A stretch of 64,000 nt of DNA from Shigella phage ESh17, in sequence record ON528727; one strand, written 5' to 3'. Below the pieces are notes generated by a model. The model did not search any database. It saw only the letters and a program-made list of their open reading frames with translations, and was not told the DNA's origin. Both the position numbers and the translations under genes were made by a program. This document shows, piece after piece, positions 1 through 64,000 of this stretch (its first letter is position 1; the number at the start of each line of letters is the position of its first letter).

Positions 1-270
1 ACTGATAAAGAAATTTACCAACAAAAATGTGATGAAATTGTGAATACTCCTAAAGAAGAAACTACCCTTGAGGAACTAATGGAATGTCTTGACGATTCAC
101 CTGAACCGGTAGAAATTCGTCCAGAAGTTATTGCACTAGAAAAAGCTTATAAAGAAGTTCTAGAAATTTCTAATAAAGCGCAGAAAGAATATGAGCAGGC
201 TAAAAGGATTTGGGAAGAATCTGTTAATCGCCTGGATCGTCTTGAACAAGCTTTACAGTTAATTAAGTAA
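1..270 (+). CDS. hypothetical protein, 5'-partial (frame open from window start)
   Basis: Reading frame is open from position 1 to the stop at 268-270; charged helical C-terminus; nrdC-region small ORF by position. Confidence 0.45.
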   Translation, partial: TDKEIYQQKCDEIVNTPKEETTLEELMECLDDSPEPVEIRPEVIALEKAYKEVLEISNKAQKEYEQAKRIWEESVNRLDRLEQALQLIK

Positions 271-322
271 TTTAAAGCCAAGGATGGCTCGGAGTATAAA
301 TCATTAACCAAGTGAGAAGAAC

Positions 323-592
323 ATGAAAACTCGTAAACATTATATTGATTATTTTGACAGTCTTATTACTAAACATCGTAATTATCAGATAGGACACAGA
401 GCAGTAATCAATAATATTCTTCGTGATTTTTTAGACTATATTGGATGGGAAAACCATATTTGTAAAGATACACAAAATGCATATTCACATTCTCTTGGTT
501 CTTTGCTAGAGTGGTTCAAACGTTCCCGATTACTATCTTCTGTGATAGCTGTTAATAATGTTAAAAAAATTTATGTATCCAAGCTACATTGA
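323..592 (+). CDS. hypothetical protein (89 aa)
   Basis: ATG ORF in T4-like compact gene array; overlaps next ORF start. Confidence 0.4.
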   Translation: MKTRKHYIDYFDSLITKHRNYQIGHRAVINNILRDFLDYIGWENHICKDTQNAYSHSLGSLLEWFKRSRLLSSVIAVNNVKKIYVSKLH

Positions 593-1250
593 GACTAATG
601 TATCAAATGCTAATGTTGTTACATTTAATATTATTAATGACGTGAAAAGAACTTATTTAGAAGAATGGTTTTCTAAAAATAGTAAAGAAAAATTTGCTAG
701 TGAGTTTTCACATGAATTTAATAATAATGTGAATATGCTTTTTAAGCATTCTCGTAGACTGTTTTGTCATGGCGATGATCGTACTATTAATGTAAATGTA
801 AAAGATTGGGTTACGGCTAAATTCATTCCATCATCACAGAATGGACCATTTGAGTTGTCAATTATTGTTTGTGCTCCGCATGAAATATATAAAAATCTTC
901 CATATATGAAACCATGCGAAGCTAATAAACATAATAAAACGATTCGTTCTTTGACTTATAATCTTCGCACGTTATTATCTAAAATGGACGTAGTTGAATC
1001 CTTTGATGATAATACAAATTATGGTCTTTCACTGTTTGAAACTAAAGTTGTTATTAAGTTAAAGGACCCTAGTAAATTTAAACCTACGCCAAAGCCCAAT
1101 CATGGGAATGATACTATGAAAGAAGAACGCGAATATCTCAGCGCCCGTTTGATTGAAGTTGAAAAACAGATTGAAGAGCATACTAAAGTTATTAAGGCTT
1201 TAACCGCCAAAGCAAATGGTTTACGTGATGCTATTGAGGTACTGAAATGA
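558..1250 (+). CDS. hypothetical protein (230 aa)
   Basis: Long ORF, same strand as neighbours; stop overlaps the next start (ATGA at 1247-1250). Confidence 0.5.
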   Translation: MLKKFMYPSYIETNVSNANVVTFNIINDVKRTYLEEWFSKNSKEKFASEFSHEFNNNVNMLFKHSRRLFCHGDDRTINVNVKDWVTAKFIPSSQNGPFELSIIVCAPHEIYKNLPYMKPCEANKHNKTIRSLTYNLRTLLSKMDVVESFDDNTNYGLSLFETKVVIKLKDPSKFKPTPKPNHGNDTMKEEREYLSARLIEVEKQIEEHTKVIKALTAKANGLRDAIEVLK

Positions 1251-1543
1251 AAAAGCGTTTATTAGAAGATATTGCCGAAGCTTCAGATTTTCCTGAATGG
1301 ACTCCATGCGCTGGGTTTGATAAAGGACTGCTAGTTACTGACGATTTAGATTTTAAACCTCCAGCTTGGGATGCCATTATGGCTATGGTTGAACGTCGCG
1401 AAAGGGCTTCTAAAAGCGTTCCTAATTGTCCTGAATGCGGTACTGAACAGGTACAATTAGTTCATTGGCAGACTAGTAATCTTCGTTATAAATGTCGTCA
1501 TTGTAAACACCGATTTGACCGAGAAGAAAATGACAAAGCGTAA
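1247..1543 (+). CDS. zinc-ribbon protein (CPECG ... CRHCKH)
   Basis: Two CxxC pairs in the C-terminal half; translationally coupled to the upstream ORF. Confidence 0.5.
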
Positions 1544-1772
1544 AGAATATATGGAGACTGCTGAAAAGGCAGTCCGTGAATTAGCAATAGCGTATTATAA
1601 TGAACATGGTAAATTTCCTGATAGATACAGCGTGCTTAAATCTGCTTTAACTCGTTCATATAAAAATATGCTATCAGAAGTAAGTGATATTATATACAAA
1701 CATAAAGAACAAACGGGTCAAAGTCTTGATTACGACGAGACTTTTAAACAAGTACTAGGAATTAAGGAATAA
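1515..1772 (+). CDS. hypothetical protein (85 aa)
   Basis: ATG ORF ending 2 nt before the nrdC start. Confidence 0.45.
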
Positions 1773-1773
1773 T

Positions 1774-2037
1774 ATGTTTAAAGTATATGGTTATGATAGC
1801 AACATCCATAAATGTGTGTATTGCGATAATGCAAAACGTCTTTTGACTGTAAAGAAACAGCCGTTTGAATTTATCAACATTATGCCGGAAAAAGGTGTTT
1901 TTGATGATGAGAAAATCGCTGAGCTTCTGACGAAACTAGGTCGTGATACTCAAATTGGACTGACGATGCCACAAGTATTTGCTCCTGATGGAAGTCATAT
2001 TGGCGGATTTGACCAATTGCGGGAATACTTTAAATGA
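1774..2037 (+). CDS. nrdC: phage thioredoxin/glutaredoxin (T4 NrdC-like)
   Basis: 87 aa with CVYC active-site motif near the N-terminus; sequence recalled as T4 NrdC; position upstream of gene 49. Confidence 0.8.
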   Translation: MFKVYGYDSNIHKCVYCDNAKRLLTVKKQPFEFINIMPEKGVFDDEKIAELLTKLGRDTQIGLTMPQVFAPDGSHIGGFDQLREYFK

Positions 2038-2249
2038 TGCTCGAAGGAACTGATTATATCCATGACTACCGCGGAAGCGCGGTATATGTAGGTGATGAGG
2101 TTGCAGTTTACTATGGGTATGGAACTTTGATGACAGCCAAAGTTATTCAAATTAAAAATAACCGTGCTAAACTCGAAGTTTATTATTCTAATGGTGAAAA
2201 GTCTATTTCTAAGTGGAAATACGGCGATTGTATGGTCAAATTGGGGTAA
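2034..2249 (+). CDS. hypothetical protein (71 aa)
   Basis: ATGA overlap with the nrdC stop. Confidence 0.45.
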   Translation: MMLEGTDYIHDYRGSAVYVGDEVAVYYGYGTLMTAKVIQIKNNRAKLEVYYSNGEKSISKWKYGDCMVKLG

Positions 2250-2251
2250 AT

Positions 2252-2422
2252 ATGATTTACGATATTAGTGTATCAAGAGCTCCATCAATGGTTACTATTC
2301 CTGCTGAAGAATTAGATCGTCTTCAGAAAATTGAAGAGCTTCTTTGGGAAATTGAATCTGATTTGCCATCAGGACTAGAATCCTGGATTGATTATGAAGA
2401 ACTTAATAAATTGCGAAATTAA
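2252..2422 (+). CDS. hypothetical small acidic protein (56 aa)
   Basis: ATG at 2252 immediately after the upstream stop; the track ORF 2213.. is a 5' extension overlapping the preceding gene. Confidence 0.35.
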   Translation: MIYDISVSRAPSMVTIPAEELDRLQKIEELLWEIESDLPSGLESWIDYEELNKLRN

Positions 2423-2432
2423 TTGGTGAAAA

Positions 2433-2753
2433 ATGAATATTGAAAATAAATTAGATGTTGATGCAGTTCTAAGTGAAATCATCGAAGACCATGATGCATT
2501 TTCAGAAAATTATGATTTCGATTTTTCGGATTATCTTAAACCTGTCGAAATAGAAGATTGGGTACAAGATGGCAAATGCCAATATCGTCAGTGTGTTTAT
2601 TTTAGTCCAAAACATAACGTTCATGTGTCTGTAAATGAAACTCGCTCAGGTTCTTACCATTCTGACTGGTATTATGCAGTTCCGACTGTTGAACTAGTCG
2701 AGCCCCGTGAACGTGTAGTAACTCAGACAGTACGAGAATGGATTACGCTATAA
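2433..2753 (+). CDS. hypothetical protein (106 aa)
   Basis: ATG ORF with GGTGAAAA ribosome-binding site upstream. Confidence 0.5.
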   Translation: MNIENKLDVDAVLSEIIEDHDAFSENYDFDFSDYLKPVEIEDWVQDGKCQYRQCVYFSPKHNVHVSVNETRSGSYHSDWYYAVPTVELVEPRERVVTQTVREWITL

Positions 2754-2876
2754 AACCTTGGTGGGCGGCTAGATGGGAAACTGTAGAGCCAGAGCCGGAA
2801 GAACCGGTTTACACTGATGAAGAAACAATATATAATGAACCGACGATAAATGACTTAATTGATATGGAGATGGGAT

Positions 2877-3323
2877 ATGATTGCAGTAGATAAGTGGTTT
2901 AGAATTAATCGTGCTGATAAAGGGCTGTGTAATTACTGGCCGGAACTTAGTGCAGGTACTGTCTTTAAAGTTCGTGAACTTGCAAAAGAATGTGAAGATG
3001 ACATAGAACCTGATACTGGAATTATTGAAATTGAACTTTCTGATGGAAAGATTATTAACATCTACGATAAGCCAATTACGTATTGGTGCTTGTGGAATAC
3101 TGAATCCGCAGAAAATGGCGAAATTGAAGAGGTCGTAGAACGAGTTGATCAAGTTATTCATAAACCTAAAGCCGCTTTTCAAGGTGAACGCATTTCATAT
3201 GCATTAGCTAAATTAGCTGCACAAGAAAATAATGATGGTTATGAAGGAAATTTAATGCAAGCTGCGGCAGAATATATTGAATGGCTTGAAACTCAAATTT
3301 CTTTTTCTGACCGAGCGTTTTAA
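2877..3323 (+). CDS. hypothetical protein (148 aa from ATG; track ORF starts at TTG 2859)
   Basis: ATG at 2877 in frame with the track ORF. Confidence 0.45.
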   Translation: MIAVDKWFRINRADKGLCNYWPELSAGTVFKVRELAKECEDDIEPDTGIIEIELSDGKIINIYDKPITYWCLWNTESAENGEIEEVVERVDQVIHKPKAAFQGERISYALAKLAAQENNDGYEGNLMQAAAEYIEWLETQISFSDRAF

Positions 3324-3341
3324 TACTTGAAAATAATAAAT

Positions 3342-3372
3342 ACCCTTATCTATTCAAGGTAAGGGTTTTATT
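3342..3372 (+). terminator. stem-loop (ACCCTTA ... TAAGGGT) followed by T-run, directly upstream of the gene 49 start
   Basis: Inverted repeat 3342-3348 / 3360-3366 then TTTTATT; could act as a terminator or as a translation-initiation structure for gene 49. Confidence 0.35.
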
Positions 3373-3846
3373 ATGTTATTGACTGGCAAATTATACAAAG
3401 AAGAAAAACAAAAATTTTATAATGCACAAAACGGTAAATGCTTAATTTGCCAACGAGAACTAAATCCTGATGTTCAAGCTAATCATCTTGACCATGACCA
3501 TGAATTAAATGGACCAAAAGCAGGAAAGGTACGTGGATTGCTCTGTAATCTCTGCAATGCTGCGGAAGGTCAAATGAAGCATAAATTTAATCGTTCTGGC
3601 TTAAAGGGACAAGGTGTTGATTATCTTGAATGGTTAGAAAATTTACTTACTTATTTAAAATCCGATTACACCCAAAATAATATTCACCCTAACTTTGTTG
3701 GAGATAAATCAAAGGAATTTTCTCGTTTAGGAAAAGAGGAAATGATGGCCGAGATGCTTCAAAGAGGATTTGAATATAATGAATCTGACACCAAAACACA
3801 GTTAATAGCTTCATTTAAGAAGCAGCTTAGAAAGAGTTTAAAATGA
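3373..3846 (+). CDS. 49: endonuclease VII (Holliday-junction resolvase)
   Basis: 157 aa; Cys cluster CLICQ ... CNLCN and HLDHDHE motif; matches recalled T4 gp49; directly upstream of nrdD. Confidence 0.85.
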   Translation: MLLTGKLYKEEKQKFYNAQNGKCLICQRELNPDVQANHLDHDHELNGPKAGKVRGLLCNLCNAAEGQMKHKFNRSGLKGQGVDYLEWLENLLTYLKSDYTQNNIHPNFVGDKSKEFSRLGKEEMMAEMLQRGFEYNESDTKTQLIASFKKQLRKSLK

Positions 3847-5660
3847 CAATTGAAAAAGAAATTGAAGGATTGATTCATAAAACTAATAAAGACCTTTTAA
3901 ACGAGAATGCTAATAAAGATTCTCGTGTTTTTCCAACTCAACGGGACCTTATGGCTGGTATTGTGTCTAAACACATTGCCAAAAATATGGTCCCGTCTTT
4001 TATTATGAAAGCGCATGAAAGCGGAATTATTCATTTCCACGATATTGATTATTCTCCTGCTCTTCCATTTACTAATTGTTGTTTAGTAGATTTAAAAGGA
4101 ATGCTTGAGAATGGATTTAAGCTTGGTAATGCGCAGATTGAAACTCCTAAATCAATTGGAGTTGCTACTGCAATTATGGCACAAATTACTGCACAGGTTG
4201 CTTCCCATCAATACGGCGGAACGACTTTTGCTAATGTAGATAAAGTACTTTCTCCTTATGTTAAACGCACCTATGCAAAACATATTGAGGATGCAGAAAA
4301 ATGGCAAATCGCCGATGCACTGAATTATGCTCAATCTAAAACAGAAAAAGATGTATACGATGCATTCCAAGCTTATGAATATGAAGTAAATACTCTCTTT
4401 AGTTCAAACGGACAAACGCCTTTTGTAACAATTACATTTGGTACGGGAACTGACTGGACTGAACGAATGATTCAGAAAGCAATTCTGAAAAATCGTATTA
4501 AAGGTCTTGGTCGTGATGGGATAACTCCTATTTTCCCTAAGCTTGTTATGTTTGTTGAAGAAGGTGTTAATCTTTATAAAGACGATCCGAACTATGATAT
4601 TAAACAGCTTGCTCTAGAGTGCGCAAGCAAAAGGATGTATCCTGATATTATTTCAGCTAAGAACAATAAAGCTATCACTGGTTCATCTGTTCCTGTTTCT
4701 CCGATGGGTTGCCGTAGTTTCTTGAGCGTATGGAAAGATTCGACTGGTAATGAAATTCTTGATGGACGTAATAATCTTGGTGTTGTAACACTGAATCTTC
4801 CTCGTATCGCATTAGATTCTTATATTGGAACACAGTTCAATGAACAGAAATTTATCGAATTGTTCAATGAGCGAATGGATTTGTGTTTTGAAGCTTTGAT
4901 GTGTAGAATTAGTTCCTTAAAAGGAGTTAAAGCAACTGTTGCTCCTATTCTTTACCAAGAAGGTGCATTCGGGGTTCGTCTTAAACCTGATGACGATATA
5001 ATTGAGTTATTTAAAAATGGCAGAAGTTCAGTGTCTCTAGGATACATTGGTATTCACGAATTGAATATTCTTGTCGGTCGTGATATTGGACGAGAAATTT
5101 TAACTAAAATGAATGCTCATCTTAAACAGTGGACCGAAAGAACCGGATTTGCTTTTAGTTTATATTCTACTCCTGCTGAAAACCTGTGTTATCGCTTCTG
5201 TAAACTCGATACAGAAAAATATGGAAGCGTAAAAGATGTTACTGATAAAGGCTGGTACACTAACAGTTTCCATGTTTCAGTAGAAGAAAATATTACTCCG
5301 TTTGAAAAGATTTCTCGTGAAGCGCCATATCATTTCATTGCGACAGGTGGTCACATTTCTTATGTTGAACTTCCTGATATGAAAAATAACTTGAAAGGCC
5401 TTGAGGCCGTATGGGATTATGCTGCACAACATTTAGATTATTTTGGTGTTAATATGCCAGTAGATAAATGTTTTACATGTGGAAGTACCCATGAAATGAC
5501 TCCTACTGAAAACGGATTTGTTTGTTCTATTTGTGGAGAAACTGATCCTAAAAAGATGAATACCATAAGAAGAACATGTGGTTATTTGGGAAATCCGAAC
5601 GAACGCGGATTTAATCTCGGTAAAAATAAAGAAATCATGCATAGGGTTAAACACCAATGA
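3843..5660 (+). CDS. nrdD: anaerobic ribonucleoside-triphosphate reductase, uninterrupted
   Basis: 605 aa; C-terminal zinc ribbon (CFTCGS ... CSICGE) and glycyl-radical motif RRTCGYLG; ATGA coupling with gene 49. Confidence 0.9.
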   Translation: MTIEKEIEGLIHKTNKDLLNENANKDSRVFPTQRDLMAGIVSKHIAKNMVPSFIMKAHESGIIHFHDIDYSPALPFTNCCLVDLKGMLENGFKLGNAQIETPKSIGVATAIMAQITAQVASHQYGGTTFANVDKVLSPYVKRTYAKHIEDAEKWQIADALNYAQSKTEKDVYDAFQAYEYEVNTLFSSNGQTPFVTITFGTGTDWTERMIQKAILKNRIKGLGRDGITPIFPKLVMFVEEGVNLYKDDPNYDIKQLALECASKRMYPDIISAKNNKAITGSSVPVSPMGCRSFLSVWKDSTGNEILDGRNNLGVVTLNLPRIALDSYIGTQFNEQKFIELFNERMDLCFEALMCRISSLKGVKATVAPILYQEGAFGVRLKPDDDIIELFKNGRSSVSLGYIGIHELNILVGRDIGREILTKMNAHLKQWTERTGFAFSLYSTPAENLCYRFCKLDTEKYGSVKDVTDKGWYTNSFHVSVEENITPFEKISREAPYHFIATGGHISYVELPDMKNNLKGLEAVWDYAAQHLDYFGVNMPVDKCFTCGSTHEMTPTENGFVCSICGETDPKKMNTIRRTCGYLGNPNERGFNLGKNKEIMHRVKHQ

Positions 5661-6127
5661 ATTATGATAGATTTTATCCTTGCGATTTTGTGAATGGCCC
5701 TGGTTGCAGGGTCGTTCTTTTCGTTACAGGTTGTTTGCATAAATGTGAAGGGTGTTATAATAAATCAACATGGAATGCTAGAAATGGTATTCCATTCACT
5801 GGTGAAACACTAGAACAATTAATTGAATGTTTGAATAATGATTATATAGAAGGATTGACTATAACTGGAGGAGACCCTCTCTATCCTGACAATCGAGATG
5901 TTATTCATTGCATTGTTCAAACAGTAAAAAATCTTTATCCCAATAAAAGCATTTGGTTGTGGACAGGATATAAGTTTGAAGATATTAAACAACTAGAAAT
6001 GCTTAAATATGTTGATGTTATTATTGATGGGAAGTATGAGAAAAATCTTCCGACTAAAAAGCTGTGGCGAGGATCAGATAATCAGCGGCTTTGGTCAAAT
6101 ACCGATGGGGTGTGGAAACATGATTAA
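5657..6127 (+). CDS. nrdG: anaerobic RNR activating enzyme (radical SAM)
   Basis: CLHKCEGC (Cx3Cx2C) radical-SAM cluster motif; ATGA overlap with nrdD. Confidence 0.85.
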   Translation: MNYDRFYPCDFVNGPGCRVVLFVTGCLHKCEGCYNKSTWNARNGIPFTGETLEQLIECLNNDYIEGLTITGGDPLYPDNRDVIHCIVQTVKNLYPNKSIWLWTGYKFEDIKQLEMLKYVDVIIDGKYEKNLPTKKLWRGSDNQRLWSNTDGVWKHD

Positions 6128-6242
6128 ATTGAATTATATTATGGATACTATAAATGATATGATTTTTCATTTTGGTCCAGAATTTTATTCGCAATATAGT
6201 TTAGTGCTTATCAATGCTTGGTTAATCAATTAAGGGTAAAAT

Positions 6243-6458
6243 ATGTATAAATTTCGTAAAGGTTTAGCTGATTTTCTTACAACTGTAACGTTCTTTTTGT
6301 TTATGGCAGTTGGTGCTATTTTTCTTATTCCTTTTATTGCTATATTTTTCGTGATTAGCTTAATTTCTCCAGAAAAAGGCTTATCTTCTAGCGAGTTCAA
6401 TGAGCGTCTGGATAAAATTACTAACAAGCTGAATTCTGTTCTTGATAAAAAGGCTTAA
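6243..6458 (+). CDS. small membrane protein (71 aa)
   Basis: Hydrophobic stretch TVTFFLFMAVGAIFLIPFIAIFFVISLI; ATG ORF. Confidence 0.45.
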   Translation: MYKFRKGLADFLTTVTFFLFMAVGAIFLIPFIAIFFVISLISPEKGLSSSEFNERLDKITNKLNSVLDKKA

Positions 6459-6460
6459 TT

Positions 6461-6772
6461 ATGATTAGTTTTGAGCGGTATGTGGTAGAGAGTTGGAAGG
6501 GGTTTGATATGTTCGGTAATGACTATTATTTTTACGAATGTAGTCTAAATCCTAGTTTTTGGGCTGGACGTGAACGAGATCTCGAAGAAATTAATGCTCG
6601 TGCCGAATTGTTAGGTGAACTGCCTACGGTTTATTTTACCTTTGATGCATCTGGATTTGTTATCCAGGTTTATTTTCCTGAAGAAAACTCTGGCGAGGAT
6701 TCTGTTAATCCTCCTTATTGGGCTTACCAAGGAATTATTTCTCGTGGAACAAAACTCGAACTTAAAGAATAA
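6461..6772 (+). CDS. hypothetical protein (103 aa)
   Basis: ATG ORF starting 2 nt after the previous stop. Confidence 0.5.
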   Translation: MISFERYVVESWKGFDMFGNDYYFYECSLNPSFWAGRERDLEEINARAELLGELPTVYFTFDASGFVIQVYFPEENSGEDSVNPPYWAYQGIISRGTKLELKE

Positions 6773-6773
6773 G

Positions 6774-7067
6774 ATTGAAGTCTATGGAATTCCAGATGAA
6801 GTAGGTCGTTGTCCTGGATGTCAATCAGTTACAAAACTTCTAAAGGAGCTCAATGCTCCTTTTACTTTCTATAAAGTTCTTACAAATAGCGGTAAGATTG
6901 AGTATGATCGTCCACTGATTGTATCTCTTGCTAAACGCGCTGGATTCACATCTCTTAACATTCGTTATCCAGTCATTTTCATTAATGATTCTAGACAAAA
7001 GAACATTAAACACTTCAAAGAAACTCTCATTTCACTTGGATATGATAGAGATATCATAGAAGATTAA
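6774..7067 (+). CDS. nrdH: glutaredoxin-like protein (NrdH-like); start codon uncertain
   Basis: CPGC redox motif near the N-terminus of the domain; no in-frame ATG/GTG/TTG after the upstream gene's stop, so ATT 6774 is the first available codon; the track's ATG 6615 extension overlaps the upstream gene. Confidence 0.55.
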   Translation: MEVYGIPDEVGRCPGCQSVTKLLKELNAPFTFYKVLTNSGKIEYDRPLIVSLAKRAGFTSLNIRYPVIFINDSRQKNIKHFKETLISLGYDRDIIED

Positions 7068-7070
7068 GAC

Positions 7071-7093
7071 GGGCCCTCTGGGCCTTTCTTTCT
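7071..7093 (+). terminator. rho-independent terminator (GGCCC-TCT-GGGCC + T-rich)
   Basis: Hairpin at 7072-7084 followed by TTTCTTTCT. Confidence 0.5.
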
Positions 7094-7149
7094 CACATTC
7101 TGTATATTACCATTCTAAGCTATCGTTCCTTTCTTATCATTCCCTAAAA

Positions 7150-7200
7150 TATTTTTCACAAAGTTGTTTACAACAAGTTCAAACCGTGGTATTATTAACA
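7150..7200 (+). promoter_or_regulatory. T4-type early promoter
   Basis: A/T-rich upstream element, -35 GTTTAC 7166-7171, -10 TATTAT 7190-7195. Confidence 0.55.
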
Positions 7201-7225
7201 TATGAATTACCTTTGAGGAATTGAT

Positions 7226-7408
7226 ATGGTTGTGGTTGATAAAGAAATTAAAAAGGGACAGTATTATCTCATTAATGGTAATGCTGTTCGTGTTACTCAT
7301 GTAAACAGTTTTGAAGTTTGCTATATTATACTCAAGTTACATAAACGTATGATTTGTGATCGTGCTGTATTTAGTTCAGTTGCTAAGGAAATTAAACTCC
7401 ATGGGTAA
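7226..7408 (+). CDS. hypothetical protein (60 aa)
   Basis: First ORF downstream of the early promoter. Confidence 0.4.
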   Translation: MVVVDKEIKKGQYYLINGNAVRVTHVNSFEVCYIILKLHKRMICDRAVFSSVAKEIKLHG

Positions 7409-7694
7409 AACGTATCGTCGTAAAGACTTAAAAGTGCGTGATTATGACTATTTCGGAAAGCGTAAAGCTCCTGATGGTGTAAGTCATAAAGATATGGTTG
7501 AAAACATTTTTCGCTCAGATAAATGGCGTAGAATGAAAGGCATTGATTCAGAAGTTAAAGATGAGTTAAATCGTCAATTACGCGGTGAAGTAAGAAAGTT
7601 GAAAAAATCAGTTTACATTGATGATGATTTTGATTATAATACTTCTCAACGAGTTGCTAAACGTAAATCAAACGAGTGTTATCGTTACAGCTGA
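7401..7694 (+). CDS. hypothetical basic protein (97 aa from ATG 7401)
   Basis: ATG 7401 in frame with track ORF 7356..; Lys/Arg-rich. Confidence 0.45.
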   Translation: MGKTYRRKDLKVRDYDYFGKRKAPDGVSHKDMVENIFRSDKWRRMKGIDSEVKDELNRQLRGEVRKLKKSVYIDDDFDYNTSQRVAKRKSNECYRYS

Positions 7695-7701
7695 GGAAAA
7701 T

Positions 7702-7833
7702 ATGAATATCAAACGCATGCTTTTTAAGCAGGGGTTATACACTTTAAATGTTACTCCAAAAGGCGATACAACTAAGTGGTCAGTAAATGACTGGATTAAA
7801 TTCATTGATGAAAACGGTAATTGGAAAATTTAA
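7702..7833 (+). CDS. hypothetical small protein (43 aa)
   Basis: GAGGAAA ribosome-binding site then ATG 7702; ends at the next gene's start. Confidence 0.3.
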   Translation: MNIKRMLFKQGLYTLNVTPKGDTTKWSVNDWIKFIDENGNWKI

Positions 7834-8034
7834 ATGAATCCTGAATCTAAATTATCGCAGCGAATTGCCGAAGCTCGTCGTCAGTTCTTTGAAAATATGA
7901 TAGCACAAGGTATTGATGACGAAGTTTTTCTAAACTGGTTTTGGAATCACAAATATTCAAGTTGCTCAGGAGCAATATTAATATCAGCCGCAATGATGTA
8001 TGAAGGCTGGAAGGGTGCCAAAAAGTTTAGCTAA
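7834..8034 (+). CDS. hypothetical protein (66 aa)
   Basis: ATG ORF followed directly by a terminator. Confidence 0.45.
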   Translation: MNPESKLSQRIAEARRQFFENMIAQGIDDEVFLNWFWNHKYSSCSGAILISAAMMYEGWKGAKKFS

Positions 8035-8052
8035 GGGCTTCGGCCCTTTTTG
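8035..8052 (+). terminator. rho-independent terminator (GGGC-TTCG-GCCC + TTTTT)
   Basis: UUCG tetraloop hairpin with T-run. Confidence 0.65.
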
Positions 8053-8086
8053 GATAATAAAATTTTAATGCAATTGAGGATAATGT

Positions 8087-8413
8087 ATGACTATTCAAAT
8101 TAAAAACGCCATCAATTCTTACGCATATGATAAAGTAGTTTCTTTGCTAGAAAAAGGCGATATTGTAACTCCTCAAATTTTGGATAAATGGGAAAAAGAG
8201 CTTCATCAGACGATGAAACAGAATGATCAGAAGATTGGACGCAATACTGTCCGTGAATTGTTGGTTCAATATATCTTGTCAGAATTTGATGTTAAAGCTT
8301 TTGGTGTAGAATCTAAAGCTTATCAAAAGCATGAAATTTCCGATAAAACTATTCGTCGCATGAAAAATCAACGCAAGAAAAAATTTGCAGACCTGAAAAT
8401 TACTAAGGTATAA
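8087..8413 (+). CDS. hypothetical protein (108 aa)
   Basis: ATG ORF with GAGGATAA ribosome-binding site. Confidence 0.5.
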   Translation: MTIQIKNAINSYAYDKVVSLLEKGDIVTPQILDKWEKELHQTMKQNDQKIGRNTVRELLVQYILSEFDVKAFGVESKAYQKHEISDKTIRRMKNQRKKKFADLKITKV

Positions 8414-8415
8414 TT

Positions 8416-8631
8416 ATGAACGAAGCTCTTATTAACGATTTGCGTCTTGCCGGATATGAAGTAAATACAAACGGCAATGGTTTAACTCAAATTGAAGGAA
8501 ATGGATTCATCCTTGAGTATGAATTTAGCCAATGGTGGTTATATGCCAATTATGGCGAATTGATTGAATATGTTGACCAATTTGATTCACTAGATGCAGC
8601 TCTTGAAGCGGCTAAGTTGATGAATGTATGA
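8416..8631 (+). CDS. hypothetical acidic protein (71 aa)
   Basis: ATG ORF, tight spacing. Confidence 0.45.
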   Translation: MNEALINDLRLAGYEVNTNGNGLTQIEGNGFILEYEFSQWWLYANYGELIEYVDQFDSLDAALEAAKLMNV

Positions 8632-8897
8632 AATTTATTAATATTTCTATTACTATTGAAAATTATGGCATTTTCTATGTTGACCAATACATGAAAATTT
8701 CATTTTTCCCAAATAAAACTGGTGTTGGATATTGGGAAAGTCATGTTTCTGAATTAAATGAAAGTGAATATGTTAGTACACATGAAAAGTTTTTAGACTT
8801 TTTATATCATGCTGATCTAACTAGTCATTATATAGATATTCATGAATTTAAAAAGATGATGGAGAAAGTATTCCAAGCATACTGTTTACTTAGATAA
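8628..8897 (+). CDS. hypothetical protein (89 aa)
   Basis: ATGA overlap with the upstream ORF. Confidence 0.45.
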   Translation: MKFINISITIENYGIFYVDQYMKISFFPNKTGVGYWESHVSELNESEYVSTHEKFLDFLYHADLTSHYIDIHEFKKMMEKVFQAYCLLR

Positions 8898-8904
8898 CTG
8901 ATAT

Positions 8905-8950
8905 TCTCTATGCTTTAAGATAGATCTTCAAATATTATGATATAATAGAT
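8905..8950 (+). promoter_or_regulatory. candidate MotA-dependent middle promoter upstream of gene 55
   Basis: MotA-box-like TGCTTTA 8911-8917 followed by several overlapping TATnaT -10 candidates (TATTAT / TATGAT / TATAAT); spacing ambiguous. Confidence 0.4.
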
Positions 8951-8975
8951 CTATGAATTGAGCTAAGAGGTGAAA

Positions 8976-9533
8976 ATGTCAGAAACTAAGCCTAAATATA
9001 ATTACGTAAACAATAAAGAGCTTTTACAAGCTATTATTGATTGGAAAACAGAATTAGCAAATAATAAAGACCCAAATAAAGTAGTTCGTCAAAATGATAC
9101 TATCGGATTAGCCATTATGCTTATTGCAGAAGGCTTATCTAAACGTTTCAACTTTTCAGGATACACCCAGTCTTGGAAACAAGAAATGATTGCAGATGGT
9201 ATAGAAGCTTCTATTAAGGGGCTTCATAATTTTGATGAAACGAAATATAAAAACCCGCATGCGTATATAACTCAAGCTTGTTTTAATGCATTCGTCCAGC
9301 GTATTAAAAAAGAACGTAAGGAAGTTGCAAAGAAATATAGTTACTTCGTTCACAATGTCTATGACAGCCGTGACGACGATATGGTTGCGTTAGTAGATGA
9401 AACTTTTATTCAAGACATCTACGATAAAATGACGCATTACGAAGAATCAACCTATAGAACACCGGGGGCTGAAAAGAAAAGTGTTGTAGACGATTCTCCT
9501 AGTTTGGATTTTTTATATGAGGCTAACGATTAA
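8976..9533 (+). CDS. 55: late-transcription sigma factor gp55
   Basis: 185 aa from ATG 8976 (GAGGTG ribosome-binding site); N-terminus [21 protein letters not shown] matches recalled T4 gp55. Confidence 0.85.
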
Positions 9534-9735
9534 CCTCTCCGGATTCTTGGAAGAAATACCTGAAGTTGAAGCTATTCCCTATTTACTTAAAATGTATCTC
9601 AGGGAAGTTTTAGCTCTTGACATTGATATTGATCCAGAAAATCCGTATGATACCGCTTTTAAATCTAATGGTGTAGAATTAAATTACAGGTATCATTTAA
9701 CAGATGATGATTTTTATTTTATATTAGAGAAATAA
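9517..9735 (+). CDS. hypothetical protein (72 aa)
   Basis: ORF overlapping the gp55 3' end in another frame; start uncertain. Confidence 0.35.
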
Positions 9736-9736
9736 T

Positions 9737-10054
9737 ATGACTGATAAACCCGAAATTAATGATGAAGTGGAAAAGCTTATTTCTTCTATTGAAGAAAAGA
9801 ACCGTCTTGAAGCAGAAAGAAAAGCAAATAAGTTATTGTCTAAAAACAAACGCGAACTGAATCGTCTTTATAAGCACGCTCAGATCGCAGCTGAAAACAA
9901 TAATTTTGCTCAATACGAATATGCTATCAAGAAAAGTCGGGATATTCTAAAACAGCCATATAACGATGAACTTATCAGTATTCTTTGGAAGACTACTAGA
10001 TCGCAGATTGAGGATATGATTGATGCTTACACACGTAAAATTCAAGCGTCTTAA
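9737..10054 (+). CDS. hypothetical protein (105 aa)
   Basis: ATG ORF. Confidence 0.45.
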   Translation: MTDKPEINDEVEKLISSIEEKNRLEAERKANKLLSKNKRELNRLYKHAQIAAENNNFAQYEYAIKKSRDILKQPYNDELISILWKTTRSQIEDMIDAYTRKIQAS

Positions 10055-10226
10055 AATTAATGCAGGATTTACTGAATCTTTGAATGGTCATCTTTGTGTG
10101 AAAATTTCTGAAAAAGAATACCATGATAGTTCAATTAAAGAAGTTAATCCTCCTATTGTAAGAGCAGACCCTAATATGAAAGTGTGGGTTGATTCTTATC
10201 AAGTCAAAAAATGGTGGCAGTTATGA
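10020..10226 (+). CDS. hypothetical protein (68 aa)
   Basis: ATG ORF overlapping the upstream 3' end. Confidence 0.35.
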   Translation: MMLTHVKFKRLKINAGFTESLNGHLCVKISEKEYHDSSIKEVNPPIVRADPNMKVWVDSYQVKKWWQL

Positions 10227-10286
10227 AAGATGAACATCCAGACTTCTGAAATAGATTATAATAAAATTCGTTCCTCTAAAGAGGAA

Positions 10287-10403
10287 ATGATGAGACTCTT
10301 TAAAGCGTCTCATGATAAAGCTAAAGCAGAAGGAACTATAAAATATAAGCGCATAAAATTTAAAAGTTCTAACGAGCCTCTGTATGGCGTATTATGCGGA
10401 TAG
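10287..10403 (+). CDS. hypothetical small basic protein (38 aa)
   Basis: GAGGAAA then ATG 10287; ends at a hairpin; not in the supplied track (<60 aa). Confidence 0.3.
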   Translation: MMRLFKASHDKAKAEGTIKYKRIKFKSSNEPLYGVLCG

Positions 10404-10420
10404 GAGCTTCGGCTCCTATA
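10403..10420 (+). terminator. hairpin GGAGC-TTCG-GCTCC (weak T tail)
   Basis: UUCG tetraloop stem-loop. Confidence 0.4.
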
Positions 10421-10446
10421 TTGCTTTATAAATTTTTGGTAAAATA
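10421..10446 (+). promoter_or_regulatory. MotA-dependent middle promoter upstream of a-gt
   Basis: MotA box TTGCTTTA 10421-10428, then 11 nt, then TAAAAT 10440-10445. Confidence 0.5.
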
Positions 10447-10469
10447 AACCAAAACAAAGAGGATATTAA

Positions 10470-11672
10470 ATGAAAGTATGTATTTTTATGGCTCGAGGTC
10501 TTGAAGGTTGTGGTGTAACAAAATTCTCACTCGAGCAACGTGATTGGTTTATTAAAAATGGTCATGAAGTAACTTTGGTTTATGCTAAAGATAAATCATT
10601 TACTCGTAATTGCGCGCATGATTATAAATCATTTTCAATTCCGGTTTTATTGGCAAAAGAATATGATAAAACACTTAAGCTGGTAAATGATTGTGATATT
10701 CTAATTATCAATTCAGTTCCTGCTTCTTCGGTTGAAGAAGACACGATTAATAACTATAAAAAAATTATTGATAACATTAAACCTTCTGTTCGTGTTGTAG
10801 TTTATCAACATGACCATTCTTCTCTTTCTTTGCGTCGAAATTTGGGATTAGAAGAAACTGTTCGTCGAGCTGATGTTATTTTTAGCCATTCTGATAATGG
10901 TGATTTTAATAAAGTTCTGATGAAAGAGTGGTATCCAGAAACTGTTTCTCTGTTTGATGATATTGAAGAAGCACCGACCGTATATAACTTTCAGCCTCCT
11001 ATGGATATTGCGAAGGTTCGATCAACCTACTGGAAAGATGTTTCTGAAATTAACATGAATATCAACCGTTGGATTGGTCGTACGACTACATGGAAAGGTT
11101 TTTATCAGATGTTTGATTTTCACGAAAAACATCTTAAACCTGCAGGACTAAGTACTATTATGGAAGGTCTGGAACGTTCTCCAGCGTTCATTCCTATTAA
11201 AGAAAAAGGAATTCCATACGAGTATTATCGTCTTCATCAAGTAGACCAAATTAAAATTGCTCCTAATTTGCCAACGCAAATTCTTGACCGTTATGTAAAT
11301 AGCGAAATGCTTGAACGTATGAGTAAATCCGGATTTGGTTATCAGCTGAGTAAGTTGGACAAAAAATATCTACAGCGTTCTTTAGAATATACTCATCTCG
11401 AGCTTGGTGCATGCGGAACAATTCCGGTATTTTGGAAATCTACTGGCGAAAATTTAAAATTCCGTGTTGATAATACTCCTTTGACCTCGCATGATAGCGG
11501 TATCATTTGGTTTGATGAAAATGATATGGAATCAACATTTGAACGTATTAAAGAACTGTCATCTGACCGAACTCTTTATGACCGCGAACGTGAAAAAGCT
11601 TATGAATTTTTGTATCAGCATCAAGATTCAAGCTTCTGCTTTAAAGAACAGTTTGACATTATTACAAAATAA
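10470..11672 (+). CDS. agt: DNA alpha-glucosyltransferase
   Basis: 400 aa; position between 55 and 47 as in T4; length matches T4 alpha-gt. Confidence 0.8.
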   Translation: MKVCIFMARGLEGCGVTKFSLEQRDWFIKNGHEVTLVYAKDKSFTRNCAHDYKSFSIPVLLAKEYDKTLKLVNDCDILIINSVPASSVEEDTINNYKKIIDNIKPSVRVVVYQHDHSSLSLRRNLGLEETVRRADVIFSHSDNGDFNKVLMKEWYPETVSLFDDIEEAPTVYNFQPPMDIAKVRSTYWKDVSEINMNINRWIGRTTTWKGFYQMFDFHEKHLKPAGLSTIMEGLERSPAFIPIKEKGIPYEYYRLHQVDQIKIAPNLPTQILDRYVNSEMLERMSKSGFGYQLSKLDKKYLQRSLEYTHLELGACGTIPVFWKSTGENLKFRVDNTPLTSHDSGIIWFDENDMESTFERIKELSSDRTLYDREREKAYEFLYQHQDSSFCFKEQFDIITK

Positions 11673-11673
11673 A

Positions 11674-11692
11674 GGGCTTCGGCCCTTTAGCT
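11674..11692 (+). terminator. rho-independent terminator (GGGC-TTCG-GCCC + TTT)
   Basis: Tetraloop hairpin immediately after the agt stop. Confidence 0.6.
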
Positions 11693-11711
11693 TTATACGG
11701 AGTTTGATATA

Positions 11712-11852
11712 ATGATATTTCTTGGATACGTGATACTTTTTCTTGCATTTTATCTATTCACTAGAGCATGTTGGATTGGATTCTTTAGTACTCCAGATGG
11801 ATTTATTTCAATAATTTTATTTTGCATTTCAATGACGGTTCTTGATATATGA
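11712..11852 (+). CDS. small membrane protein (46 aa)
   Basis: ATG 11712; hydrophobic; stop overlaps the gene 47 start; not in the supplied track. Confidence 0.35.
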   Translation: MIFLGYVILFLAFYLFTRACWIGFFSTPDGFISIILFCISMTVLDI

Positions 11853-12868
11853 AAATTTTAAATTTAGGTGATTGGCATTTAGGCGTTAAAGCTGATGATG
11901 AGTGGGTTCAGTCCATTCAGTTGGATGGAATTAAACAAGCAATAGAATATTCTAAGAAAAATGGAATTACTACCTGGATTCAATATGGTGATATTTTTGA
12001 TGTGCGAAAAGCAATCACGCATAAAACTATGGAGTTCGCTCGTGAAATAGTTCAAATGCTTGATGATGCTGGTATTACCCTACATACTGTTGTAGGAAAC
12101 CATGATATGCACTTTAAAAATACTTTAACTCCAAATGCCTCTACTGAGCTTTTGGCTAAATATCCTAATGTTAAAGTATATGATAAGCCTACTACGGTAG
12201 ATTTTGACGGGTGTTTGATTGATTTGATTCCTTGGATGTGCGAAGAAAATACTGGTGAAATTCTTGAACACATCAAAACTTCATCTGCTTCTTTTTGTGT
12301 TGGTCACTGGGAACTGAATGGATTTTATTTTTATAAAGGAATGAAATCTCACGGTCTTGAACCTGATTTCCTTAAGACTTATAAAGAAGTGTGGTCTGGT
12401 CACTTCCATACTATCTCTGAGGCTGCTAACGTCAGATATATTGGGACACCATGGACACTAACTGCAGGTGACGAGAATGACCCTCGCGGGTTCTGGATGT
12501 TTGATACAGAAACAGAACGAATGGAATTTATTCCAAACAATACTACCTGGCATCGTAGAATTCATTATCCGTTTAAAGGAAAAATTGACTATAAAGATTT
12601 TACAAATCTATCAGTACGTGTTATAGTAACTGAAGTAGACAAAAATCTGACGAAGTTCGAATCTGAACTAGAAAAAGTTGTGCATTCATTACGAGTTGTG
12701 TCAAAAATTGATAACTCTGTCGAGTCAGATGACAGTGAAGAAGTTGAAGTTCAATCTCTTCAGACGTTGATGGAAGAATACATTAATGCAATTCCAGACA
12801 TCACTGATTCTGACCGTGAAGCACTTATTCAATATGCAAACCAGCTATATGTAGAGGCAACACAATGA
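11849..12868 (+). CDS. 47: recombination nuclease subunit gp47 (Mre11-like)
   Basis: 339 aa; phosphoesterase motifs GDWHLG and GNHD. Confidence 0.85.
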   Translation: MKILNLGDWHLGVKADDEWVQSIQLDGIKQAIEYSKKNGITTWIQYGDIFDVRKAITHKTMEFAREIVQMLDDAGITLHTVVGNHDMHFKNTLTPNASTELLAKYPNVKVYDKPTTVDFDGCLIDLIPWMCEENTGEILEHIKTSSASFCVGHWELNGFYFYKGMKSHGLEPDFLKTYKEVWSGHFHTISEAANVRYIGTPWTLTAGDENDPRGFWMFDTETERMEFIPNNTTWHRRIHYPFKGKIDYKDFTNLSVRVIVTEVDKNLTKFESELEKVVHSLRVVSKIDNSVESDDSEEVEVQSLQTLMEEYINAIPDITDSDREALIQYANQLYVEATQ

Positions 12869-13128
12869 CTTTTGATGAATTTAAAAATGTTATGATGAGT
12901 CAGCATTTTGAATGCGAAGTAAAAGATGATATTGGGCATAAAGAAATTATTGAATATTGGTTTGAACCGTTAGAGGTTGAAGATAATTGTATTAAAAAGG
13001 TTACAGTCTGCACTGACTGGGCTGTATCTTTTAACTTCAACATTTTAGATAATGACACACCTAAATCATTACAAGATATGGCTGTATCTTGTATTAAGGA
13101 TGCATACTGTGAAGTTTTCGACATTTGA
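12865..13128 (+). CDS. hypothetical protein (87 aa)
   Basis: ATGA overlap with gene 47. Confidence 0.45.
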   Translation: MTFDEFKNVMMSQHFECEVKDDIGHKEIIEYWFEPLEVEDNCIKKVTVCTDWAVSFNFNILDNDTPKSLQDMAVSCIKDAYCEVFDI

Positions 13129-13315
13129 CATTAATGATGAATTCATAGCAAATATTGATTACACCGAAGAAGATTCTAGATATGTTGGAATAATTTATAT
13201 CACATCAAAAGCAGCACAAGGTGTTGTTTGCATGGCTGAATTTGATGAATACTTTTTAGATTATGATGATATGATAGAATGGTCTAAAAGATACATTAAA
13301 AGGAATCTTTTGTGA
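13052..13315 (+). CDS. hypothetical protein (start uncertain)
   Basis: ORF overlapping the upstream gene; stop overlaps the gp46 GTG start. Confidence 0.35.
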   Translation: MTHLNHYKIWLYLVLRMHTVKFSTFDINDEFIANIDYTEEDSRYVGIIYITSKAAQGVVCMAEFDEYFLDYDDMIEWSKRYIKRNLL

Positions 13316-14994
13316 AGAATTTTAAACTAAACCGAGTTAGGTATCAAAATATAATGTCAGTAGGTGGAAATCCTATTGACATTCAATTAGATAAGGTTCA
13401 AAAAACTCTTATTACTGGACGAAATGGCGGTGGTAAGTCTACTATGTTAGAAGCCATCACATTTGGGCTTTTTGGCAAACCATTTCGTGATGTAAAGAAA
13501 GGTCAATTAATAAACAGCACAAATAAGAAAGAACTTTTAGTTGAACTGTGGATGGAATATGATGAGAAAAAGTACTATATCAAAAGAGGACAAAAACCAA
13601 ACGTTTTCGAAATCACCGTTAACGGTACACGTCTTAATGAATCTGCCAGCAGTAAAGATTTCCAAGCAGAATTTGAACAGCTTATCGGAATGTCATATGC
13701 CAGTTTCAAGCAGATTGTTGTCCTTGGTACAGCAGGGTATACCCCTTTCATGGGTTTGTCGACCCCTGCACGAAGAAAGCTTGTGGAAGACCTGCTTGAG
13801 GTAGGAACATTAGCTGAAATGGATAAGCTTAATAAAGCACTAATACGTGAATTAAATTCACAAAACCAAGTGCTTGATGTTAAAAAAGATAGTATTATCC
13901 AACAAATTAAAATATATAATGATAACGTTGAACGCCAGAAAAAATTAACGGGTGACAATCTTACTCGTCTGCAAAATATGTATGATGATTTGGCAAAAGA
14001 AGCTAGAACGCTAAAATCGGAAATAGAAGAAGCTAATGAAAGATTAGTTAATATTGTTTTAGACGAAGACCCGACTGATGCATTTAATAAAATCGGTCAA
14101 GAAGCAGTTTTAATTAAATCAAAAATTGACTCGTATAATAAAGTCATTAATATGTATCACGAAGGTGGATTATGTCCAACCTGTTTGTCACAATTGAGTT
14201 CCGGTGATAAAGTTGTTTCTAAAATTAAAGATAAAGTTTCTGAATGCACGCATTCGTTTGAACAGCTTTCAACACACCGTGATAATTTAAAAGTTCTTGT
14301 TGATGAATACCGAGATAATATTAAAACCCAGCAGTCGTTGGCAAATGATATTCGCAATAAAAAGCAATCTCTAATCACGACAGTAGATAAAGCTAAAAAA
14401 GTTAAAGCGGCTATAGAAAAAGCATCTTCTGAGTTTATTGACCATGCTGATGAAATAGCACTGCTTCAAGAAGAACTTGATAAAATTGTTAAGACAAAAA
14501 CTAATTTAGTAATGGAAAAATACCACCGAGGAATTTTGACTGATATGCTCAAAGATTCTGGTATTAAAGGTGCTATTATTAAAAAGTACATTCCATTATT
14601 TAATAAGCAGATTAACCATTATCTTAAAATAATGGAAGCGGATTATGTGTTTACATTAGATGAAGAATTTAATGAGACAATTAAATCCCGTGGTCGTGAA
14701 GATTTTAGTTATGCTTCATTCAGTCAAGGTGAAAAAGCACGAATTGATATTGCTCTTTTATTTACTTGGCGTGATATTGCTGAAAAAGTTTCAGGTGTTA
14801 AAATAAACACACTAATTCTTGATGAAGTTTTTGATTCAGCGACCGACGTTGAAGGTGTAAAAGCTATTTCAACTATTTTAGATAGTTTAAAAAATACTAA
14901 TGTTTTTGTTATTTCACATAGAGACCATGACCCACAAGCATATGGTCAGCATCTTCAAATGAAGAAAGTTGGTCGATTTACTGTAATGGTTTAA
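13312..14994 (+). CDS. 46: recombination ATPase gp46 (Rad50/SbcC-like)
   Basis: 560 aa; Walker A GRNGGGKST; coiled-coil middle; zinc hook CPTC; GTG start. Confidence 0.85.
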   Translation: MKNFKLNRVRYQNIMSVGGNPIDIQLDKVQKTLITGRNGGGKSTMLEAITFGLFGKPFRDVKKGQLINSTNKKELLVELWMEYDEKKYYIKRGQKPNVFEITVNGTRLNESASSKDFQAEFEQLIGMSYASFKQIVVLGTAGYTPFMGLSTPARRKLVEDLLEVGTLAEMDKLNKALIRELNSQNQVLDVKKDSIIQQIKIYNDNVERQKKLTGDNLTRLQNMYDDLAKEARTLKSEIEEANERLVNIVLDEDPTDAFNKIGQEAVLIKSKIDSYNKVINMYHEGGLCPTCLSQLSSGDKVVSKIKDKVSECTHSFEQLSTHRDNLKVLVDEYRDNIKTQQSLANDIRNKKQSLITTVDKAKKVKAAIEKASSEFIDHADEIALLQEELDKIVKTKTNLVMEKYHRGILTDMLKDSGIKGAIIKKYIPLFNKQINHYLKIMEADYVFTLDEEFNETIKSRGREDFSYASFSQGEKARIDIALLFTWRDIAEKVSGVKINTLILDEVFDSATDVEGVKAISTILDSLKNTNVFVISHRDHDPQAYGQHLQMKKVGRFTVMV

Positions 14995-15008
14995 TTTATA
15001 AGAGATTA

Positions 15009-15032
15009 TGCTTTAATTTATTAGAGTATAAT
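15009..15032 (+). promoter_or_regulatory. MotA-dependent middle promoter
   Basis: MotA box TGCTTTA 15009-15015, 11-nt spacer, TATAAT 15027-15032. Confidence 0.55.
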
Positions 15033-15049
15033 CTCTATGGAGGAAAAAC

Positions 15050-15238
15050 ATGGAATATTCAACTGGACAGCATCTATTAACTTTTCCTGAAATAAAACGA
15101 TATATTCTGAGAAATAATTTTTCTAATGAAGAGCATATAGTTACTGAATCTATGCTTAGGAATGCATTTAAAGCAGAATATACAAAAATAATGTCCAATA
15201 GAAATGAAGCTTGGACTGTTACTGATTATTATGACTAA
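15050..15238 (+). CDS. hypothetical protein (62 aa)
   Basis: GGAGGAAAA ribosome-binding site then ATG. Confidence 0.45.
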   Translation: MEYSTGQHLLTFPEIKRYILRNNFSNEEHIVTESMLRNAFKAEYTKIMSNRNEAWTVTDYYD

Positions 15239-15247
15239 AGGTGTATT

Positions 15248-15637
15248 ATGACTAAAATTACTGTGAATTATACTGTTGATGTAAAAGATATTCAGCCAAA
15301 ACACGTGCGTTCTGACTCAAATCCGCAAAACCAAAATAAAATTCGTCGCGCATGGGTTTTGTCTCTTTCTGATAACGCAATGGAAGTTATTCAGAACAAA
15401 ATTAAATCTGCACCTGCTCGTCATGCGTATTATGAAGCTATCGATCGTGAAGTAAGTAATAAATGGATTGAACTAATGCGCAAACATACTGCAGAATCCC
15501 TAAACGCCGGTGCTAAATTTATTATGACTTCATGTGGTGAACGCCTTGAAGATGAATATTGCGGTAATGCAGATGAACGCCTAATTGTTGCTGCTCAAAT
15601 TGTTGCTGAAACAATTGCGGCTGATTTTAATCGTTAA
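15248..15637 (+). CDS. rpbA: RNA polymerase-binding protein RpbA
   Basis: 129 aa; position immediately upstream of gene 45 as in T4. Confidence 0.65.
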
Positions 15638-15692
15638 TTGCTTTATTAAATTAGTTATAAAATTAAATCTCATTTGAATTGAAGGAAATTAC

Positions 15693-16379
15693 ATGAAACT
15701 GTCTAAAGATACTACTGCTCTGCTTAAAAATTTCGCTACTATTAACTCCGGTATTATGCTTAAATCCGGTCAATTTATTATGACTCGTGCGGTTAATGGT
15801 ACAACTTATGCGGAAGCAAATATTTCTGACGTTATTGATTTTGATGTAGCAATTTACGATTTGAACGGTTTTCTCGGTATTCTGTCTCTAGTTAATGATG
15901 ATGCAGAAATTTCCCAGTCAGAAGATGGAAATATTAAAATTGCTGATGCCCGCTCAACAATTTTTTGGCCAGCAGCAGATCCGAGTACAGTAGTTGCTCC
16001 TAATAAACCAATTCCATTCCCGGTAGCATCTGTTGTTACTGAAATTAAAGCTGAAGACCTTCAACAACTGTTGCGTGTATCTCGTGGTCTGCAAATTGAT
16101 ACAATTGCTATCACGGTAAAAGAAGGTAAAATCGTAATTAATGGTTTTAATAAAGTAGAAGATTCTGCTCTTACCCGTGTTAAATATTCTTTGACTCTTG
16201 GTGATTATGATGGTGAAAATACATTTAATTTCATTATCAATATGGCAAATATGAAAATGCAACCAGGAAATTATAAACTTCTGCTCTGGGCAAAAGGTAA
16301 ACAAGGCGCTGCTAAATTTGAAGGTGAACACGCGAATTATGTAGTAGCTCTTGAAGCTGATTCTACCCACGATTTTTAA
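15693..16379 (+). CDS. 45: sliding clamp gp45
   Basis: 228 aa; sequence recalled as T4 gp45. Confidence 0.9.
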   Translation: MKLSKDTTALLKNFATINSGIMLKSGQFIMTRAVNGTTYAEANISDVIDFDVAIYDLNGFLGILSLVNDDAEISQSEDGNIKIADARSTIFWPAADPSTVVAPNKPIPFPVASVVTEIKAEDLQQLLRVSRGLQIDTIAITVKEGKIVINGFNKVEDSALTRVKYSLTLGDYDGENTFNFIINMANMKMQPGNYKLLLWAKGKQGAAKFEGEHANYVVALEADSTHDF

Positions 16380-16383
16380 TAGA

Positions 16384-16400
16384 GGGCTTCGGCCCTTTAT
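16384..16400 (+). terminator. hairpin GGGC-TTCG-GCCC + TTTAT
   Basis: Tetraloop hairpin between genes 45 and 44. Confidence 0.5.
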
Positions 16401-16430
16401 AATTTACACTAAAACTTGAATGAGGAAATT

Positions 16431-17390
16431 ATGATTACCGTAAATGAAAAAGAACACATTCTTGAACAGAAATATCGTCCATCTACTATCGATGAATGTA
16501 TTCTTCCCGCCTTTGATAAAGAAACCTTTAAATCTATTACAAGTAAAGGTAAGATTCCACATATTATTCTTCATTCTCCTTCTCCAGGAACAGGTAAAAC
16601 AACTGTAGCAAAAGCATTGTGTCATGATGTAAATGCTGATATGATGTTTGTGAATGGATCAGATTGTAAAATTGATTTCGTTCGTGGTCCTTTGACTAAT
16701 TTTGCCAGCGCCGCTTCATTTGATGGTCGTCAAAAAGTAATCGTTATTGATGAATTTGACCGCTCAGGGTTAGCAGAGTCTCAGCGACATCTTCGTTCCT
16801 TTATGGAAGCTTATAGTTCAAACTGTAGTATTATTATTACTGCTAACAATATTGATGGTATTATTAAACCACTTCAGTCACGCTGTCGAGTTATTACATT
16901 CGGTCAACCGACCGATGAAGATAAAATTGAAATGATGAAGCAGATGATTCGTCGATTGACTGAAATCTGTAAACATGAAGGTATTGCTATAGCTGATATG
17001 AAAGTTGTAGCAGCTTTGGTTAAAAAGAATTTTCCTGATTTTCGTAAAACTATTGGCGAGCTCGATAGTTATTCATCTAAAGGTGTTTTGGATGCTGGTA
17101 TTTTATCACTGGTTACTAACGATCGTGGTGCTATTGATGATGTTCTTGAGTCTCTCAAAAATAAAGATGTTAAACAACTCAGAGCTTTAGCACCAAAATA
17201 TGCAGCAGATTATTCTTGGTTTATTGGTAAACTTGCCGAAGAAATCTATTCACGTGTAACACCACAGAGTATTATTCGTATGTACGAAATTGTCGGCGAA
17301 AATAATCAGTATCATGGTATTGCAGCTAATACTGAATTGCATTTAGCTTATCTTTTCATTCAATTAGCATGCGAAATGCAGTGGAAGTGA
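16431..17390 (+). CDS. 44: clamp loader large subunit gp44 (AAA+)
   Basis: 319 aa from ATG 16431 (GAGGAAA ribosome-binding site); Walker A GTGKTT; track start 16416 is a TTG extension. Confidence 0.9.
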
Positions 17391-17391
17391 T

Positions 17392-17955
17392 ATGAGCTTA
17401 TTTGAAGATGATATTCAATTAAACGAGCATCAAGTTGCTTGGTATTCTAAAGATTGGACAGCTGTCCAATCTGCTGCTGATACTTTTAAAGAAAAAGCTG
17501 AAAATGAATTTTTTGAAATAATTGGAGCTATTAATAATAAAACTAAATGCTCTATTGCTCAAAAAGATTATTCAAAATTCATGGTTGAAAATGCATTATC
17601 ACAATTTCCAGAGTGCATGCCAGCTGTATATGCTATGAATTTAATTGGATCAGGCTTAAGTGATGAAGCTCATTTTAATTATCTAATGGCTGCAGTTCCT
17701 CGTGGTAAAAGATATGGTAAATGGGCAAAACTAGTTGAAGATTCCACCGAAGTATTGATTATTAAGTTACTTGCTAAGCGGTATCAAGTTAATACAAATG
17801 ATGCAATTAACTATAAATCAATTCTTACTAAAAATGGAAAACTACCTTTAGTATTAAAAGAACTTAAAGGATTAGTCACGGATGATTTTTTAAAAGAAGT
17901 GACTAAGAACGTAAAAGAACAGAAACAACTCAAAAAACTAGCATTGGAATGGTAA
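17392..17955 (+). CDS. 62: clamp loader small subunit gp62
   Basis: 187 aa; tightly coupled downstream of gene 44. Confidence 0.85.
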
Positions 17956-17956
17956 A

Positions 17957-18325
17957 ATGATTGAAATTACTCTTAAAAAACCTGAAGATTTTCTGAAAGT
18001 AAAAGAAACTTTGACTCGTATGGGAATTGCTAATAATAAAGATAAAGTTCTGTATCAGTCCTGTCATATTCTTCAGAAAAAAGGACTATACTATATCGTT
18101 CATTTTAAAGAAATGCTTCGTATGGATGGCCGTCAAGTTGAAATGACAGAAGAAGATGAAGTTCGTCGTGATTCGATTGCATGGCTGTTAGAAGATTGGG
18201 GACTGATTGAAATCGTTCCTGGACAAAGAACTTTTATGAAAGATTTAACTAATAACTTCCGAGTTATTTCTTTTAAACAAAAACATGAATGGAAACTCGT
18301 TCCTAAATATACGATTGGTAATTAA
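17957..18325 (+). CDS. regA: translational repressor RegA
   Basis: 122 aa; position after gene 62. Confidence 0.85.
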   Translation: MIEITLKKPEDFLKVKETLTRMGIANNKDKVLYQSCHILQKKGLYYIVHFKEMLRMDGRQVEMTEEDEVRRDSIAWLLEDWGLIEIVPGQRTFMKDLTNNFRVISFKQKHEWKLVPKYTIGN

Positions 18326-18335
18326 GGTAAATTAT

Positions 18336-18572
18336 ATGACACAATCAGAGATTCAGTTTACCGAAGCTTTTCTAATATTCGAAAATCTAAAACAAACATA
18401 TGGTCTGTCTTCTACCCAACTGGTTTTTGACCTCCCGGAAGATAAACAAATAGAATTCCAAAAAGAATTCCAACGATTAGTTTACCCACGCCAACGCGCA
18501 TTTCATGCGATTATCAAAACCACAAATAAAGATGGCAAGTCCGTTATATCGCGTCGTACAATAGAAATTTAA
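18336..18572 (+). CDS. hypothetical protein (78 aa from ATG 18336)
   Basis: ATG in frame with track ORF 18285..; followed by a terminator. Confidence 0.4.
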   Translation: MTQSEIQFTEAFLIFENLKQTYGLSSTQLVFDLPEDKQIEFQKEFQRLVYPRQRAFHAIIKTTNKDGKSVISRRTIEI

Positions 18573-18578
18573 AGCAAA

Positions 18579-18598
18579 GGGGCTTCGGCCCCTTATTT
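18579..18598 (+). terminator. rho-independent terminator (GGGGC-TTCG-GCCCC + TTATTT)
   Basis: Tetraloop hairpin. Confidence 0.6.
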
Positions 18599-18615
18599 GG
18601 AGTATAATATATCAA

Positions 18616-18652
18616 GAGCCTAATAACTCGGGCTATAAACTAAGGAATATCT
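18616..18652 (+). promoter_or_regulatory. candidate gp43 translational operator (hairpin plus ribosome-binding site)
   Basis: Short hairpin AGCC-loop-GGCT at 18617-18634 followed by AAGGAA and the gene 43 ATG; T4 gp43 is known to autoregulate at such an mRNA site. Confidence 0.45.
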
Positions 18653-21349
18653 ATGAAAGAATTTTATATCTCTATTGAAACAGTCGGAAATAACATTGTT
18701 GAACGTTATATTGATGAAAATGGAAAGGAACGTACTCGTGAAGTAGAATATCTTCCAACTATGTTTAGACACTGTAAGGAAGAATCAAAATACAAAGACA
18801 TTTACGGTAAAAACTGTGCTCCTCAAAAATTTCCATCAATGAAAGATGCCCGAGATTGGATGAAACGAATGGAAGACATCGGTCTCGAAGCTCTCGGTAT
18901 GAACGATTTTAAACTCGCTTATATCAGTGATACATACGGTTCAGAAATTGTTTATGACCGAAAATTTGTTCGTGTAGCTAACTGTGACATTGAGGTTACT
19001 GGTGATAAATTTCCTGACCCAATGAAAGCTGAATATGAAATTGATGCTATCACTCATTACGATTCAATTGATGATCGTTTTTATGTTTTCGACCTTTTGA
19101 ATTCAATGTACGGTTCAGTATCAAAATGGGATGCAAAGTTAGCTGCTAAGCTTGACTGTGAAGGTGGTGATGAAGTTCCTCAAGAAATTCTTGACCGAGT
19201 AATTTATATGCCATTCGATAATGAGCGTGATATGCTCATGGAATATATCAATCTCTGGGAACAGAAACGACCTGCTATTTTTACTGGTTGGAATATTGAG
19301 GGGTTTGACGTTCCGTATATCATGAATCGCGTTAAAATGGTTCTCGGTGAACGTAGTATGAAACGCTTCTCTCCAATCGGTCGAGTAAAATCTAAACTAA
19401 TTCAAAATATGTACGGCAGCAAAGAAATTTATTCTATTGATGGCGTATCTATTCTTGATTATTTAGATTTGTACAAGAAATTCGCTTTTACTAATTTGCC
19501 GTCATTCTCTTTGGAATCAGTTGCTCAGCATGAAACCAAAAAAGGTAAATTACCATACGACGGTCCTATTAATAAACTTCGTGAGACTAATCATCAACGA
19601 TACATTAGTTATAACATCATTGACGTAGAATCAGTTCAAGCAATTGATAAAATTCGCGGGTTTATCGATCTAGTTTTAAGTATGTCTTATTACGCTAAAA
19701 TGCCTTTTTCCGGTGTAATGAGTCCTATTAAAACCTGGGATGCTATTATTTTTAACTCATTGAAAGGTGAACATAAGGTTATTCCTCAACAAGGTTCGCA
19801 CGTTAAACAGAGTTTTCCGGGTGCATTCGTATTTGAACCTAAACCAATTGCTCGTCGATATATTATGAGTTTTGACTTGACGTCTCTGTATCCGAGCATT
19901 ATTCGTCAGGTTAACATTAGTCCTGAGACTATTCGTGGTCAGTTTAAAGTTCATCCAATTCATGAATATATCGCAGGAACAGCTCCTAAACCGAGTGATG
20001 AATATTCTTGTTCTCCGAATGGATGGATGTATGATAAGCATCAAGAAGGTATCATTCCAAAGGAAATCGCTAAAGTATTTTTCCAGCGTAAAGATTGGAA
20101 AAAGAAAATGTTCGCTGAAGAAATGAATGCCGAAGCTATTAAAAAGATTATTATGAAAGGCGCAGGGTCTTGTTCAACTAAACCTGAAGTTGAACGATAT
20201 GTTAAGTTCAGTGATGATTTCTTAAATGAACTATCGAATTATACTGAATCTGTTCTCAATAGTTTGATTGAAGAATGTGAAAAAGCGGCTACACTTGCTA
20301 ACACAAATCAGCTGAACCGTAAAATTCTTATTAACAGTCTTTATGGTGCTCTTGGTAATATTCATTTCCGTTACTATGATTTGCGAAATGCTACTGCTAT
20401 CACAATTTTTGGTCAAGTCGGTATTCAGTGGATTGCTCGTAAAATTAATGAATATCTGAATAAAGTATGCGGAACTAATGGTGAAGATTTCATTGCAGCA
20501 GGTGATACTGATTCGGTATATGTTTGTGTAGATAAAGTTATTGAAAAAGTTGGTCTTGACCGCTTTAAAGAACAAAATGATTTAGTTGAATTCATGAATC
20601 AGTTCGGTAAGAAAAAGATGGAACCTATGATTGATGTTGCATATCGTGAGTTATGTGATTATATGAATAACCGCGAGCATCTGATGCATATGGACCGTGA
20701 AGCTATTTCTTGCCCTCCACTTGGTTCAAAGGGCGTTGGTGGATTTTGGAAAGCGAAAAAGCGTTATGCTCTGAACGTTTATGATATGGAAGATAAGCGA
20801 TTTGCTGAACCACATCTAAAAATCATGGGTATGGAAACTCAGCAGAGTTCAACACCAAAAGCAGTGCAAGAAGCTCTCGAAGAAAGTATTCGTCGTATTC
20901 TTCAGGAAGGTGAAGAGTCTGTCCAAGAATACTACAAGAACTTTGAGAAAGAATATCGTCAACTTGATTATAAAGTTATTGCTGAAGTAAAAACTGCGAA
21001 CGATATAGCGAAATATGATGATAAAGGTTGGCCAGGATTTAAATGCCCGTTCCATATTCGTGGTGTGCTAACTTATCGTCGAGCTGTTAGTGGTCTGGGT
21101 GTAGCTCCAATTTTGGATGGAAATAAGGTAATGGTTCTTCCATTGCGTGAAGGAAATCCATTTGGTGACAAGTGCATTGCTTGGCCGTCGGGCACAGAAC
21201 TTCCAAAAGAAATTCGTTCTGATGTACTGTCTTGGATTGACTACTCAACTTTGTTCCAAAAATCGTTTGTTAAACCGCTTGCGGGTATGTGTGAATCGGC
21301 TGGTATGGACTATGAAGAAAAAGCTTCGTTAGACTTCCTGTTTGGTTGA
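18653..21349 (+). CDS. 43: DNA polymerase gp43 (family B)
   Basis: 898 aa; 3'-5' exonuclease DIE motif, polymerase motifs SLYGALGN and DTDS. Confidence 0.92.
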   Translation: MKEFYISIETVGNNIVERYIDENGKERTREVEYLPTMFRHCKEESKYKDIYGKNCAPQKFPSMKDARDWMKRMEDIGLEALGMNDFKLAYISDTYGSEIVYDRKFVRVANCDIEVTGDKFPDPMKAEYEIDAITHYDSIDDRFYVFDLLNSMYGSVSKWDAKLAAKLDCEGGDEVPQEILDRVIYMPFDNERDMLMEYINLWEQKRPAIFTGWNIEGFDVPYIMNRVKMVLGERSMKRFSPIGRVKSKLIQNMYGSKEIYSIDGVSILDYLDLYKKFAFTNLPSFSLESVAQHETKKGKLPYDGPINKLRETNHQRYISYNIIDVESVQAIDKIRGFIDLVLSMSYYAKMPFSGVMSPIKTWDAIIFNSLKGEHKVIPQQGSHVKQSFPGAFVFEPKPIARRYIMSFDLTSLYPSIIRQVNISPETIRGQFKVHPIHEYIAGTAPKPSDEYSCSPNGWMYDKHQEGIIPKEIAKVFFQRKDWKKKMFAEEMNAEAIKKIIMKGAGSCSTKPEVERYVKFSDDFLNELSNYTESVLNSLIEECEKAATLANTNQLNRKILINSLYGALGNIHFRYYDLRNATAITIFGQVGIQWIARKINEYLNKVCGTNGEDFIAAGDTDSVYVCVDKVIEKVGLDRFKEQNDLVEFMNQFGKKKMEPMIDVAYRELCDYMNNREHLMHMDREAISCPPLGSKGVGGFWKAKKRYALNVYDMEDKRFAEPHLKIMGMETQQSSTPKAVQEALEESIRRILQEGEESVQEYYKNFEKEYRQLDYKVIAEVKTANDIAKYDDKGWPGFKCPFHIRGVLTYRRAVSGLGVAPILDGNKVMVLPLREGNPFGDKCIAWPSGTELPKEIRSDVLSWIDYSTLFQKSFVKPLAGMCESAGMDYEEKASLDFLFG

Positions 21350-21363
21350 TAGAATAAATCTAG

Positions 21364-21385
21364 GGACCTCCGGGTCCCTTTTTCA
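21364..21385 (+). terminator. rho-independent terminator (GGGACC-TCCG-GGTCCC + TTTTT)
   Basis: Perfect 6-bp stem with T-run. Confidence 0.65.
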
Positions 21386-21439
21386 TACAAGTAATATAAA
21401 TCTATACTTATGAAAAACAGATGATTCTGGACCTTTAGA

Positions 21440-21500
21440 ATTCCCTAAAAAATTTTTCACAAAACTGTTTACAAGACTGTTCCTCTGTGGTACTATACAA
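21440..21500 (+). promoter_or_regulatory. T4-type early promoter
   Basis: AAAAATTTTTCACAAAA upstream element, GTTTAC 21467-21472, TACTAT 21491-21496. Confidence 0.6.
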
Positions 21501-21530
21501 CTATCAACTAATACGGATTTGGAGAATAAA

Positions 21531-21767
21531 ATGAAAATTGTTTATGGTTGCTTAGCAATGTGTTTAGTTGCATTAGCAGCAGTTCCATTTGTTAGTGTTG
21601 AAAATGATACTCAACCTGTGATTGAATCTAGCACCGTTATTCACACTAATGGTAAAATATCAGTTAAAATTGATGATAATCTTCATGTGAATACAAATGG
21701 ATCTTTAGGTGTGCAAATGGGTAATACCTGCATAAGCACTACTGGAGTAATTACTACTTGCATTTGA
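21531..21767 (+). CDS. small secreted protein (signal peptide)
   Basis: ATG 21531 downstream of the early promoter; N-terminal hydrophobic signal-like segment. Confidence 0.45.
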   Translation: MKIVYGCLAMCLVALAAVPFVSVENDTQPVIESSTVIHTNGKISVKIDDNLHVNTNGSLGVQMGNTCISTTGVITTCI

Positions 21768-21777
21768 GGAAATTATT

Positions 21778-22158
21778 ATGAAAATCGCTATTTTGGTTAT
21801 TGCATTAGGTCTTACTGGTTGTGTAGCTCAAGGACCGGTAGTAAATCAGTCTGATGTAGGAAAAATTGTAAACTGTTCAAGCAAATTTTATAATCCTAAT
21901 GTCAAGTGTTATAAAGAAGCTCCAAAGCAAACAGTCGAACAAATGCAGGCGAATTTTGGCGAAGCTATTCGTCCAGATGAATCTGCTCAAGCATATCGTA
22001 ATTCGGATGTAATTACACGCGAAGAAAAAATTGAAAACTACTGCGCCGAAATTTGGGCTAATTGGGCTAATAATTACCAATGGCGTACTGGTAAAAATGC
22101 TCCGATGGAGTATGTAGTGAATTCTTATAATTCATGTGTAAAAAATTTGACTAAGTGA
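21778..22158 (+). CDS. putative lipoprotein (126 aa)
   Basis: N-terminal signal with lipobox-like LTGC. Confidence 0.5.
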   Translation: MKIAILVIALGLTGCVAQGPVVNQSDVGKIVNCSSKFYNPNVKCYKEAPKQTVEQMQANFGEAIRPDESAQAYRNSDVITREEKIENYCAEIWANWANNYQWRTGKNAPMEYVVNSYNSCVKNLTK

Positions 22159-22165
22159 GGAAAAC

Positions 22166-22417
22166 ATGGAAACTTTAGTAGCAGGTTCAATTTTTATGGT
22201 TTTAGTTTCAGGTGTGTTGGCTATTATTATATACATGCTTCCATGGTTTATCGCCTTGATGCGTGGGTCAAAATCGACAGTAGGAATCTTTTTCACATCT
22301 TTACTGTTTAACTGGTCAATTATTGGTTGGTTTATTACATTTATTTGGTCAATTGCGGGTGAAACTAAAAAGTCTGCACAACCAAATCAGGTAATTATCA
22401 TCAGAGAGAAGGAATGA
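22166..22417 (+). CDS. imm: immunity to superinfection membrane protein
   Basis: 83 aa, two transmembrane segments; sequence and position (between 43 and 42) as in T4. Confidence 0.8.
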   Translation: METLVAGSIFMVLVSGVLAIIIYMLPWFIALMRGSKSTVGIFFTSLLFNWSIIGWFITFIWSIAGETKKSAQPNQVIIIREKE

Positions 22418-22563
22418 AAAGCAAAATTATAGCAGTGTTGCTTTTAATCTTGATGATTATAATAAGTATATACTATAGTGTAACGGTTCCTCTTATGATT
22501 CCAACTATTATTTTAGGTTGGGGTTTATTACTGTTACAAGTTAAATATGAATGTATCAATTGA
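22414..22563 (+). CDS. small membrane protein (49 aa)
   Basis: ATGA overlap with the imm stop; strongly hydrophobic; not in the supplied track. Confidence 0.4.
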   Translation: MKSKIIAVLLLILMIIISIYYSVTVPLMIPTIILGWGLLLLQVKYECIN

Positions 22564-22570
22564 GGTTTAA

Positions 22571-23311
22571 ATGATTAGTGACTCTATGACAGTTGAAGAA
22601 ATCCGTCTTCATTTGGGGCTTGCATTAAAAGAAAAAGATTTCGTAGTTGATAAAACTGGTGTTAAAACTATTGAAATTATTGGCGCATCATTTGTAGCAG
22701 ATGAACCGTTTATTTTTGGCGCTCTTAATGATGAATACATTCAGCGTGAACTTGAATGGTATAAATCTAAGAGCTTGTTTGTTAAAGATATTCCAGGTGA
22801 AACACCAAAGATTTGGCAGCAGGTAGCATCTTCTAAAGGCGAAATTAACTCGAATTATGGTTGGGCTATTTGGTCAGAAGATAACTATGCCCAGTATGAT
22901 ATGTGTTTAGCTGAACTTGGTCAAAATCCTGATTCTCGACGTGGTATCATGATTTATACTCGTCCATCCATGCAATTTGACTACAATAAAGATGGTATGT
23001 CAGATTTCATGTGTACTAATACAGTACAGTACCTGATTCGTGATAAGAAAGTCAATGCAGTAGTAAGCATGCGCTCAAATGACGTGGTCTTCGGATTCCG
23101 TAATGACTATGCATGGCAAAAATACGTACTAGATAAATTAGTATCTGATTTGAATGCAGGCGATTCAACTCGTCAGTATAAAGCAGGTTCTATTATATGG
23201 AATGTTGGAAGTCTTCATGTATATTCTCGTCATTTTTACTTGGTTGATCATTGGTGGAATACTGGCGAAACTCATATTGTGAAAAAAGATTATAACGGTG
23301 AGTGGAAATGA
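22571..23311 (+). CDS. 42: dCMP hydroxymethylase gp42
   Basis: 246 aa; position and length as in T4. Confidence 0.85.
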   Translation: MISDSMTVEEIRLHLGLALKEKDFVVDKTGVKTIEIIGASFVADEPFIFGALNDEYIQRELEWYKSKSLFVKDIPGETPKIWQQVASSKGEINSNYGWAIWSEDNYAQYDMCLAELGQNPDSRRGIMIYTRPSMQFDYNKDGMSDFMCTNTVQYLIRDKKVNAVVSMRSNDVVFGFRNDYAWQKYVLDKLVSDLNAGDSTRQYKAGSIIWNVGSLHVYSRHFYLVDHWWNTGETHIVKKDYNGEWK

Positions 23312-24150
23312 TTCAATTCGTAATTCCAAGTTATCAGCGTGTCGGGGCAGTTTCTGCCCTTGATATGTTTCCGACTGATTATGAACCGCATATTGTAGTG
23401 CGTGAACACGAAGAAAAAGCTTATTATGATGCCTATGGGTCTAGAGCTAAAATTATAACTATTCCTGATGATGTAAACGGAATTGCCGGTACTCGTAAAG
23501 CAATTACTGATATGTATGCAGGTCAACGAATCTGGATGATTGACGATGATACTACTATTCGTATGAGTTCAATGCGAAAAAGAGATGATCGTCGTTGTGT
23601 GGATAAAGTCAATCAATTGACTCGTGAACAGTTCTATGAATTGATTCAATATGTTGAGGATGCCATGGATTGTGGGTATTATCATGGCCATGCTCGTCTA
23701 CCTATTTTTAAAATTACTTCATCTTGGGGTAATTATCGTGAAAATTCATATGGATTCACGAATACATGGTATGACCTCGGAAAACTTACTACAGAACAAA
23801 TTGGGTATGGAAAAATTGATTTATGCGAAGATATGTATGCATTTCTCAATTTAATTAATCAAGGTTATCCGCATTTGGCCTTGTTCAAATATCTAGTTGT
23901 ATCTGGAAAAGCACAAGCTCCTGGCGGATGTAGTTCAATTCGTAGTAATTCTAAACATAATAGAGCGCTTGAGCAAATCAATAGAGAGTTTCCAGAGCAA
24001 GCTCGTTGGAAAACTTCTAATATTGAAAAACGAAAATCGTTGGGTGAAGAAGATGAACCACTAAAGGTTCTTCGCATGTGTGTTTCGCGTAAAGAAAAAT
24101 CAGAAGCATTTCATAAGTTTAATGCTATTCATCCAATAGCAGTTGATTAA
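23308..24150 (+). CDS. putative glycosyltransferase (DXD motif), candidate second glucosyl-HMC transferase
   Basis: 280 aa from ATG 23308 (ATGA overlap with gene 42); IWMIDDDTT DXD-type motif; occupies the position where T4 has beta-gt. Confidence 0.55.
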   Translation: MIQFVIPSYQRVGAVSALDMFPTDYEPHIVVREHEEKAYYDAYGSRAKIITIPDDVNGIAGTRKAITDMYAGQRIWMIDDDTTIRMSSMRKRDDRRCVDKVNQLTREQFYELIQYVEDAMDCGYYHGHARLPIFKITSSWGNYRENSYGFTNTWYDLGKLTTEQIGYGKIDLCEDMYAFLNLINQGYPHLALFKYLVVSGKAQAPGGCSSIRSNSKHNRALEQINREFPEQARWKTSNIEKRKSLGEEDEPLKVLRMCVSRKEKSEAFHKFNAIHPIAVD

Positions 24151-24227
24151 TGCCTAAATTTATTGTGTTATAATTACTCTATCTTTAACCAGTGAGGAAA
24201 ATATAATGATGCCTATGGAAAAAATGA

Positions 24228-25409
24228 ATGTCTATTGCAGATTTAAAATCCCGTTTGATTAAAGCTTCAACTTCTAAAATGACTGCTGAACTGACTACAT
24301 CTAAATTCTTTAATGAAAAGGATGTAATCCGTACAAAAATCCCAATGCTTAATATTGCTATTTCTGGCGCGATTGATGGCGGTATGCAGTCTGGTTTAAC
24401 TATTTTCGCAGGGCCTTCTAAACACTTTAAATCAAATATGTCTTTGACTATGGTTGCGGCATATTTGAACAAATATCCTGACGCGGTTTGTCTATTCTAT
24501 GATAGCGAATTTGGTATTACTCCAGCTTATTTGCGATCCATGGGAGTTGACCCGGAACGAGTAATTCATACACCAATTCAGTCAGTTGAACAGCTGAAAA
24601 TTGATATGGTGAATCAGCTTGAAGCTATTGAGCGTGGTGAAAAGGTTATTGTATTCATCGACTCAATCGGTAATATGGCTTCTAAGAAAGAAACGGAAGA
24701 TGCCTTGAATGAAAAATCTGTGGCAGATATGACTCGTGCTAAATCACTGAAGTCATTATTCCGTATTGTTACTCCTTATTTTAGCATTAAAAATATTCCG
24801 TGCGTTGCGGTTAACCATACAATTGAAACAATTGAAATGTTTAGTAAAACCGTAATGACAGGTGGTACAGGCGTAATGTATTCGGCTGATACCGTATTCA
24901 TTATCGGTAAACGTCAGATTAAAGATGGTTCTGATCTTCAGGGGTATCAATTTGTTCTAAATGTAGAAAAATCTCGTACCGTTAAAGAAAAAAGTAAATT
25001 CTTTATTGATGTTAAATTTGACGGTGGTATCGATCCTTATTCTGGATTGTTAGATATGGCTCTAGAATTAGGATTCGTGGTAAAACCTAAAAATGGCTGG
25101 TATGCTCGTGAATTTCTTGACGAAGAAACCGGCGAGATGATTCGCGAAGAAAAATCTTGGCGTGCAAAAGATACCAACTGCACTACATTCTGGGGTCCTT
25201 TATTTAAGCATCAACCATTCCGAGATGCTATTAAACGTGCTTATCAGTTAGGTGCTATTGATAGTAATGAAATTGTTGAAGCTGAAGTTGATGAATTGAT
25301 TAACTCAAAGGTTGAAAAATTTAAATCTCCAGAAAGTAAAAGTAAATCAGCAGCTGATTTAGAAACTGACCTCGAACAGTTAAGTGATATGGAAGAATTT
25401 AATGAATAA
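24228..25409 (+). CDS. uvsX: recombinase UvsX (RecA-like)
   Basis: 393 aa; Walker A GPSKHFKS; C-terminal acidic tail. Confidence 0.9.
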   Translation: MSIADLKSRLIKASTSKMTAELTTSKFFNEKDVIRTKIPMLNIAISGAIDGGMQSGLTIFAGPSKHFKSNMSLTMVAAYLNKYPDAVCLFYDSEFGITPAYLRSMGVDPERVIHTPIQSVEQLKIDMVNQLEAIERGEKVIVFIDSIGNMASKKETEDALNEKSVADMTRAKSLKSLFRIVTPYFSIKNIPCVAVNHTIETIEMFSKTVMTGGTGVMYSADTVFIIGKRQIKDGSDLQGYQFVLNVEKSRTVKEKSKFFIDVKFDGGIDPYSGLLDMALELGFVVKPKNGWYAREFLDEETGEMIREEKSWRAKDTNCTTFWGPLFKHQPFRDAIKRAYQLGAIDSNEIVEAEVDELINSKVEKFKSPESKSKSAADLETDLEQLSDMEEFNE

Positions 25410-25746
25410 AGATGATTTAGATTTAGATCTAGAAATTATCGACGAATCCCCCTCTTCGGAGGGGGAAGAAGAAAGAAAAGAACGTCTTTTTAATGAATCT
25501 CTTAAGATAATTAAATCTGCCATGGAAAATGTTATCCAGGAGATTGTCATTAAACTAGAAGACGGTTCTACACACATTGTGTATGTGACAAAATTAGATT
25601 GGGTTGATGGAAAGGTTGTAATGGACTTTGCTGTTCTTGACCAAGAAAGAAAAGCTGAGTTAGCTCCTCATGTAGAAAAATGTATTACAATGCAACTGCA
25701 AGATGCATTTAATAAAAGGTCAAAGAAAAAATTTAAATTCTTTTAA
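25402..25746 (+). CDS. 40: gp40 (head vertex assembly protein), start uncertain
   Basis: ATG 25402 overlapping the uvsX stop; track ORF begins at GTG 25384. Confidence 0.55.
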   Translation: MNKDDLDLDLEIIDESPSSEGEEERKERLFNESLKIIKSAMENVIQEIVIKLEDGSTHIVYVTKLDWVDGKVVMDFAVLDQERKAELAPHVEKCITMQLQDAFNKRSKKKFKFF

Positions 25747-25755
25747 GGAGTAAGT

Positions 25756-27183
25756 GTGGTAGAAATTATTCTTTCTCATCTCATATTTGATCAAGCTTAT
25801 TTTTCAAAAGTTTGGCCATATATGGATTCAGAATATTTTGAAAGTGGTCCAGCTAAAAATACATTCAAATTAATTAAATCTCATGTCAATGAGTATCATA
25901 GCGTTCCATCTATTAATGCGTTAAATGTTGCATTAGAAAATAGTTCATTTACTGAAACAGAATATTCTGGTGTAAAAACACTTATTTCAAAACTGGCTGA
26001 TTCTCCGGAAGACCACAGTTGGTTAATAAAAGAAACAGAAAAATATGTTCAGCAAAGGGCGATGTTTAATGCTACGTCTAAAATAATCGAAATTCAAACT
26101 AATGCTGAGCTTCCTCCGGAAAAACGAAATAAGAAAATGCCGGATGTTGGTGCTATTCCTGACATCATGCGCCAAGCATTATCAATTTCATTTGATAGCT
26201 ACGTTGGTCATGATTGGATGGATGACTACGAAGCACGTTGGCTATCTTATATGAATAAAGCTCGTAAGGTTCCATTTAAACTCAGAATTCTAAACAAAAT
26301 TACTAAAGGCGGAGCTGAGACTGGAACACTGAACGTTTTAATGGCTGGCGTTAACGTTGGTAAGTCATTAGGATTGTGTTCATTGGCAGCAGATTATTTG
26401 CAGCTCGGACATAATGTTCTTTACATCTCCATGGAAATGGCAGAAGAAGTCTGTGCTAAGCGTATTGATGCTAATATGCTTGATGTTTCTCTTGATGACA
26501 TTGATGATGGGCATATTTCTTACGCTGAGTATAAAGGAAAAATGGAAAAATGGCGTGAGAAATCTACTCTCGGTCGTTTAATCGTTAAACAGTATCCTAC
26601 TGGTGGAGCAGATGCTAATACATTCAGGTCTCTCTTGAATGAATTGAAGCTCAAAAAGAATTTTGTTCCAACAATCATTATTGTCGACTATCTAGGTATT
26701 TGTAAATCTTGCCGCATTAGAGTTTATTCAGAAAATAGTTACACAACTGTTAAAGCTATCGCAGAGGAATTGCGTGCTCTGGCTGTTGAAACCGAAACTG
26801 TTCTTTGGACTGCAGCACAGGTCGGTAAACAAGCTTGGGACTCTTCCGATGTTAACATGAGCGATATTGCAGAATCTGCTGGTCTTCCAGCAACAGCTGA
26901 TTTTATGCTTGCGGTCATTGAAACTGAGGAGCTAGCAGCTGCTGAACAACAACTTATTAAGCAAATCAAATCACGATATGGTGATAAGAATAAGTGGAAT
27001 AAGTTTTTGATGGGTGTTCAAAAAGGAAATCAAAAATGGGTAGAAATTGAACAAGATTCTACTCCAACCGAAGTGAGTGAAGTAGCAGGTTCACAACAGA
27101 TTCAGGCTGAACAGAATCGCTATCAAAGAAACGAATCAGCTCGAGCTCAGTTAGATGCTTTGGCAAATGAATTAAAATTTTAG
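25756..27183 (+). CDS. 41: replicative DNA helicase gp41 (DnaB-like)
   Basis: 475 aa; Walker A GVNVGKS; GTG start preceded by AAGGAG. Confidence 0.9.
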   Translation: MVEIILSHLIFDQAYFSKVWPYMDSEYFESGPAKNTFKLIKSHVNEYHSVPSINALNVALENSSFTETEYSGVKTLISKLADSPEDHSWLIKETEKYVQQRAMFNATSKIIEIQTNAELPPEKRNKKMPDVGAIPDIMRQALSISFDSYVGHDWMDDYEARWLSYMNKARKVPFKLRILNKITKGGAETGTLNVLMAGVNVGKSLGLCSLAADYLQLGHNVLYISMEMAEEVCAKRIDANMLDVSLDDIDDGHISYAEYKGKMEKWREKSTLGRLIVKQYPTGGADANTFRSLLNELKLKKNFVPTIIIVDYLGICKSCRIRVYSENSYTTVKAIAEELRALAVETETVLWTAAQVGKQAWDSSDVNMSDIAESAGLPATADFMLAVIETEELAAAEQQLIKQIKSRYGDKNKWNKFLMGVQKGNQKWVEIEQDSTPTEVSEVAGSQQIQAEQNRYQRNESARAQLDALANELKF

Positions 27184-27230
27184 TTTACAAGCTGACAAGA
27201 CTATGGTATAGTAGTCTTGTTGGTTAAATG
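27181..27230 (+). promoter_or_regulatory. T4-type early promoter
   Basis: GTTTAC 27184-27189, 17-nt spacer, TATAGT 27207-27212. Confidence 0.5.
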
Positions 27231-27241
27231 AGGAGATTGTT

Positions 27242-27424
27242 ATGGAATTGGTAAAGGTAGTTTTTATGGGGTGGTTTAAGAATGAAAGCATGTTTACTAA
27301 AGAAATCACAATGATGAAAGATGACGTTCAATGGGCTACTACTCAATATGCTGAAGTTAATAAAGCATTAGTTAAAGCTTTCATTGATGACAAGAAAGTG
27401 TGCGAAGTGGATTGCCGAGGATAA
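27242..27424 (+). CDS. dmd: Dmd (antitoxin against host RnlA/LsoA)
   Basis: 60 aa; first gene downstream of 41 as in T4. Confidence 0.7.
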   Translation: MELVKVVFMGWFKNESMFTKEITMMKDDVQWATTQYAEVNKALVKAFIDDKKVCEVDCRG

Positions 27425-27425
27425 T

Positions 27426-27683
27426 ATGCATATTGTTTTATTTAAACCTACTCCGTATAACGTCAGGAAAAATACGCAATTCAAAGCACTTATTGCAGAT
27501 ACGTGGGAATTGGTGTTAGATATTCCAGCAGAAGAAAGTCCTCCATTTGGTCGAGTGGAATTTATTAAGTTTGCTGTTCGCCCTACGAAGCGGCAGATTC
27601 GCCAATGCAAAAGATACTTTCGTAAAATTGTCAAGTTAGAGAACCAGTTTGTAACATGTGATTATGCAGAAGTTTTAAAATAA
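27426..27683 (+). CDS. hypothetical protein (85 aa from ATG 27426)
   Basis: ATG 2 nt after the dmd stop. Confidence 0.45.
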   Translation: MHIVLFKPTPYNVRKNTQFKALIADTWELVLDIPAEESPPFGRVEFIKFAVRPTKRQIRQCKRYFRKIVKLENQFVTCDYAEVLK

Positions 27684-27743
27684 CTGTTTACTTTTATTGG
27701 AAATTGAGATACTATATAAACATAAACTACTGAGGAGATTATC

Positions 27744-28037
27744 ATGAAAAAATTTATCTTTGCTACAATTTTTGCTTTAGCTTCTTGCGCTGCTCAGCCT
27801 GCTATGGCAGGCTATGATAAAGATTTGTGCGAATGGTCTATGACTGCGGATCAGACTGAGGTTGAAACCCAAATTGAAGCAGATATTATGAATATCGTTG
27901 AGCGCGATCGTCCTGAAATGAAAGCCGAAGTGCAAAAACAGCTTAAGTCTGGTGGTGTAATGCAGTATAATTATGTTCTATATTGCGATAAAAACTTTAA
28001 TAATAAAAATATCATCGCTGAAGTGGTAGGTGAGTAA
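27744..28037 (+). CDS. sp: Spackle-like periplasmic protein
   Basis: 97 aa with signal peptide (LASCAAQPAMA); position between dmd and 61 as T4 sp. Confidence 0.6.
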   Translation: MKKFIFATIFALASCAAQPAMAGYDKDLCEWSMTADQTEVETQIEADIMNIVERDRPEMKAEVQKQLKSGGVMQYNYVLYCDKNFNNKNIIAEVVGE

Positions 28038-28049
28038 TTAGAGGTTAGT

Positions 28050-28406
28050 ATGCATAGTTCTGAATTTTCATATTTAAAAATGGAAAAAATTTCATACGAT
28101 TTCATAGATGAAAAGGTTTATTGCAGTTTCCATGAACCACGTTTTAATAGTGAGGTTGGGTTTATTGTAGTAAAAGACAATTTTATTTTAAAAATATATT
28201 CAGCATTAAAGGATTTTCATTACGAAAATATTAACCTAAAATTTGATAAAGAAAACGTTCGTAATTGTGCAGTAACAATTACAGGAAATAAAGGCACATG
28301 TGTTATGCTATCTGATGAAATTAATGATTTGCTAAATGATGCCGAAAAGGTTGCTATTCCATCTATTGATGACCAAATTTTTAATGCTTTTATGAATAGA
28401 GGTTAA
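28050..28406 (+). CDS. hypothetical protein (118 aa)
   Basis: ATG ORF. Confidence 0.45.
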   Translation: MHSSEFSYLKMEKISYDFIDEKVYCSFHEPRFNSEVGFIVVKDNFILKIYSALKDFHYENINLKFDKENVRNCAVTITGNKGTCVMLSDEINDLLNDAEKVAIPSIDDQIFNAFMNRG

Positions 28407-28407
28407 T

Positions 28408-28572
28408 ATGAAAACATATAAAGAATTTATCAAAGAAGATATGGTAGCTGGAGATTCAGGTGGTAATCCTGAAAATATCTCTACTGGAACAACATCAGGT
28501 GCTGTAGTAAATAAAGGTCCTGAACAGATTCCTAAAAAGAAAAAAGAGGAATCTAAAGAAAAAGAAGAGTAA
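28408..28572 (+). CDS. hypothetical small protein (54 aa)
   Basis: ATG 28408 right after the upstream stop; Gly/Lys/Glu-rich; not in the supplied track. Confidence 0.35.
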   Translation: MKTYKEFIKEDMVAGDSGGNPENISTGTTSGAVVNKGPEQIPKKKKEESKEKEE

Positions 28573-28574
28573 AA

Positions 28575-29603
28575 ATGTCATCAATACCTTGGATTGATAA
28601 TGAGTTTGCATACCGTGCATTAGCTCATTTACCTAAATTCACACAAGTAAATAATAGTTCAACTTTTAAATTACGGTTTAGATGCCCTGTTTGTGGAGAT
28701 TCAAAAACCGACCAGAATAAAGCTCGTGGATGGTATTATGGTGATAATAATGAAGGAAATATTCATTGTTATAACTGTAACTATCATGCACCAATCGGAA
28801 TATATTTAAAGGAGTTTGAACCTGATTTATATCGTGAGTATATCTTTGAAATAAGAAAAGAAAAAGGTAAAAGTCGTCCAGTAGAAAAACCTAAAGAACT
28901 TTCTAAACAACCTGAGAAGAAAATAATTAAATCTCTTCCGTCATGCGTTAGATTAGATAAACTGGCGGAAGACCATGCAATTATAAAATATGTAAAAGCT
29001 CGTTGTATTCCAAAGGATAAATGGAAATATCTTTGGTTTACAACTGAATGGCCTAAATTAGTTAATAGCATAGCACCGGGAACATACAAAAAGGAAATAC
29101 CTGAGCCTCGTCTTGTTATTCCAATTTATAATGCTAATGGAAAAGCTGAGTCTTTTCAAGGACGTGCATTAAAGAAAGATGCTCCCCAAAAATATATCAC
29201 CATCAAAGCTTATCCTGAGGCAACAAAAATATATGGAGTCGAACGAGTTAAAGATGGTGATGTATATGTTCTAGAAGGACCTATAGATTCACTTTTTATT
29301 GAAAATGGTATAGCTATTACGGGTGGTCAATTAGACCTAGAAGTTGTTCCATTTAAAGATAGACGAGTGTGGGTTTTAGATAATGAACCTCGTCACCCTG
29401 ACACTATCAAACGAATGACTAAATTAGTTGATGCAGGAGAAAGGGTTATGTTTTGGGATAAATCTCCCTGGAAATCAAAAGATGTCAATGATATGATTAG
29501 AAAGGAAGGTGCAACCCCTGAACAAATTATGGAATATATGAAAAATAATATTGCCCAGGGGTTGATGGCTAAAATGCGGCTATCTAAATATGCCAAGATT
29601 TAA
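28575..29603 (+). CDS. 61: DNA primase gp61
   Basis: 342 aa; N-terminal zinc ribbon CPVCG ... CYNC; Toprim EGPIDS. Confidence 0.88.
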   Translation: MSSIPWIDNEFAYRALAHLPKFTQVNNSSTFKLRFRCPVCGDSKTDQNKARGWYYGDNNEGNIHCYNCNYHAPIGIYLKEFEPDLYREYIFEIRKEKGKSRPVEKPKELSKQPEKKIIKSLPSCVRLDKLAEDHAIIKYVKARCIPKDKWKYLWFTTEWPKLVNSIAPGTYKKEIPEPRLVIPIYNANGKAESFQGRALKKDAPQKYITIKAYPEATKIYGVERVKDGDVYVLEGPIDSLFIENGIAITGGQLDLEVVPFKDRRVWVLDNEPRHPDTIKRMTKLVDAGERVMFWDKSPWKSKDVNDMIRKEGATPEQIMEYMKNNIAQGLMAKMRLSKYAKI

Positions 29604-29800
29604 ATTAACCCAACTAAAGCAAATGCTAGATCTACGAATGTATCAAGAGTAACTACTGGAATATTAACACCATGCGCAATTGCAATTGGTGATAAAATAA
29701 AGTTCCAGAGTAAAATTCCTACCATAGCAGAAATAGTAAAAGCTATACGTTTTTTATTACCTTTTATGGCATTAACAAGTGCCATTAATTTTTGTACCAT
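29600..29800 (-). CDS. small membrane protein, convergent with gene 61
   Basis: 66 aa, two hydrophobic segments; strong ribosome-binding site (AAGGAGG, 4 nt, ATG) on the minus strand; 3' end overlaps the gene 61 stop by 4 nt. Confidence 0.5.
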   Translation of the reverse strand: MVQKLMALVNAIKGNKKRIAFTISAMVGILLWNFILSPIAIAHGVNIPVVTLDTFVDLAFALVGLI

Positions 29801-29829
29801 ATGTCCTCCTTTAAATTAATATTTATCGC

Positions 29830-29880
29830 AAATTTCACAAATTTGTTTACTTTCTCAGCTTGTTATGGTATTATAAAATA
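29830..29880 (+). promoter_or_regulatory. T4-type early promoter
   Basis: GTTTAC 29845-29850, 18-nt spacer, TATTAT 29869-29874. Confidence 0.55.
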
Positions 29881-29899
29881 AATTGCTGAGGATGATATA

Positions 29900-31239
<1,340 letters not shown>

Positions 31240-31297
31240 TTGCTTATATTCAAATGATATAATTATTTAACTTATTAATGAATTGAAAGGAAAAATA

Positions 31298-31816
31298 ATG
31301 GCTCACTTTAATGAATGCGCTCATTTGATCGAAGGCGTTGATAAAGCAAATCGTGCATATGCTGAGAATATTATGCACAATATTGACCCATTGCAGGTTA
31401 TGCTTGATATGCAGCGGCATTTACAGATTCGTTTGGCTAATGATAAGCCAGAAACAAATCGTCATCCTGATTCACTTGAAACTGCAGGAGAAGTTCTTGC
31501 TTGGTTGCGAAACCAAGACGATTATATCGCAGATGAAACTCGCGAGCTATATACTTCTCTTGGTGGTATGAGTAATGGTGAAAAAGAAGCTTCTGCTGTA
31601 TGGAAACCTTGGAAGAAACGTTATTCTGAAATGCAATCCAAGAAAATTCAAGATTTATCTCCTGAAGATCAACTTGAAATTAAATTTGAACTAATTGACC
31701 AATTTCACTTTTTCATGAATAAATTCATTGCTCTTGGAATGTCAGCTGAAGAAATATTTAAACTTTATTATCTGAAAAATGCTGAAAATTTCGCTCGTCA
31801 AGACCGAGGTTATTGA
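31298..31816 (+). CDS. 56: dCTPase/dUTPase gp56
   Basis: ATG 31298 (AAAGGA ribosome-binding site); N-terminus MAHFNECAHLIEGVDKA matches recalled T4 gp56; track start is a TTG extension. Confidence 0.85.
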   Translation: MAHFNECAHLIEGVDKANRAYAENIMHNIDPLQVMLDMQRHLQIRLANDKPETNRHPDSLETAGEVLAWLRNQDDYIADETRELYTSLGGMSNGEKEASAVWKPWKKRYSEMQSKKIQDLSPEDQLEIKFELIDQFHFFMNKFIALGMSAEEIFKLYYLKNAENFARQDRGY

Positions 31817-32019
31817 TGGCTCGTTTAAATAAACGCCAGCTTAAGAAAGCCCGCAAGAAACGTATTGACCAGCTATTTAAAGATTATGACAAGGAGCTCG
31901 TATGTGAGCTCTTATCTAATCAGCTCCACAAAGCTTACACAATTAAAACTGGGCATATACCATTAGGCAAGTTGGTGCGCGAAGAAGCCTTAAAATTAAT
32001 TATAGAGCATTCAAAATGA
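31816..32019 (+). CDS. hypothetical basic protein (67 aa)
   Basis: ATG overlapping the gene 56 stop; Lys/Arg-rich N-terminus. Confidence 0.4.
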   Translation: MARLNKRQLKKARKKRIDQLFKDYDKELVCELLSNQLHKAYTIKTGHIPLGKLVREEALKLIIEHSK

Positions 32020-32225
32020 AATTTGATTTTTATGCATGGCAAAAAGCCGGGAGACCGGCTAGTCGAGCATTTGGTTCTGATGGATATAATATTAGAGCCC
32101 ATTGGAAATTTAATGCTCCAGCCGATTATTCTCCGGTAATTATTAACGGCGATGTTGTTATATTAACTAAAATTGGGTATTTTAGCGTTCCGCGAGAATT
32201 TATTATAAATAATCATGTAATTTAA
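32016..32225 (+). CDS. hypothetical protein (69 aa)
   Basis: ATGA overlap with the upstream ORF. Confidence 0.4.
   Translation: MKFDFYAWQKAGRPASRAFGSDGYNIRAHWKFNAPADYSPVIINGDVVILTKIGYFSVPREFIINNHVI
32204..32211 (+). promoter_or_regulatory. late promoter (TATAAATA) for soc
   Basis: Exact TATAAATA about 30 nt upstream of the soc ATG; soc is a late capsid gene. Confidence 0.6.
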
Positions 32226-32241
32226 ATAAAAGGAGAATTAC

Positions 32242-32487
32242 ATGGCTAGTACTCGCGGTTATGTTAATATCAAAACATTTGAGCAGAAATTAGATGGAAA
32301 TAAGAAAATTGAAGGAAAGGAAATTTCCGTAGCTTTCCCTCTTTATTCTGATGTTCACAAAATTTCTGGTGCTCATTACCAGACATTCCCTTCAGAAAAA
32401 GCAGCATATTCTACAGTATATGAAGAAAATCAACGTACTGAATGGATTGCTGCAAATGAAGATTTGTGGAAAGTAACTGGTGAATAA
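32242..32487 (+). CDS. soc: small outer capsid protein Soc
   Basis: 81 aa; sequence recalled as T4 Soc. Confidence 0.88.
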   Translation: MASTRGYVNIKTFEQKLDGNKKIEGKEISVAFPLYSDVHKISGAHYQTFPSEKAAYSTVYEENQRTEWIAANEDLWKVTGE

Positions 32488-32493
32488 ATTCAA

Positions 32494-32518
32494 GGACTCC
32501 TTCGGGAGTCCTTTTTTT
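32494..32518 (+). terminator. rho-independent terminator (GGACTCC-TTCG-GGAGTCC + T7)
   Basis: 7-bp perfect stem, UUCG loop, TTTTTTT. Confidence 0.75.
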
Positions 32519-32560
32519 CATTTAAATGGTTTACTTTCCAAAATGAGTATGGTATAATAG
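32515..32560 (+). promoter_or_regulatory. T4-type early promoter
   Basis: GTTTAC 32529-32534, 18-nt spacer, TATAAT 32553-32558. Confidence 0.55.
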
Positions 32561-32584
32561 AATTATCTTATAGAGGAGAGCACT

Positions 32585-32791
32585 ATGTTAAATCGTTGGA
32601 TTAAACCGAATGAAGATTTAGATATTATCATTTCACGGCATGTAATGAAGAAATATGAATTGCAACCATGGTCTACAGAAGTTGTTGTGCATTCATTTAT
32701 GATGTACGCAGATGGTTCTGTTGAATTTAATGCAGAGATTCGATATGATTATGGTGAAAAGCAAGTTGAATTCAAAAGAGGCTTTTTGTAA
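32585..32791 (+). CDS. hypothetical protein (68 aa)
   Basis: ATG ORF downstream of the early promoter. Confidence 0.4.
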   Translation: MLNRWIKPNEDLDIIISRHVMKKYELQPWSTEVVVHSFMMYADGSVEFNAEIRYDYGEKQVEFKRGFL

Positions 32792-33132
32792 TGTTTATCT
32801 TTAATTGGTTTAAAAGTTTCTTTACGGATTTTTTCTCTACAACTCCTGGGGAAGGTGTAGTTCCTATTTCAAATGACTACCTTCCTTTAACTGTAGTTGA
32901 GTATGTTTATATGGGAGATGGAACAGTAGAAGCAGTTACTATGACTTATGAAGAAGCCCAAGAATATTATAAAAATCCTTGGCGCTGGTCAACACCTACT
33001 ACATCATCTAACACACAGAATACACAGTCTAGTTCTGATTCATATGATACTAATGTTCCTGTTCATGTATGGGCAGGGGATTCATGTGGAAGTTCTTGTG
33101 ATTCTAGTTGTTCATCTACATCTTGTGATTGA
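32791..33132 (+). CDS. hypothetical protein with Cys/Ser-rich C-terminal tail
   Basis: 113 aa; C-terminus [18 protein letters not shown]. Confidence 0.45.
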
Positions 33133-33140
33133 GGAAAATT

Positions 33141-33626
33141 ATGGAAGCAATTTTGTTTGAAATGTCTATCAATAGTATTAGTATGGCCTTTGTCAAGGAT
33201 GTTCCAATTACCGTAGCAGTAATGATTGATAAAAGATATGACAATAACATGTATCTAGTAGAAGATTTTATTTCAATGCCAATTCCAGAAGATGTTGAAA
33301 TAAAACTTAAAAAGATCGGAATTATTGAAACTGTACAAAATTCTCCATTTATGGCAATTCAAGCATTTACTAAATCTAACTATATTGATGTTAGTGAAGC
33401 ATATTATAATAATAAACCATTGTCCTTCTATTCATATGATTCAATATATGATTGGAAAATAGATAAAGGAAATAAATTTATAATTACGGACGAAAGTGCG
33501 CTATCATATTTTATTACCTCTTTATGGAATAATTTAAATCCAAATTTGCTAAAAATTCATAAATTTGACAATGCTCCTACTATTGTTTTAGGTAAAATAA
33601 ATGAAAGCTCTCAAGAAGATTCTTGA
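33141..33626 (+). CDS. hypothetical protein (161 aa from ATG 33141)
   Basis: GAGGAAA ribosome-binding site then ATG 33141; track start 33129 is TTG. Confidence 0.45.
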
Positions 33627-33804
33627 ATGGTTCAATAGACCAAACTCAATGTACATTGATGATGGTTGGGTTGAACAAGCAAATAAAGAAATGCAGAACG
33701 AATCGGAAGAATGGATGAAATCAATGATTAGTGCTGAGAAAGAAAAGAAATTAGAACGCTCAGCGCTTAAATTGATGAGAGACATCTATGGGGATAAATC
33801 ATGA
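33601..33804 (+). CDS. hypothetical protein (67 aa)
   Basis: ATG ORF overlapping neighbours. Confidence 0.4.
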
Positions 33805-33965
33805 GCAAAGATATGACGCTGGAAGAGGCTAAAGCAAAAGCAAATGAAGCAATGGATTTGCTTCTTAAAATTGGTAGTAAAATGATGGAAGAAAATGAGA
33901 AATATATCCAGGAAAACAAAATTCCCGACGGTCCATTAGTAGGCAAAAGGAAATCACATGATTGA
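33801..33965 (+). CDS. hypothetical small protein (54 aa)
   Basis: ATGA overlap with the upstream ORF; not in the supplied track. Confidence 0.3.
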
Positions 33966-34428
33966 AGTAGCAAAACATTATTCAATAGAATTTATGTCTA
34001 AAGAAGGTAAATCAGTAAATACGCTTGATAAAAACTGCTCATTAATTATTCCTTTAGCAGAAAATCCGGATTTTTTAATTAAAGATATAAAAGAAAGAAA
34101 ATATCCAGAAAATATTATTCTAATTATAAAGCATACTGAAGATATTTTGCAAAATACTGATTCACCGTTTTCTTCTTCCGAAGCTTTAACTATTAAAGGC
34201 TATAAAAGAGCTCATGAATATGGTCTTTTTGACCTGTTTGAAGATGATAAAGTTAAATTAGCGAGTCAACCTTCGAAAAGTAAAACATTCATTATTGAAG
34301 ATATTAAAGATATAAATGCATTTGTTAAGATGGTCTGGGCTCATTTTGACGTTGGATTACGCTGGAGAATGTCCGAAGAAGAAAGAAAGATTGCTGAAGC
34401 TAATCGTCATTTTGGTTTTTATCGCTAG
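33958..34428 (+). CDS. hypothetical protein (156 aa)
   Basis: ATG ORF. Confidence 0.5.
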
Positions 34429-34436
34429 GAATTAAT

Positions 34437-34619
34437 ATGGATTTATTTGAGATGTTAGAAGATAATCATTCTACGAATATCCAGAATGATTCTAGTGATT
34501 ATAAGAAAGAGTACCGTATAGTATTACAGAATTATGGAATTGAAGCCCCAGATGCTCTTCTAGAAGAACTAGCTTCATACCATCTTGACCCTCCGCCCTG
34601 GGCTCCCTGGGCAAAATAA
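34437..34619 (+). CDS. hypothetical protein (60 aa)
   Basis: ATG ORF. Confidence 0.4.
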   Translation: MDLFEMLEDNHSTNIQNDSSDYKKEYRIVLQNYGIEAPDALLEELASYHLDPPPWAPWAK

Positions 34620-34665
34620 TTCAAAAAGTTGTTTACTTTCCTTTCTAACGATGATATGATAGCTT
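34620..34665 (+). promoter_or_regulatory. T4-type early promoter
   Basis: GTTTAC 34631-34636, TATGAT 34655-34660. Confidence 0.5.
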
Positions 34666-34686
34666 CTGAAGTATACGGAGGCTATC

Positions 34687-35310
34687 ATGATTATTAATCT
34701 TGCAGATGTTGAACAGTTATCTATAAAAGCTGAAAGCGTTGATTTTCAATATGATATGTATAAAAAAGTCTGTGAAAAATTTACTGACTTTGAGCAGTCA
34801 ATTCTTTGGCAATGTATGGAAGCCAAAAAGAATGAAGCTCTTCATCAGCAGTTGAATAAAATCGTTAAAAAGCATTTAACTAAATCGCCTTATCAGTTAT
34901 ATCGTGGTATATCAAAATCGACAAAAGAACTTATTAAAGATTTACAAGTTGGAGAAGTGTTTTCAACGAACAGGGTAGATTCATTTACTACTAGTTTATT
35001 CACAGCATGTTCTTTTTCTTATGCTGAATATTTTACTAAAATAATACTTCGCTTAAAAACTGATAAAGCTTTTAATTATTCTGACCATATCAGCGATATT
35101 ATACTTTCTTCTCCTAATACTGAGTTTAAGTACACGTATGAAGATACTGATGGGCTAGATTCAGAGCGTACTGATAACTTAATGATGATTGTGCGTGAAC
35201 AAGAATGGATGATTCCAATTGGAAAGTATAGAATAACTTCTATTTCAAAAGAAAAATTACACGATTCATTTGGAACATTTAAAGTTTATGATATTGAGGT
35301 AGTTGAATGA
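34687..35310 (+). CDS. modB: ADP-ribosyltransferase (ModB-like)
   Basis: 207 aa; R-S-E-type motifs (LYRGIS, STN, EQEWMIP); position and size as T4 ModB. Confidence 0.6.
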   Translation: MIINLADVEQLSIKAESVDFQYDMYKKVCEKFTDFEQSILWQCMEAKKNEALHQQLNKIVKKHLTKSPYQLYRGISKSTKELIKDLQVGEVFSTNRVDSFTTSLFTACSFSYAEYFTKIILRLKTDKAFNYSDHISDIILSSPNTEFKYTYEDTDGLDSERTDNLMMIVREQEWMIPIGKYRITSISKEKLHDSFGTFKVYDIEVVE

Positions 35311-35909
35311 AATACTCAGTAATGCAACTAAAAGATTTTAAAATAAAATCAATGGATGCATCGGTGCGTGCTTCTATTCGTGAAGAATTACTTTCTGAAG
35401 GGTTTAATTTATCTGAAATTGAACTTTTAATTCATTGTATTACCAACAAACCAGATGACCATACTTGGTTAAATGAAATAATCAAATCTCGTTTGGTTCC
35501 AAACGATAAACCTCTTTGGAGAGGTGTTCCAGTCGAGACTAAGCAAGTATTAAATCAAGGAATTGATGTTATTATATTTGATAAAGTAGTATCAGCTTCA
35601 TATGATAAAAATATAGCTCTGCATTTTGCTTCCGGTTTAGAGTATAACACACAAGTTATTTTTGAATTCAAAGCTCCCATGGTATTCAATTTCCAGGAGT
35701 ATGCTATAAAAGCTCTACGCTGTAAAGAATACAATCCAAACTTTAAGTTTCCGGATAGCCATCGTTATCGTAATATGGAATTAGTTTCAGATGAACAAGA
35801 AGTAATGATACCAGCTGGAAGTGTATTTAGAATTGCAGATAGATACGAGTACAAAAAGTATTCAACATACACTATCTATACTCTTGAATTTGAAGGATTT
35901 AATCTATAA
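35307..35909 (+). CDS. modA: ADP-ribosyltransferase (ModA-like)
   Basis: 200 aa paralog of the upstream gene (LWRGV, EQEVMIP); ATGA overlap. Confidence 0.6.
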   Translation: MKYSVMQLKDFKIKSMDASVRASIREELLSEGFNLSEIELLIHCITNKPDDHTWLNEIIKSRLVPNDKPLWRGVPVETKQVLNQGIDVIIFDKVVSASYDKNIALHFASGLEYNTQVIFEFKAPMVFNFQEYAIKALRCKEYNPNFKFPDSHRYRNMELVSDEQEVMIPAGSVFRIADRYEYKKYSTYTIYTLEFEGFNL

Positions 35910-35949
35910 TGGAAGGACTTAGATTCATTATACCATGAAAGTTTTAAAG

Positions 35950-36000
35950 CATTTTTACATAAAGTTGTTTACAAGTTAAGGTAAAAATGTTATAGTATAA
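35950..36000 (+). promoter_or_regulatory. T4-type early promoter
   Basis: GTTTAC 35967-35972, 18-nt spacer, TATAGT 35991-35996. Confidence 0.55.
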
Positions 36001-36032
36001 GTAGTTAACCGTCCGTAAGATGTGAGAAAAAT

Positions 36033-36779
36033 ATGAAGCTGTCTAATAACCAAATTCGTAAAATTAAACGTCGTCTAGAGCATACTCAGGCATCTGCAAA
36101 AAGACGTTCTAAAGATTTTAACTTAGACTTCAATTACATTAAGAACATTTTAGATCAGAAAGTTTGCGCTTACTCGGGAGAACCTTTTGATAATCGTATT
36201 GAAGGAGAGAAATTATCATTAGAACGTTTTGATAATAACGTTGGATACATTAAAGGGAATGTTATTGCAGTAAAGAAAAAGTATAATACATTTCGTTCTG
36301 ATTATACTTTAGAAGAGTTAATTGAAAAGCGTGATTTATTTGCTTTGCGAATTGGTCGTTCATCTGCGAAAAAAGTTCATAAACTAAATTTAGATGAAAA
36401 GAAATGGGCTAAAATCAAAAAGACTTATAATCAAATTAAAGCTATACAGAAAAAACGTGAAAACCGAATTGAACACATTTCTCAGCTTTCTAAATCAAAA
36501 CAGACCTCTGACATTAAGCTAAGAATTATAGCACTTAAAGCTCGTATTGACGGTTCTCGCATAGCAGAAGGCGCTGAAGTTGTTAAACTGAACGTTCTTC
36601 TTAAAGGTTCGGATTGGAAAATTGTGAAAAAGTTGTCAGAAGCAGAAATGCAATATGATATGTGTGATAAAATTATTCAAGGTGTAGAGCGGTATCAAAA
36701 CTTGTCTTTTATTGATAAACTTAAACTGAAAAGAGGATATCCGCTAAATTGTTCAATTTTTAAACTTATCCGAGGATAA
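36033..36779 (+). CDS. srd: Srd-like protein (248 aa)
   Basis: Basic/coiled protein at the position of T4 srd between modA and dda.1; identity by position and size only. Confidence 0.45.
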   Translation: MKLSNNQIRKIKRRLEHTQASAKRRSKDFNLDFNYIKNILDQKVCAYSGEPFDNRIEGEKLSLERFDNNVGYIKGNVIAVKKKYNTFRSDYTLEELIEKRDLFALRIGRSSAKKVHKLNLDEKKWAKIKKTYNQIKAIQKKRENRIEHISQLSKSKQTSDIKLRIIALKARIDGSRIAEGAEVVKLNVLLKGSDWKIVKKLSEAEMQYDMCDKIIQGVERYQNLSFIDKLKLKRGYPLNCSIFKLIRG

Positions 36780-36780
36780 T

Positions 36781-37092
36781 ATGGTTTATGTATACGCGAT
36801 AGTTTACCGAGACAAAGACGGATTTACGGCGCCAGTTCCGCTTGATGAACATCGTCCTGCTGTATTTTTTGAATGGAAGATTGCTGATAAAGTATTTACC
36901 ACTCTTAAAGAGCAGTATCAACTAGCTTTAGGTAAGGGAATTCCAAGATTAGTTGAGACTCCACGTAAATTTTGGTTTAATAAAATAGAAGTTAAACATG
37001 TTAAGCCTGACGTAGACACACAAAGATTATATCAGCGAATTTTAGATACTGGGCGTATTGTTAGTATACCAATTGCAGGGAATTTACGATGA
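36781..37092 (+). CDS. hypothetical protein (103 aa)
   Basis: ATG ORF immediately upstream of dda. Confidence 0.45.
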   Translation: MVYVYAIVYRDKDGFTAPVPLDEHRPAVFFEWKIADKVFTTLKEQYQLALGKGIPRLVETPRKFWFNKIEVKHVKPDVDTQRLYQRILDTGRIVSIPIAGNLR

Positions 37093-38408
37093 CATTTGAT
37101 GATTTGACCGAAGGCCAGAAAAATGCCTTTAACATCGTTATGAAGGCTATTAAAGAAAAGAAACATCATGTAACTATTAATGGACCTGCTGGTACCGGTA
37201 AGACTACTCTTACCAAATTCATCATTGAAGCTTTAATATCTACGGGTGAAACTGGTATCATTTTGGCAGCTCCTACACATGCAGCTAAAAAGATTCTTTC
37301 AAAACTGTCGGGGAAAGAAGCGAGTACTATTCACAGTATTCTTAAAATTAACCCGGTAACATATGAAGAAAACGTTCTTTTTGAACAGAAGGAAGTACCG
37401 GATTTAGCTAAATGCAGGGTATTAATCTGCGACGAAGTGTCAATGTATGATAGAAAGCTATTCAAAATTCTGCTTTCAACTATCCCGCCGTGGTGTACTA
37501 TAATTGGAATAGGCGATAATAAGCAAATTAGACCTGTTGATCCAGGAGAAAATACTGCTTATATCAGTCCATTCTTTACACACAAAGATTTTTATCAGTG
37601 TGAACTTACTGAAGTTAAACGCAGTAATGCTCCTATTATTGATGTAGCTACTGATGTTCGCAACGGTAAGTGGATTTATGATAAAGTTGTTGACGGGCAT
37701 GGAGTACGTGGATTTACTGGTGATACCGCTTTACGCGATTTTATGGTAAATTATTTTTCAATCGTAAAATCATTAGATGATTTGTTTGAAAATCGCGTAA
37801 TGGCATTTACGAATAAATCTGTTGACAAGTTAAATAGCATTATTCGCAAAAAGATTTTTGAAACTGATAAAGATTTTATTGTCGGTGAAATTATTGTAAT
37901 GCAGGAACCATTAATTAAAACATATAAAATTGATGGAAAGCCTGTGTCAGAAATTATTTTTAATAACGGACAATTAGTTCGTATTATAGAAGCAGAGTAT
38001 ACATCAACCTTTGTTAAAGCTCGTGGTGTTTCTGGAGAATACTTAATTCGTCATTGGGATTTAACAGTAGAAACTTACGGCGATGATGAATATTATCGTG
38101 AAAAGATTAAAATAATTTCATCTGATGAAGAGCTATATAAGTTTAACCTATTTTTAGGTAAAACGGCAGAAACTTATAAAAATTGGAACAAAGGCGGAAA
38201 AGCTCCATGGAGTGATTTTTGGGATGCTAAATCACAGTTCAGTAAAGTGAAAGCACTTCCTGCATCAACATTCCATAAAGCTCAGGGTATGTCTGTAGAC
38301 CGTGCTTTCATTTATACGCCTTGTATTCATTATGCAGATGCTGAATTGGCCCAACAACTTCTTTATGTTGGTGTTACCCGTGGTCGTTATGATGTATTTT
38401 ATGTATGA
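37089..38408 (+). CDS. dda: DNA helicase Dda (SF1)
   Basis: 439 aa; Walker A GPAGTGKT. Confidence 0.88.
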   Translation: MTFDDLTEGQKNAFNIVMKAIKEKKHHVTINGPAGTGKTTLTKFIIEALISTGETGIILAAPTHAAKKILSKLSGKEASTIHSILKINPVTYEENVLFEQKEVPDLAKCRVLICDEVSMYDRKLFKILLSTIPPWCTIIGIGDNKQIRPVDPGENTAYISPFFTHKDFYQCELTEVKRSNAPIIDVATDVRNGKWIYDKVVDGHGVRGFTGDTALRDFMVNYFSIVKSLDDLFENRVMAFTNKSVDKLNSIIRKKIFETDKDFIVGEIIVMQEPLIKTYKIDGKPVSEIIFNNGQLVRIIEAEYTSTFVKARGVSGEYLIRHWDLTVETYGDDEYYREKIKIISSDEELYKFNLFLGKTAETYKNWNKGGKAPWSDFWDAKSQFSKVKALPASTFHKAQGMSVDRAFIYTPCIHYADAELAQQLLYVGVTRGRYDVFYV

Positions 38409-38429
38409 TTAAATTTGAGGAAGCTATTC

Positions 38430-38675
38430 GTGGAAATAACTAAAGACCAGTTTTATCTGCTTCAAGATAAAGTTAGCGAAATTTATGAATTAGCTTATAG
38501 TAAAAATCGTAGAAATGTAAAAATTGAATCTGGAAAGTTAATGCTTCAATTAGAAGAAATTGAACGAGATTTAATTGCGTTAGAATTCTTTTGTGGCGAA
38601 GTGAAAACTGTTACAATCAGTGATTATGTTTTAGGTGAAATTAGCCATCTTTATAAGGCGGTTATTAATGATTGA
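38430..38675 (+). CDS. hypothetical protein (start GTG 38430 or TTG 38415)
   Basis: GAGGAAG ribosome-binding site 6 nt before GTG; paralogous to the next ORF. Confidence 0.4.
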   Translation: MEITKDQFYLLQDKVSEIYELAYSKNRRNVKIESGKLMLQLEEIERDLIALEFFCGEVKTVTISDYVLGEISHLYKAVIND

Positions 38676-38910
38676 ATTAAGTTTGCATCAGTTTAAATCT
38701 CTTATGACAAATGTTAAAGCTGTCATTGAGGAAAATTCTAGTCCTGAAAATATTACTATTCGCGAAAAAGCTTTAAAGATAGTATACAGTCTTGAAGAGA
38801 TACAAAAAGATATTGAATCTATGGCAAAATTTATTGATGAGCCTATTAATAAAGTTTATATCCAAGATTATACTGTAGGTCAAATTCGCGATTTAGCAAG
38901 GAAAATTTAA
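38668..38910 (+). CDS. hypothetical protein, tandem paralog of the previous ORF
   Basis: ATG 38668 overlapping the upstream stop; shared motifs LEEI(E/Q)(R/K)D and (S/Q)DY(V/T)(L/V)G(E/Q)I. Confidence 0.4.
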   Translation: MIELSLHQFKSLMTNVKAVIEENSSPENITIREKALKIVYSLEEIQKDIESMAKFIDEPINKVYIQDYTVGQIRDLARKI

Positions 38911-39593
38911 TGTTTGATTTTATTATAGATTTTGAAACAATGGGAAGCGGTGAAAAAGCAGCTGTTATTGATTTGGCTGTAATTGCTTTTGACCCTAACC
39001 CAGAAGTTGTTGAAACATTCGATGAACTAGTTTCACGTGGGATTAAAATTAAATTTGACTTAAAAAGTCAAAAAGGACATCGTCTTTTTACTAAAAGTAC
39101 TATCGAATGGTGGAAGAATCAATCTCCTGAAGCTCGAAAAAATATTGCACCGTCCGATGAAGATGTAAGCACTATCGACGGTATTGCGAAATTTAATGAT
39201 TACATCAATGCACATAATATCGATCCTTGGAAATCTCAAGGCTGGTGCCGTGGAATGTCGTTTGATTTTCCAATTTTAGTCGATCTCATTCGTGATGTTC
39301 AACGTCTTAATGGTGTTTCTGAGAATGAACTTGATACGTTTAAGTTAGAACCTTGTAAATTCTGGAATCAGCGTGATATTCGTACTAGAATTGAAGCACT
39401 TCTGCTTGTTCGTGATATGACCACGTGCCCTCTTCCAAAGGGAACTTTAGATGGATTCGTTGCACATGATTCTATTCATGACTGTGCGAAAGACATCCTG
39501 ATGATGAAGTATGCTTTGCGGTATGCTATGGGTCTTGAAGACGCTCCATCAGAGGAAGAATGCGATCCTCTATCTTTTCCAACAAAACGATAA
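38910..39593 (+). CDS. dexA: exonuclease A (DEDD family)
   Basis: 227 aa; N-terminal DFETMG exonuclease motif. Confidence 0.85.
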   Translation: MFDFIIDFETMGSGEKAAVIDLAVIAFDPNPEVVETFDELVSRGIKIKFDLKSQKGHRLFTKSTIEWWKNQSPEARKNIAPSDEDVSTIDGIAKFNDYINAHNIDPWKSQGWCRGMSFDFPILVDLIRDVQRLNGVSENELDTFKLEPCKFWNQRDIRTRIEALLLVRDMTTCPLPKGTLDGFVAHDSIHDCAKDILMMKYALRYAMGLEDAPSEEECDPLSFPTKR

Positions 39594-39632
39594 AAGTTGT
39601 TTACTTCCTCGGTTAGTTATGGTATTATAACA
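39585..39632 (+). promoter_or_regulatory. T4-type early promoter
   Basis: GTTTAC 39599-39604, TATTAT 39624-39629. Confidence 0.5.
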
Positions 39633-39655
39633 CCATAGCTACTGAGGATAATAAA

Positions 39656-40159
39656 ATGAAAATTTATCGTGTTGAATCATCTTTTAGTATTCTTAATAAT
39701 GAAGATGCTATAACAATACGTCGAAATCTTTGTGTTCAAATAACGCCATACAGGAGTATAATAGATTCATGGAGAGAAGAATGGTTATTACACGTAGGTT
39801 ATGACAGACCTAATTTTATGCATCATAGTAATGATAATAAAAGAATTCCTCTTCCGCACGAAGACAAACTATTAGTTAAAAATGCTAATATAGCAATTAA
39901 TACTAATTTTGAGAAAGAAGAATATGTAGGCGTAGATCACTATATTCCAGGATGGTTTATAGCTCTTTATCATTTTGCTTTCGCTAGCGAATATGATATG
40001 ATGAGATGGTTCACACGAGAAGAGCGCGAAGAATTATCTTCTAAAGGATTTTATCTCGCTGTATACGAAGTTCCTGAAGATGAAGTTATCATTGGTGGGC
40101 ACCAAGTAATGTTCCGCAAATCGCATGCTGAACTCGTAGATTTTATTGAAATGAGATAA
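39656..40159 (+). CDS. hypothetical protein (167 aa)
   Basis: ATG ORF downstream of the early promoter. Confidence 0.5.
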   Translation: MKIYRVESSFSILNNEDAITIRRNLCVQITPYRSIIDSWREEWLLHVGYDRPNFMHHSNDNKRIPLPHEDKLLVKNANIAINTNFEKEEYVGVDHYIPGWFIALYHFAFASEYDMMRWFTREEREELSSKGFYLAVYEVPEDEVIIGGHQVMFRKSHAELVDFIEMR

Positions 40160-40161
40160 TT

Positions 40162-40701
40162 ATGAAATTTAATTATAATCCTGAATACGCACCAAATCCG
40201 GTAGCTAAGCTGATTGATTTTGATGTTGTAAGCACTTATGTATGCCCTGTTAAACCACTGGAAATTAAGGAAACTACTATGACTACCGCTATTGAAATCG
40301 GCAAAACCTACAAACTGGTTGAACCTGAAATTAAAACTACTGAACTAAATATAGGTTATAAAGAACTGACTAGTGTTTTTGGTGAAGGCGAGTTTGTGGT
40401 TAAAAGTTTTTCAAAAAGTAATTGGTATGATAAGAATAAAGCTTACGTGATTCGAGCACATCGCTTAGATAATGATGAAGTAATTAAAACTATGGCCTTT
40501 GAAGCAGAGCTTATCCTCTTCAAAGAAGTTGATCCTACTGACCTTTTGACTCATGCGGTAGCTATTAAGACCCCATTTATTTCGGTCTGTGGTTGGGTAA
40601 CAGACCAATGGATTGAAGATGGTGTTGAACTTCTGAACGTTGTTCATGCAGGTGATTTTAGCGTAGTACCTCGTAGTGCAGTGGTAGCTATTTTGAATTA
40701 A
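40162..40701 (+). CDS. hypothetical protein (179 aa), paralog of 40778..41269
   Basis: Shared C-terminal motif ITDQWIEDGVEL ... VVP. Confidence 0.5.
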   Translation: MKFNYNPEYAPNPVAKLIDFDVVSTYVCPVKPLEIKETTMTTAIEIGKTYKLVEPEIKTTELNIGYKELTSVFGEGEFVVKSFSKSNWYDKNKAYVIRAHRLDNDEVIKTMAFEAELILFKEVDPTDLLTHAVAIKTPFISVCGWVTDQWIEDGVELLNVVHAGDFSVVPRSAVVAILN

Positions 40702-40777
40702 TAGTTTACAAACTCTTGGGACCAGAGTATAATGGTCCCGTGGAGTATAAAATCTTTTTAACAAGTGAGAGATAACT

Positions 40778-41269
40778 ATGATTATTAATATTGGTGAATT
40801 AGCTCGTGTATCTGATAAATCCCGTTCTAAAGCAGCAGGAAAATTGGTTGAAGTTGTAAGCATTCAGCTTAAACACGGCGTTAAAGATGAAGATTCTGAA
40901 GTAAAAGTGCGTATCATTCCTAAAGATGGAAAGTCTAAACCCCAGTTTGGCTATGTTCGTGCGAAATTTCTTGAGTCTGCGTTTTTAAAAGCTGTTCCTG
41001 CTAAAGGAATTGAAACGATTGATACTTCGCATGTAGGTGTAGACTTTAAGTGGAAACTCGGTCAAGCTATCAAGTTCGTTGCTCCTTATGAGTTTGAATT
41101 TACTGAAGGTGAGGAAGGTGTTGTTAACCGTACTCGCGCTATGTGTGCATACATTACCGATCAATGGGTAGAAGACGGTGTTAAGCTGTACAACGCGGTA
41201 TTTTTAGGAACATATAAAGTCATTCCTGAAAGTTGGATTAAACACTATAGCAAAGCTCGCTATGCATAA
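40778..41269 (+). CDS. hypothetical protein (163 aa), paralog of 40162..40701
   Basis: C-terminal ITDQWVEDGVKLYNAV ... VIP. Confidence 0.5.
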   Translation: MIINIGELARVSDKSRSKAAGKLVEVVSIQLKHGVKDEDSEVKVRIIPKDGKSKPQFGYVRAKFLESAFLKAVPAKGIETIDTSHVGVDFKWKLGQAIKFVAPYEFEFTEGEEGVVNRTRAMCAYITDQWVEDGVKLYNAVFLGTYKVIPESWIKHYSKARYA

Positions 41270-41366
41270 AGTTTAAAATTTTTTCATAAAACTATATACA
41301 TCAGTAGTTGATTATGGTACTATATCAATATCAACTACTGATACAGAAAACAACTTGGAGAATAAA

Positions 41367-41636
41367 ATGGAAAACTTAATTATCATCGAGCAATCTTTCA
41401 ATGATTATGGTATGGCTTACGGTTATCGTGCGATAATGGAAGATTCTCGTGGATGTGTTATCGATATTGCTGAATGCAAAGATTTACTGCAGCTTTTGAA
41501 GATTGTTCGTAAAAATTGGGATTGTGAAAACATTAAAGCTCGTGTTGTAACGGAAGAAGAAACTGTTTTTCATGATGTAAAATTCGCCAAAGGTGCTGCT
41601 ACTCTTCTGAAACGCATCGCTCCACTGTTTAATTAA
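41367..41636 (+). CDS. hypothetical protein (89 aa from ATG 41367)
   Basis: ATG in frame with the track TTG start at 41355. Confidence 0.45.
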   Translation: MENLIIIEQSFNDYGMAYGYRAIMEDSRGCVIDIAECKDLLQLLKIVRKNWDCENIKARVVTEEETVFHDVKFAKGAATLLKRIAPLFN

Positions 41637-41649
41637 TGAGGAAATTGTA

Positions 41650-41865
41650 ATGAAACGTAAAATTGTTCAGAAATGCACTAATGACGAATTTGAAGATGTA
41701 TTATTCGATCCAGATTTGGTAGTAGTTCAAAAGGAACACACCATCAAGTTTACTCACTTGACTTCGGTTTATGTGTATGAAAAGGTTGGTGATAAACAAC
41801 CGATTTATGGTGTATTCCGTGAAATCACTGAAGACGGTACAACTTACTGGAAGGAAATTTATTAA
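41650..41865 (+). CDS. hypothetical protein (71 aa)
   Basis: GAGGAAA ribosome-binding site then ATG. Confidence 0.45.
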
Positions 41866-42293
41866 TGGCTATTAGATTTGAAGTTAATAAATGGTATCAA
41901 TTTAAAAATAAACAAGCTCAAGAAAATTTTATTAAAGACCATACTGATAACGGAATCTATGCGCGTCGTTTAGGTATGCATCCTTTTAAAATTTTAGATG
42001 CTGACCATCTTGGTCGTCCTACTAAAATTATGTCATTTACTGGTGCAATTGGATATGCAAAACATGGTGATATCCTTGATGAAAACTTTATCTGGCTTTC
42101 TACTAACGAAGCTGAGTTCTTTGATGAAGTGGAAAATCCATATCAGGCTGCTGAAGAACAAGAGCAGGAAGAGCAGGAAGAGCAAGAACAAATAGAAGAT
42201 TTCACAGAATTCCCAGTCATGAAAGTTACTATTGAAAATAATGAACAGGCGTGGTCTTTGTATCAGATGTTGAAAGCTCACTTTAAGGAATAA
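41865..42293 (+). CDS. hypothetical protein with acidic EQ repeat
   Basis: 142 aa; [18 protein letters not shown] low-complexity tract. Confidence 0.5.
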
Positions 42294-42295
42294 TT

Positions 42296-42472
42296 ATGCC
42301 GCTTTATGATTATAAATGTCAATCTAAAGACTGTGCAAAAGAATACGAAAAAATCAAGAAAATTTCTGAAAGGGATACTGATGTATGTCCTGATTGTCAT
42401 CGGATTGCTATTCGGTTAGTTTCCGCTCCTAAGCATGTGAATGGTGGTTTTTACGACTTACTTAAAGGGTAA
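42296..42472 (+). CDS. zinc-ribbon mini-protein (58 aa)
   Basis: YDYKCQSKDC ... CPDC (two CxxC pairs); not in the supplied track. Confidence 0.45.
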   Translation: MPLYDYKCQSKDCAKEYEKIKKISERDTDVCPDCHRIAIRLVSAPKHVNGGFYDLLKG

Positions 42473-42474
42473 TT

Positions 42475-42846
42475 ATGTTTAAAATTGGTAAGAAATATCG
42501 CATTCGCGAAGGTGAAGAAAAGAAATATCTATTTTCTGCTATTTATAGGAATGGTTCTATTAATGCCGTAATATCTACAAGCGAATTTATCGTTGAAGAT
42601 ATGAAAGGTAATAACGTTACAATGATTAGTACAGCATCTGGAAATGATGGAAAAATTCTTCACAGTTTTCAGAGTAATGTTCTAATATATGATGAAGAAT
42701 TTGACTTCTTCGAAGAAGTTCCCGAAGATTTTGATTTTGAATGCACTATCACTATGAAATCTGGTGACCCTCTTTCATTTACGGTTAAAGATGAAAGAAG
42801 TCGCTTGAGAATTATTAGTCTTCTTCAAGCCATTAAATTTGAGTGA
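42475..42846 (+). CDS. hypothetical protein (123 aa)
   Basis: ATG ORF. Confidence 0.5.
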   Translation: MFKIGKKYRIREGEEKKYLFSAIYRNGSINAVISTSEFIVEDMKGNNVTMISTASGNDGKILHSFQSNVLIYDEEFDFFEEVPEDFDFECTITMKSGDPLSFTVKDERSRLRIISLLQAIKFE

Positions 42847-42850
42847 AATT

Positions 42851-43111
42851 ATGAAATATATTAATCGTTCTATCGCAGCATTAGTATTAGCAGTGTCTTT
42901 AGCAGGATGTACTGATGCTGATAATGCAACCAAAGTTTTGTCTTCAAGTGGTTTTACTAATATTGAAATCACTGGATATAACTGGTTCGGTTGCTCTGAA
43001 AATGATTTCCAACATACTGGATTTCGTGCTATTGGACCTACCGGGCAGAAAGTAGAAGGAACCGTATGTTCTGGTCTATTCTTCAAGGATTCGACTATCC
43101 GTTTTAAATAA
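42851..43111 (+). CDS. putative lipoprotein (86 aa)
   Basis: ATG 42851; signal peptide with lipobox LAGC. Confidence 0.5.
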   Translation: MKYINRSIAALVLAVSLAGCTDADNATKVLSSSGFTNIEITGYNWFGCSENDFQHTGFRAIGPTGQKVEGTVCSGLFFKDSTIRFK

Positions 43112-43112
43112 A

Positions 43113-43130
43113 AGGCCTTCGGGCCTTTAG
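43113..43130 (+). terminator. rho-independent terminator (AGGCC-TTCG-GGCCT + TT)
   Basis: Tetraloop hairpin. Confidence 0.55.
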
Positions 43131-43180
43131 CTTTATGATTACCGGAGTATAATATTCCCGAAACCAAACGAGGATAAGTG

Positions 43181-44998
43181 ATGATTAAGAATGAAATTAA
43201 AATTCTGAGCGATATTGAACATATCAAAAAGCGTAGCGGCATGTACATTGGTTCTTCTGCTAATGAAATGCATGAGCGCTTTCTGTTTGGTAAATGGGAA
43301 AGTGTTCAGTATGTACCTGGTCTTGTTAAGCTTATTGATGAAATTATCGATAACTCAGTAGATGAAGGTATTCGTACTAAGTTTAAATTCGCGAATAAAA
43401 TTAATGTTACTATCAAAAACAATCAAGTAACTGTTGAAGATAACGGTCGTGGTATTCCACAAGCGATGGTTAAAACACCTACTGGTGAAGAAATTCCTGG
43501 TCCTGTTGCCGCCTGGACTATTCCAAAAGCAGGTGGTAATTTCGGTGATGATAAAGAACGCGTCACTGGCGGTATGAACGGTGTTGGTTCTAGTTTAACT
43601 AACATTTTTTCTGTGATGTTTGTCGGTGAAACTGGCGACGGTCAAAATAATATTGTAGTTCGTTGTTCAAATGGCATGGAAAATAAATCATGGGAAACTA
43701 TTCCTGGAAAATGGAAAGGAACTCGTGTTACTTTCATTCCTGATTTTATGTCATTTGAAACTAATGAGCTATCTCAAGTTTATCTTGACATTACATTGGA
43801 TCGTCTCCAGACACTTGCAGTAGTTTATCCTGATATTCAATTTACATTTAATGGTAAAAAGGTTCAAGGTAATTTTAAGAAATATGCACGCCAATATGAT
43901 GAGCATGCTATCGTTCAAGAACAAGAAAATTGTTCTATTGCGGTTGGTCGTTCACCGGATGGTTTTCGTCAATTAACATACGTCAATAACATTCATACTA
44001 AGAATGGTGGCCATCATATTGACTGTGTTATGGATGATATTTGTGAAGACCTTATTCCACAAATCAAACGCAAGTTCAAAATTGATGTAACTAAAGCACG
44101 TGTTAAAGAATGTTTGACTATCGTCATGTTTGTTCGTGATATGAAAAACATGCGATTTGATTCTCAGACTAAAGAGCGTTTGACTTCTCCATTTGGTGAA
44201 ATTCGTAGTCATATTCAGCTTGATGCTAAAAAGATTTCACGCGCTATTTTAAACAATGAAGCAATTTTAATGCCAATTATTGAAGCTGCTTTGGCTCGTA
44301 AATTGGCGGCAGAAAAAGCAGCAGAAACTAAAGCAGCTAAAAAGGCCTCTAAAGCTAAGGTTCATAAACATATTAAAGCGAATCTTTGTGGTAAAGATGC
44401 TGATACTACTCTTTTCTTGACTGAAGGTGATTCGGCTATTGGATATCTCATTGATGTTCGTGATAAAGAACTTCATGGTGGTTATCCATTACGTGGTAAA
44501 GTTCTCAACAGTTGGGGTATGTCTTATGCAGATATGCTTAAAAACAAAGAACTATTTGATATTTGCGCAATCACTGGATTAGTTCTCGGTGAAAAAGCTG
44601 AAAACTTGAATTATCATAATATCGCTATTATGACTGATGCTGACCATGATGGTCTAGGAAGCATTTATCCTTCTCTGCTCGGATTTTTTAGTAATTGGCC
44701 AGAATTGTTTGAGCAAGGAAGAATTCGCTTTGTCAAAACTCCTGTAATCATCGCTCAGGTCGGTAAAAAACAAGAATGGTTTTATACAGTCGCTGAATAT
44801 GAGAGTGCTAAAGATGCTCTACCTAAACATAGCATCCGTTATATTAAGGGACTTGGCTCTTTGGAAAAATCTGAATATCGTGAGATGATTCAAAACCCAG
44901 TATATGATGTTGTTAAACTTCCTGAGAACTGGAAAGAGCTTTTTGAAATGCTCATGGGAGATAATGCTGATCTTCGTAAAGAATGGATGAGCCAGTAG
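43181..44998 (+). CDS. 39: DNA topoisomerase II ATPase subunit, single full-length GyrB-like ORF
   Basis: 605 aa from ATG 43181; GHKL motifs (EIIDNSVDE, GRGIP) and Toprim (LTEGDSA) in one ORF. Confidence 0.88.
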   Translation: MIKNEIKILSDIEHIKKRSGMYIGSSANEMHERFLFGKWESVQYVPGLVKLIDEIIDNSVDEGIRTKFKFANKINVTIKNNQVTVEDNGRGIPQAMVKTPTGEEIPGPVAAWTIPKAGGNFGDDKERVTGGMNGVGSSLTNIFSVMFVGETGDGQNNIVVRCSNGMENKSWETIPGKWKGTRVTFIPDFMSFETNELSQVYLDITLDRLQTLAVVYPDIQFTFNGKKVQGNFKKYARQYDEHAIVQEQENCSIAVGRSPDGFRQLTYVNNIHTKNGGHHIDCVMDDICEDLIPQIKRKFKIDVTKARVKECLTIVMFVRDMKNMRFDSQTKERLTSPFGEIRSHIQLDAKKISRAILNNEAILMPIIEAALARKLAAEKAAETKAAKKASKAKVHKHIKANLCGKDADTTLFLTEGDSAIGYLIDVRDKELHGGYPLRGKVLNSWGMSYADMLKNKELFDICAITGLVLGEKAENLNYHNIAIMTDADHDGLGSIYPSLLGFFSNWPELFEQGRIRFVKTPVIIAQVGKKQEWFYTVAEYESAKDALPKHSIRYIKGLGSLEKSEYREMIQNPVYDVVKLPENWKELFEMLMGDNADLRKEWMSQ

Positions 44999-45030
44999 TT
45001 TACTTTACCACAAGGATGTGGTATAATTAA
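44985..45030 (+). promoter_or_regulatory. T4-type early promoter
   Basis: GTTTAC 44998-45003, 18-nt spacer, TATAAT 45022-45027. Confidence 0.55.
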
Positions 45031-45052
45031 TTGGGCAAATGAGGATATTGAA

Positions 45053-45256
45053 ATGAAATCATATAAAGTAAATTTAGAACTTTTTGATAAAGCAGTTCAT
45101 CGAGAATATAGAATCATTCAACGCTTTTTCGATATGGGAGAAGCCGAAGAATTTAAAAACCGCTTTAAAGATATTAGAGATAAAATTCAATCCGACAGTG
45201 CAACTAAAGATGAACTATTAGAAGTTGCTGAAGTTATTAAGCGTAATATGAATTAA
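45053..45256 (+). CDS. hypothetical protein (67 aa)
   Basis: ATG ORF between gene 39 and rIIA. Confidence 0.45.
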
Positions 45257-45266
45257 TGAGGAAATT

Positions 45267-47444
45267 ATGATTATCACCACTGAAAAAGAAACAATTCTTG
45301 GTAATGGTTCTAAATCAAAAGCATTTAGCATCACAGCATCTCCTAAAGTATTTAAAATTCTGTCATCTGATTTGTATACAAACAAGATTCGCGCAGTAGT
45401 CCGTGAATTGATTACCAACATGATTGATGCCCATGCTCTCAATGGAAATCCTGAAAAATTTATCATTCAAGTTCCAGGACGATTAGATCCGCGATTTGTT
45501 TGCCGAGATTTTGGTCCGGGTATGAGCGATTTTGATATTCAAGGTGATGATAATTCTCCTGGGTTGTATAATTCATACTTTAGTTCATCTAAGGCTGAAT
45601 CTAACGATTTCATTGGCGGATTTGGTTTAGGTTCTAAATCTCCGTTTAGCTATACTGATACGTTTAGTATTACTTCATATCATAAAGGCGAAATTCGTGG
45701 TTATGTAGCTTACATGGATGGTGATGGTCCGCAAATTAAACCTACATTCGTAAAAGAAATGGGTCCAGACGATAAAACTGGTATTGAAATTGTAGTTCCA
45801 GTTGAAGAAAAAGACTTTAGAAACTTTGCTTATGAAGTTTCTTATATCATGCGACCATTCAAAGATTTGGCTATCATTAATGGTCTTGACCGCGAAATTG
45901 ATTATTTTCCGGATTTTGATGACTATTACGGCGTAAATCCAGAAAGATATTGGCCAGATCGTGGTGGATTGTATGCTATCTATGGTGGTATTGTTTATCC
46001 TATTGATGGTGTTATTAGAGACCGTAACTGGTTAAGCATCCGCAATGAAGTGAATTACATTAAGTTTCCAATGGGTTCACTTGATATTGCTCCATCACGC
46101 GAAGCTCTTTCACTAGATGATCGTACCCGTAAAAATATTATTGAGCGTGTTAAAGAGCTTAGTGAGAAGGCATTCAATGAAGATGTAAAACGATTTAAAG
46201 AATCTACATCTCCTCGTCATACATACCGCGAATTGATGAAGATGGGATATTCTGCTCGAGATTATATGATTAGTAATTCAGTCAAATTTACGACTAAAAA
46301 TCTGTCATATAAGAAGATGCAAAGCATGTTTGAACCTGATAGTAAACTATGTAATGCAGGAGTTGTGTATGAAGTAAATCTTGACCCTCGACTGAAGCGC
46401 ATTAAGCAAAGTCATGAAACTTCAGCCATTGCATCAAGTTATCGTCTGTTCGGTATTAATACAACAAAAATTAATATCGTTATTGATAATATTAAAAATC
46501 GTGTTAATATTGTCCGTGGATTAGCGCATGCGTTAGATGATAAAGAATTTAATAACACTTTAAATATTCATCACAACGAGCGTCTTCTGTTTATTAATCC
46601 GGAAGTAGAATCGCAGATTGATTTACTCCCTGATATTATGGCAATGTTTGAAAGTGATGAAGTTAACATTCATTATTTGTCAGAAATTGAAGCTTTAGTT
46701 AAAAGTTATATTCCGAAGGCAGTTAAAAGTAAAGCTCCTCGTCCTAAAGCTGCTACTGCATTTAAGTTTGAAATTAAAGACGGGCGCTGGGAAAAAGAGG
46801 AATTATTTACGCTCACATCAGAAGCAGATGAAATTACTGGGTATGTAGCGTATATGCATCGTTCTGATATTTTCTCTATGGATGGTACTACATCTCTTTG
46901 TCATCCATCTATGAATATTTTGATTCGTATGGCTAATCTTATTGGCATTAATGAATTTTATGTTATTCGTCCGCTTTTGCAGAAAAAGGTAAAAGAGCTC
47001 GGTCAGTGCCAATGTATTTTTGAAGCTTTGCGTGATTTATATGTAGATGCTTTTGATGATGTAGATTATGATAAGTATGTAGGTTATTCAAGTTCAGCTC
47101 AACGATATATTGATAAAATTATCAAGCATCCTGAACTAGATTTTATGATGAAGTACTTCAGTACAGATGAAGTTTCTGAAGAATATACACGACTCGCTAA
47201 TATAGTTAGTTCATTGCGCGGTGTATATTTTAATGGTGGAAAAGATACCATCGGTCATGACATCTGGACGGTAACTAATCTTTTTGATGAATTATCACGT
47301 AATGCTTCAAAAAATAGTGATAAAATGGTTGCTGAGTTTACCAAGAAATTCCGTATTGTTTCCGACTTCATCGGTTATCGCAACTCTTTAAGTGATGATG
47401 AAGTTTCCCAAATCGCTAAAACTATGAAGGCCCTTGCGGCCTAA
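45267..47444 (+). CDS. rIIA: rIIA protein
   Basis: 725 aa; N-terminal ATPase-like region; sequence and length as T4 rIIA. Confidence 0.9.
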
Positions 47445-47455
47445 TAAGGAAAATT

Positions 47456-48394
47456 ATGTACAATATTAAATGCCTGACCAAAAACGAACAAGCTGAAATT
47501 GTTAAACTGTATTCAAGTGGTAATTATACCCAACAGGAATTAGCTTATTGGAAGGATGTATCGGTTGACACAATCCGTCGTGTTTTGAAAAATGCTGAAG
47601 AAGCTAAACGCTCTAAAGTTACTATTAGCGGTGATATTACAGTTAAAGTTAATAGCGATGCAGTTATTGCTCCAGTTGCTAAATCTGACATTATTTGGAA
47701 TGCATCTAAAAAATTCATTTCAATTACTGTTGACGGTGTAACTTATAACGCAACTCCTAATACTCATTCAAACTTCCAGGAAATTCTTAATCTGCTTGTA
47801 GCGGATAGGCTGGAAGAAGCTGCACAAAAAATTAATGTTCGCCGTGCTGTTGAAAAATATATTTCCGGCGATGTTCGAATTGAAGGTGGAAGCTTGTTCT
47901 ATCAAAATATCGAATTGCGGTCTGGTTTGGTTGATCGTATTCTTGACTCGATGGAAAAAGGCGAAAACTTTGAATTTTATTTCCCGTTCTTGGAAAATCT
48001 GCTGGAAAACCCAAGCCAAAAAGCGGTATCTCGACTCTTTGATTTCTTGGTAGCAAACGATATTGAAATTACAGAAGATGGTTACTTCTATGCTTGGAAA
48101 GTAGTTCGCAGCAATTACTTTGACTGTCACTCAAACACCTTTGATAACAGTCCTGGTAAAGTAGTTAAAATGCCACGTACTCGTGTGAATGACGATGATA
48201 CACAAACTTGTTCTCGTGGTCTGCATGTGTGTTCTAAATCTTATATTCGTCACTTTGGTAGTTCAACTAGCCGAGTTGTAAAAGTTAAAGTACATCCACG
48301 TGATGTAGTATCAATTCCGATTGATTACAACGATGCTAAAATGCGTACTTGCCAATACGAAGTAGTTGAAGACGTTACTGAGCAATTTAAATAA
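47456..48394 (+). CDS. rIIB: rIIB protein
   Basis: 312 aa; sequence recalled as T4 rIIB. Confidence 0.9.
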   Translation: MYNIKCLTKNEQAEIVKLYSSGNYTQQELAYWKDVSVDTIRRVLKNAEEAKRSKVTISGDITVKVNSDAVIAPVAKSDIIWNASKKFISITVDGVTYNATPNTHSNFQEILNLLVADRLEEAAQKINVRRAVEKYISGDVRIEGGSLFYQNIELRSGLVDRILDSMEKGENFEFYFPFLENLLENPSQKAVSRLFDFLVANDIEITEDGYFYAWKVVRSNYFDCHSNTFDNSPGKVVKMPRTRVNDDDTQTCSRGLHVCSKSYIRHFGSSTSRVVKVKVHPRDVVSIPIDYNDAKMRTCQYEVVEDVTEQFK

Positions 48395-48400
48395 GGGCTT
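48385..48400 (+). terminator. hairpin GGGC-TTCG-GCCC after rIIB
   Basis: Tetraloop hairpin overlapping the rIIB stop; weak T tail. Confidence 0.45.
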
Positions 48401-48423
48401 CGGCCCTTGACTAAAGGAAATTT

Positions 48424-48618
48424 ATGTTAGGTTATCAAGCACGAGTAAAAGAAGAATACGATCAATTAATGCTCAAAATTAATGCACTGAGTAAATTTTT
48501 AGAAAGCGCAAAGTTTCTAACAGTTAGTGCAGTTGAGCAAGAACTGCTACTTTCACAGTTCATCTCAATGAAATCTTATGCTGAATGTCTAGAGAAAAGA
48601 ATTGCACAATTCAAATAA
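48424..48618 (+). CDS. hypothetical protein (64 aa)
   Basis: ATG ORF bracketed by two hairpins. Confidence 0.45.
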   Translation: MLGYQARVKEEYDQLMLKINALSKFLESAKFLTVSAVEQELLLSQFISMKSYAECLEKRIAQFK

Positions 48619-48623
48619 AATAA

Positions 48624-48645
48624 GGGGCTTCGGCCCTTTTGTTTT
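48624..48645 (+). terminator. rho-independent terminator (GGGC-TTCG-GCCC + TTTTGTTTT)
   Basis: Tetraloop hairpin with T-run. Confidence 0.65.
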
Positions 48646-48656
48646 AAGGAAAAATT

Positions 48657-48986
48657 ATGATTTATTGTATGAATATCGGTGATTCCGACATAAAAGAGAT
48701 TAAACTGCACGGAAACCATCACGCTAATATTGTGTACTGCAATAAATTTGAGTTTGGTCACGAAAAACTTGGGTTTCTTTACTGCAATGATATTATAGTC
48801 ATGGATAAAAAGGAACTCGATGAACTTGATCGTGAGTCTTTAGATGAAAATGACCGAATTTATTACGGCACTCTTAAAGTATATAACGCTTATCTCAGCG
48901 GTAAAAAGGAAAGTCTAAATGCAGAAAACGAATCCGGGTTTACAGAGACTATTTCAGATTCCGACATTTACCCTATCGAACAGTGA
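48657..48986 (+). CDS. hypothetical protein (109 aa)
   Basis: ATG ORF; overlaps the next gene by 68 nt. Confidence 0.45.
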   Translation: MIYCMNIGDSDIKEIKLHGNHHANIVYCNKFEFGHEKLGFLYCNDIIVMDKKELDELDRESLDENDRIYYGTLKVYNAYLSGKKESLNAENESGFTETISDSDIYPIEQ

Positions 48987-49476
48987 CTTGACTAGTGAAA
49001 TGAAGGTCAAAATTGCTGATACAGCAAGATACTCTTTAAAACAAAACCCGAACCAGGATAAAGCAGAAGTTATCGAAAGATGTCGTATCGCGGTGTACGC
49101 AGAGTTTTTTGTAGCAGATTGGCTAAGCGGGTATGTTAACAAAGGCCAAGAGGATGTTAATGACCCGTATACATACGCATGGGATGTATTGGCGCATCCA
49201 AGATACTGCGGGCTTCGTGTAGAAGTTAAGACACATCAAACTGACTCACGTTGGATTTCTGTAACAACAGGATGCAGCGGAGAGTATCCATACGGTTCTG
49301 GAATAAATCTAGGGCCTATTCTGAATCATCAGGTCGCTGACTGTATAATTATATTCAACACTAAAGAAATTCATCCAGGTGTCATCCAGTACACTCCGAA
49401 GTTCATCGGTGATAGAGAAGACCTTCGTAAGGTTGTAAGAAAAAGCAACTACAACGGATGGTATCTTTCCATTTAA
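48919..49476 (+). CDS. denB: endonuclease IV-like (DenB)
   Basis: 185 aa; size and position downstream of rIIB as T4 denB; identity by position and size only. Confidence 0.55.
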   Translation: MQKTNPGLQRLFQIPTFTLSNSDLTSEMKVKIADTARYSLKQNPNQDKAEVIERCRIAVYAEFFVADWLSGYVNKGQEDVNDPYTYAWDVLAHPRYCGLRVEVKTHQTDSRWISVTTGCSGEYPYGSGINLGPILNHQVADCIIIFNTKEIHPGVIQYTPKFIGDREDLRKVVRKSNYNGWYLSI

Positions 49477-49530
49477 AAAAATTTTCACAAAACGGTTTAC
49501 ATACCACAAGGACTGTGGTACTATACAACT
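49475..49530 (+). promoter_or_regulatory. T4-type early promoter
   Basis: AAAAATTTTCACAAAA upstream element, GTTTAC 49495-49500, GTGGTACTATACAACTATCA core. Confidence 0.6.
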
Positions 49531-49551
49531 ATCAGCTACGGAGGAGTAAAA

Positions 49552-49815
49552 ATGAAATTTAAATTTTATTACGCTAAACATAAAATAACTGATGAGTTTG
49601 TGTCAGTTGAATATTCTAGCGATGATGAAGGTATGATTTATACTCGCTTGGGATTATCGCATTGGGAGTCTGATACGCCTTATTTTTCAACTCCCGAAGA
49701 AATTACACGCTTAGTTAATGGTCATATGAATGACCACTGGTGTGTAATTCTTTCAGATAGTCTTAAAGCGGCTATTAATAGTAATGAAATGAAAATCGCT
49801 GAGATTGAACTATGA
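49552..49815 (+). CDS. hypothetical protein (87 aa)
   Basis: ATG ORF downstream of the early promoter. Confidence 0.45.
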   Translation: MKFKFYYAKHKITDEFVSVEYSSDDEGMIYTRLGLSHWESDTPYFSTPEEITRLVNGHMNDHWCVILSDSLKAAINSNEMKIAEIEL

Positions 49816-49989
49816 GTTCATTGTGGTGGTGGTGTTTTGTTTGGTTAATTAGTATTCCAGTAATTTGTTTAACATTTACTTTTGTGATGAGGTTATTATG
49901 AAAATTTTGAATTCTGTACTTATTGCTTGTGCGTGGTGGGTTGCACAGGTTTCGGCAGTGGTGATTGGTATTCACATTTATTACGAATA

Positions 49990-50040
49990 TTTTTAAAAAA
50001 GTTGTTTACAAGACTGTTCCTCTGCGGTACTATACAACTA
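49990..50040 (+). promoter_or_regulatory. T4-type early promoter (near-identical to the one at 21440-21500)
   Basis: GTTTAC 50004-50009; TACTAT 50029-50034. Confidence 0.6.
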
Positions 50041-50061
50041 TCAACTACGGAGGAACACAAA

Positions 50062-50175
50062 ATGAAAAAGATTGTTAAAGCTATATGGAATGTAGTTATA
50101 ATACTAGTAGTTTTGAGTATATTCCCAATCGTTTTAATGATTGATGTATTAAACGTTTACTTTGGATTTATGTGA
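50062..50175 (+). CDS. small hydrophobic peptide (37 aa)
   Basis: ATG 50062 after GGAGGAACA; the track ORF 49927.. includes promoter sequence as a 5' extension. Confidence 0.4.
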   Translation: MKKIVKAIWNVVIILVVLSIFPIVLMIDVLNVYFGFM

Positions 50176-50182
50176 GGAAAAT

Positions 50183-50380
50183 ATGAAGCGTAAACGCAGT
50201 GCTTTTACATTTATTGAATGGTTTTTCGATAATATTTTTCCGGCTTTATTCATTTTCATGCTGATTTTTGCCTTAGGTTCAGTTGTAGTTGGAATCTATT
50301 TGATGGCGGTAGTCGGAATGGATATTCATCAAAATGGTTTAAAATCCGTAGTTGAAACAATTTGGAATGGTGTAAAATGA
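50183..50380 (+). CDS. small membrane protein (65 aa from ATG 50183)
   Basis: GAGGAAA ribosome-binding site; hydrophobic. Confidence 0.45.
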   Translation: MKRKRSAFTFIEWFFDNIFPALFIFMLIFALGSVVVGIYLMAVVGMDIHQNGLKSVVETIWNGVK

Positions 50381-50495
50381 TGAATTTATTAAACATTTGG
50401 TTTTATATTCTTATGTTTTACATTGGTGCAAATTTCCCATATTGGATGGGATGGTCAACAACTGCGTTTGGATTTTATACTCCTTGAGGTGAATT

Positions 50496-50711
50496 ATGAA
50501 AAGTTTTAAAGATGTAAAAGTTGGTGAAATTTTCTGTTTAGATAACGGTGATCAGTTAATTCGTATTTCACCTCTTAAGAGCACTAGCGAGAAACCGACA
50601 GTTAATGCTACTTTAGCAAATAACAGTAATGAACGTTTCTGTATTGAAAATGATACTGAAACTTATACTGTAGAAGAATTCTGGGAATTGAGCGTCGACT
50701 GCGACGATTAA
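50496..50711 (+). CDS. hypothetical protein (71 aa)
   Basis: GAGGTGAA ribosome-binding site then ATG. Confidence 0.45.
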   Translation: MKSFKDVKVGEIFCLDNGDQLIRISPLKSTSEKPTVNATLANNSNERFCIENDTETYTVEEFWELSVDCDD

Positions 50712-50771
50712 TTTAATGGCCGTATGTATTCATGCGGCCTTGGAGTAGAAAATAATTTAGAGGAAATTAAT

Positions 50772-51230
50772 ATGAAATATATGACTGTTACTGATCTGAA
50801 TAATGCAGGCGCTACTGTTATTGGTACAATCAAGGGCGGTGAGTGGTTTTTGGGAACTCCACATAAAGACATTTTATCTAAACCTGGATTTTACTTTTTA
50901 GTGAGTAAATTAGATGGTCGTCCATTTAGTAATCCATGCGTGTCCGCACGATTTTATGTAGGTAATCAGCGTTCTAAGCAAGGATTCAGTGCGGTTCTAA
51001 GTCATATTCGTCAGCGTCGGTCTCAGCTTGCGCGTACTATTGCAAATAACAATGTTCCATACACAGTATTTTATCTGCCTGCTTCTAAGATGAAACCTCT
51101 GACGACAGGATTTGGTAAAGGTCAGTTAGCTTTGGCATTTACTCGTAATCATCATTCTGAGTATCAAACACTTGAAGAAATGAACCGTATGTTGGCTGAT
51201 AACTTTAAATTTGTTTTGCAGGCATATTAA
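50772..51230 (+). CDS. ndd: nucleoid disruption protein (Ndd-like)
   Basis: 152 aa from ATG 50772; position relative to stp and denB as in T4; identity by position and size only. Confidence 0.5.
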
Positions 51231-51310
51231 TGAGTAATTTCCATAATGAACATGTGATGCAGTTCTATCGTAACAATCTTAAAACCAAAGGCGTCTTCGG
51301 ACGCCAGTGA
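51230..51310 (+). CDS. stp: Stp peptide (26 aa)
   Basis: [26 protein letters not shown]; ATG overlaps the ndd stop; not in the supplied track. Confidence 0.6.
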
Positions 51311-51613
51311 GGAAAATATGAATATCGCAAAATTATTAGGAGTTATTTCATTTATTTGTTGGATAGTAGCATGTGTTTTAACTATCTGTATCGATGCTAG
51401 CAGTGTGTTTTCACAAGCTTTAGCCCAGGGTATGTGTGCATATTTAACATTTGTGTTGTTATCTACTAATGATTAAGAAAATCTTGGGCTATTCATTAGC
51501 CCTTGCTACTTTATTGGTAGCACTATATTACGGAGTAATGTTCGGATTAATTCAAGTCGTGCTTTTCATTTCTGATGTTATTATGGCACTACATTCACTA
51601 GTATGGTAAATTT

Positions 51614-52942
51614 ATGCAACTGAATAATCGCGATTTAAAAAGTATCATTGATAATGAAGCATTGGCTTATGCTATGTACACGGTTGAAAATCGTGCTATC
51701 CCAAATATGATTGATGGATTTAAGCCAGTTCAACGATTTGTTATTGCTCGAGCTCTTGATTTGGCGCGAGGAAATAAAGATAAGTTTCACAAACTTGCTT
51801 CTATTGCAGGTGGTGTAGCAGACCTTGGATATCATCATGGTGAAAACTCTGCGCAAGACGCAGGTGCTTTGATGGCTAACACTTGGAATAATAACTTTCC
51901 TCTGTTAGATGGTCAAGGAAATTTCGGTTCTCGTACCGTTCAAAAAGCAGCAGCAAGTCGTTATATTTTTGCTCGTGTAAGTAAAAATTTCTATAACGTA
52001 TATAAAGATACTGAATATGCTCCGGTACATCAAGATAAAGAACACATTCCGCCTGCTTTCTATTTGCCTATTATTCCTACTGTTCTTCTTAATGGTGTTT
52101 CCGGTATTGCAACTGGTTATGCAACTTACATTCTTCCTCATAGTGTTTCTTCTGTCAAGAAAGCTGTACTACAAGCTCTTCAAGGAAAGAAAGTAACTAA
52201 ACCGAAGGTAGAATTCCCAGAATTTCGTGGTGAAGTCGTTGAGATTGACGGTCAATATGAAATTCGTGGAACATATAAGTTTACTTCACGAACTCAAATG
52301 CATATCACTGAGATTCCGTATAAGTATGATCGTGAAACTTATGTGAGTAAAATCTTAGACCCACTTGAAGATAAAGGCTTCATTACATGGGATGATGCTT
52401 GCGGTGAGCATGGTTTTGGATTCAAAGTTAAATTCCGTAAAGAATATTCTTTGAGCGATAATGAAGAAGAACGCCATGCAAAAATTATGAAAGACTTCGG
52501 GTTGATTGAGCGTCGTTCTCAGAATATTACCGTCATTAATGAGAAAGGAAAGCTGCAAGTTTATGATAACGTAGTCGATTTAATTAAAGACTTTGTTGAA
52601 GTTCGTAAAACTTATGTCCAAAAACGAATTGATAACAAAATTAAAGAAACTGAATCAGCTTTTCGTTTAGCCTTTGCCAAGGCACATTTCATTAAGAAAG
52701 TAATTTCAGGTGAAATTGTTGTACAGGGTAAAACTCGTAAAGAACTGACCGAAGAACTTTCGAAAATCGATATGTATTCTTCTTATGTTGATAAACTAGT
52801 TGGAATGAATATTTTTCATATGACTTCCGACGAAGCAAAGAAACTTGCTGAAGAAGCTAAAGCTAAAAAAGAAGAAAACGAATATTGGAAAACTACTGAT
52901 GTAGTTACCGAATACACCAAAGATTTAGAGGAAATCAAATGA
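51614..52942 (+). CDS. 52: DNA topoisomerase II medium subunit (GyrA-like)
   Basis: 442 aa; sequence and length as T4 gp52. Confidence 0.9.
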   Translation: MQLNNRDLKSIIDNEALAYAMYTVENRAIPNMIDGFKPVQRFVIARALDLARGNKDKFHKLASIAGGVADLGYHHGENSAQDAGALMANTWNNNFPLLDGQGNFGSRTVQKAAASRYIFARVSKNFYNVYKDTEYAPVHQDKEHIPPAFYLPIIPTVLLNGVSGIATGYATYILPHSVSSVKKAVLQALQGKKVTKPKVEFPEFRGEVVEIDGQYEIRGTYKFTSRTQMHITEIPYKYDRETYVSKILDPLEDKGFITWDDACGEHGFGFKVKFRKEYSLSDNEEERHAKIMKDFGLIERRSQNITVINEKGKLQVYDNVVDLIKDFVEVRKTYVQKRIDNKIKETESAFRLAFAKAHFIKKVISGEIVVQGKTRKELTEELSKIDMYSSYVDKLVGMNIFHMTSDEAKKLAEEAKAKKEENEYWKTTDVVTEYTKDLEEIK

Positions 52943-53088
52943 GTCCATTCATTGGTATCACAAGCGCTGCATTAGTATCTGGTAGCATTTTACTGGCGGG
53001 TTTAGGCGTTGTCCCAGCCGTAGCAGGAGGTCTTCTTGCGTTCGGAATTCAACGTGTTATCATGACAGTTATCACAGTCATGCAGTAA
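52939..53088 (+). CDS. small membrane protein (49 aa)
   Basis: ATGA overlap with the gene 52 stop; Gly/Ala-rich hydrophobic; followed by a terminator. Confidence 0.4.
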   Translation: MSPFIGITSAALVSGSILLAGLGVVPAVAGGLLAFGIQRVIMTVITVMQ

Positions 53089-53093
53089 TTTTA

Positions 53094-53120
53094 GGGAGAG
53101 CCGAGGCTCTCCCTTTTTTA
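53094..53120 (+). terminator. rho-independent terminator (GGGAGAGCC-GA-GGCTCTCCC + T6)
   Basis: 9-bp stem then TTTTTT. Confidence 0.75.
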
Positions 53121-53124
53121 TTTT

Positions 53125-53180
53125 AAAAATTTTTCACAAAACGGTTTACAACCAAAGCATACTGTGGTACTATACAACTA
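53125..53180 (+). promoter_or_regulatory. T4-type early promoter
   Basis: GTTTAC 53144-53149; GTGGTACTATACAACTATCAACTAC core. Confidence 0.6.
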
Positions 53181-53214
53181 TCAACTACTGATACAGAATT
53201 ACGGAGATTAGAAA

Positions 53215-53850
53215 ATGTCTAAAGTAACTTACATCATCAAAGCTTCTAACGATGTTCTGAATGAAAAAACTGCTGCGATTTTAATTACCATTGCTAAGAA
53301 AGATTTCATTACAGCTGCAGAAGTTCGTGAGGTGCATCCAGATTTAGGTAACGCAGTAGTTAATAGTAATATTGGGGTATTGATTAAAAAAGGCCTGGTG
53401 GAGAAATCTGGTGATGGATTAATCATTACTGGTGAAGCTCAGGATATTATTTCAAATGCGGCAACTTTATATGCACAGGAAAATGCTCCTGAACTACTGA
53501 AAAAACGAGCGACTCGTAAAGCTCGTGAGATTACTTCCGATATGGAAGAAGATAAAGACTTCATGTTAAATCTTTTAGATGAAAATGGATTTGTTCTTAA
53601 AAAGGTTGAAACTTACCGCAGTAACTATCTTGCTATTTTAGAAAAACGCGCTCACGGAATTCGCAATTTTGAAATTAATAACAACGGAAATATGCGAATT
53701 TTTGGATACAAAATGATGGAACATCATATTCAGAAATTTACTGACATCGGAATGTCATGTAAAATCGCTAAAAACGGTAATGTGTATCTTGACATTAAAC
53801 GCTCAGTAGAAAACATTGAAGCAGTAATCACTGTAGCATCTGAACTGTGA
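53215..53850 (+). CDS. motA: middle-transcription activator MotA
   Basis: 211 aa; sequence recalled as T4 MotA. Confidence 0.9.
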   Translation: MSKVTYIIKASNDVLNEKTAAILITIAKKDFITAAEVREVHPDLGNAVVNSNIGVLIKKGLVEKSGDGLIITGEAQDIISNAATLYAQENAPELLKKRATRKAREITSDMEEDKDFMLNLLDENGFVLKKVETYRSNYLAILEKRAHGIRNFEINNNGNMRIFGYKMMEHHIQKFTDIGMSCKIAKNGNVYLDIKRSVENIEAVITVASEL

Positions 53851-53860
53851 GGAATAAATA

Positions 53861-54190
53861 ATGAACAAGTTAGAAATTGTTAATGAACTTCGTCGTTGCG
53901 CAGAACCTACTCAAGAGGGTTGGGATATTTGGTACCACGGAGCTTATCTTGGAACTATCGTAAAGATTAAGACTGGTAAATACATGATTATTCGTGAAAG
54001 TAAAGATGCTCCAGTAGGTATTCGCAATAATTTTATGGCAGCGATAAGTTCATTTACGGATGCAGCTTACGAAATTTACCTTGCCGATTATAAAGAATTC
54101 CAGGAATCTCAACCAGTTATTCGTTCAATTGGTGTTAACAGAGCTCAACAGAAAACTTTGTGGCAGCGTATTAAAGGATGGTTTAAATGA
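53861..54190 (+). CDS. hypothetical protein (109 aa)
   Basis: ATG ORF. Confidence 0.5.
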
Positions 54191-54648
54191 ACCCATTTAT
54201 TAATCGTTTAAAAATGCTGAATGTGCCTTTATCTCGTGAGACTCCAGAAAGTCTTGTTGAAAAATTTAAAGCGCATGGTTATAAATGCACAGAAGAAGAT
54301 ATTCTGAAAGAAGTTCCTGAAATCTGTTGGCAGACTGCGTACTGGGATGAAAACCAAAAGTATCAACGACGAATTGTCTGTGCAGCTAATCGTTTTAAAT
54401 TAAAAGATGGACGAACTCTTATTATTCCAGGTGCTCGTCATTATTCTAAAGATATGGCAGAAGTTTTAGATGTAGTTAAACCTCAATTAGTTACTCAACA
54501 AGTTTGTGATGATGACCAAGGGTTTATTGACCAATATAGTAATTATTGGACACGTGAAGAAGCAATGATTATTGCAACTTACGCTGGACAAGTACGTATT
54601 GAACGTGGTGGTAGTGAAAAAGAACTTTATTCTGAGGACCTTTACTAA
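54187..54648 (+). CDS. hypothetical protein (153 aa)
   Basis: ATGA overlap with the upstream ORF. Confidence 0.5.
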
Positions 54649-54944
54649 TGAATATTAAACAGTTTCAAATTGATGGAATTATGAATCAAATCCAGGCACT
54701 GGAATATGCCAATAAAATGATGTCAACTAATTGGGGAATTTATACCAATGAGCCGGCATTTCAGTTCTGTAATATTGAATTCACTAAAAAGCTCGTAGGA
54801 AAAGATTATGTATGTCCATTTAGTTCTCCAGTAAATGGAATGTTAAAACCTGCTTTACGCGATCTTTATATTGCGATGAACGAAGAGATGATAAAAGAAT
54901 TAAAACGTCAACTGAAGGTGATTCAATTTGGCCAGGGAAATTAA
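54648..54944 (+). CDS. hypothetical protein (98 aa)
   Basis: ATG overlapping the upstream stop. Confidence 0.5.
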   Translation: MNIKQFQIDGIMNQIQALEYANKMMSTNWGIYTNEPAFQFCNIEFTKKLVGKDYVCPFSSPVNGMLKPALRDLYIAMNEEMIKELKRQLKVIQFGQGN

Positions 54945-55101
54945 TTCAAAATCCGATTATTTTAATTCTCTCAATGATAAAGATAAAAATCTAATACGGC
55001 ATTTTATCGTTGAGATGGGATATACCGATACACGTGATTTAAGAGAACATATATTTGAATGTGGTGTAGCTAAAAGTTTTCATTCACATGCAAATGTTTG
55101 A
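54928..55101 (+). CDS. possible small ORF with TTG start (57 aa)
   Basis: AAGGTG 6 nt upstream of TTG 54928; open frame to 55101; below the track length cutoff. Confidence 0.25.
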   Translation: MAREINSKSDYFNSLNDKDKNLIRHFIVEMGYTDTRDLREHIFECGVAKSFHSHANV

Positions 55102-55228
55102 GAGAGGTAATTCAGCACTATGAACAATTTAGTCGCAAAACATAATTTTAATAAAGCTTCTGTTCATAAGGATAAGAAGAAAGCGTTTAAAGAATCTAAT
55201 CGCAAACAGAAACATAAGGGGAAGGTCT

Positions 55229-55507
55229 ATGATTATTGATTCTCAGTCTGTGGTTCAATACACAATCAAAATTGATATTCTAGAAAAGCTATATAAGTTT
55301 CTACCAAACCTATACCATTCAATTGTTAATGAATTAGTTGAAGAACTACATCTTGAGAATAATGATTTCTTGATTGGAACTTATAAAGACCTCTCAAAAG
55401 CAGGATATTTCTACGTAATTCCAGCTCCAGGAAAAAGTATTGATGATGTATTAAAAACTATAATGATTTACGTCCATGATTATGAAATTGAAGATTATTT
55501 CGAATGA
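55229..55507 (+). CDS. arn: Arn (anti-restriction, McrBC inhibitor)
   Basis: 92 aa; sequence and position upstream of asiA as T4 Arn. Confidence 0.7.
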   Translation: MIIDSQSVVQYTIKIDILEKLYKFLPNLYHSIVNELVEELHLENNDFLIGTYKDLSKAGYFYVIPAPGKSIDDVLKTIMIYVHDYEIEDYFE

Positions 55508-55656
55508 GTCATAATCTTGAAAAAGTAATCGAGCATAATGTAGCTCAGGAACGTAAGTCGTTCAAGGAATTCGTAGAAAAAATTTTTGAAGAAAATAACA
55601 CAGACCAGTTTACAAATCAAGCGTCTGATGATATTATAACAAAGTCAACTAATTGA
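55504..55656 (+). CDS. hypothetical small protein (50 aa)
   Basis: ATGA overlap with the arn stop; not in the supplied track. Confidence 0.3.
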   Translation: MSHNLEKVIEHNVAQERKSFKEFVEKIFEENNTDQFTNQASDDIITKSTN

Positions 55657-55668
55657 GTGGTATAGTTA

Positions 55669-55941
55669 ATGAATAAAAACATTGATACAGTTCGTGAAAT
55701 TATTACCGTTGCGTCTATTTTGATTAAATTTTCCAGAGAAGATATTGTTGAGAATCGTGCTAATTTTATTGCATTTCTGAATGAGATTGGAGTAACGCAT
55801 GAAGGTAGAAAATTAAATCAGAATTCATTCCGTAAAATTGTTTCTGAATTAACTCAAGAAGATAAGAAAATCCTCATCGACGAATTCAACGAGGGTTTTG
55901 AGGGTGTATATCGATATCTAGAGATGTATACGAACAAATAA
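55669..55941 (+). CDS. asiA: anti-sigma-70 factor AsiA
   Basis: 90 aa; sequence recalled as T4 AsiA. Confidence 0.9.
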   Translation: MNKNIDTVREIITVASILIKFSREDIVENRANFIAFLNEIGVTHEGRKLNQNSFRKIVSELTQEDKKILIDEFNEGFEGVYRYLEMYTNK

Positions 55942-56598
55942 TTATTTAGCCCTTCCTAATATTCTGGCCGCCTGAGCGCATATTGATTCAAGGCGGTCAT
56001 TACTTATATGATCATTTCTATACCAGTACATGGTTATCGTTCCAGCATAGATATTATCCAAATTAAAATATGGACAACTGTACATGTAGTTTATTTCGGG
56101 AGTAGGCTTTTTAGTTGGTAAAAAAGCAAATTTTGAGTCAGAATAATAATGACGTCCATTTAAATGAACTATATATTCATCCATAGTTTTATCAACAGGA
56201 TATCCTCCAAGTGATTTTTCAGTTATTGTTGAAGGTAATCTTCCTTCGTATGCTATAATATCAACAAAATAGTTTAAGTTTTTAGGGCGGAAAGAATACA
56301 CCGCACTAAAGTCTGCCTCAGATGATATATGAACTATCTGGAGTTGTTCCAGGGCGACAGATTCAAAGCGTGCATTTCTTTCCTTTTCAATAATTTCACT
56401 GTATGTTTCATACTTTGATTGCTTATAGTACTCAAAGAAACTATCTCCCCTATACCAAACAATCGCCATCATAAATAAAAGAATTACGACAGCTACCCGG
56501 GAAGCAAGAACTTTCCCGGTAGCGTTATCTTTGAACAAGCGATCTAGAACACCAAACAGAATATCAGAGGGCGAAAATGATATTCTAGGTGCTGCCAT
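55942..56598 (-). CDS. t: holin T
   Basis: 218 aa; one N-terminal transmembrane segment and a large C-terminal domain; convergent with asiA. Confidence 0.88.
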   Translation of the reverse strand: MAAPRISFSPSDILFGVLDRLFKDNATGKVLASRVAVVILLFMMAIVWYRGDSFFEYYKQSKYETYSEIIEKERNARFESVALEQLQIVHISSEADFSAVYSFRPKNLNYFVDIIAYEGRLPSTITEKSLGGYPVDKTMDEYIVHLNGRHYYSDSKFAFLPTKKPTPEINYMYSCPYFNLDNIYAGTITMYWYRNDHISNDRLESICAQAARILGRAK

Positions 56599-56615
56599 AG
56601 ACCCTCCTTTTAAGA

Positions 56616-56623
56616 TATTTATA
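56616..56623 (-). promoter_or_regulatory. late promoter (TATAAATA) for t
   Basis: Plus-strand TATTTATA immediately upstream of the t start on the minus strand. Confidence 0.55.
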
Positions 56624-57170
56624 CGTAATGCTTGAATAAACGCTTATACCAAGGTTTCCGTTCTTTTTCAGGCCATGAAGGGAATTCACCACCTAAATGC
56701 TCATGCTTTTCTAAAAGAGCAAAGAACCGCTTAAGGTTTTTATAATAGAATTTTTCCTTTTTATTCGCGACAGAAGCTTCAATCATATTATTTAAAACTT
56801 GGAATTCTTTGTATAATTCTTCAATTTTTCTATTGCGAATTAAAACGCGTTTATATGTTTCGTCTTCTTTCCAACCGTCATCAGTCCATATATCAAATTC
56901 GCCGGGCTCATCAAAGGTTATACCAACCGGGCTTCCAATGTCACTTATAAAAATTTCTTCTTTATTAAAAGTCCATGCTCGTTTGCCGCGATGGTCTTCT
57001 TCATAAATCCAATCTTGAGTACGTTCATCAAATACAACTGCGTATCCTTCTTTAGGTTCTAAAGGTTTTTTAATTGTTGAATGAGCAGGAAGACCGAGTC
57101 CTTTAACCGGTTTGTAATTTTCTTCTTTGTAAAATTCTTTAGTGTCAAAATAATAATGATATATTTTCAT
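56619..57170 (-). CDS. 38: gp38 (T4-type tail-fibre assembly chaperone)
   Basis: 183 aa; sequence recalled as T4 gp38 (short chaperone type, not the long adhesin type). Confidence 0.85.
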   Translation of the reverse strand: MKIYHYYFDTKEFYKEENYKPVKGLGLPAHSTIKKPLEPKEGYAVVFDERTQDWIYEEDHRGKRAWTFNKEEIFISDIGSPVGITFDEPGEFDIWTDDGWKEDETYKRVLIRNRKIEELYKEFQVLNNMIEASVANKKEKFYYKNLKRFFALLEKHEHLGGEFPSWPEKERKPWYKRLFKHYV

Positions 57171-57197
57171 ATTCAGAAGGGGCCGAAGCCCCTCTCC
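57171..57197 (-). promoter_or_regulatory. structured translation-initiation region of gene 38 (hairpin between ribosome-binding site and AUG)
   Basis: Minus strand reads AAGGAG - A - GGGGC-TTCG-GCCCC - TTCTGAAT - ATG. Confidence 0.6.
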
Positions 57198-60100
57198 TTA
57201 TGCTAAACGAACGATATAGTTAAAAGCGATGTTTTTAACCGTGTTTTCTGTATTACCTGTACTATTTACAGTGATAGTATGACCATGCGAGCCAATTGCT
57301 ACCGTGTGGGTATGAGCACCGATACCTACAGTATGGGTATGAGCACCAATACCTACTGTGTGAGCATGGTTACCTGTAGTGCTTGTAGTACCAGACCAAG
57401 TATGGGTATGAGCACCGTCTGAAGAAGTTTTGGCTATATTCGACCCTGCAGTAGCACCGCTCACAGATCCGGTGATTTTAGCGTTGGCGTTTGCACCTAC
57501 ACTATTATATCCGTCATAGAATATGTTATTGGGTATGCCGGCTTGTAACTGAGGACCTGAGCGCGCATGTTGGTGTGCACCAGCAGAACTCGTAGTACCG
57601 CTTACAGTATGAGAGTGGTTACCTGTGGTATTGCTAGTCTTAGTGCCATAGTCAAAGCTACTTGTCGTCTTAGTACCATAATCAAAACTCGACGTAGTTT
57701 TAGTACCCAAGTCAGTACTTGAAGCCGATGCACTATGGCTATGAGCCTTAACACCATCGGCTTCTGCGCTTAATACAGCTCGACCACTTGGTTTACCTTT
57801 AATAGTTTGCCCGCGCATATCTGGAATTACGCCAGATGGGTAAGCCATAGCCAATTTTGGGTATGCAGACTTATCAAAAGTCTGGCCTTCCATAATAGCG
57901 TAACCGTCAGGAGGAGTATCCGTTGGCCATGGAATAGGAGCACCGATTGGGTAACTCGATACAATATCGGTTTTAAGTGATTCAATTGTACTGTTTAAAT
58001 TAGCAAAATTGCCAGAACCACCTGTAATATTGCCGTCTGTACCTAAATAAACTGAACCCCCAGCAGAAACACGCTTAGGAGATATAAAATCACCATTTTT
58101 GGTAAATTCCCAACCTAAATCCTTTATAATAGCGCCAGTCGAACCGCCATCGCCGCCTTCATGATAATGAACTCTGAAGTTACCGCCGTTAATTAGAGTT
58201 CCCAGAGAATAACAACTGTTTCCTTGGACATATCGCTGTTTCAAAATAGGAACGTAAGTACTTGTATCTGTGCGATTAATATTCATATAGAATGGAGCAC
58301 GAACGTTTTCATTATTTTGTGAAGCAAAAGACCCTGCACCAGCCGGGCGAACTGTGTCAGTACATTCAGCATCAATATAAGCTGCTTGTCCTACCTGCAT
58401 ACGGTAATTAGGAGAAATGCGACTATTACTAGTAACAACAACAAGTTTGGTATCGTTGTCCACAGTAATCATATTACCGCCAGCGCCATCATCGCCTAAC
58501 GTAACAGAATGGCGCATTTGTACCATACCATTATTAAGACTAATACTAAGTGGGCGGAGATTACTTATTCCACCACTTTCACCGGCATCTTTAGGAGTCG
58601 GGATAATATGTAATGCTGTTTCTGAGCGACGGAAAATAGCACCGTATTCGGCATTCCAAATTCTTAATGCATCAGCAGTTCCACCGAATTTAGCTTGTCC
58701 GTTTACTGACATGCCATTATTAACACTCAAAGAAGATTCGGTTGTAATAGAACCAGAAGCAACAATACTACCTGAAGTTAATAAACCACCATTAACTCGG
58801 AGTTGAATAGGCCCGACAGTCGAACCAGGCGCAGGAGCTACACGTTGAGAATAAAAATGGTAACCTTGCCCATCACCTACCTCAAAAACTGTTTCACGGG
58901 AACGATCGCCAGATGCGTTAAATGAATTACCCCACGCTTTAACAGTTACATAGCTTTTATTCTGCCCAGCACGAGTACCGCCTTCCCACAAAATTTGCTT
59001 AGTACCATCAATTGTAGTAGTTGGAGCGAATGTTAGCCCAGCAGTAGAATTATTAGCTGCTAAATATATGCCATTATATATTGAAAGCTGCTTAACAGAT
59101 GTAATACCGCCATCAGCATAAAACATTACATTATTAGAGCCAGTTACCAATTTCAAAATACCCGGATTAACTTCCATACCTTTCCGAGTATTAATATTAG
59201 TTTTGCCTTTACCACGGAAATAGTGGTTCATTTTTCCGCCTGAGTTATAGCCAATATGCGTCTGGCCGTCTCCAGCAGCGTTTTCATCAGCCTGTGTTTG
59301 AACTGATAAAAATGCAGCGTTCGTTCCAGGCATAATCCATGTGGTGCCTTGGTCTTCTGAACGTCCAAATAATGCTTTACGAGTACTACGGAAACTGTCA
59401 GGAGTAATAGATGCAACAGACAATCCGGAACCAACTAAATCATAAACACCGGTTTTTTGATAGCGTAAACCAGTCCCGTTATCACCTAGAGCCAAATAAG
59501 CACCGAATCCTAATGCGCCACCATTACCATAATCGCTCGATGGAAAATCAGTAGTCATAGTGCCTAATGCAAGACTATTGCGGACAATCATCCGACCGTC
59601 ATTACGAATACCAAATTGTTTTGAAATAGGAGTAGAACCGGTCCACCAAGACATTTCATCAGCTTGGCCTGATTGAGCAGTACAAAGCTCATGCCATATG
59701 GTACCGCCTGATTTAGCGCGAACTTTACGAAGATAGTTTACTCCGTTAGTTTCACCGGTGCCTGGGTATACGTAGTTAACTAATGAATCCGTATCATATA
59801 CACCAAAGGCTTTGCCACCGTGAATAACTGTATCAGCTGCAATGCGTTTTGTTACTAACGAATCTGATGCTAAAATACGATTGGCTTGAAATTCACCGCC
59901 GTTTATAGAACGGAAATAGAATTCGCTATTAATGGTGCTTCCTGTTCCTTGTCTAACCCTAAGGCGTATTTCACCGTCAGTTGTAGTTTGAGGACGAGCA
60001 TATATAACGCCTCGTTCAGTGCCATCGGCATTTTCAAACCATAAATGGGCATTTGAGGCATCATTTGATGCTCTTGTATAAAACGAACCTTGCAATGCTC

Positions 60101-60392
60101 TAAAAACTTGAGCTGAAATACTACTACCAGCGGTAATCTGGCCACTTGTGGAAAAATTTCCAAAATTGTTTATTGGTCCATTGACGCGTAAAGTTCCATC
60201 AATAGTTACATTTCCACTGATATTACCGCCAGCGGAAATGCTTAAATCAATGATATTTCCTGAATCATCTTTAGTAAAAATTGTTCTATCTTTTAAGTTT
60301 ATAGCCAATTCACCTTCGGCTAATACTGAAGCAGCAGGACGTGCACCTGCGGTTTTGCTTCTTTTAAATTGTATTTGTTTTAAAGTAGCCAT
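57198..60392 (-). CDS. 37: long tail fibre distal subunit gp37
   Basis: 1064 aa; Gly/Ser/Thr-rich beta-fibre sequence; C-terminal His-x-His repeats. Confidence 0.9.
57275..57375 (-). repeat. tandem 27-nt repeat encoding GAHTHTV(G/A)I His boxes in the gp37 tip
   Basis: About 2.5 copies of GTGTGGGTATGAGCACCGATACCTACA-like units on the plus strand. Confidence 0.6.
57630..57730 (-). repeat. tandem repeat encoding [10 protein letters not shown] units in gp37
   Basis: About 2.5 imperfect copies of a roughly 27-30-nt unit (CTTAGT(G/A)CCATA(G/A)TCAAA(G/A)CT ...). Confidence 0.55.
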
Positions 60393-60400
60393 AAGTCCTC

Positions 60401-61066
60401 TTAATAATAGCCGAAATCTTGAACAGAATCCTTAATTACGATTTGGTCAAATCGTGGAACGTGTGAAGGTTGAGATGCAGGATTCTGCGAGAAAAAGTTT
60501 GGCGCTGTTAAATTACCTATCATGGTGTCACCAGACCGTAGCACCCTAGAGTTTGCATTTGCCGTAACAGTATTTATTGCTCCATCAACATAGTCCTTTC
60601 TAGTAAGGTCATTCGCTGCTATAGGAGCAGCCGCATCACTTCTTACTTGACCTGCTGCCGACACAACGCCTTTTGTACTAATATCACCATTACGTGCATT
60701 AATTACAACAGTTCGAGCTGCTGAACCTTGTGATGATTTAAAACCAATACCATTCCACGAAACAATATCGATATTTGCTACAGCAAAAGTAGCATTATCA
60801 CCGTTACCTGGATAAACACCGCATGGGTTTGTGTTGTTTACAGCATACGGAACTTGAACACCAGCATTAAATGTTACCTTTGATGCATAAGTACCACCAT
60901 TAGCTTTAGAAACGAAATCGTTATCAACAGCTTGTGGTTTATTGTATTCTGAATATATTTTAAATGATTTATAGAGTACATCGTCACCGGCTGGATTCAA
61001 TGGAAAATTTCCTTGATGCCAAATGACAGAGCCTCCAGTTGTTGAACCTACTTTTAAATCAGCCAT
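60401..61066 (-). CDS. 36: long tail fibre subunit gp36
   Basis: 221 aa; position between 35 and 37. Confidence 0.85.
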
Positions 61067-61089
61067 TGTATGCCCCTTTATTTTAATAG

Positions 61090-61097
61090 TATTTATA
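61090..61097 (-). promoter_or_regulatory. late promoter (TATAAATA) upstream of gene 36
   Basis: Plus-strand TATTTATA about 25 nt upstream of the gene 36 start on the minus strand. Confidence 0.55.
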
Positions 61098-61100
61098 AAG

Positions 61101-61124
61101 AAAAAGGGAACCCGAAGGCTCCCT
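61101..61124 (-). terminator. minus-strand rho-independent terminator after gene 35
   Basis: Minus strand GGGAGCC-TTCG-GGTTCCC followed by TTTTT. Confidence 0.5.
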
Positions 61125-61128
61125 CAAT

Positions 61129-62244
61129 TTAAACTTCTCTAAATTCTTGCCCAAACACTTTACCAGTTTTAGACGATGCTTGCGTAGGAAGTACCATTAT
61201 ATCCGGAGGTGAAGCAGATTCACAGATATAATTAACACGAATGCCATTGACGCCAAATTCAGCAGGTTTCGAAATACCTCCATTTCTTGACACTTCAGAA
61301 AAGCTTAAATTTCTCATGCCACCTTGACCAGCTTGCGCAGTTCTCTGTGCATATATCGTAAATCCGACAGCGTTTTCTGGAACAACCACATAATCTTCTT
61401 TTAATTCCCAAGAACCAGCTTGCCCGGTAAACTCAGCTTGTGTCGAGGAAATATATCCATTCGATGCGTTATAAAAACGGATAGATATATTTGTAGTTCC
61501 AAGCGCAAGTAAATCGGCATCAGCATATAACTGTGCTTTGAGATAAAGAACATCGCCAGGAATTAAATTATAGTCAGATAATTTACTTATGGCAGCTGAA
61601 GTTGGTAGACGTGCAATTTCGTTATTAGTTCCTCCAACCGCCGACATAAATTGCTCAACGCTTTCGTATGTTCTTTTAGGAAATCCTGTGGCTCCAACGT
61701 CCTCTAAACTGTCAAATACAACATCTAAAATAGTTTGATAATCATCTGTGCTTTTTCTATTACTTAGTTTAACATGTTCTAATGCAATAGCTCTTTTAGA
61801 AGAAGTATAAAAGGCAGCATATGATACGTCAAATCTTGACAATAAAGAATCAGATGGAAAAGCAGACGTTCCTGCGGTTCTTAACCAAGATACTACTTCA
61901 GGAGGAAAATTAACCTTTCCGCTAGTTAATATAGCAACAAGTCTATTATTCGCCAAAGAATTCATGAAACTAACAAAAGCAGCTGATGTAGTATCATTTG
62001 AAGTAGAAAAAGCATATGACTTACTATCAACTAATGCTCCGGTGGAAGGGTCAAAAACTCTTAGATGAAGACCTGCGCTAAATGTTTGACTTCCAACAGG
62101 ATTATCTTGAAATTTAACGTATGGTCCTGCAGTAGAAAGCGGGCAAGAACCCGCTATACTTATTTTGTATCTTACTGAATTACTTTCCGATAAAAATGGC
62201 GTTTGGACATATCCTTGTCCAAACTCTGCCATAAATTTTTCCAT
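61129..62244 (-). CDS. 35: long tail fibre hinge subunit gp35
   Basis: 371 aa; position and length as T4 gp35. Confidence 0.85.
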   Translation of the reverse strand: MEKFMAEFGQGYVQTPFLSESNSVRYKISIAGSCPLSTAGPYVKFQDNPVGSQTFSAGLHLRVFDPSTGALVDSKSYAFSTSNDTTSAAFVSFMNSLANNRLVAILTSGKVNFPPEVVSWLRTAGTSAFPSDSLLSRFDVSYAAFYTSSKRAIALEHVKLSNRKSTDDYQTILDVVFDSLEDVGATGFPKRTYESVEQFMSAVGGTNNEIARLPTSAAISKLSDYNLIPGDVLYLKAQLYADADLLALGTTNISIRFYNASNGYISSTQAEFTGQAGSWELKEDYVVVPENAVGFTIYAQRTAQAGQGGMRNLSFSEVSRNGGISKPAEFGVNGIRVNYICESASPPDIMVLPTQASSKTGKVFGQEFREV

Positions 62245-62252
62245 AATACCTC

Positions 62253-64000
62253 TTATTCAATCCATTCAAATTTAACAGATTTATTCATTGGGTCAGGAAT
62301 AATGCGAACATTACCAATTCGTAAGAAATCACGAATAGTAAGATTCCCCATTGTAGCATTATCAGATGGCAAAGCACCGATATCAGACGGCTGAGGAGGG
62401 TTACCTCCATCAAATACCTGAACAAAACTCGACCAAGAATTTTTGGTTTTCTGCCATGTACGTGTCCAGCGAGTGGTACGTGCTTCTGGAGTCGTTGGAT
62501 AAGTAATCCAATCTTGGTAAAGCGAATCAAGTGTGTTACCAAACTGAGTCAATGTACCAGGAGATTTAACTTCTTCGCCACGTTCTAAGTATGGAAGTCC
62601 AGTCACTTCATTAGTTTTTTCAACCATTTTAAAATAACCCGGGAATTGGTTATAAGTAGCTGAATCATTAATATCGATTGACCAGAATCCTACAGTATCA
62701 GATGTCGGTGCACGGGTGTATAAATCAGCGGTTTTAGTACCCTGAGAACGAATTCTCGAGTTAACAGTTAAACCACCTGAATTTATAGTAGCACCTTTGG
62801 CAATGATTAAGCTTTCACCAATCGTTACTTGACCGGACTGATTGTTAATAGCTAAAGGACGTAATCCATTAAATCCGCCAGTCTGATCACCCGATGCAGT
62901 AAGCATGAAATAGGTGTTAGCAGCATCGTTGCGAATAAAGAATCCATAATCACCGTTTATTGCTCTGAAAGCATTTGCAGACTTGCTGATGAATTCACCA
63001 TTAGCAGTAACTGAACTACCAAATGTTGCAACGCCGCCCGCGTTCAAAGAACCCGAAGCATTAACGTTTATCGGCATCACAGTACCATTGATACTAAACG
63101 TTATATTCCCAGCTTTATTACGTTGAGAATAAAAGTGATTAGACGTTTCATCGCCAACCTCAAATACAGTAGAACGTGTTGTATCTGAACCGCCACCAAA
63201 CTGATTTCCCCAAACTCTGATAGTCATCGTCTGTACTGGGTTAGTTCCAGTTTGAGGTCCTTTCTCAAAAATCAGACGAGTTGCCGTTCCAGTATTAGAA
63301 ATAGTTAATGTGCTGTTTGCCGAAACTGATCCGCCAAACGTAGCAGTACTAGATGATACAAGAGGGGCACTCAGATTCGTTTGTTGGGTTAAGGTTAGTG
63401 AACCATTAACCGTCTGTGCAATATCCCTACGAATGAATTGAGATGAATCTAGACCATCTAATAAATTTGCGTCAGCAGCCTTTGCTTTTAATGGCAAATA
63501 GTTAGCGAGTACACGGTTTAATTCGTATGGTGATACTGCATAGCTATTTTTCTCGTATAATTCTAACGACTGTGTTGAACCAACTGTATCATTACCAACG
63601 AATGTAATTGAACCAGATGAAGTTTTAACAAAGCCTCTTATCGCAGTAGTTGCTGCCCAAGTAGGTTCACTCTGCACAATCCATTTTAAATTTTTTGGAG
63701 ATACAGCAGTATTTGCTGACGTTCCAGTCACAGTTTCAGACTGAGTTGCAACTTTAATAACGCCTTCTTGCGATTCGGTAGATTTAGTACCTAAAAGCTT
63801 TTTAGGAGTTATTAAAACATTATCTAATGTTCCTGCAGCAGCTTCAACTTGTGTAGCTACACGAAGTGTACCACGCTGTGTCTCATTTGCTTCAAGAATA
63901 TTAAGGGTATAATGGTCCCAGAGAGTTCCTGATTCAACTAATCCAGATAGAGCAACAACAGAAGTACGATCAGTACTATTAAATCTAGTTTTAATTTTTA
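62253..64000 (-). CDS. 34: long tail fibre proximal subunit gp34, 3' portion (gene continues beyond the window)
   Basis: Minus-strand frame has no stop from 63732 to the window end; the track's GTG at 63731 is an internal codon. Confidence 0.8.
   Translation of the reverse strand, partial: KIKTRFNSTDRTSVVALSGLVESGTLWDHYTLNILEANETQRGTLRVATQVEAAAGTLDNVLITPKKLLGTKSTESQEGVIKVATQSETVTGTSANTAVSPKNLKWIVQSEPTWAATTAIRGFVKTSSGSITFVGNDTVGSTQSLELYEKNSYAVSPYELNRVLANYLPLKAKAADANLLDGLDSSQFIRRDIAQTVNGSLTLTQQTNLSAPLVSSSTATFGGSVSANSTLTISNTGTATRLIFEKGPQTGTNPVQTMTIRVWGNQFGGGSDTTRSTVFEVGDETSNHFYSQRNKAGNITFSINGTVMPINVNASGSLNAGGVATFGSSVTANGEFISKSANAFRAINGDYGFFIRNDAANTYFMLTASGDQTGGFNGLRPLAINNQSGQVTIGESLIIAKGATINSGGLTVNSRIRSQGTKTADLYTRAPTSDTVGFWSIDINDSATYNQFPGYFKMVEKTNEVTGLPYLERGEEVKSPGTLTQFGNTLDSLYQDWITYPTTPEARTTRWTRTWQKTKNSWSSFVQVFDGGNPPQPSDIGALPSDNATMGNLTIRDFLRIGNVRIIPDPMNKSVKFEWIE

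Follow-up and report, generated by a model that had tools for sequence, protein, structure and literature searches.

Gene organization between gene 42 and uvsX

The analysed stretch of DNA, hereafter the window, comprises 64,000 nucleotides of Shigella phage ESh17 (ON528727). Between gene 42 and uvsX it carries ggt, a 280-aa open reading frame (ORF) recognized both in the ORF list and by inspection of the sequence (Table 1). A reading made without database searches (the sequence-only reading) had proposed a DXD-motif glycosyltransferase here, pointing to the motif IWMIDDDTT, which we located at residues 75–83. All the features that it named were found at the positions it gave. The frame is closed by a TAA (24148–24150). 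In the mechanical ORF list it starts two codons earlier, at GTG 23302, giving 282 aa. We rejected this start and preferred ATG 23308, because the latter is the annotated ggt start in RB18, T2, ECML-134, Solly and BGP, and because a Shine-Dalgarno-like GGTGAG lies 5 nt upstream of it.

The start codon (ATG, 23308–23310) overlaps the stop codon (TGA, 23309–23311) of the upstream 246-aa ORF, gene 42. This ATGA overlap, also seen in the sequence-only reading, is likewise annotated in RB18, T2, ECML-134, Solly and BGP, and suggests that ggt is probably translationally coupled to gene 42. Downstream, uvsX starts at 24228, after a spacer of 77 nt (24151–24227, + strand).

Table 1 Features of the ggt locus and of its pathway partners in the 64-kb window.
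Feature	Position	Strand	Evidence
ggt / ba-gt / TAGT CDS, beta-glucosyl-HMC-alpha-glucosyltransferase, 280 aa	23308..24150	+	ORF, phrog_842, PF20691, DNA matches, GT-A fold (predicted model)
ATGA overlap, ggt start codon / gene 42 stop codon	23308..23311	+	Sequence; homolog annotations
GGTGAG, Shine-Dalgarno-like, within end of gene 42	23297..23302	+	Sequence; putative function
Arg11 codon, family-invariant, in N-terminal IPSYQR motif	23338..23340	+	R in 121/121 aligned members
Asp79-Asp80-Asp81 codons, DXD motif; putative metal and UDP-sugar diphosphate site	23542..23550	+	Conservation, model, 9JMA alignment
Glu174-Asp175 codons, "ED" motif; Asp175 putative catalytic base	23827..23832	+	Conservation, model, GT2 analogy
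Hairpin in ggt codons 10–21	23337..23368	+	Folding energy, terminator-like flag, DalCa annotation
Gene 42, dCMP hydroxymethylase, makes hmC precursor	22571..23311	+	Match to T4 enzyme, PDB 1B49/1B5E
alpha-gt, DNA alpha-glucosyltransferase, makes ggt acceptor alpha-glucosyl-hmC	10470..11672	+	Match to T4 AGT, PDB 1XV5

Pairwise comparisons with six homologous ggt genes gave 10–33 synonymous and 0–7 non-synonymous codon differences, and an exhaustive profile search of the protein family recovered 2144 representative clusters at E ≤ 0.001 (737 at E ≤ 1e-10). The predominance of synonymous differences indicates purifying selection. Therefore, and also given the size of the family, ggt is a genuine gene rather than a chance ORF.

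Two other ORFs were recognized upstream of gene 42. A hydrophobic 49-aa ORF (MKSKIIAVLLLILMIIISIYYSVTVPLMIPTIILGWGLLLLQVKYECIN; 22414–22563, + strand) occupies the 153-nt "gap" that separates imm from gene 42, and its ATG forms an ATGA overlap with the stop codon of imm. T4, T6 and RB18 have an intact version of it, with conservative changes. The ORF is unannotated in the records of T4, T6, T2, RB18 and ECML-134; ESh18 and BGP alone annotate it, naming it a hypothetical or phage protein. This ORF may encode an overlooked small membrane protein. An 82-aa ORF between gene 43 and imm.1 (21519–21767, + strand) has a signal-peptide-like N-terminus. Hypothetical genes are found at its position in RB18 (RB18ORF048), T2 (RB51ORF048) and ESh18. 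The T2 record AP018813 has there the implausible label "tail tape measure protein", and the T4 and T6 (MH550421) records have no gene annotated.

Identity of the ggt product

In the PHROG database, the ggt protein matched phrog_842, "beta-glucosyl-HMC-alpha-glucosyltransferase" (E = 6e-89, residues 1–275). In Pfam, it matched PF20691, "TET-associated glycosyltransferase" (TAGT), with 38.9 bits at a gathering cut-off of 27.5 bits, residues 3–207 aligning with positions 2–205 of the 205 in the profile. No NCBIfam model was found for either this protein or the alpha-glucosyltransferase (alpha-GT).

By megablast, ggt was present at ≥90% DNA identity in 474 phage records, each match covering at least 80% of the gene. 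These were mostly Tequatrovirus phages of Escherichia, Shigella, Yersinia and Salmonella, and one record, Shigella phage ESh18, was 100% identical over ggt. The surrounding 24 kb were 97–98% identical to Tequatrovirus genomes. Many of the matching records name the gene ggt or beta-glucosyl-HMC-alpha-glucosyltransferase. Annotation is uneven among the records matching positions 22571–24150: ggt goes under "hypothetical protein", "glucosyl transferase", "beta-glucosyltransferase" or ggt, "thymidylate synthase" is a frequent name for the dCMP hydroxymethylase, and RB18 has a shortened, 537-nt CDS for this enzyme.

At the protein level, ggt was 100% identical to its counterparts in ECML-134 and Solly (for Solly, with 16 synonymous and no non-synonymous codon differences). 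The alignment with the second glucosyltransferase of T2 and T6, a check suggested in the sequence-only reading, gave 278 of 280 identical residues for T2 (His11 and Ser251, against Arg11 and Pro251 in the window) and 277 of 280 for T6 (N40, G55 and H106, against Y40, D55 and R106). These differences from T2 and T6 are at the level of alleles only. The BGP protein differed at seven residues. The T2/T6 enzyme also has the same length of 280 aa, the same position between 42 and uvsX, the ATGA overlap and the same partner genes. As for these partners in the window, the gene 42 product matched the T4 dCMP hydroxymethylase (E = 1.7e-165) and the 400-aa alpha-gt product, recognized as conserved already in the sequence-only reading, matched the T4 enzyme (E = 8.5e-257).

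With full-length homology, the location between 42 and uvsX, the hydroxymethylase and alpha-GT partners, and no T4 beta-glucosyltransferase (beta-GT) within the 64-kb window, all found in the present analysis, we are highly confident that the product of 23308–24150 is the beta-glucosyl-HMC-alpha-glucosyltransferase of the T2/T6 type, which acts second in a two-step pathway of DNA glucosylation. The gene is the T2/T6 enzyme itself, already described, widely annotated and textbook knowledge for T-even phages. PMC13216743 traces the original work on T-even glucosylation to Lehman & Pratt 1960, Kornberg et al. 1961 and Kuno & Lehman 1962, and the description of this enzyme activity to the last two. 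Cloning of ggt is credited to Winkler & Rueger 1993 (NAR 21:1500) in PMC11946311. Publications of 2024–2026 reported the GT-A fold of this enzyme type, how it is distributed and what phenotypes follow its deletion. Our identification thus adds no new biology, the activity being known since 1961–62 and the gene since 1993.

Comparison with the T4 beta-GT

In T4, the interval between 42 and uvsX holds the 351-aa beta-gt, as stated in the sequence-only reading, and in addition the GIY-YIG homing endonuclease gene segA (L003:4571–5236), located between beta-gt and uvsX. Using tblastn, we found neither gene in the 64-kb window (best E of 1.2 for the T4 beta-GT). The T4 beta-GT (b-gt, PDB 1JG7) resembles the ggt enzyme in its slot 3′ of gene 42, in the use of UDP-glucose, in the beta linkage and in acting on hmC DNA after replication. 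However, it has a GT-B fold and bare hmC as acceptor, whereas the ggt enzyme has a predicted GT-A fold and alpha-glucosyl-hmC as its expected acceptor. A relationship between the two was rejected, with a BLASTP E value of 2.2, that is, no similarity, and with different folds. The two genes are equivalent by position, not by evolution. Among the genomes surveyed in PMC13216743, alpha-GT plus TAGT is the common state and the alpha plus beta pair of T4 is rare (6 of 753).

The shared slot could also be read as functional replacement, with ggt encoding a primary beta-glucosyltransferase that acts on bare hmC. The records of SH7, KRT47 and teqskov, which say (putative) beta-glucosyltransferase, agree with this, and about 1/4 to 1/3 of the hmC does remain bare in these phages. 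We consider such an activity extremely improbable, given the lack of sequence similarity to the T4 beta-GT and the different fold. Moreover, beta-glucosyl-hmC went undetected in phages with an identical or near-identical enzyme (PMC13390438), and T6 without ba-gt keeps its alpha-glucosyl-hmC and loses the second glucose only (PMC11078745; PMC13160076).

Fold and conserved residues

Searching the PDB with the protein sequence gave only noise (E > 1), and a profile of 121 sequences had as its best match the GT2 glucosyltransferase 9JMA, at a non-significant E of 0.09. Because these sequence and profile searches found no solved structure for any TAGT family member, the fold was taken from a predicted model. 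In the model, the protein forms a single Rossmann-like alpha/beta/alpha domain, the DXD motif lying where the fourth beta-strand ends. This makes it, as modelled, a small GT-A enzyme of one domain. The model agreed with the GT-A glycosyltransferase that had been expected from the motif.

Conservation was assessed in an alignment of 121 full-length family members, down to 17% identity. Invariant residues were R11, D80, D175, G186 and G207. The flanking D79 and D81 were Asp in 119 of the 121 members, and E174 was present in 94. At least 90% conserved were I6, P7, R63, L180, G206, R212 and P229. The window protein has R11, DDD 79–81, D175, G186, GG 206–207 and R212. The invariant R11, DDD, D175 and GG(C)S..R are shared with PF20691 members of other phages, the distant ones being 12–20% identical to the window protein. 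BFVD models of PF20691 members from Ralstonia phage phiRSL1 and from Synechococcus and Lactobacillus phages were structurally similar to it.

In the predicted model, the DDD directly follows beta-strand 74–78, and residue 174, next to Asp175, starts the helix 174–184. The DDD aligned with the DDD of 9JMA. By analogy with GT2 enzymes, the DDD most likely holds a divalent metal and the UDP diphosphate, and Asp175 most likely is the catalytic base. These roles would fit an inverting mechanism, from UDP-alpha-glucose to a beta-linked product. They are drawn from the predicted model and from analogy, because the sequence links to GT2 are non-significant: Pfam GT2 did not match the window protein at E ≤ 1, and there was no significant sequence match with inverting GT-A enzymes of CAZy GT2 (AvpGT 9JMA, TarP 6H1J, TarS 5TZE, BcsA 4P00, SpsA 1H7L). 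The GT2 acceptors are lipids, polysaccharides or teichoic acids, whereas that of the ggt enzyme would be a sugar on duplex DNA. In its expected mode of action the enzyme resembles inverting GT-A transferases of the GT2 type; by sequence it is no GT2 member.

A large and diverse family such as TAGT, with its 2144 representative clusters, leaves room for a sugar or an acceptor different from those of the T2/T6 enzyme. Many of its members occur without an alpha- or beta-GT (PMC13216743), and different modified bases are the predicted targets of those found in other phages. For the window protein, the chance of such a difference is almost negligible, considering its 98–100% amino acid identity to enzymes with a measured product, and the presence of the pathway partners gene 42 and alpha-gt in the same window. 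A two-step logic, with a first transferase placing a sugar on the modified cytosine and a second building the disaccharide, has been described for the second arabinosyltransferase of RB69/Mosigvirus (PMC13390438). It is analogous by this description only, with arabinose as sugar, a 5-hydroxy-dC precursor and another genomic location.

Allele variation and an intragenic hairpin

Every T2 record examined had His at residue 11, versus Arg in all 121 of the diverse family members, including the window protein. The T2 records AP018813 (L006:4283–5125, − strand) and MH751506 (L008:4286–5128, − strand) encode a ggt protein with both R11H and P251S. The exact 60-nt T2 ggt allele was found in eight records only, seven of T2 plus SV76. 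The His11 records are AP018813, MH751506, LC348380/NC_054931, PV958097 and PV648363/4 for T2, and SV76. It is conceivable, though on balance unlikely, that residue 11, possibly together with P251S, sets whether the DNA carries mostly mono-alpha-glucosyl-hmC, as in T2 with about 5% gentiobiosyl-hmC, or mostly gentiobiosyl-hmC, as in T6, Solly and, by prediction, the window phage. A hypomorphic R11H could then explain the low gentiobiosyl content of T2. If true, residue 11 would also set the sensitivity to defences specific for alpha-glucosyl-hmC, for example Brig1, and would explain a difference between T2 and T6 known since 1960.

Two T6 records had apparently damaging changes in ggt, neither of them present in the window allele. 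In MH550421 (L002:3138–3980, − strand), codon 10 is changed from CAG to an amber TAG, and the gene is annotated from Met20 as a 261-aa CDS. This amber allele was found in the MH550421 record only. In AP018814, also RefSeq NC_054907 (L007:4135–4974, − strand), one Asp of the DDD is lost in frame. These changes could be laboratory mutations, reflect a history in suppressor hosts, or be sequencing errors. With two T6 stocks affected, the RefSeq T6 reference protein may therefore be atypical.

About 30 nt into ggt we recognized a strong hairpin with a minimum free energy of −18.8 kcal/mol (z = −5.0), matched by none of 200 shuffles. Its core is GGGCAG-UUU-CUGCCC, with an extended stem, and it was flagged as terminator-like. 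At the equivalent site, the record of phage DalCa has a rho-independent terminator annotated. The hairpin could terminate the transcripts of gene 42 or make them more stable, or it could modulate the expression of ggt, which it might lower. A promoter scan covering the sigma-70 type, as distinct from T4 middle and late promoters, gave 18, against 13.4 ± 3.3 expected.

Such a hairpin near the gene start, the T2 example of a phage having ggt yet little gentiobiosyl-hmC, and the two altered T6 records would all be in line with a ggt that is present here yet weak or silent, the DNA being mainly mono-alpha-glucosylated as in T2. This is very unlikely for the window phage. Its allele retains all the residues that are invariant in the family, among them the Arg11 that is His in T2, and, compared with its relatives, nearly all of its substitutions are synonymous. 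RB18 has an identical hairpin sequence, and so does T6 across the 171 nt that were aligned. The protein is identical in amino acids to that of Solly, whose DNA is about 2/3 gentiobiosyl-hmC.

Proposed pathway and DNA modification

In the proposed pathway, Gp42 would make 5-hydroxymethyl-dCMP, leading to phage DNA with hmC instead of C. The alpha-GT would use UDP-glucose to place an alpha-linked glucose on the hydroxymethyl group. The ggt enzyme, whose expression would go with that of gene 42, probably because the ATGA couples their translation, would then attach a further glucose, again taken from UDP-glucose, to the first one by a beta-1,6 bond, yielding alpha-gentiobiosyl-hmC. A pattern different from T4 had been predicted in the sequence-only reading, with a second glucose of the T2/T6 type as a possibility. 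This interpretation is supported in all its parts, by the identity or near-identity to the Solly, T2 and T6 enzymes, by the partner genes and by the absence of beta-gt from the window. The product and phenotypes considered here are those published for identical or near-identical proteins.

Gentiobiosyl-hmC amounts to about 5% in T2 and about 72% in T6, and T4 has none (PMC13390438; PMC13160076). In Tequatrovirus phages of the Durham collection, which have alpha-GT and TAGT and no beta-GT, HPLC/MS detected alpha-gentiobiosyl-mdC and no beta-glucosyl-mdC (PMC13390438). For Solly and six relatives, the DNA had about 1/3 hmdC and 2/3 of the gentiobiosyl form, and a ratio of about 1:2:2 was found for BGP, EL and Geo (PMC13390438). 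Because the window protein is identical in amino acids to that of Solly, we predict a Solly/T6-like pattern for the virion DNA: about 1/3 bare hmC, about 2/3 gentiobiosyl-hmC, little mono-alpha-glucosyl-hmC and no beta-glucosyl-hmC. Phages with very similar enzymes (T2, T6, the BGP group) differ in how far their DNA is diglucosylated, so that the ratio expected here is by analogy with Solly only.

An influence of the second glucose on sensitivity to host defences, likewise anticipated from the sequence, finds support in the literature. Loss of ba-gt leaves T6 with alpha-glucosyl-hmC alone and raises its sensitivity to the glycosylase Brig1 (PMC11078745), and loss of g-gt turns T6 DNA into a substrate of the deglucosylase BapA (PMC13160076). 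In the window phage, the second glucose would shield the DNA from defences recognizing alpha-glucosyl-hmC, such as Brig1, and not from enzymes of the GmrSD/BrxU type.

Identifying ggt helps to correct annotations and to predict host range and sensitivity to defences. The gene would set the sugar pattern on cytosine, gentiobiosyl-hmC versus the mix of alpha- and beta-monoglucosyl-hmC in T4, and thereby which host defences act: Brig1-type glycosylases and BapA, which act on alpha-glucosyl-hmC, would be blocked by the second glucose, and GmrSD and BrxU would still cut.

Follow-up and report, generated by a model that had tools for sequence, protein, structure and literature searches.

The two tandem-repeat tracts near the 3' end of gene 37 of Shigella phage ESh17 (sequence record ON528727; the window is the whole 64,000-nt stretch of DNA that was analysed) are most probably, at odds of about four to one (roughly 0.8), the outgoing and returning halves of a single histidine/metal-stapled needle of the TuIb type, one rung longer than the needle of phage T4. 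Across 188 distinct domains of the same family, the number of units in one tract changes in step with the number in the other, with a single exception, and the tracts appear to be coupled structural rungs rather than independent slippage tracts. The domain and the allele have already been well studied; what is added here is the rule by which the two tracts are coupled, which was not found stated in the literature searched and which follows directly from the published structure.

On the minus strand, the ORF at 57198..60392 encodes gp37, the distal long-tail-fibre subunit. Aligned over its full length with T4 gp37, it has 743 identical residues in a mosaic identity profile, and many phage records matching this ORF are annotated 'long tail fiber distal subunit'. 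The span 57198-57770, in which the repeats lie, makes up its last 190 codons and stop codon. An earlier note, made from the sequence alone, correctly gave the protein 1064 aa against 1026 aa in T4 (NC_000866); of the 38 aa by which it is longer, insertions of +10, +15, +3 and +9 fall in the C-terminal domain, with a net +1 elsewhere in the full-length alignment. Gene 38 follows after a short intergenic sequence with a predicted RNA fold of -15.8 kcal/mol (z = -2.67). No Pfam family matched gp38 at E <= 0.01, and its identity was fixed by direct comparison with T4 gp38, which the T4 record labels 'tail fiber assembly'. At 183 aa and 99% identity to the T4 chaperone, gp38 is not a T2-type adhesin. 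The T holin gene comes next on the same strand (Pfam PF11031, E = 5e-116), and the order 37-38-t is the same as in T4. The genes and their boundary, in window coordinates, are:

57198..60392, minus strand: gene 37, long tail fibre distal subunit, 1064 aa (ORF list; stop codon included)
57171..57197, minus strand: intergenic 37/38, with GGAG and a C(UUCG)G hairpin before the gene 38 AUG
56619..57170, minus strand: gene 38, T4-type tail-fibre assembly chaperone, 183 aa (182/183 residues identical to T4 gp38)

The earlier note's placement of a T4-type receptor-binding end at this site is supported by an end-to-end alignment with the crystallised T4 tip: the last 300 residues match PDB 2XGF (2xgf_A) at E = 1.3e-96 in a phmmer search against the PDB (query 23-300 to chain 2-242), and the match spans the whole crystallised fragment, with the insertions located. 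The collar at the base of the needle matches PF07484 at E = 2.1e-11 (44.1 bits against a cut-off of 24). In T4, seven iron atoms line the needle, and each HxH motif helps to coordinate one of them (PMC6957217). All seven T4 motifs (at residues 883, 915, 929, 966, 980, 989 and 998) align to an HxH motif here, and one more is present, making eight in the domain (aa 884, 926, 940, 995, 1009, 1018, 1027 and 1036). By homology, then, these boxes are predicted to be of the metal-coordinating kind, as had been suggested. From the base of the needle to the C terminus, the domain is laid out as follows:

57801..57944, minus strand: phage tail collar domain, aa 817-864, base of the needle (Pfam PF07484; aligned to the 2XGF collar)
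57726..57749, minus strand: His box H1, KAHSHSAS, aa 882-889, base of the outgoing strand (identical to T4 residues 881-888)
57645..57734, minus strand: three outgoing 10-residue units, aa 887-916 (TRF 30-nt repeat; a 10-aa insertion relative to T4, which has one unit fewer)
57561..57623, minus strand: His boxes H2 (GNHSHTV, aa 924-930) and H3 (GAHQHAR, aa 938-944), aligned to T4 H915/H917 and H929/H931
57411..57566, minus strand: variable tip or head, about aa 943-994, 18 residues longer than the T4 tip and unrelated to it in sequence
57396..57416, minus strand: first returning His box H4, GAHTHTW, aa 993-999 (aligned to T4 H966/H968)
57267..57374, minus strand: four returning 9-residue His-box units, aa 1007-1042 (TRF 27-nt repeat; unit table)
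57201..57266, minus strand: C-terminal tail of 22 residues, running back into the collar (kept throughout the whole family)

The two outgoing boxes H2 and H3 lie 14 residues apart. The tip beyond them, presumably the receptor-contacting part, shares only 18% identity with that of T4 over a 50-column block and contains the insertions of +15 and +3. On either side of it, alignment with T4 revealed one more unit in each tract here, in the returning one a GAHTHTVGI box, so that the repeat number differs from that of T4; in the returning tract the DNA alignment identifies the second unit (57321-57347) as the one missing in T4.

Both tracts that the earlier note had described in the last 190 or so residues are present. 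The outgoing one contains two exact copies of a 10-residue FDYG unit (aa 897-906 at 57675-57704 and aa 907-916 at 57645-57674) followed by a partial unit, TKTSNTT, and the returning one contains four GxHxHxVxI units (aa 1007-1042), the last of which reads GSHGHTITV. Tandem Repeats Finder (TRF) reports the corresponding DNA as a 30-nt repeat of 2.4 copies at 57635-57707 (76% matches, score 83) and a 27-nt repeat of 2.6 copies at 57292-57362 (81% matches, score 100). The description of these copies as near-identical in DNA was wrong. The two FDYG units share 21/30 nt, and all nine differences are synonymous, including switches of serine codons between TCG and AGT; the longest exact run is 5 nt in register and 8 nt at the repeat offset. 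Between the two GAHTHTV units, 22/27 nt agree, and the longest exact run reaches 14 nt. Adjacent units are thus 70% and 81% identical, short of the near-perfect identity expected of a slippage-prone repeat. Because of the nine synonymous differences and the serine switches among them, the FDYG duplication must be old, and a recent duplication in this genome is ruled out. Compared with the single unit of T4, the two FDYG units share 25/30 and 24/30 nt, and neither is singled out as the extra one.

The relation between the tracts can be derived from the T4 structure. The T4 stem runs out along residues 882-931 and back along residues 960-1009, with contacts between G921 and F970 and between H929 and G964 (PMC6957217); an outgoing residue p therefore faces a returning residue q such that p + q is about 1891. 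In this register the seven T4 HxH motifs fall along the axis in the order H1, H7, H6, H5, H2, H4, H3, at spacings of 8, 9, 9, 6, 8 and 6 residues, and the three nine-spaced returning boxes fill the histidine-free outgoing stretch that is exactly the site of the TDLG/FDYG units. Applied to gp37 of ESh17, the same register gives eight sites at spacings of 8, 9, 9, 9, 7, 7 and 7 residues. For ESh17, the register and the eighth metal site are predictions extended from T4, and the stem would by this estimate be about 9-10 residues per strand, or roughly 3 nm, longer than that of T4. The outgoing insertion measures 10 residues and the returning one 9; one residue must be absorbed somewhere. An AlphaFold2 model of the last 240 residues as a monomer, built from a 38-sequence alignment, had a mean pLDDT of 50.6 and a pTM of 0.21, too low for the model to be of use, as is to be expected of a chain that folds only as an intertwined trimer.

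The proposed mechanism builds on this geometry. The chain would leave the collar, form the tip and return antiparallel to itself, giving a needle-shaped receptor-binding end, and in the trimer each HxH motif would provide two histidines of the six that surround a single axial metal ion, which in T4 is iron. The 10-residue xDxGTKTxSx units of the outgoing strand and the 9-residue GxHxHxVxI units of the returning strand would lie directly opposite each other as parts of the same rungs, and three outgoing units with four nine-spaced boxes would yield eight HxH sites spaced evenly along the axis, 7-9 residues apart. The extra outgoing unit would then face the extra returning box as one added rung, and the longer stem would bear a different and larger tip, most likely one that binds OmpC. 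Since the tracts must stay in register, the number of units could change viably only in both at once. Single-tract changes are expected to break the register of the metal sites, and viable variants to carry matched changes.

Matched changes are what is found in the family. Sequences were pooled from 80 IMG/VR loci, 120 database proteins (nearly all of them fibre fragments of E. coli prophages, used in the motif counts) and 150 representatives of 50%-identity clusters drawn from 1344 matches at E <= 0.001. In the 188 distinct domains, the gap between H1 and H2 tracks the number of terminal nine-residue His-box spacings: a gap of 32 goes with two spacings (97/97), a gap of 42 or 41 with three (81/82), a gap of 52 with four (6/6, with the protein P0225 counted as 19+33), and gaps of 62 and 73 with five and six, respectively (one case each). 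These counts are taken over sequences of shared ancestry, among which the independent coordinated changes are few but number at least about six. The few leftover domains result from faulty parsing, for instance where H2 has been lost or an HxH motif lies upstream. By inspection, the outgoing strand consists of xDxGTKTxSx units, and their count increases together with that of the spacings. The distal pair of boxes ('14...14') has both members or neither in nearly every domain, a handful being incomplete and unscorable. Such one-for-one co-variation fits two tracts that face each other in an antiparallel stem.

The single exception (L005) is a 10.5-kb metagenome contig with three outgoing units and only three nine-spaced boxes. 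Its outgoing strand and tip type are as in ESh17, and exactly the second His-box unit (27 nt) is missing, the endpoints of the deletion lying within a 14-nt exact repeat, GGTGCTCATACCCA. On the T4 register, two of its metal sites would be two residues apart. The contig could represent a variant that is viable though exceptional, a defective one, a product of recombination with a T4-type 3' end, or a chimera made during assembly.

The allele itself is widespread. The last 903 nt of the gene are 100% identical to Shigella phage ESh18 and 98.8-99.6% identical over the same end to vB-Eco-KMB23, R5505, Ozark, teqhad, teqdroes, AdolfPortmann, FriedrichZschokke, FelixPlatter and others. Gene 37 of phage TuIb (X55191) is 99.5% identical over its 806 nt, with one amino acid difference in the domain. 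This TuIb gene was sequenced by Montag, Hashemolhosseini and Henning in 1990, and the TuIb-type version, known since then, is a real but ordinary finding; the record of teqhad already carries a repeat_region on the His-box array. TuIb, ESh18, teqhad, teqdroes, Ozark and the BASEL phages FelixPlatter, AdolfPortmann and FriedrichZschokke have the same unit numbers, the same tip and the same gp38 chaperone as ESh17. They differ in the N-terminal and middle parts of the protein, which are mosaic (gp37 has 1079 aa in ESh18 and 1091 aa in teqhad, against 1064 aa here), and of the full gene these allele-sharing phages cover only 72-76% at high identity. FelixPlatter (Bas40), whose gp37 end is 98.9% identical to that of ESh17, loses infectivity on an ompC mutant and is restored by complementation (PMC8594841), and TuIb is listed as a user of OmpC/LamB (PMC9659904). 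The near-identity of the gp37 end to those of TuIb and FelixPlatter makes OmpC the likely receptor of ESh17 as well.

The earlier note had proposed that the tracts are substrates for slippage or unequal recombination that could change copy number and host range. As independent hot spots whose copy number in the population tunes host range in the manner of a contingency locus, the tracts make an improbable case. Tandem repeats are indeed detected by TRF, the number of units differs from that in T4, the two FDYG units of a 171-kb T4-like contig (L004) are identical at 30/30 nt, which suggests a recent duplication or gene conversion, and L005 lacks exactly one 27-nt unit between exact repeats. 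In ESh17, however, the copies are only 70% and 81% identical in DNA and the FDYG duplication is old; all 60 matching phage records listed, at 78-100% identity, have exactly equal lengths with no net change, so that copy-number polymorphism was found in none of these close relatives and the only variant found is the metagenome contig L005; and the tracts co-vary one for one, so that single-tract changes seem to be weeded out by selection. Over evolutionary time copy number has changed (stems of two to six or seven outgoing units, L004, L005), which is partly in line with that note, but diverged DNA, constant length and coupled tracts speak against a ready substrate for slippage. The effect on host range also divides. 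PMC7002106, citing Tetart 1996, reports that T4 phages with duplications in gene 37 gain Yersinia as an additional host, but the T4 point mutations that alter receptor use lie in the tip, at residues 939-955 (PMC5221442, PMC6957217), and not in the stem, an argument for stem repeats that determine geometry and not specificity.

Two further explanations bear on how the added rung arose and whether it matters. The motifs may act as conserved DNA linkers within which recombination, between phages or between phage and prophage, exchanges the tip cassette together with its specificity, the number of repeats being incidental; this proposal is about evenly balanced between acceptance and rejection. 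T4 and ESh17 are very highly identical up to the first unit and again from the third His-box unit, with a tip block of only 18% amino acid identity between, and the same domain is found on the tail fibres of many unrelated E. coli prophages. Tetart and colleagues (1998) also reportedly described swaps of adhesin specificity through recombination between conserved motifs. Linkers leave the matched unit numbers on two strands and the five classes of stem length unexplained, and recombination within them is compatible with the metal-stapled needle, where it is included as the likely route of change, so that it is no true alternative. By that route the whole central cassette would be exchanged by recombination in the conserved DNA of the edge motifs. 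Between T4 and ESh17, 120/123 nt are identical at the 3' end, the 45 nt that precede the first unit contain one difference, and at the right edge the T4 His-box unit is identical to the third unit here (27/27 nt). Near-identical flanks around an unrelated middle fit replacement of the whole cassette, which would alter both tracts at once. The remaining explanation, that the extra units are a neutral length polymorphism and the extra HxH motif binds no metal, deserves little credence: T4 with seven boxes and TuIb-type phages with eight share the use of OmpC and the chaperone, but both duplicated units are fully conserved in amino acid sequence despite saturated synonymous change, which implies purifying selection, and none of the long-form relatives examined has lost a histidine of the added box.

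The C-terminal domain of ESh17 can be compared with several known systems. The tip of T4 gp37 (PDB 2XGF, Bartual et al. 2010) has the collar, HxH needle and C-terminal tail in common with it, and differs in having one outgoing unit and one returning box fewer and a tip that is 18 residues shorter. Fibres that share this C-terminal domain have been described as a 'T4- and lambda-based RBP family' (PMC9659904). The side tail fibres of lambdoid, Mu-like and P2-like E. coli prophages have the same collar and needle and obey the same pairing rule, at 56-67% identity to ESh17, but their N-terminal shafts are different, and their stems contain between two and six or seven outgoing units, the distal 14/14 box pair being present in some and absent from others. 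It is possible, if only as a tentative generalization, that throughout this family the number of outgoing xDxGTK units equals the number of nine-residue spacings, with an optional distal 14/14 pair, a rule that is not known to have been spelled out before. If it is true, needles of a chosen length could be designed rationally by inserting or deleting matched rungs, and the natural classes of stem length might have to do with the distance that the tip has to cover through O-antigen or capsule before it meets a porin.

Which hosts a T4-like phage infects is decided by its fibre tip, a main target for engineering of host range. For this DNA, the outcome is mostly a correct annotation: a TuIb-type gp37 that probably binds OmpC, with eight predicted metal sites instead of seven. 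The distal fibre of T2 and T6, encoded at the same position in the genome and serving the same role in host recognition at the end of the fibre, is built differently: its adhesin is a protein in its own right, about 260 aa long and with glycine-rich motifs (PMC3157838), whereas in ESh17 gp37 itself bears the tip and gp38 is a chaperone of 183 aa.

The distal subunit of the long tail fibre, gp37 (window 57198-60392, minus strand), is a mosaic in comparison with its T4 counterpart: identity per 50-column block fluctuates between 0.96 and 0.18, and examples of block values are 0.96, 0.34, 0.94 ... 0.36 ... 0.98, 0.62, 0.18, 0.56 and 1.0. High-identity coverage of the gene by any one phage record is at most 96%. 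The gene is followed on the same strand by that of the tail-fibre assembly chaperone, gp38, with a short structured junction between them:

57171-57197, minus strand: GGAG, then a GGGGC-UUCG-GCCCC tetraloop hairpin, between the gene 37 stop and the gene 38 AUG
56619-57170, minus strand: gene 38 (gp38), 182/183 identity with T4 gp38

Although gp38 is nearly identical in the two phages, the receptor-binding needle of gp37, which it has to fold, has eight HxH sites in the window and seven in T4, and the gp37 tip sequences are unrelated. Stem length and tip sequence evidently make no difference to the chaperone. The intergenic hairpin (-15.8 kcal/mol, z = -2.67 by RNA folding) and the preceding GGAG make up the ribosome-binding site that is classic for T4 gene 38: the hairpin draws a distant Shine-Dalgarno sequence near the start codon. 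The 5' end of gene 38 also contains 1.9 copies of a 15-nt tandem repeat (TTTGTAAAATTCTTC, 85% matches, window 57111-57139), which is short and probably trivial.

Two IMG/VR loci with the same fibre-tip domain, L004 and L005, differ from the window in their repeat units:

L004:1501-2397: UViG 2706795401_000001 (170.8 kb)
L005:1501-2370: UViG 3300030021_000020 (10.5 kb)

The pair of FDYG-type 10-residue units of L004 matches at 30/30 nucleotides, in contrast to 21/30 in the window, which points to a recent event in the L004 lineage, either duplication or gene conversion. L005 has the sole mismatched needle found in the family comparison. Its outgoing strand counts three 10-residue units and includes two TKT(T/S)SSFDYG units, but its His-box units are one short, with exactly 27 nt deleted at the 14-nt repeat GGTGCTCATACCCA. 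It could be an assembly chimera, a genuine variant, or a recombinant whose end is of the T4 type.

The longest needles of the family belong to the database proteins P0164, with six nine-spaced boxes and five outgoing units, and P0216, with seven nine-spaced boxes and a gap of 73 residues; they would be helpful extremes for structural examination of the rule that outgoing units and nine-residue His-box spacings co-vary in number. Seven other database proteins (P0034, P0042, P0043, P0071, P0072, P0075 and P0077) contain the fibre-tip domain under the source names 'terminase large subunit', 'tape measure protein', 'ClpP-related head maturation protease' or 'short-chain fatty acid transporter', which are probably propagated mis-annotations or the products of mis-called or fused gene models.
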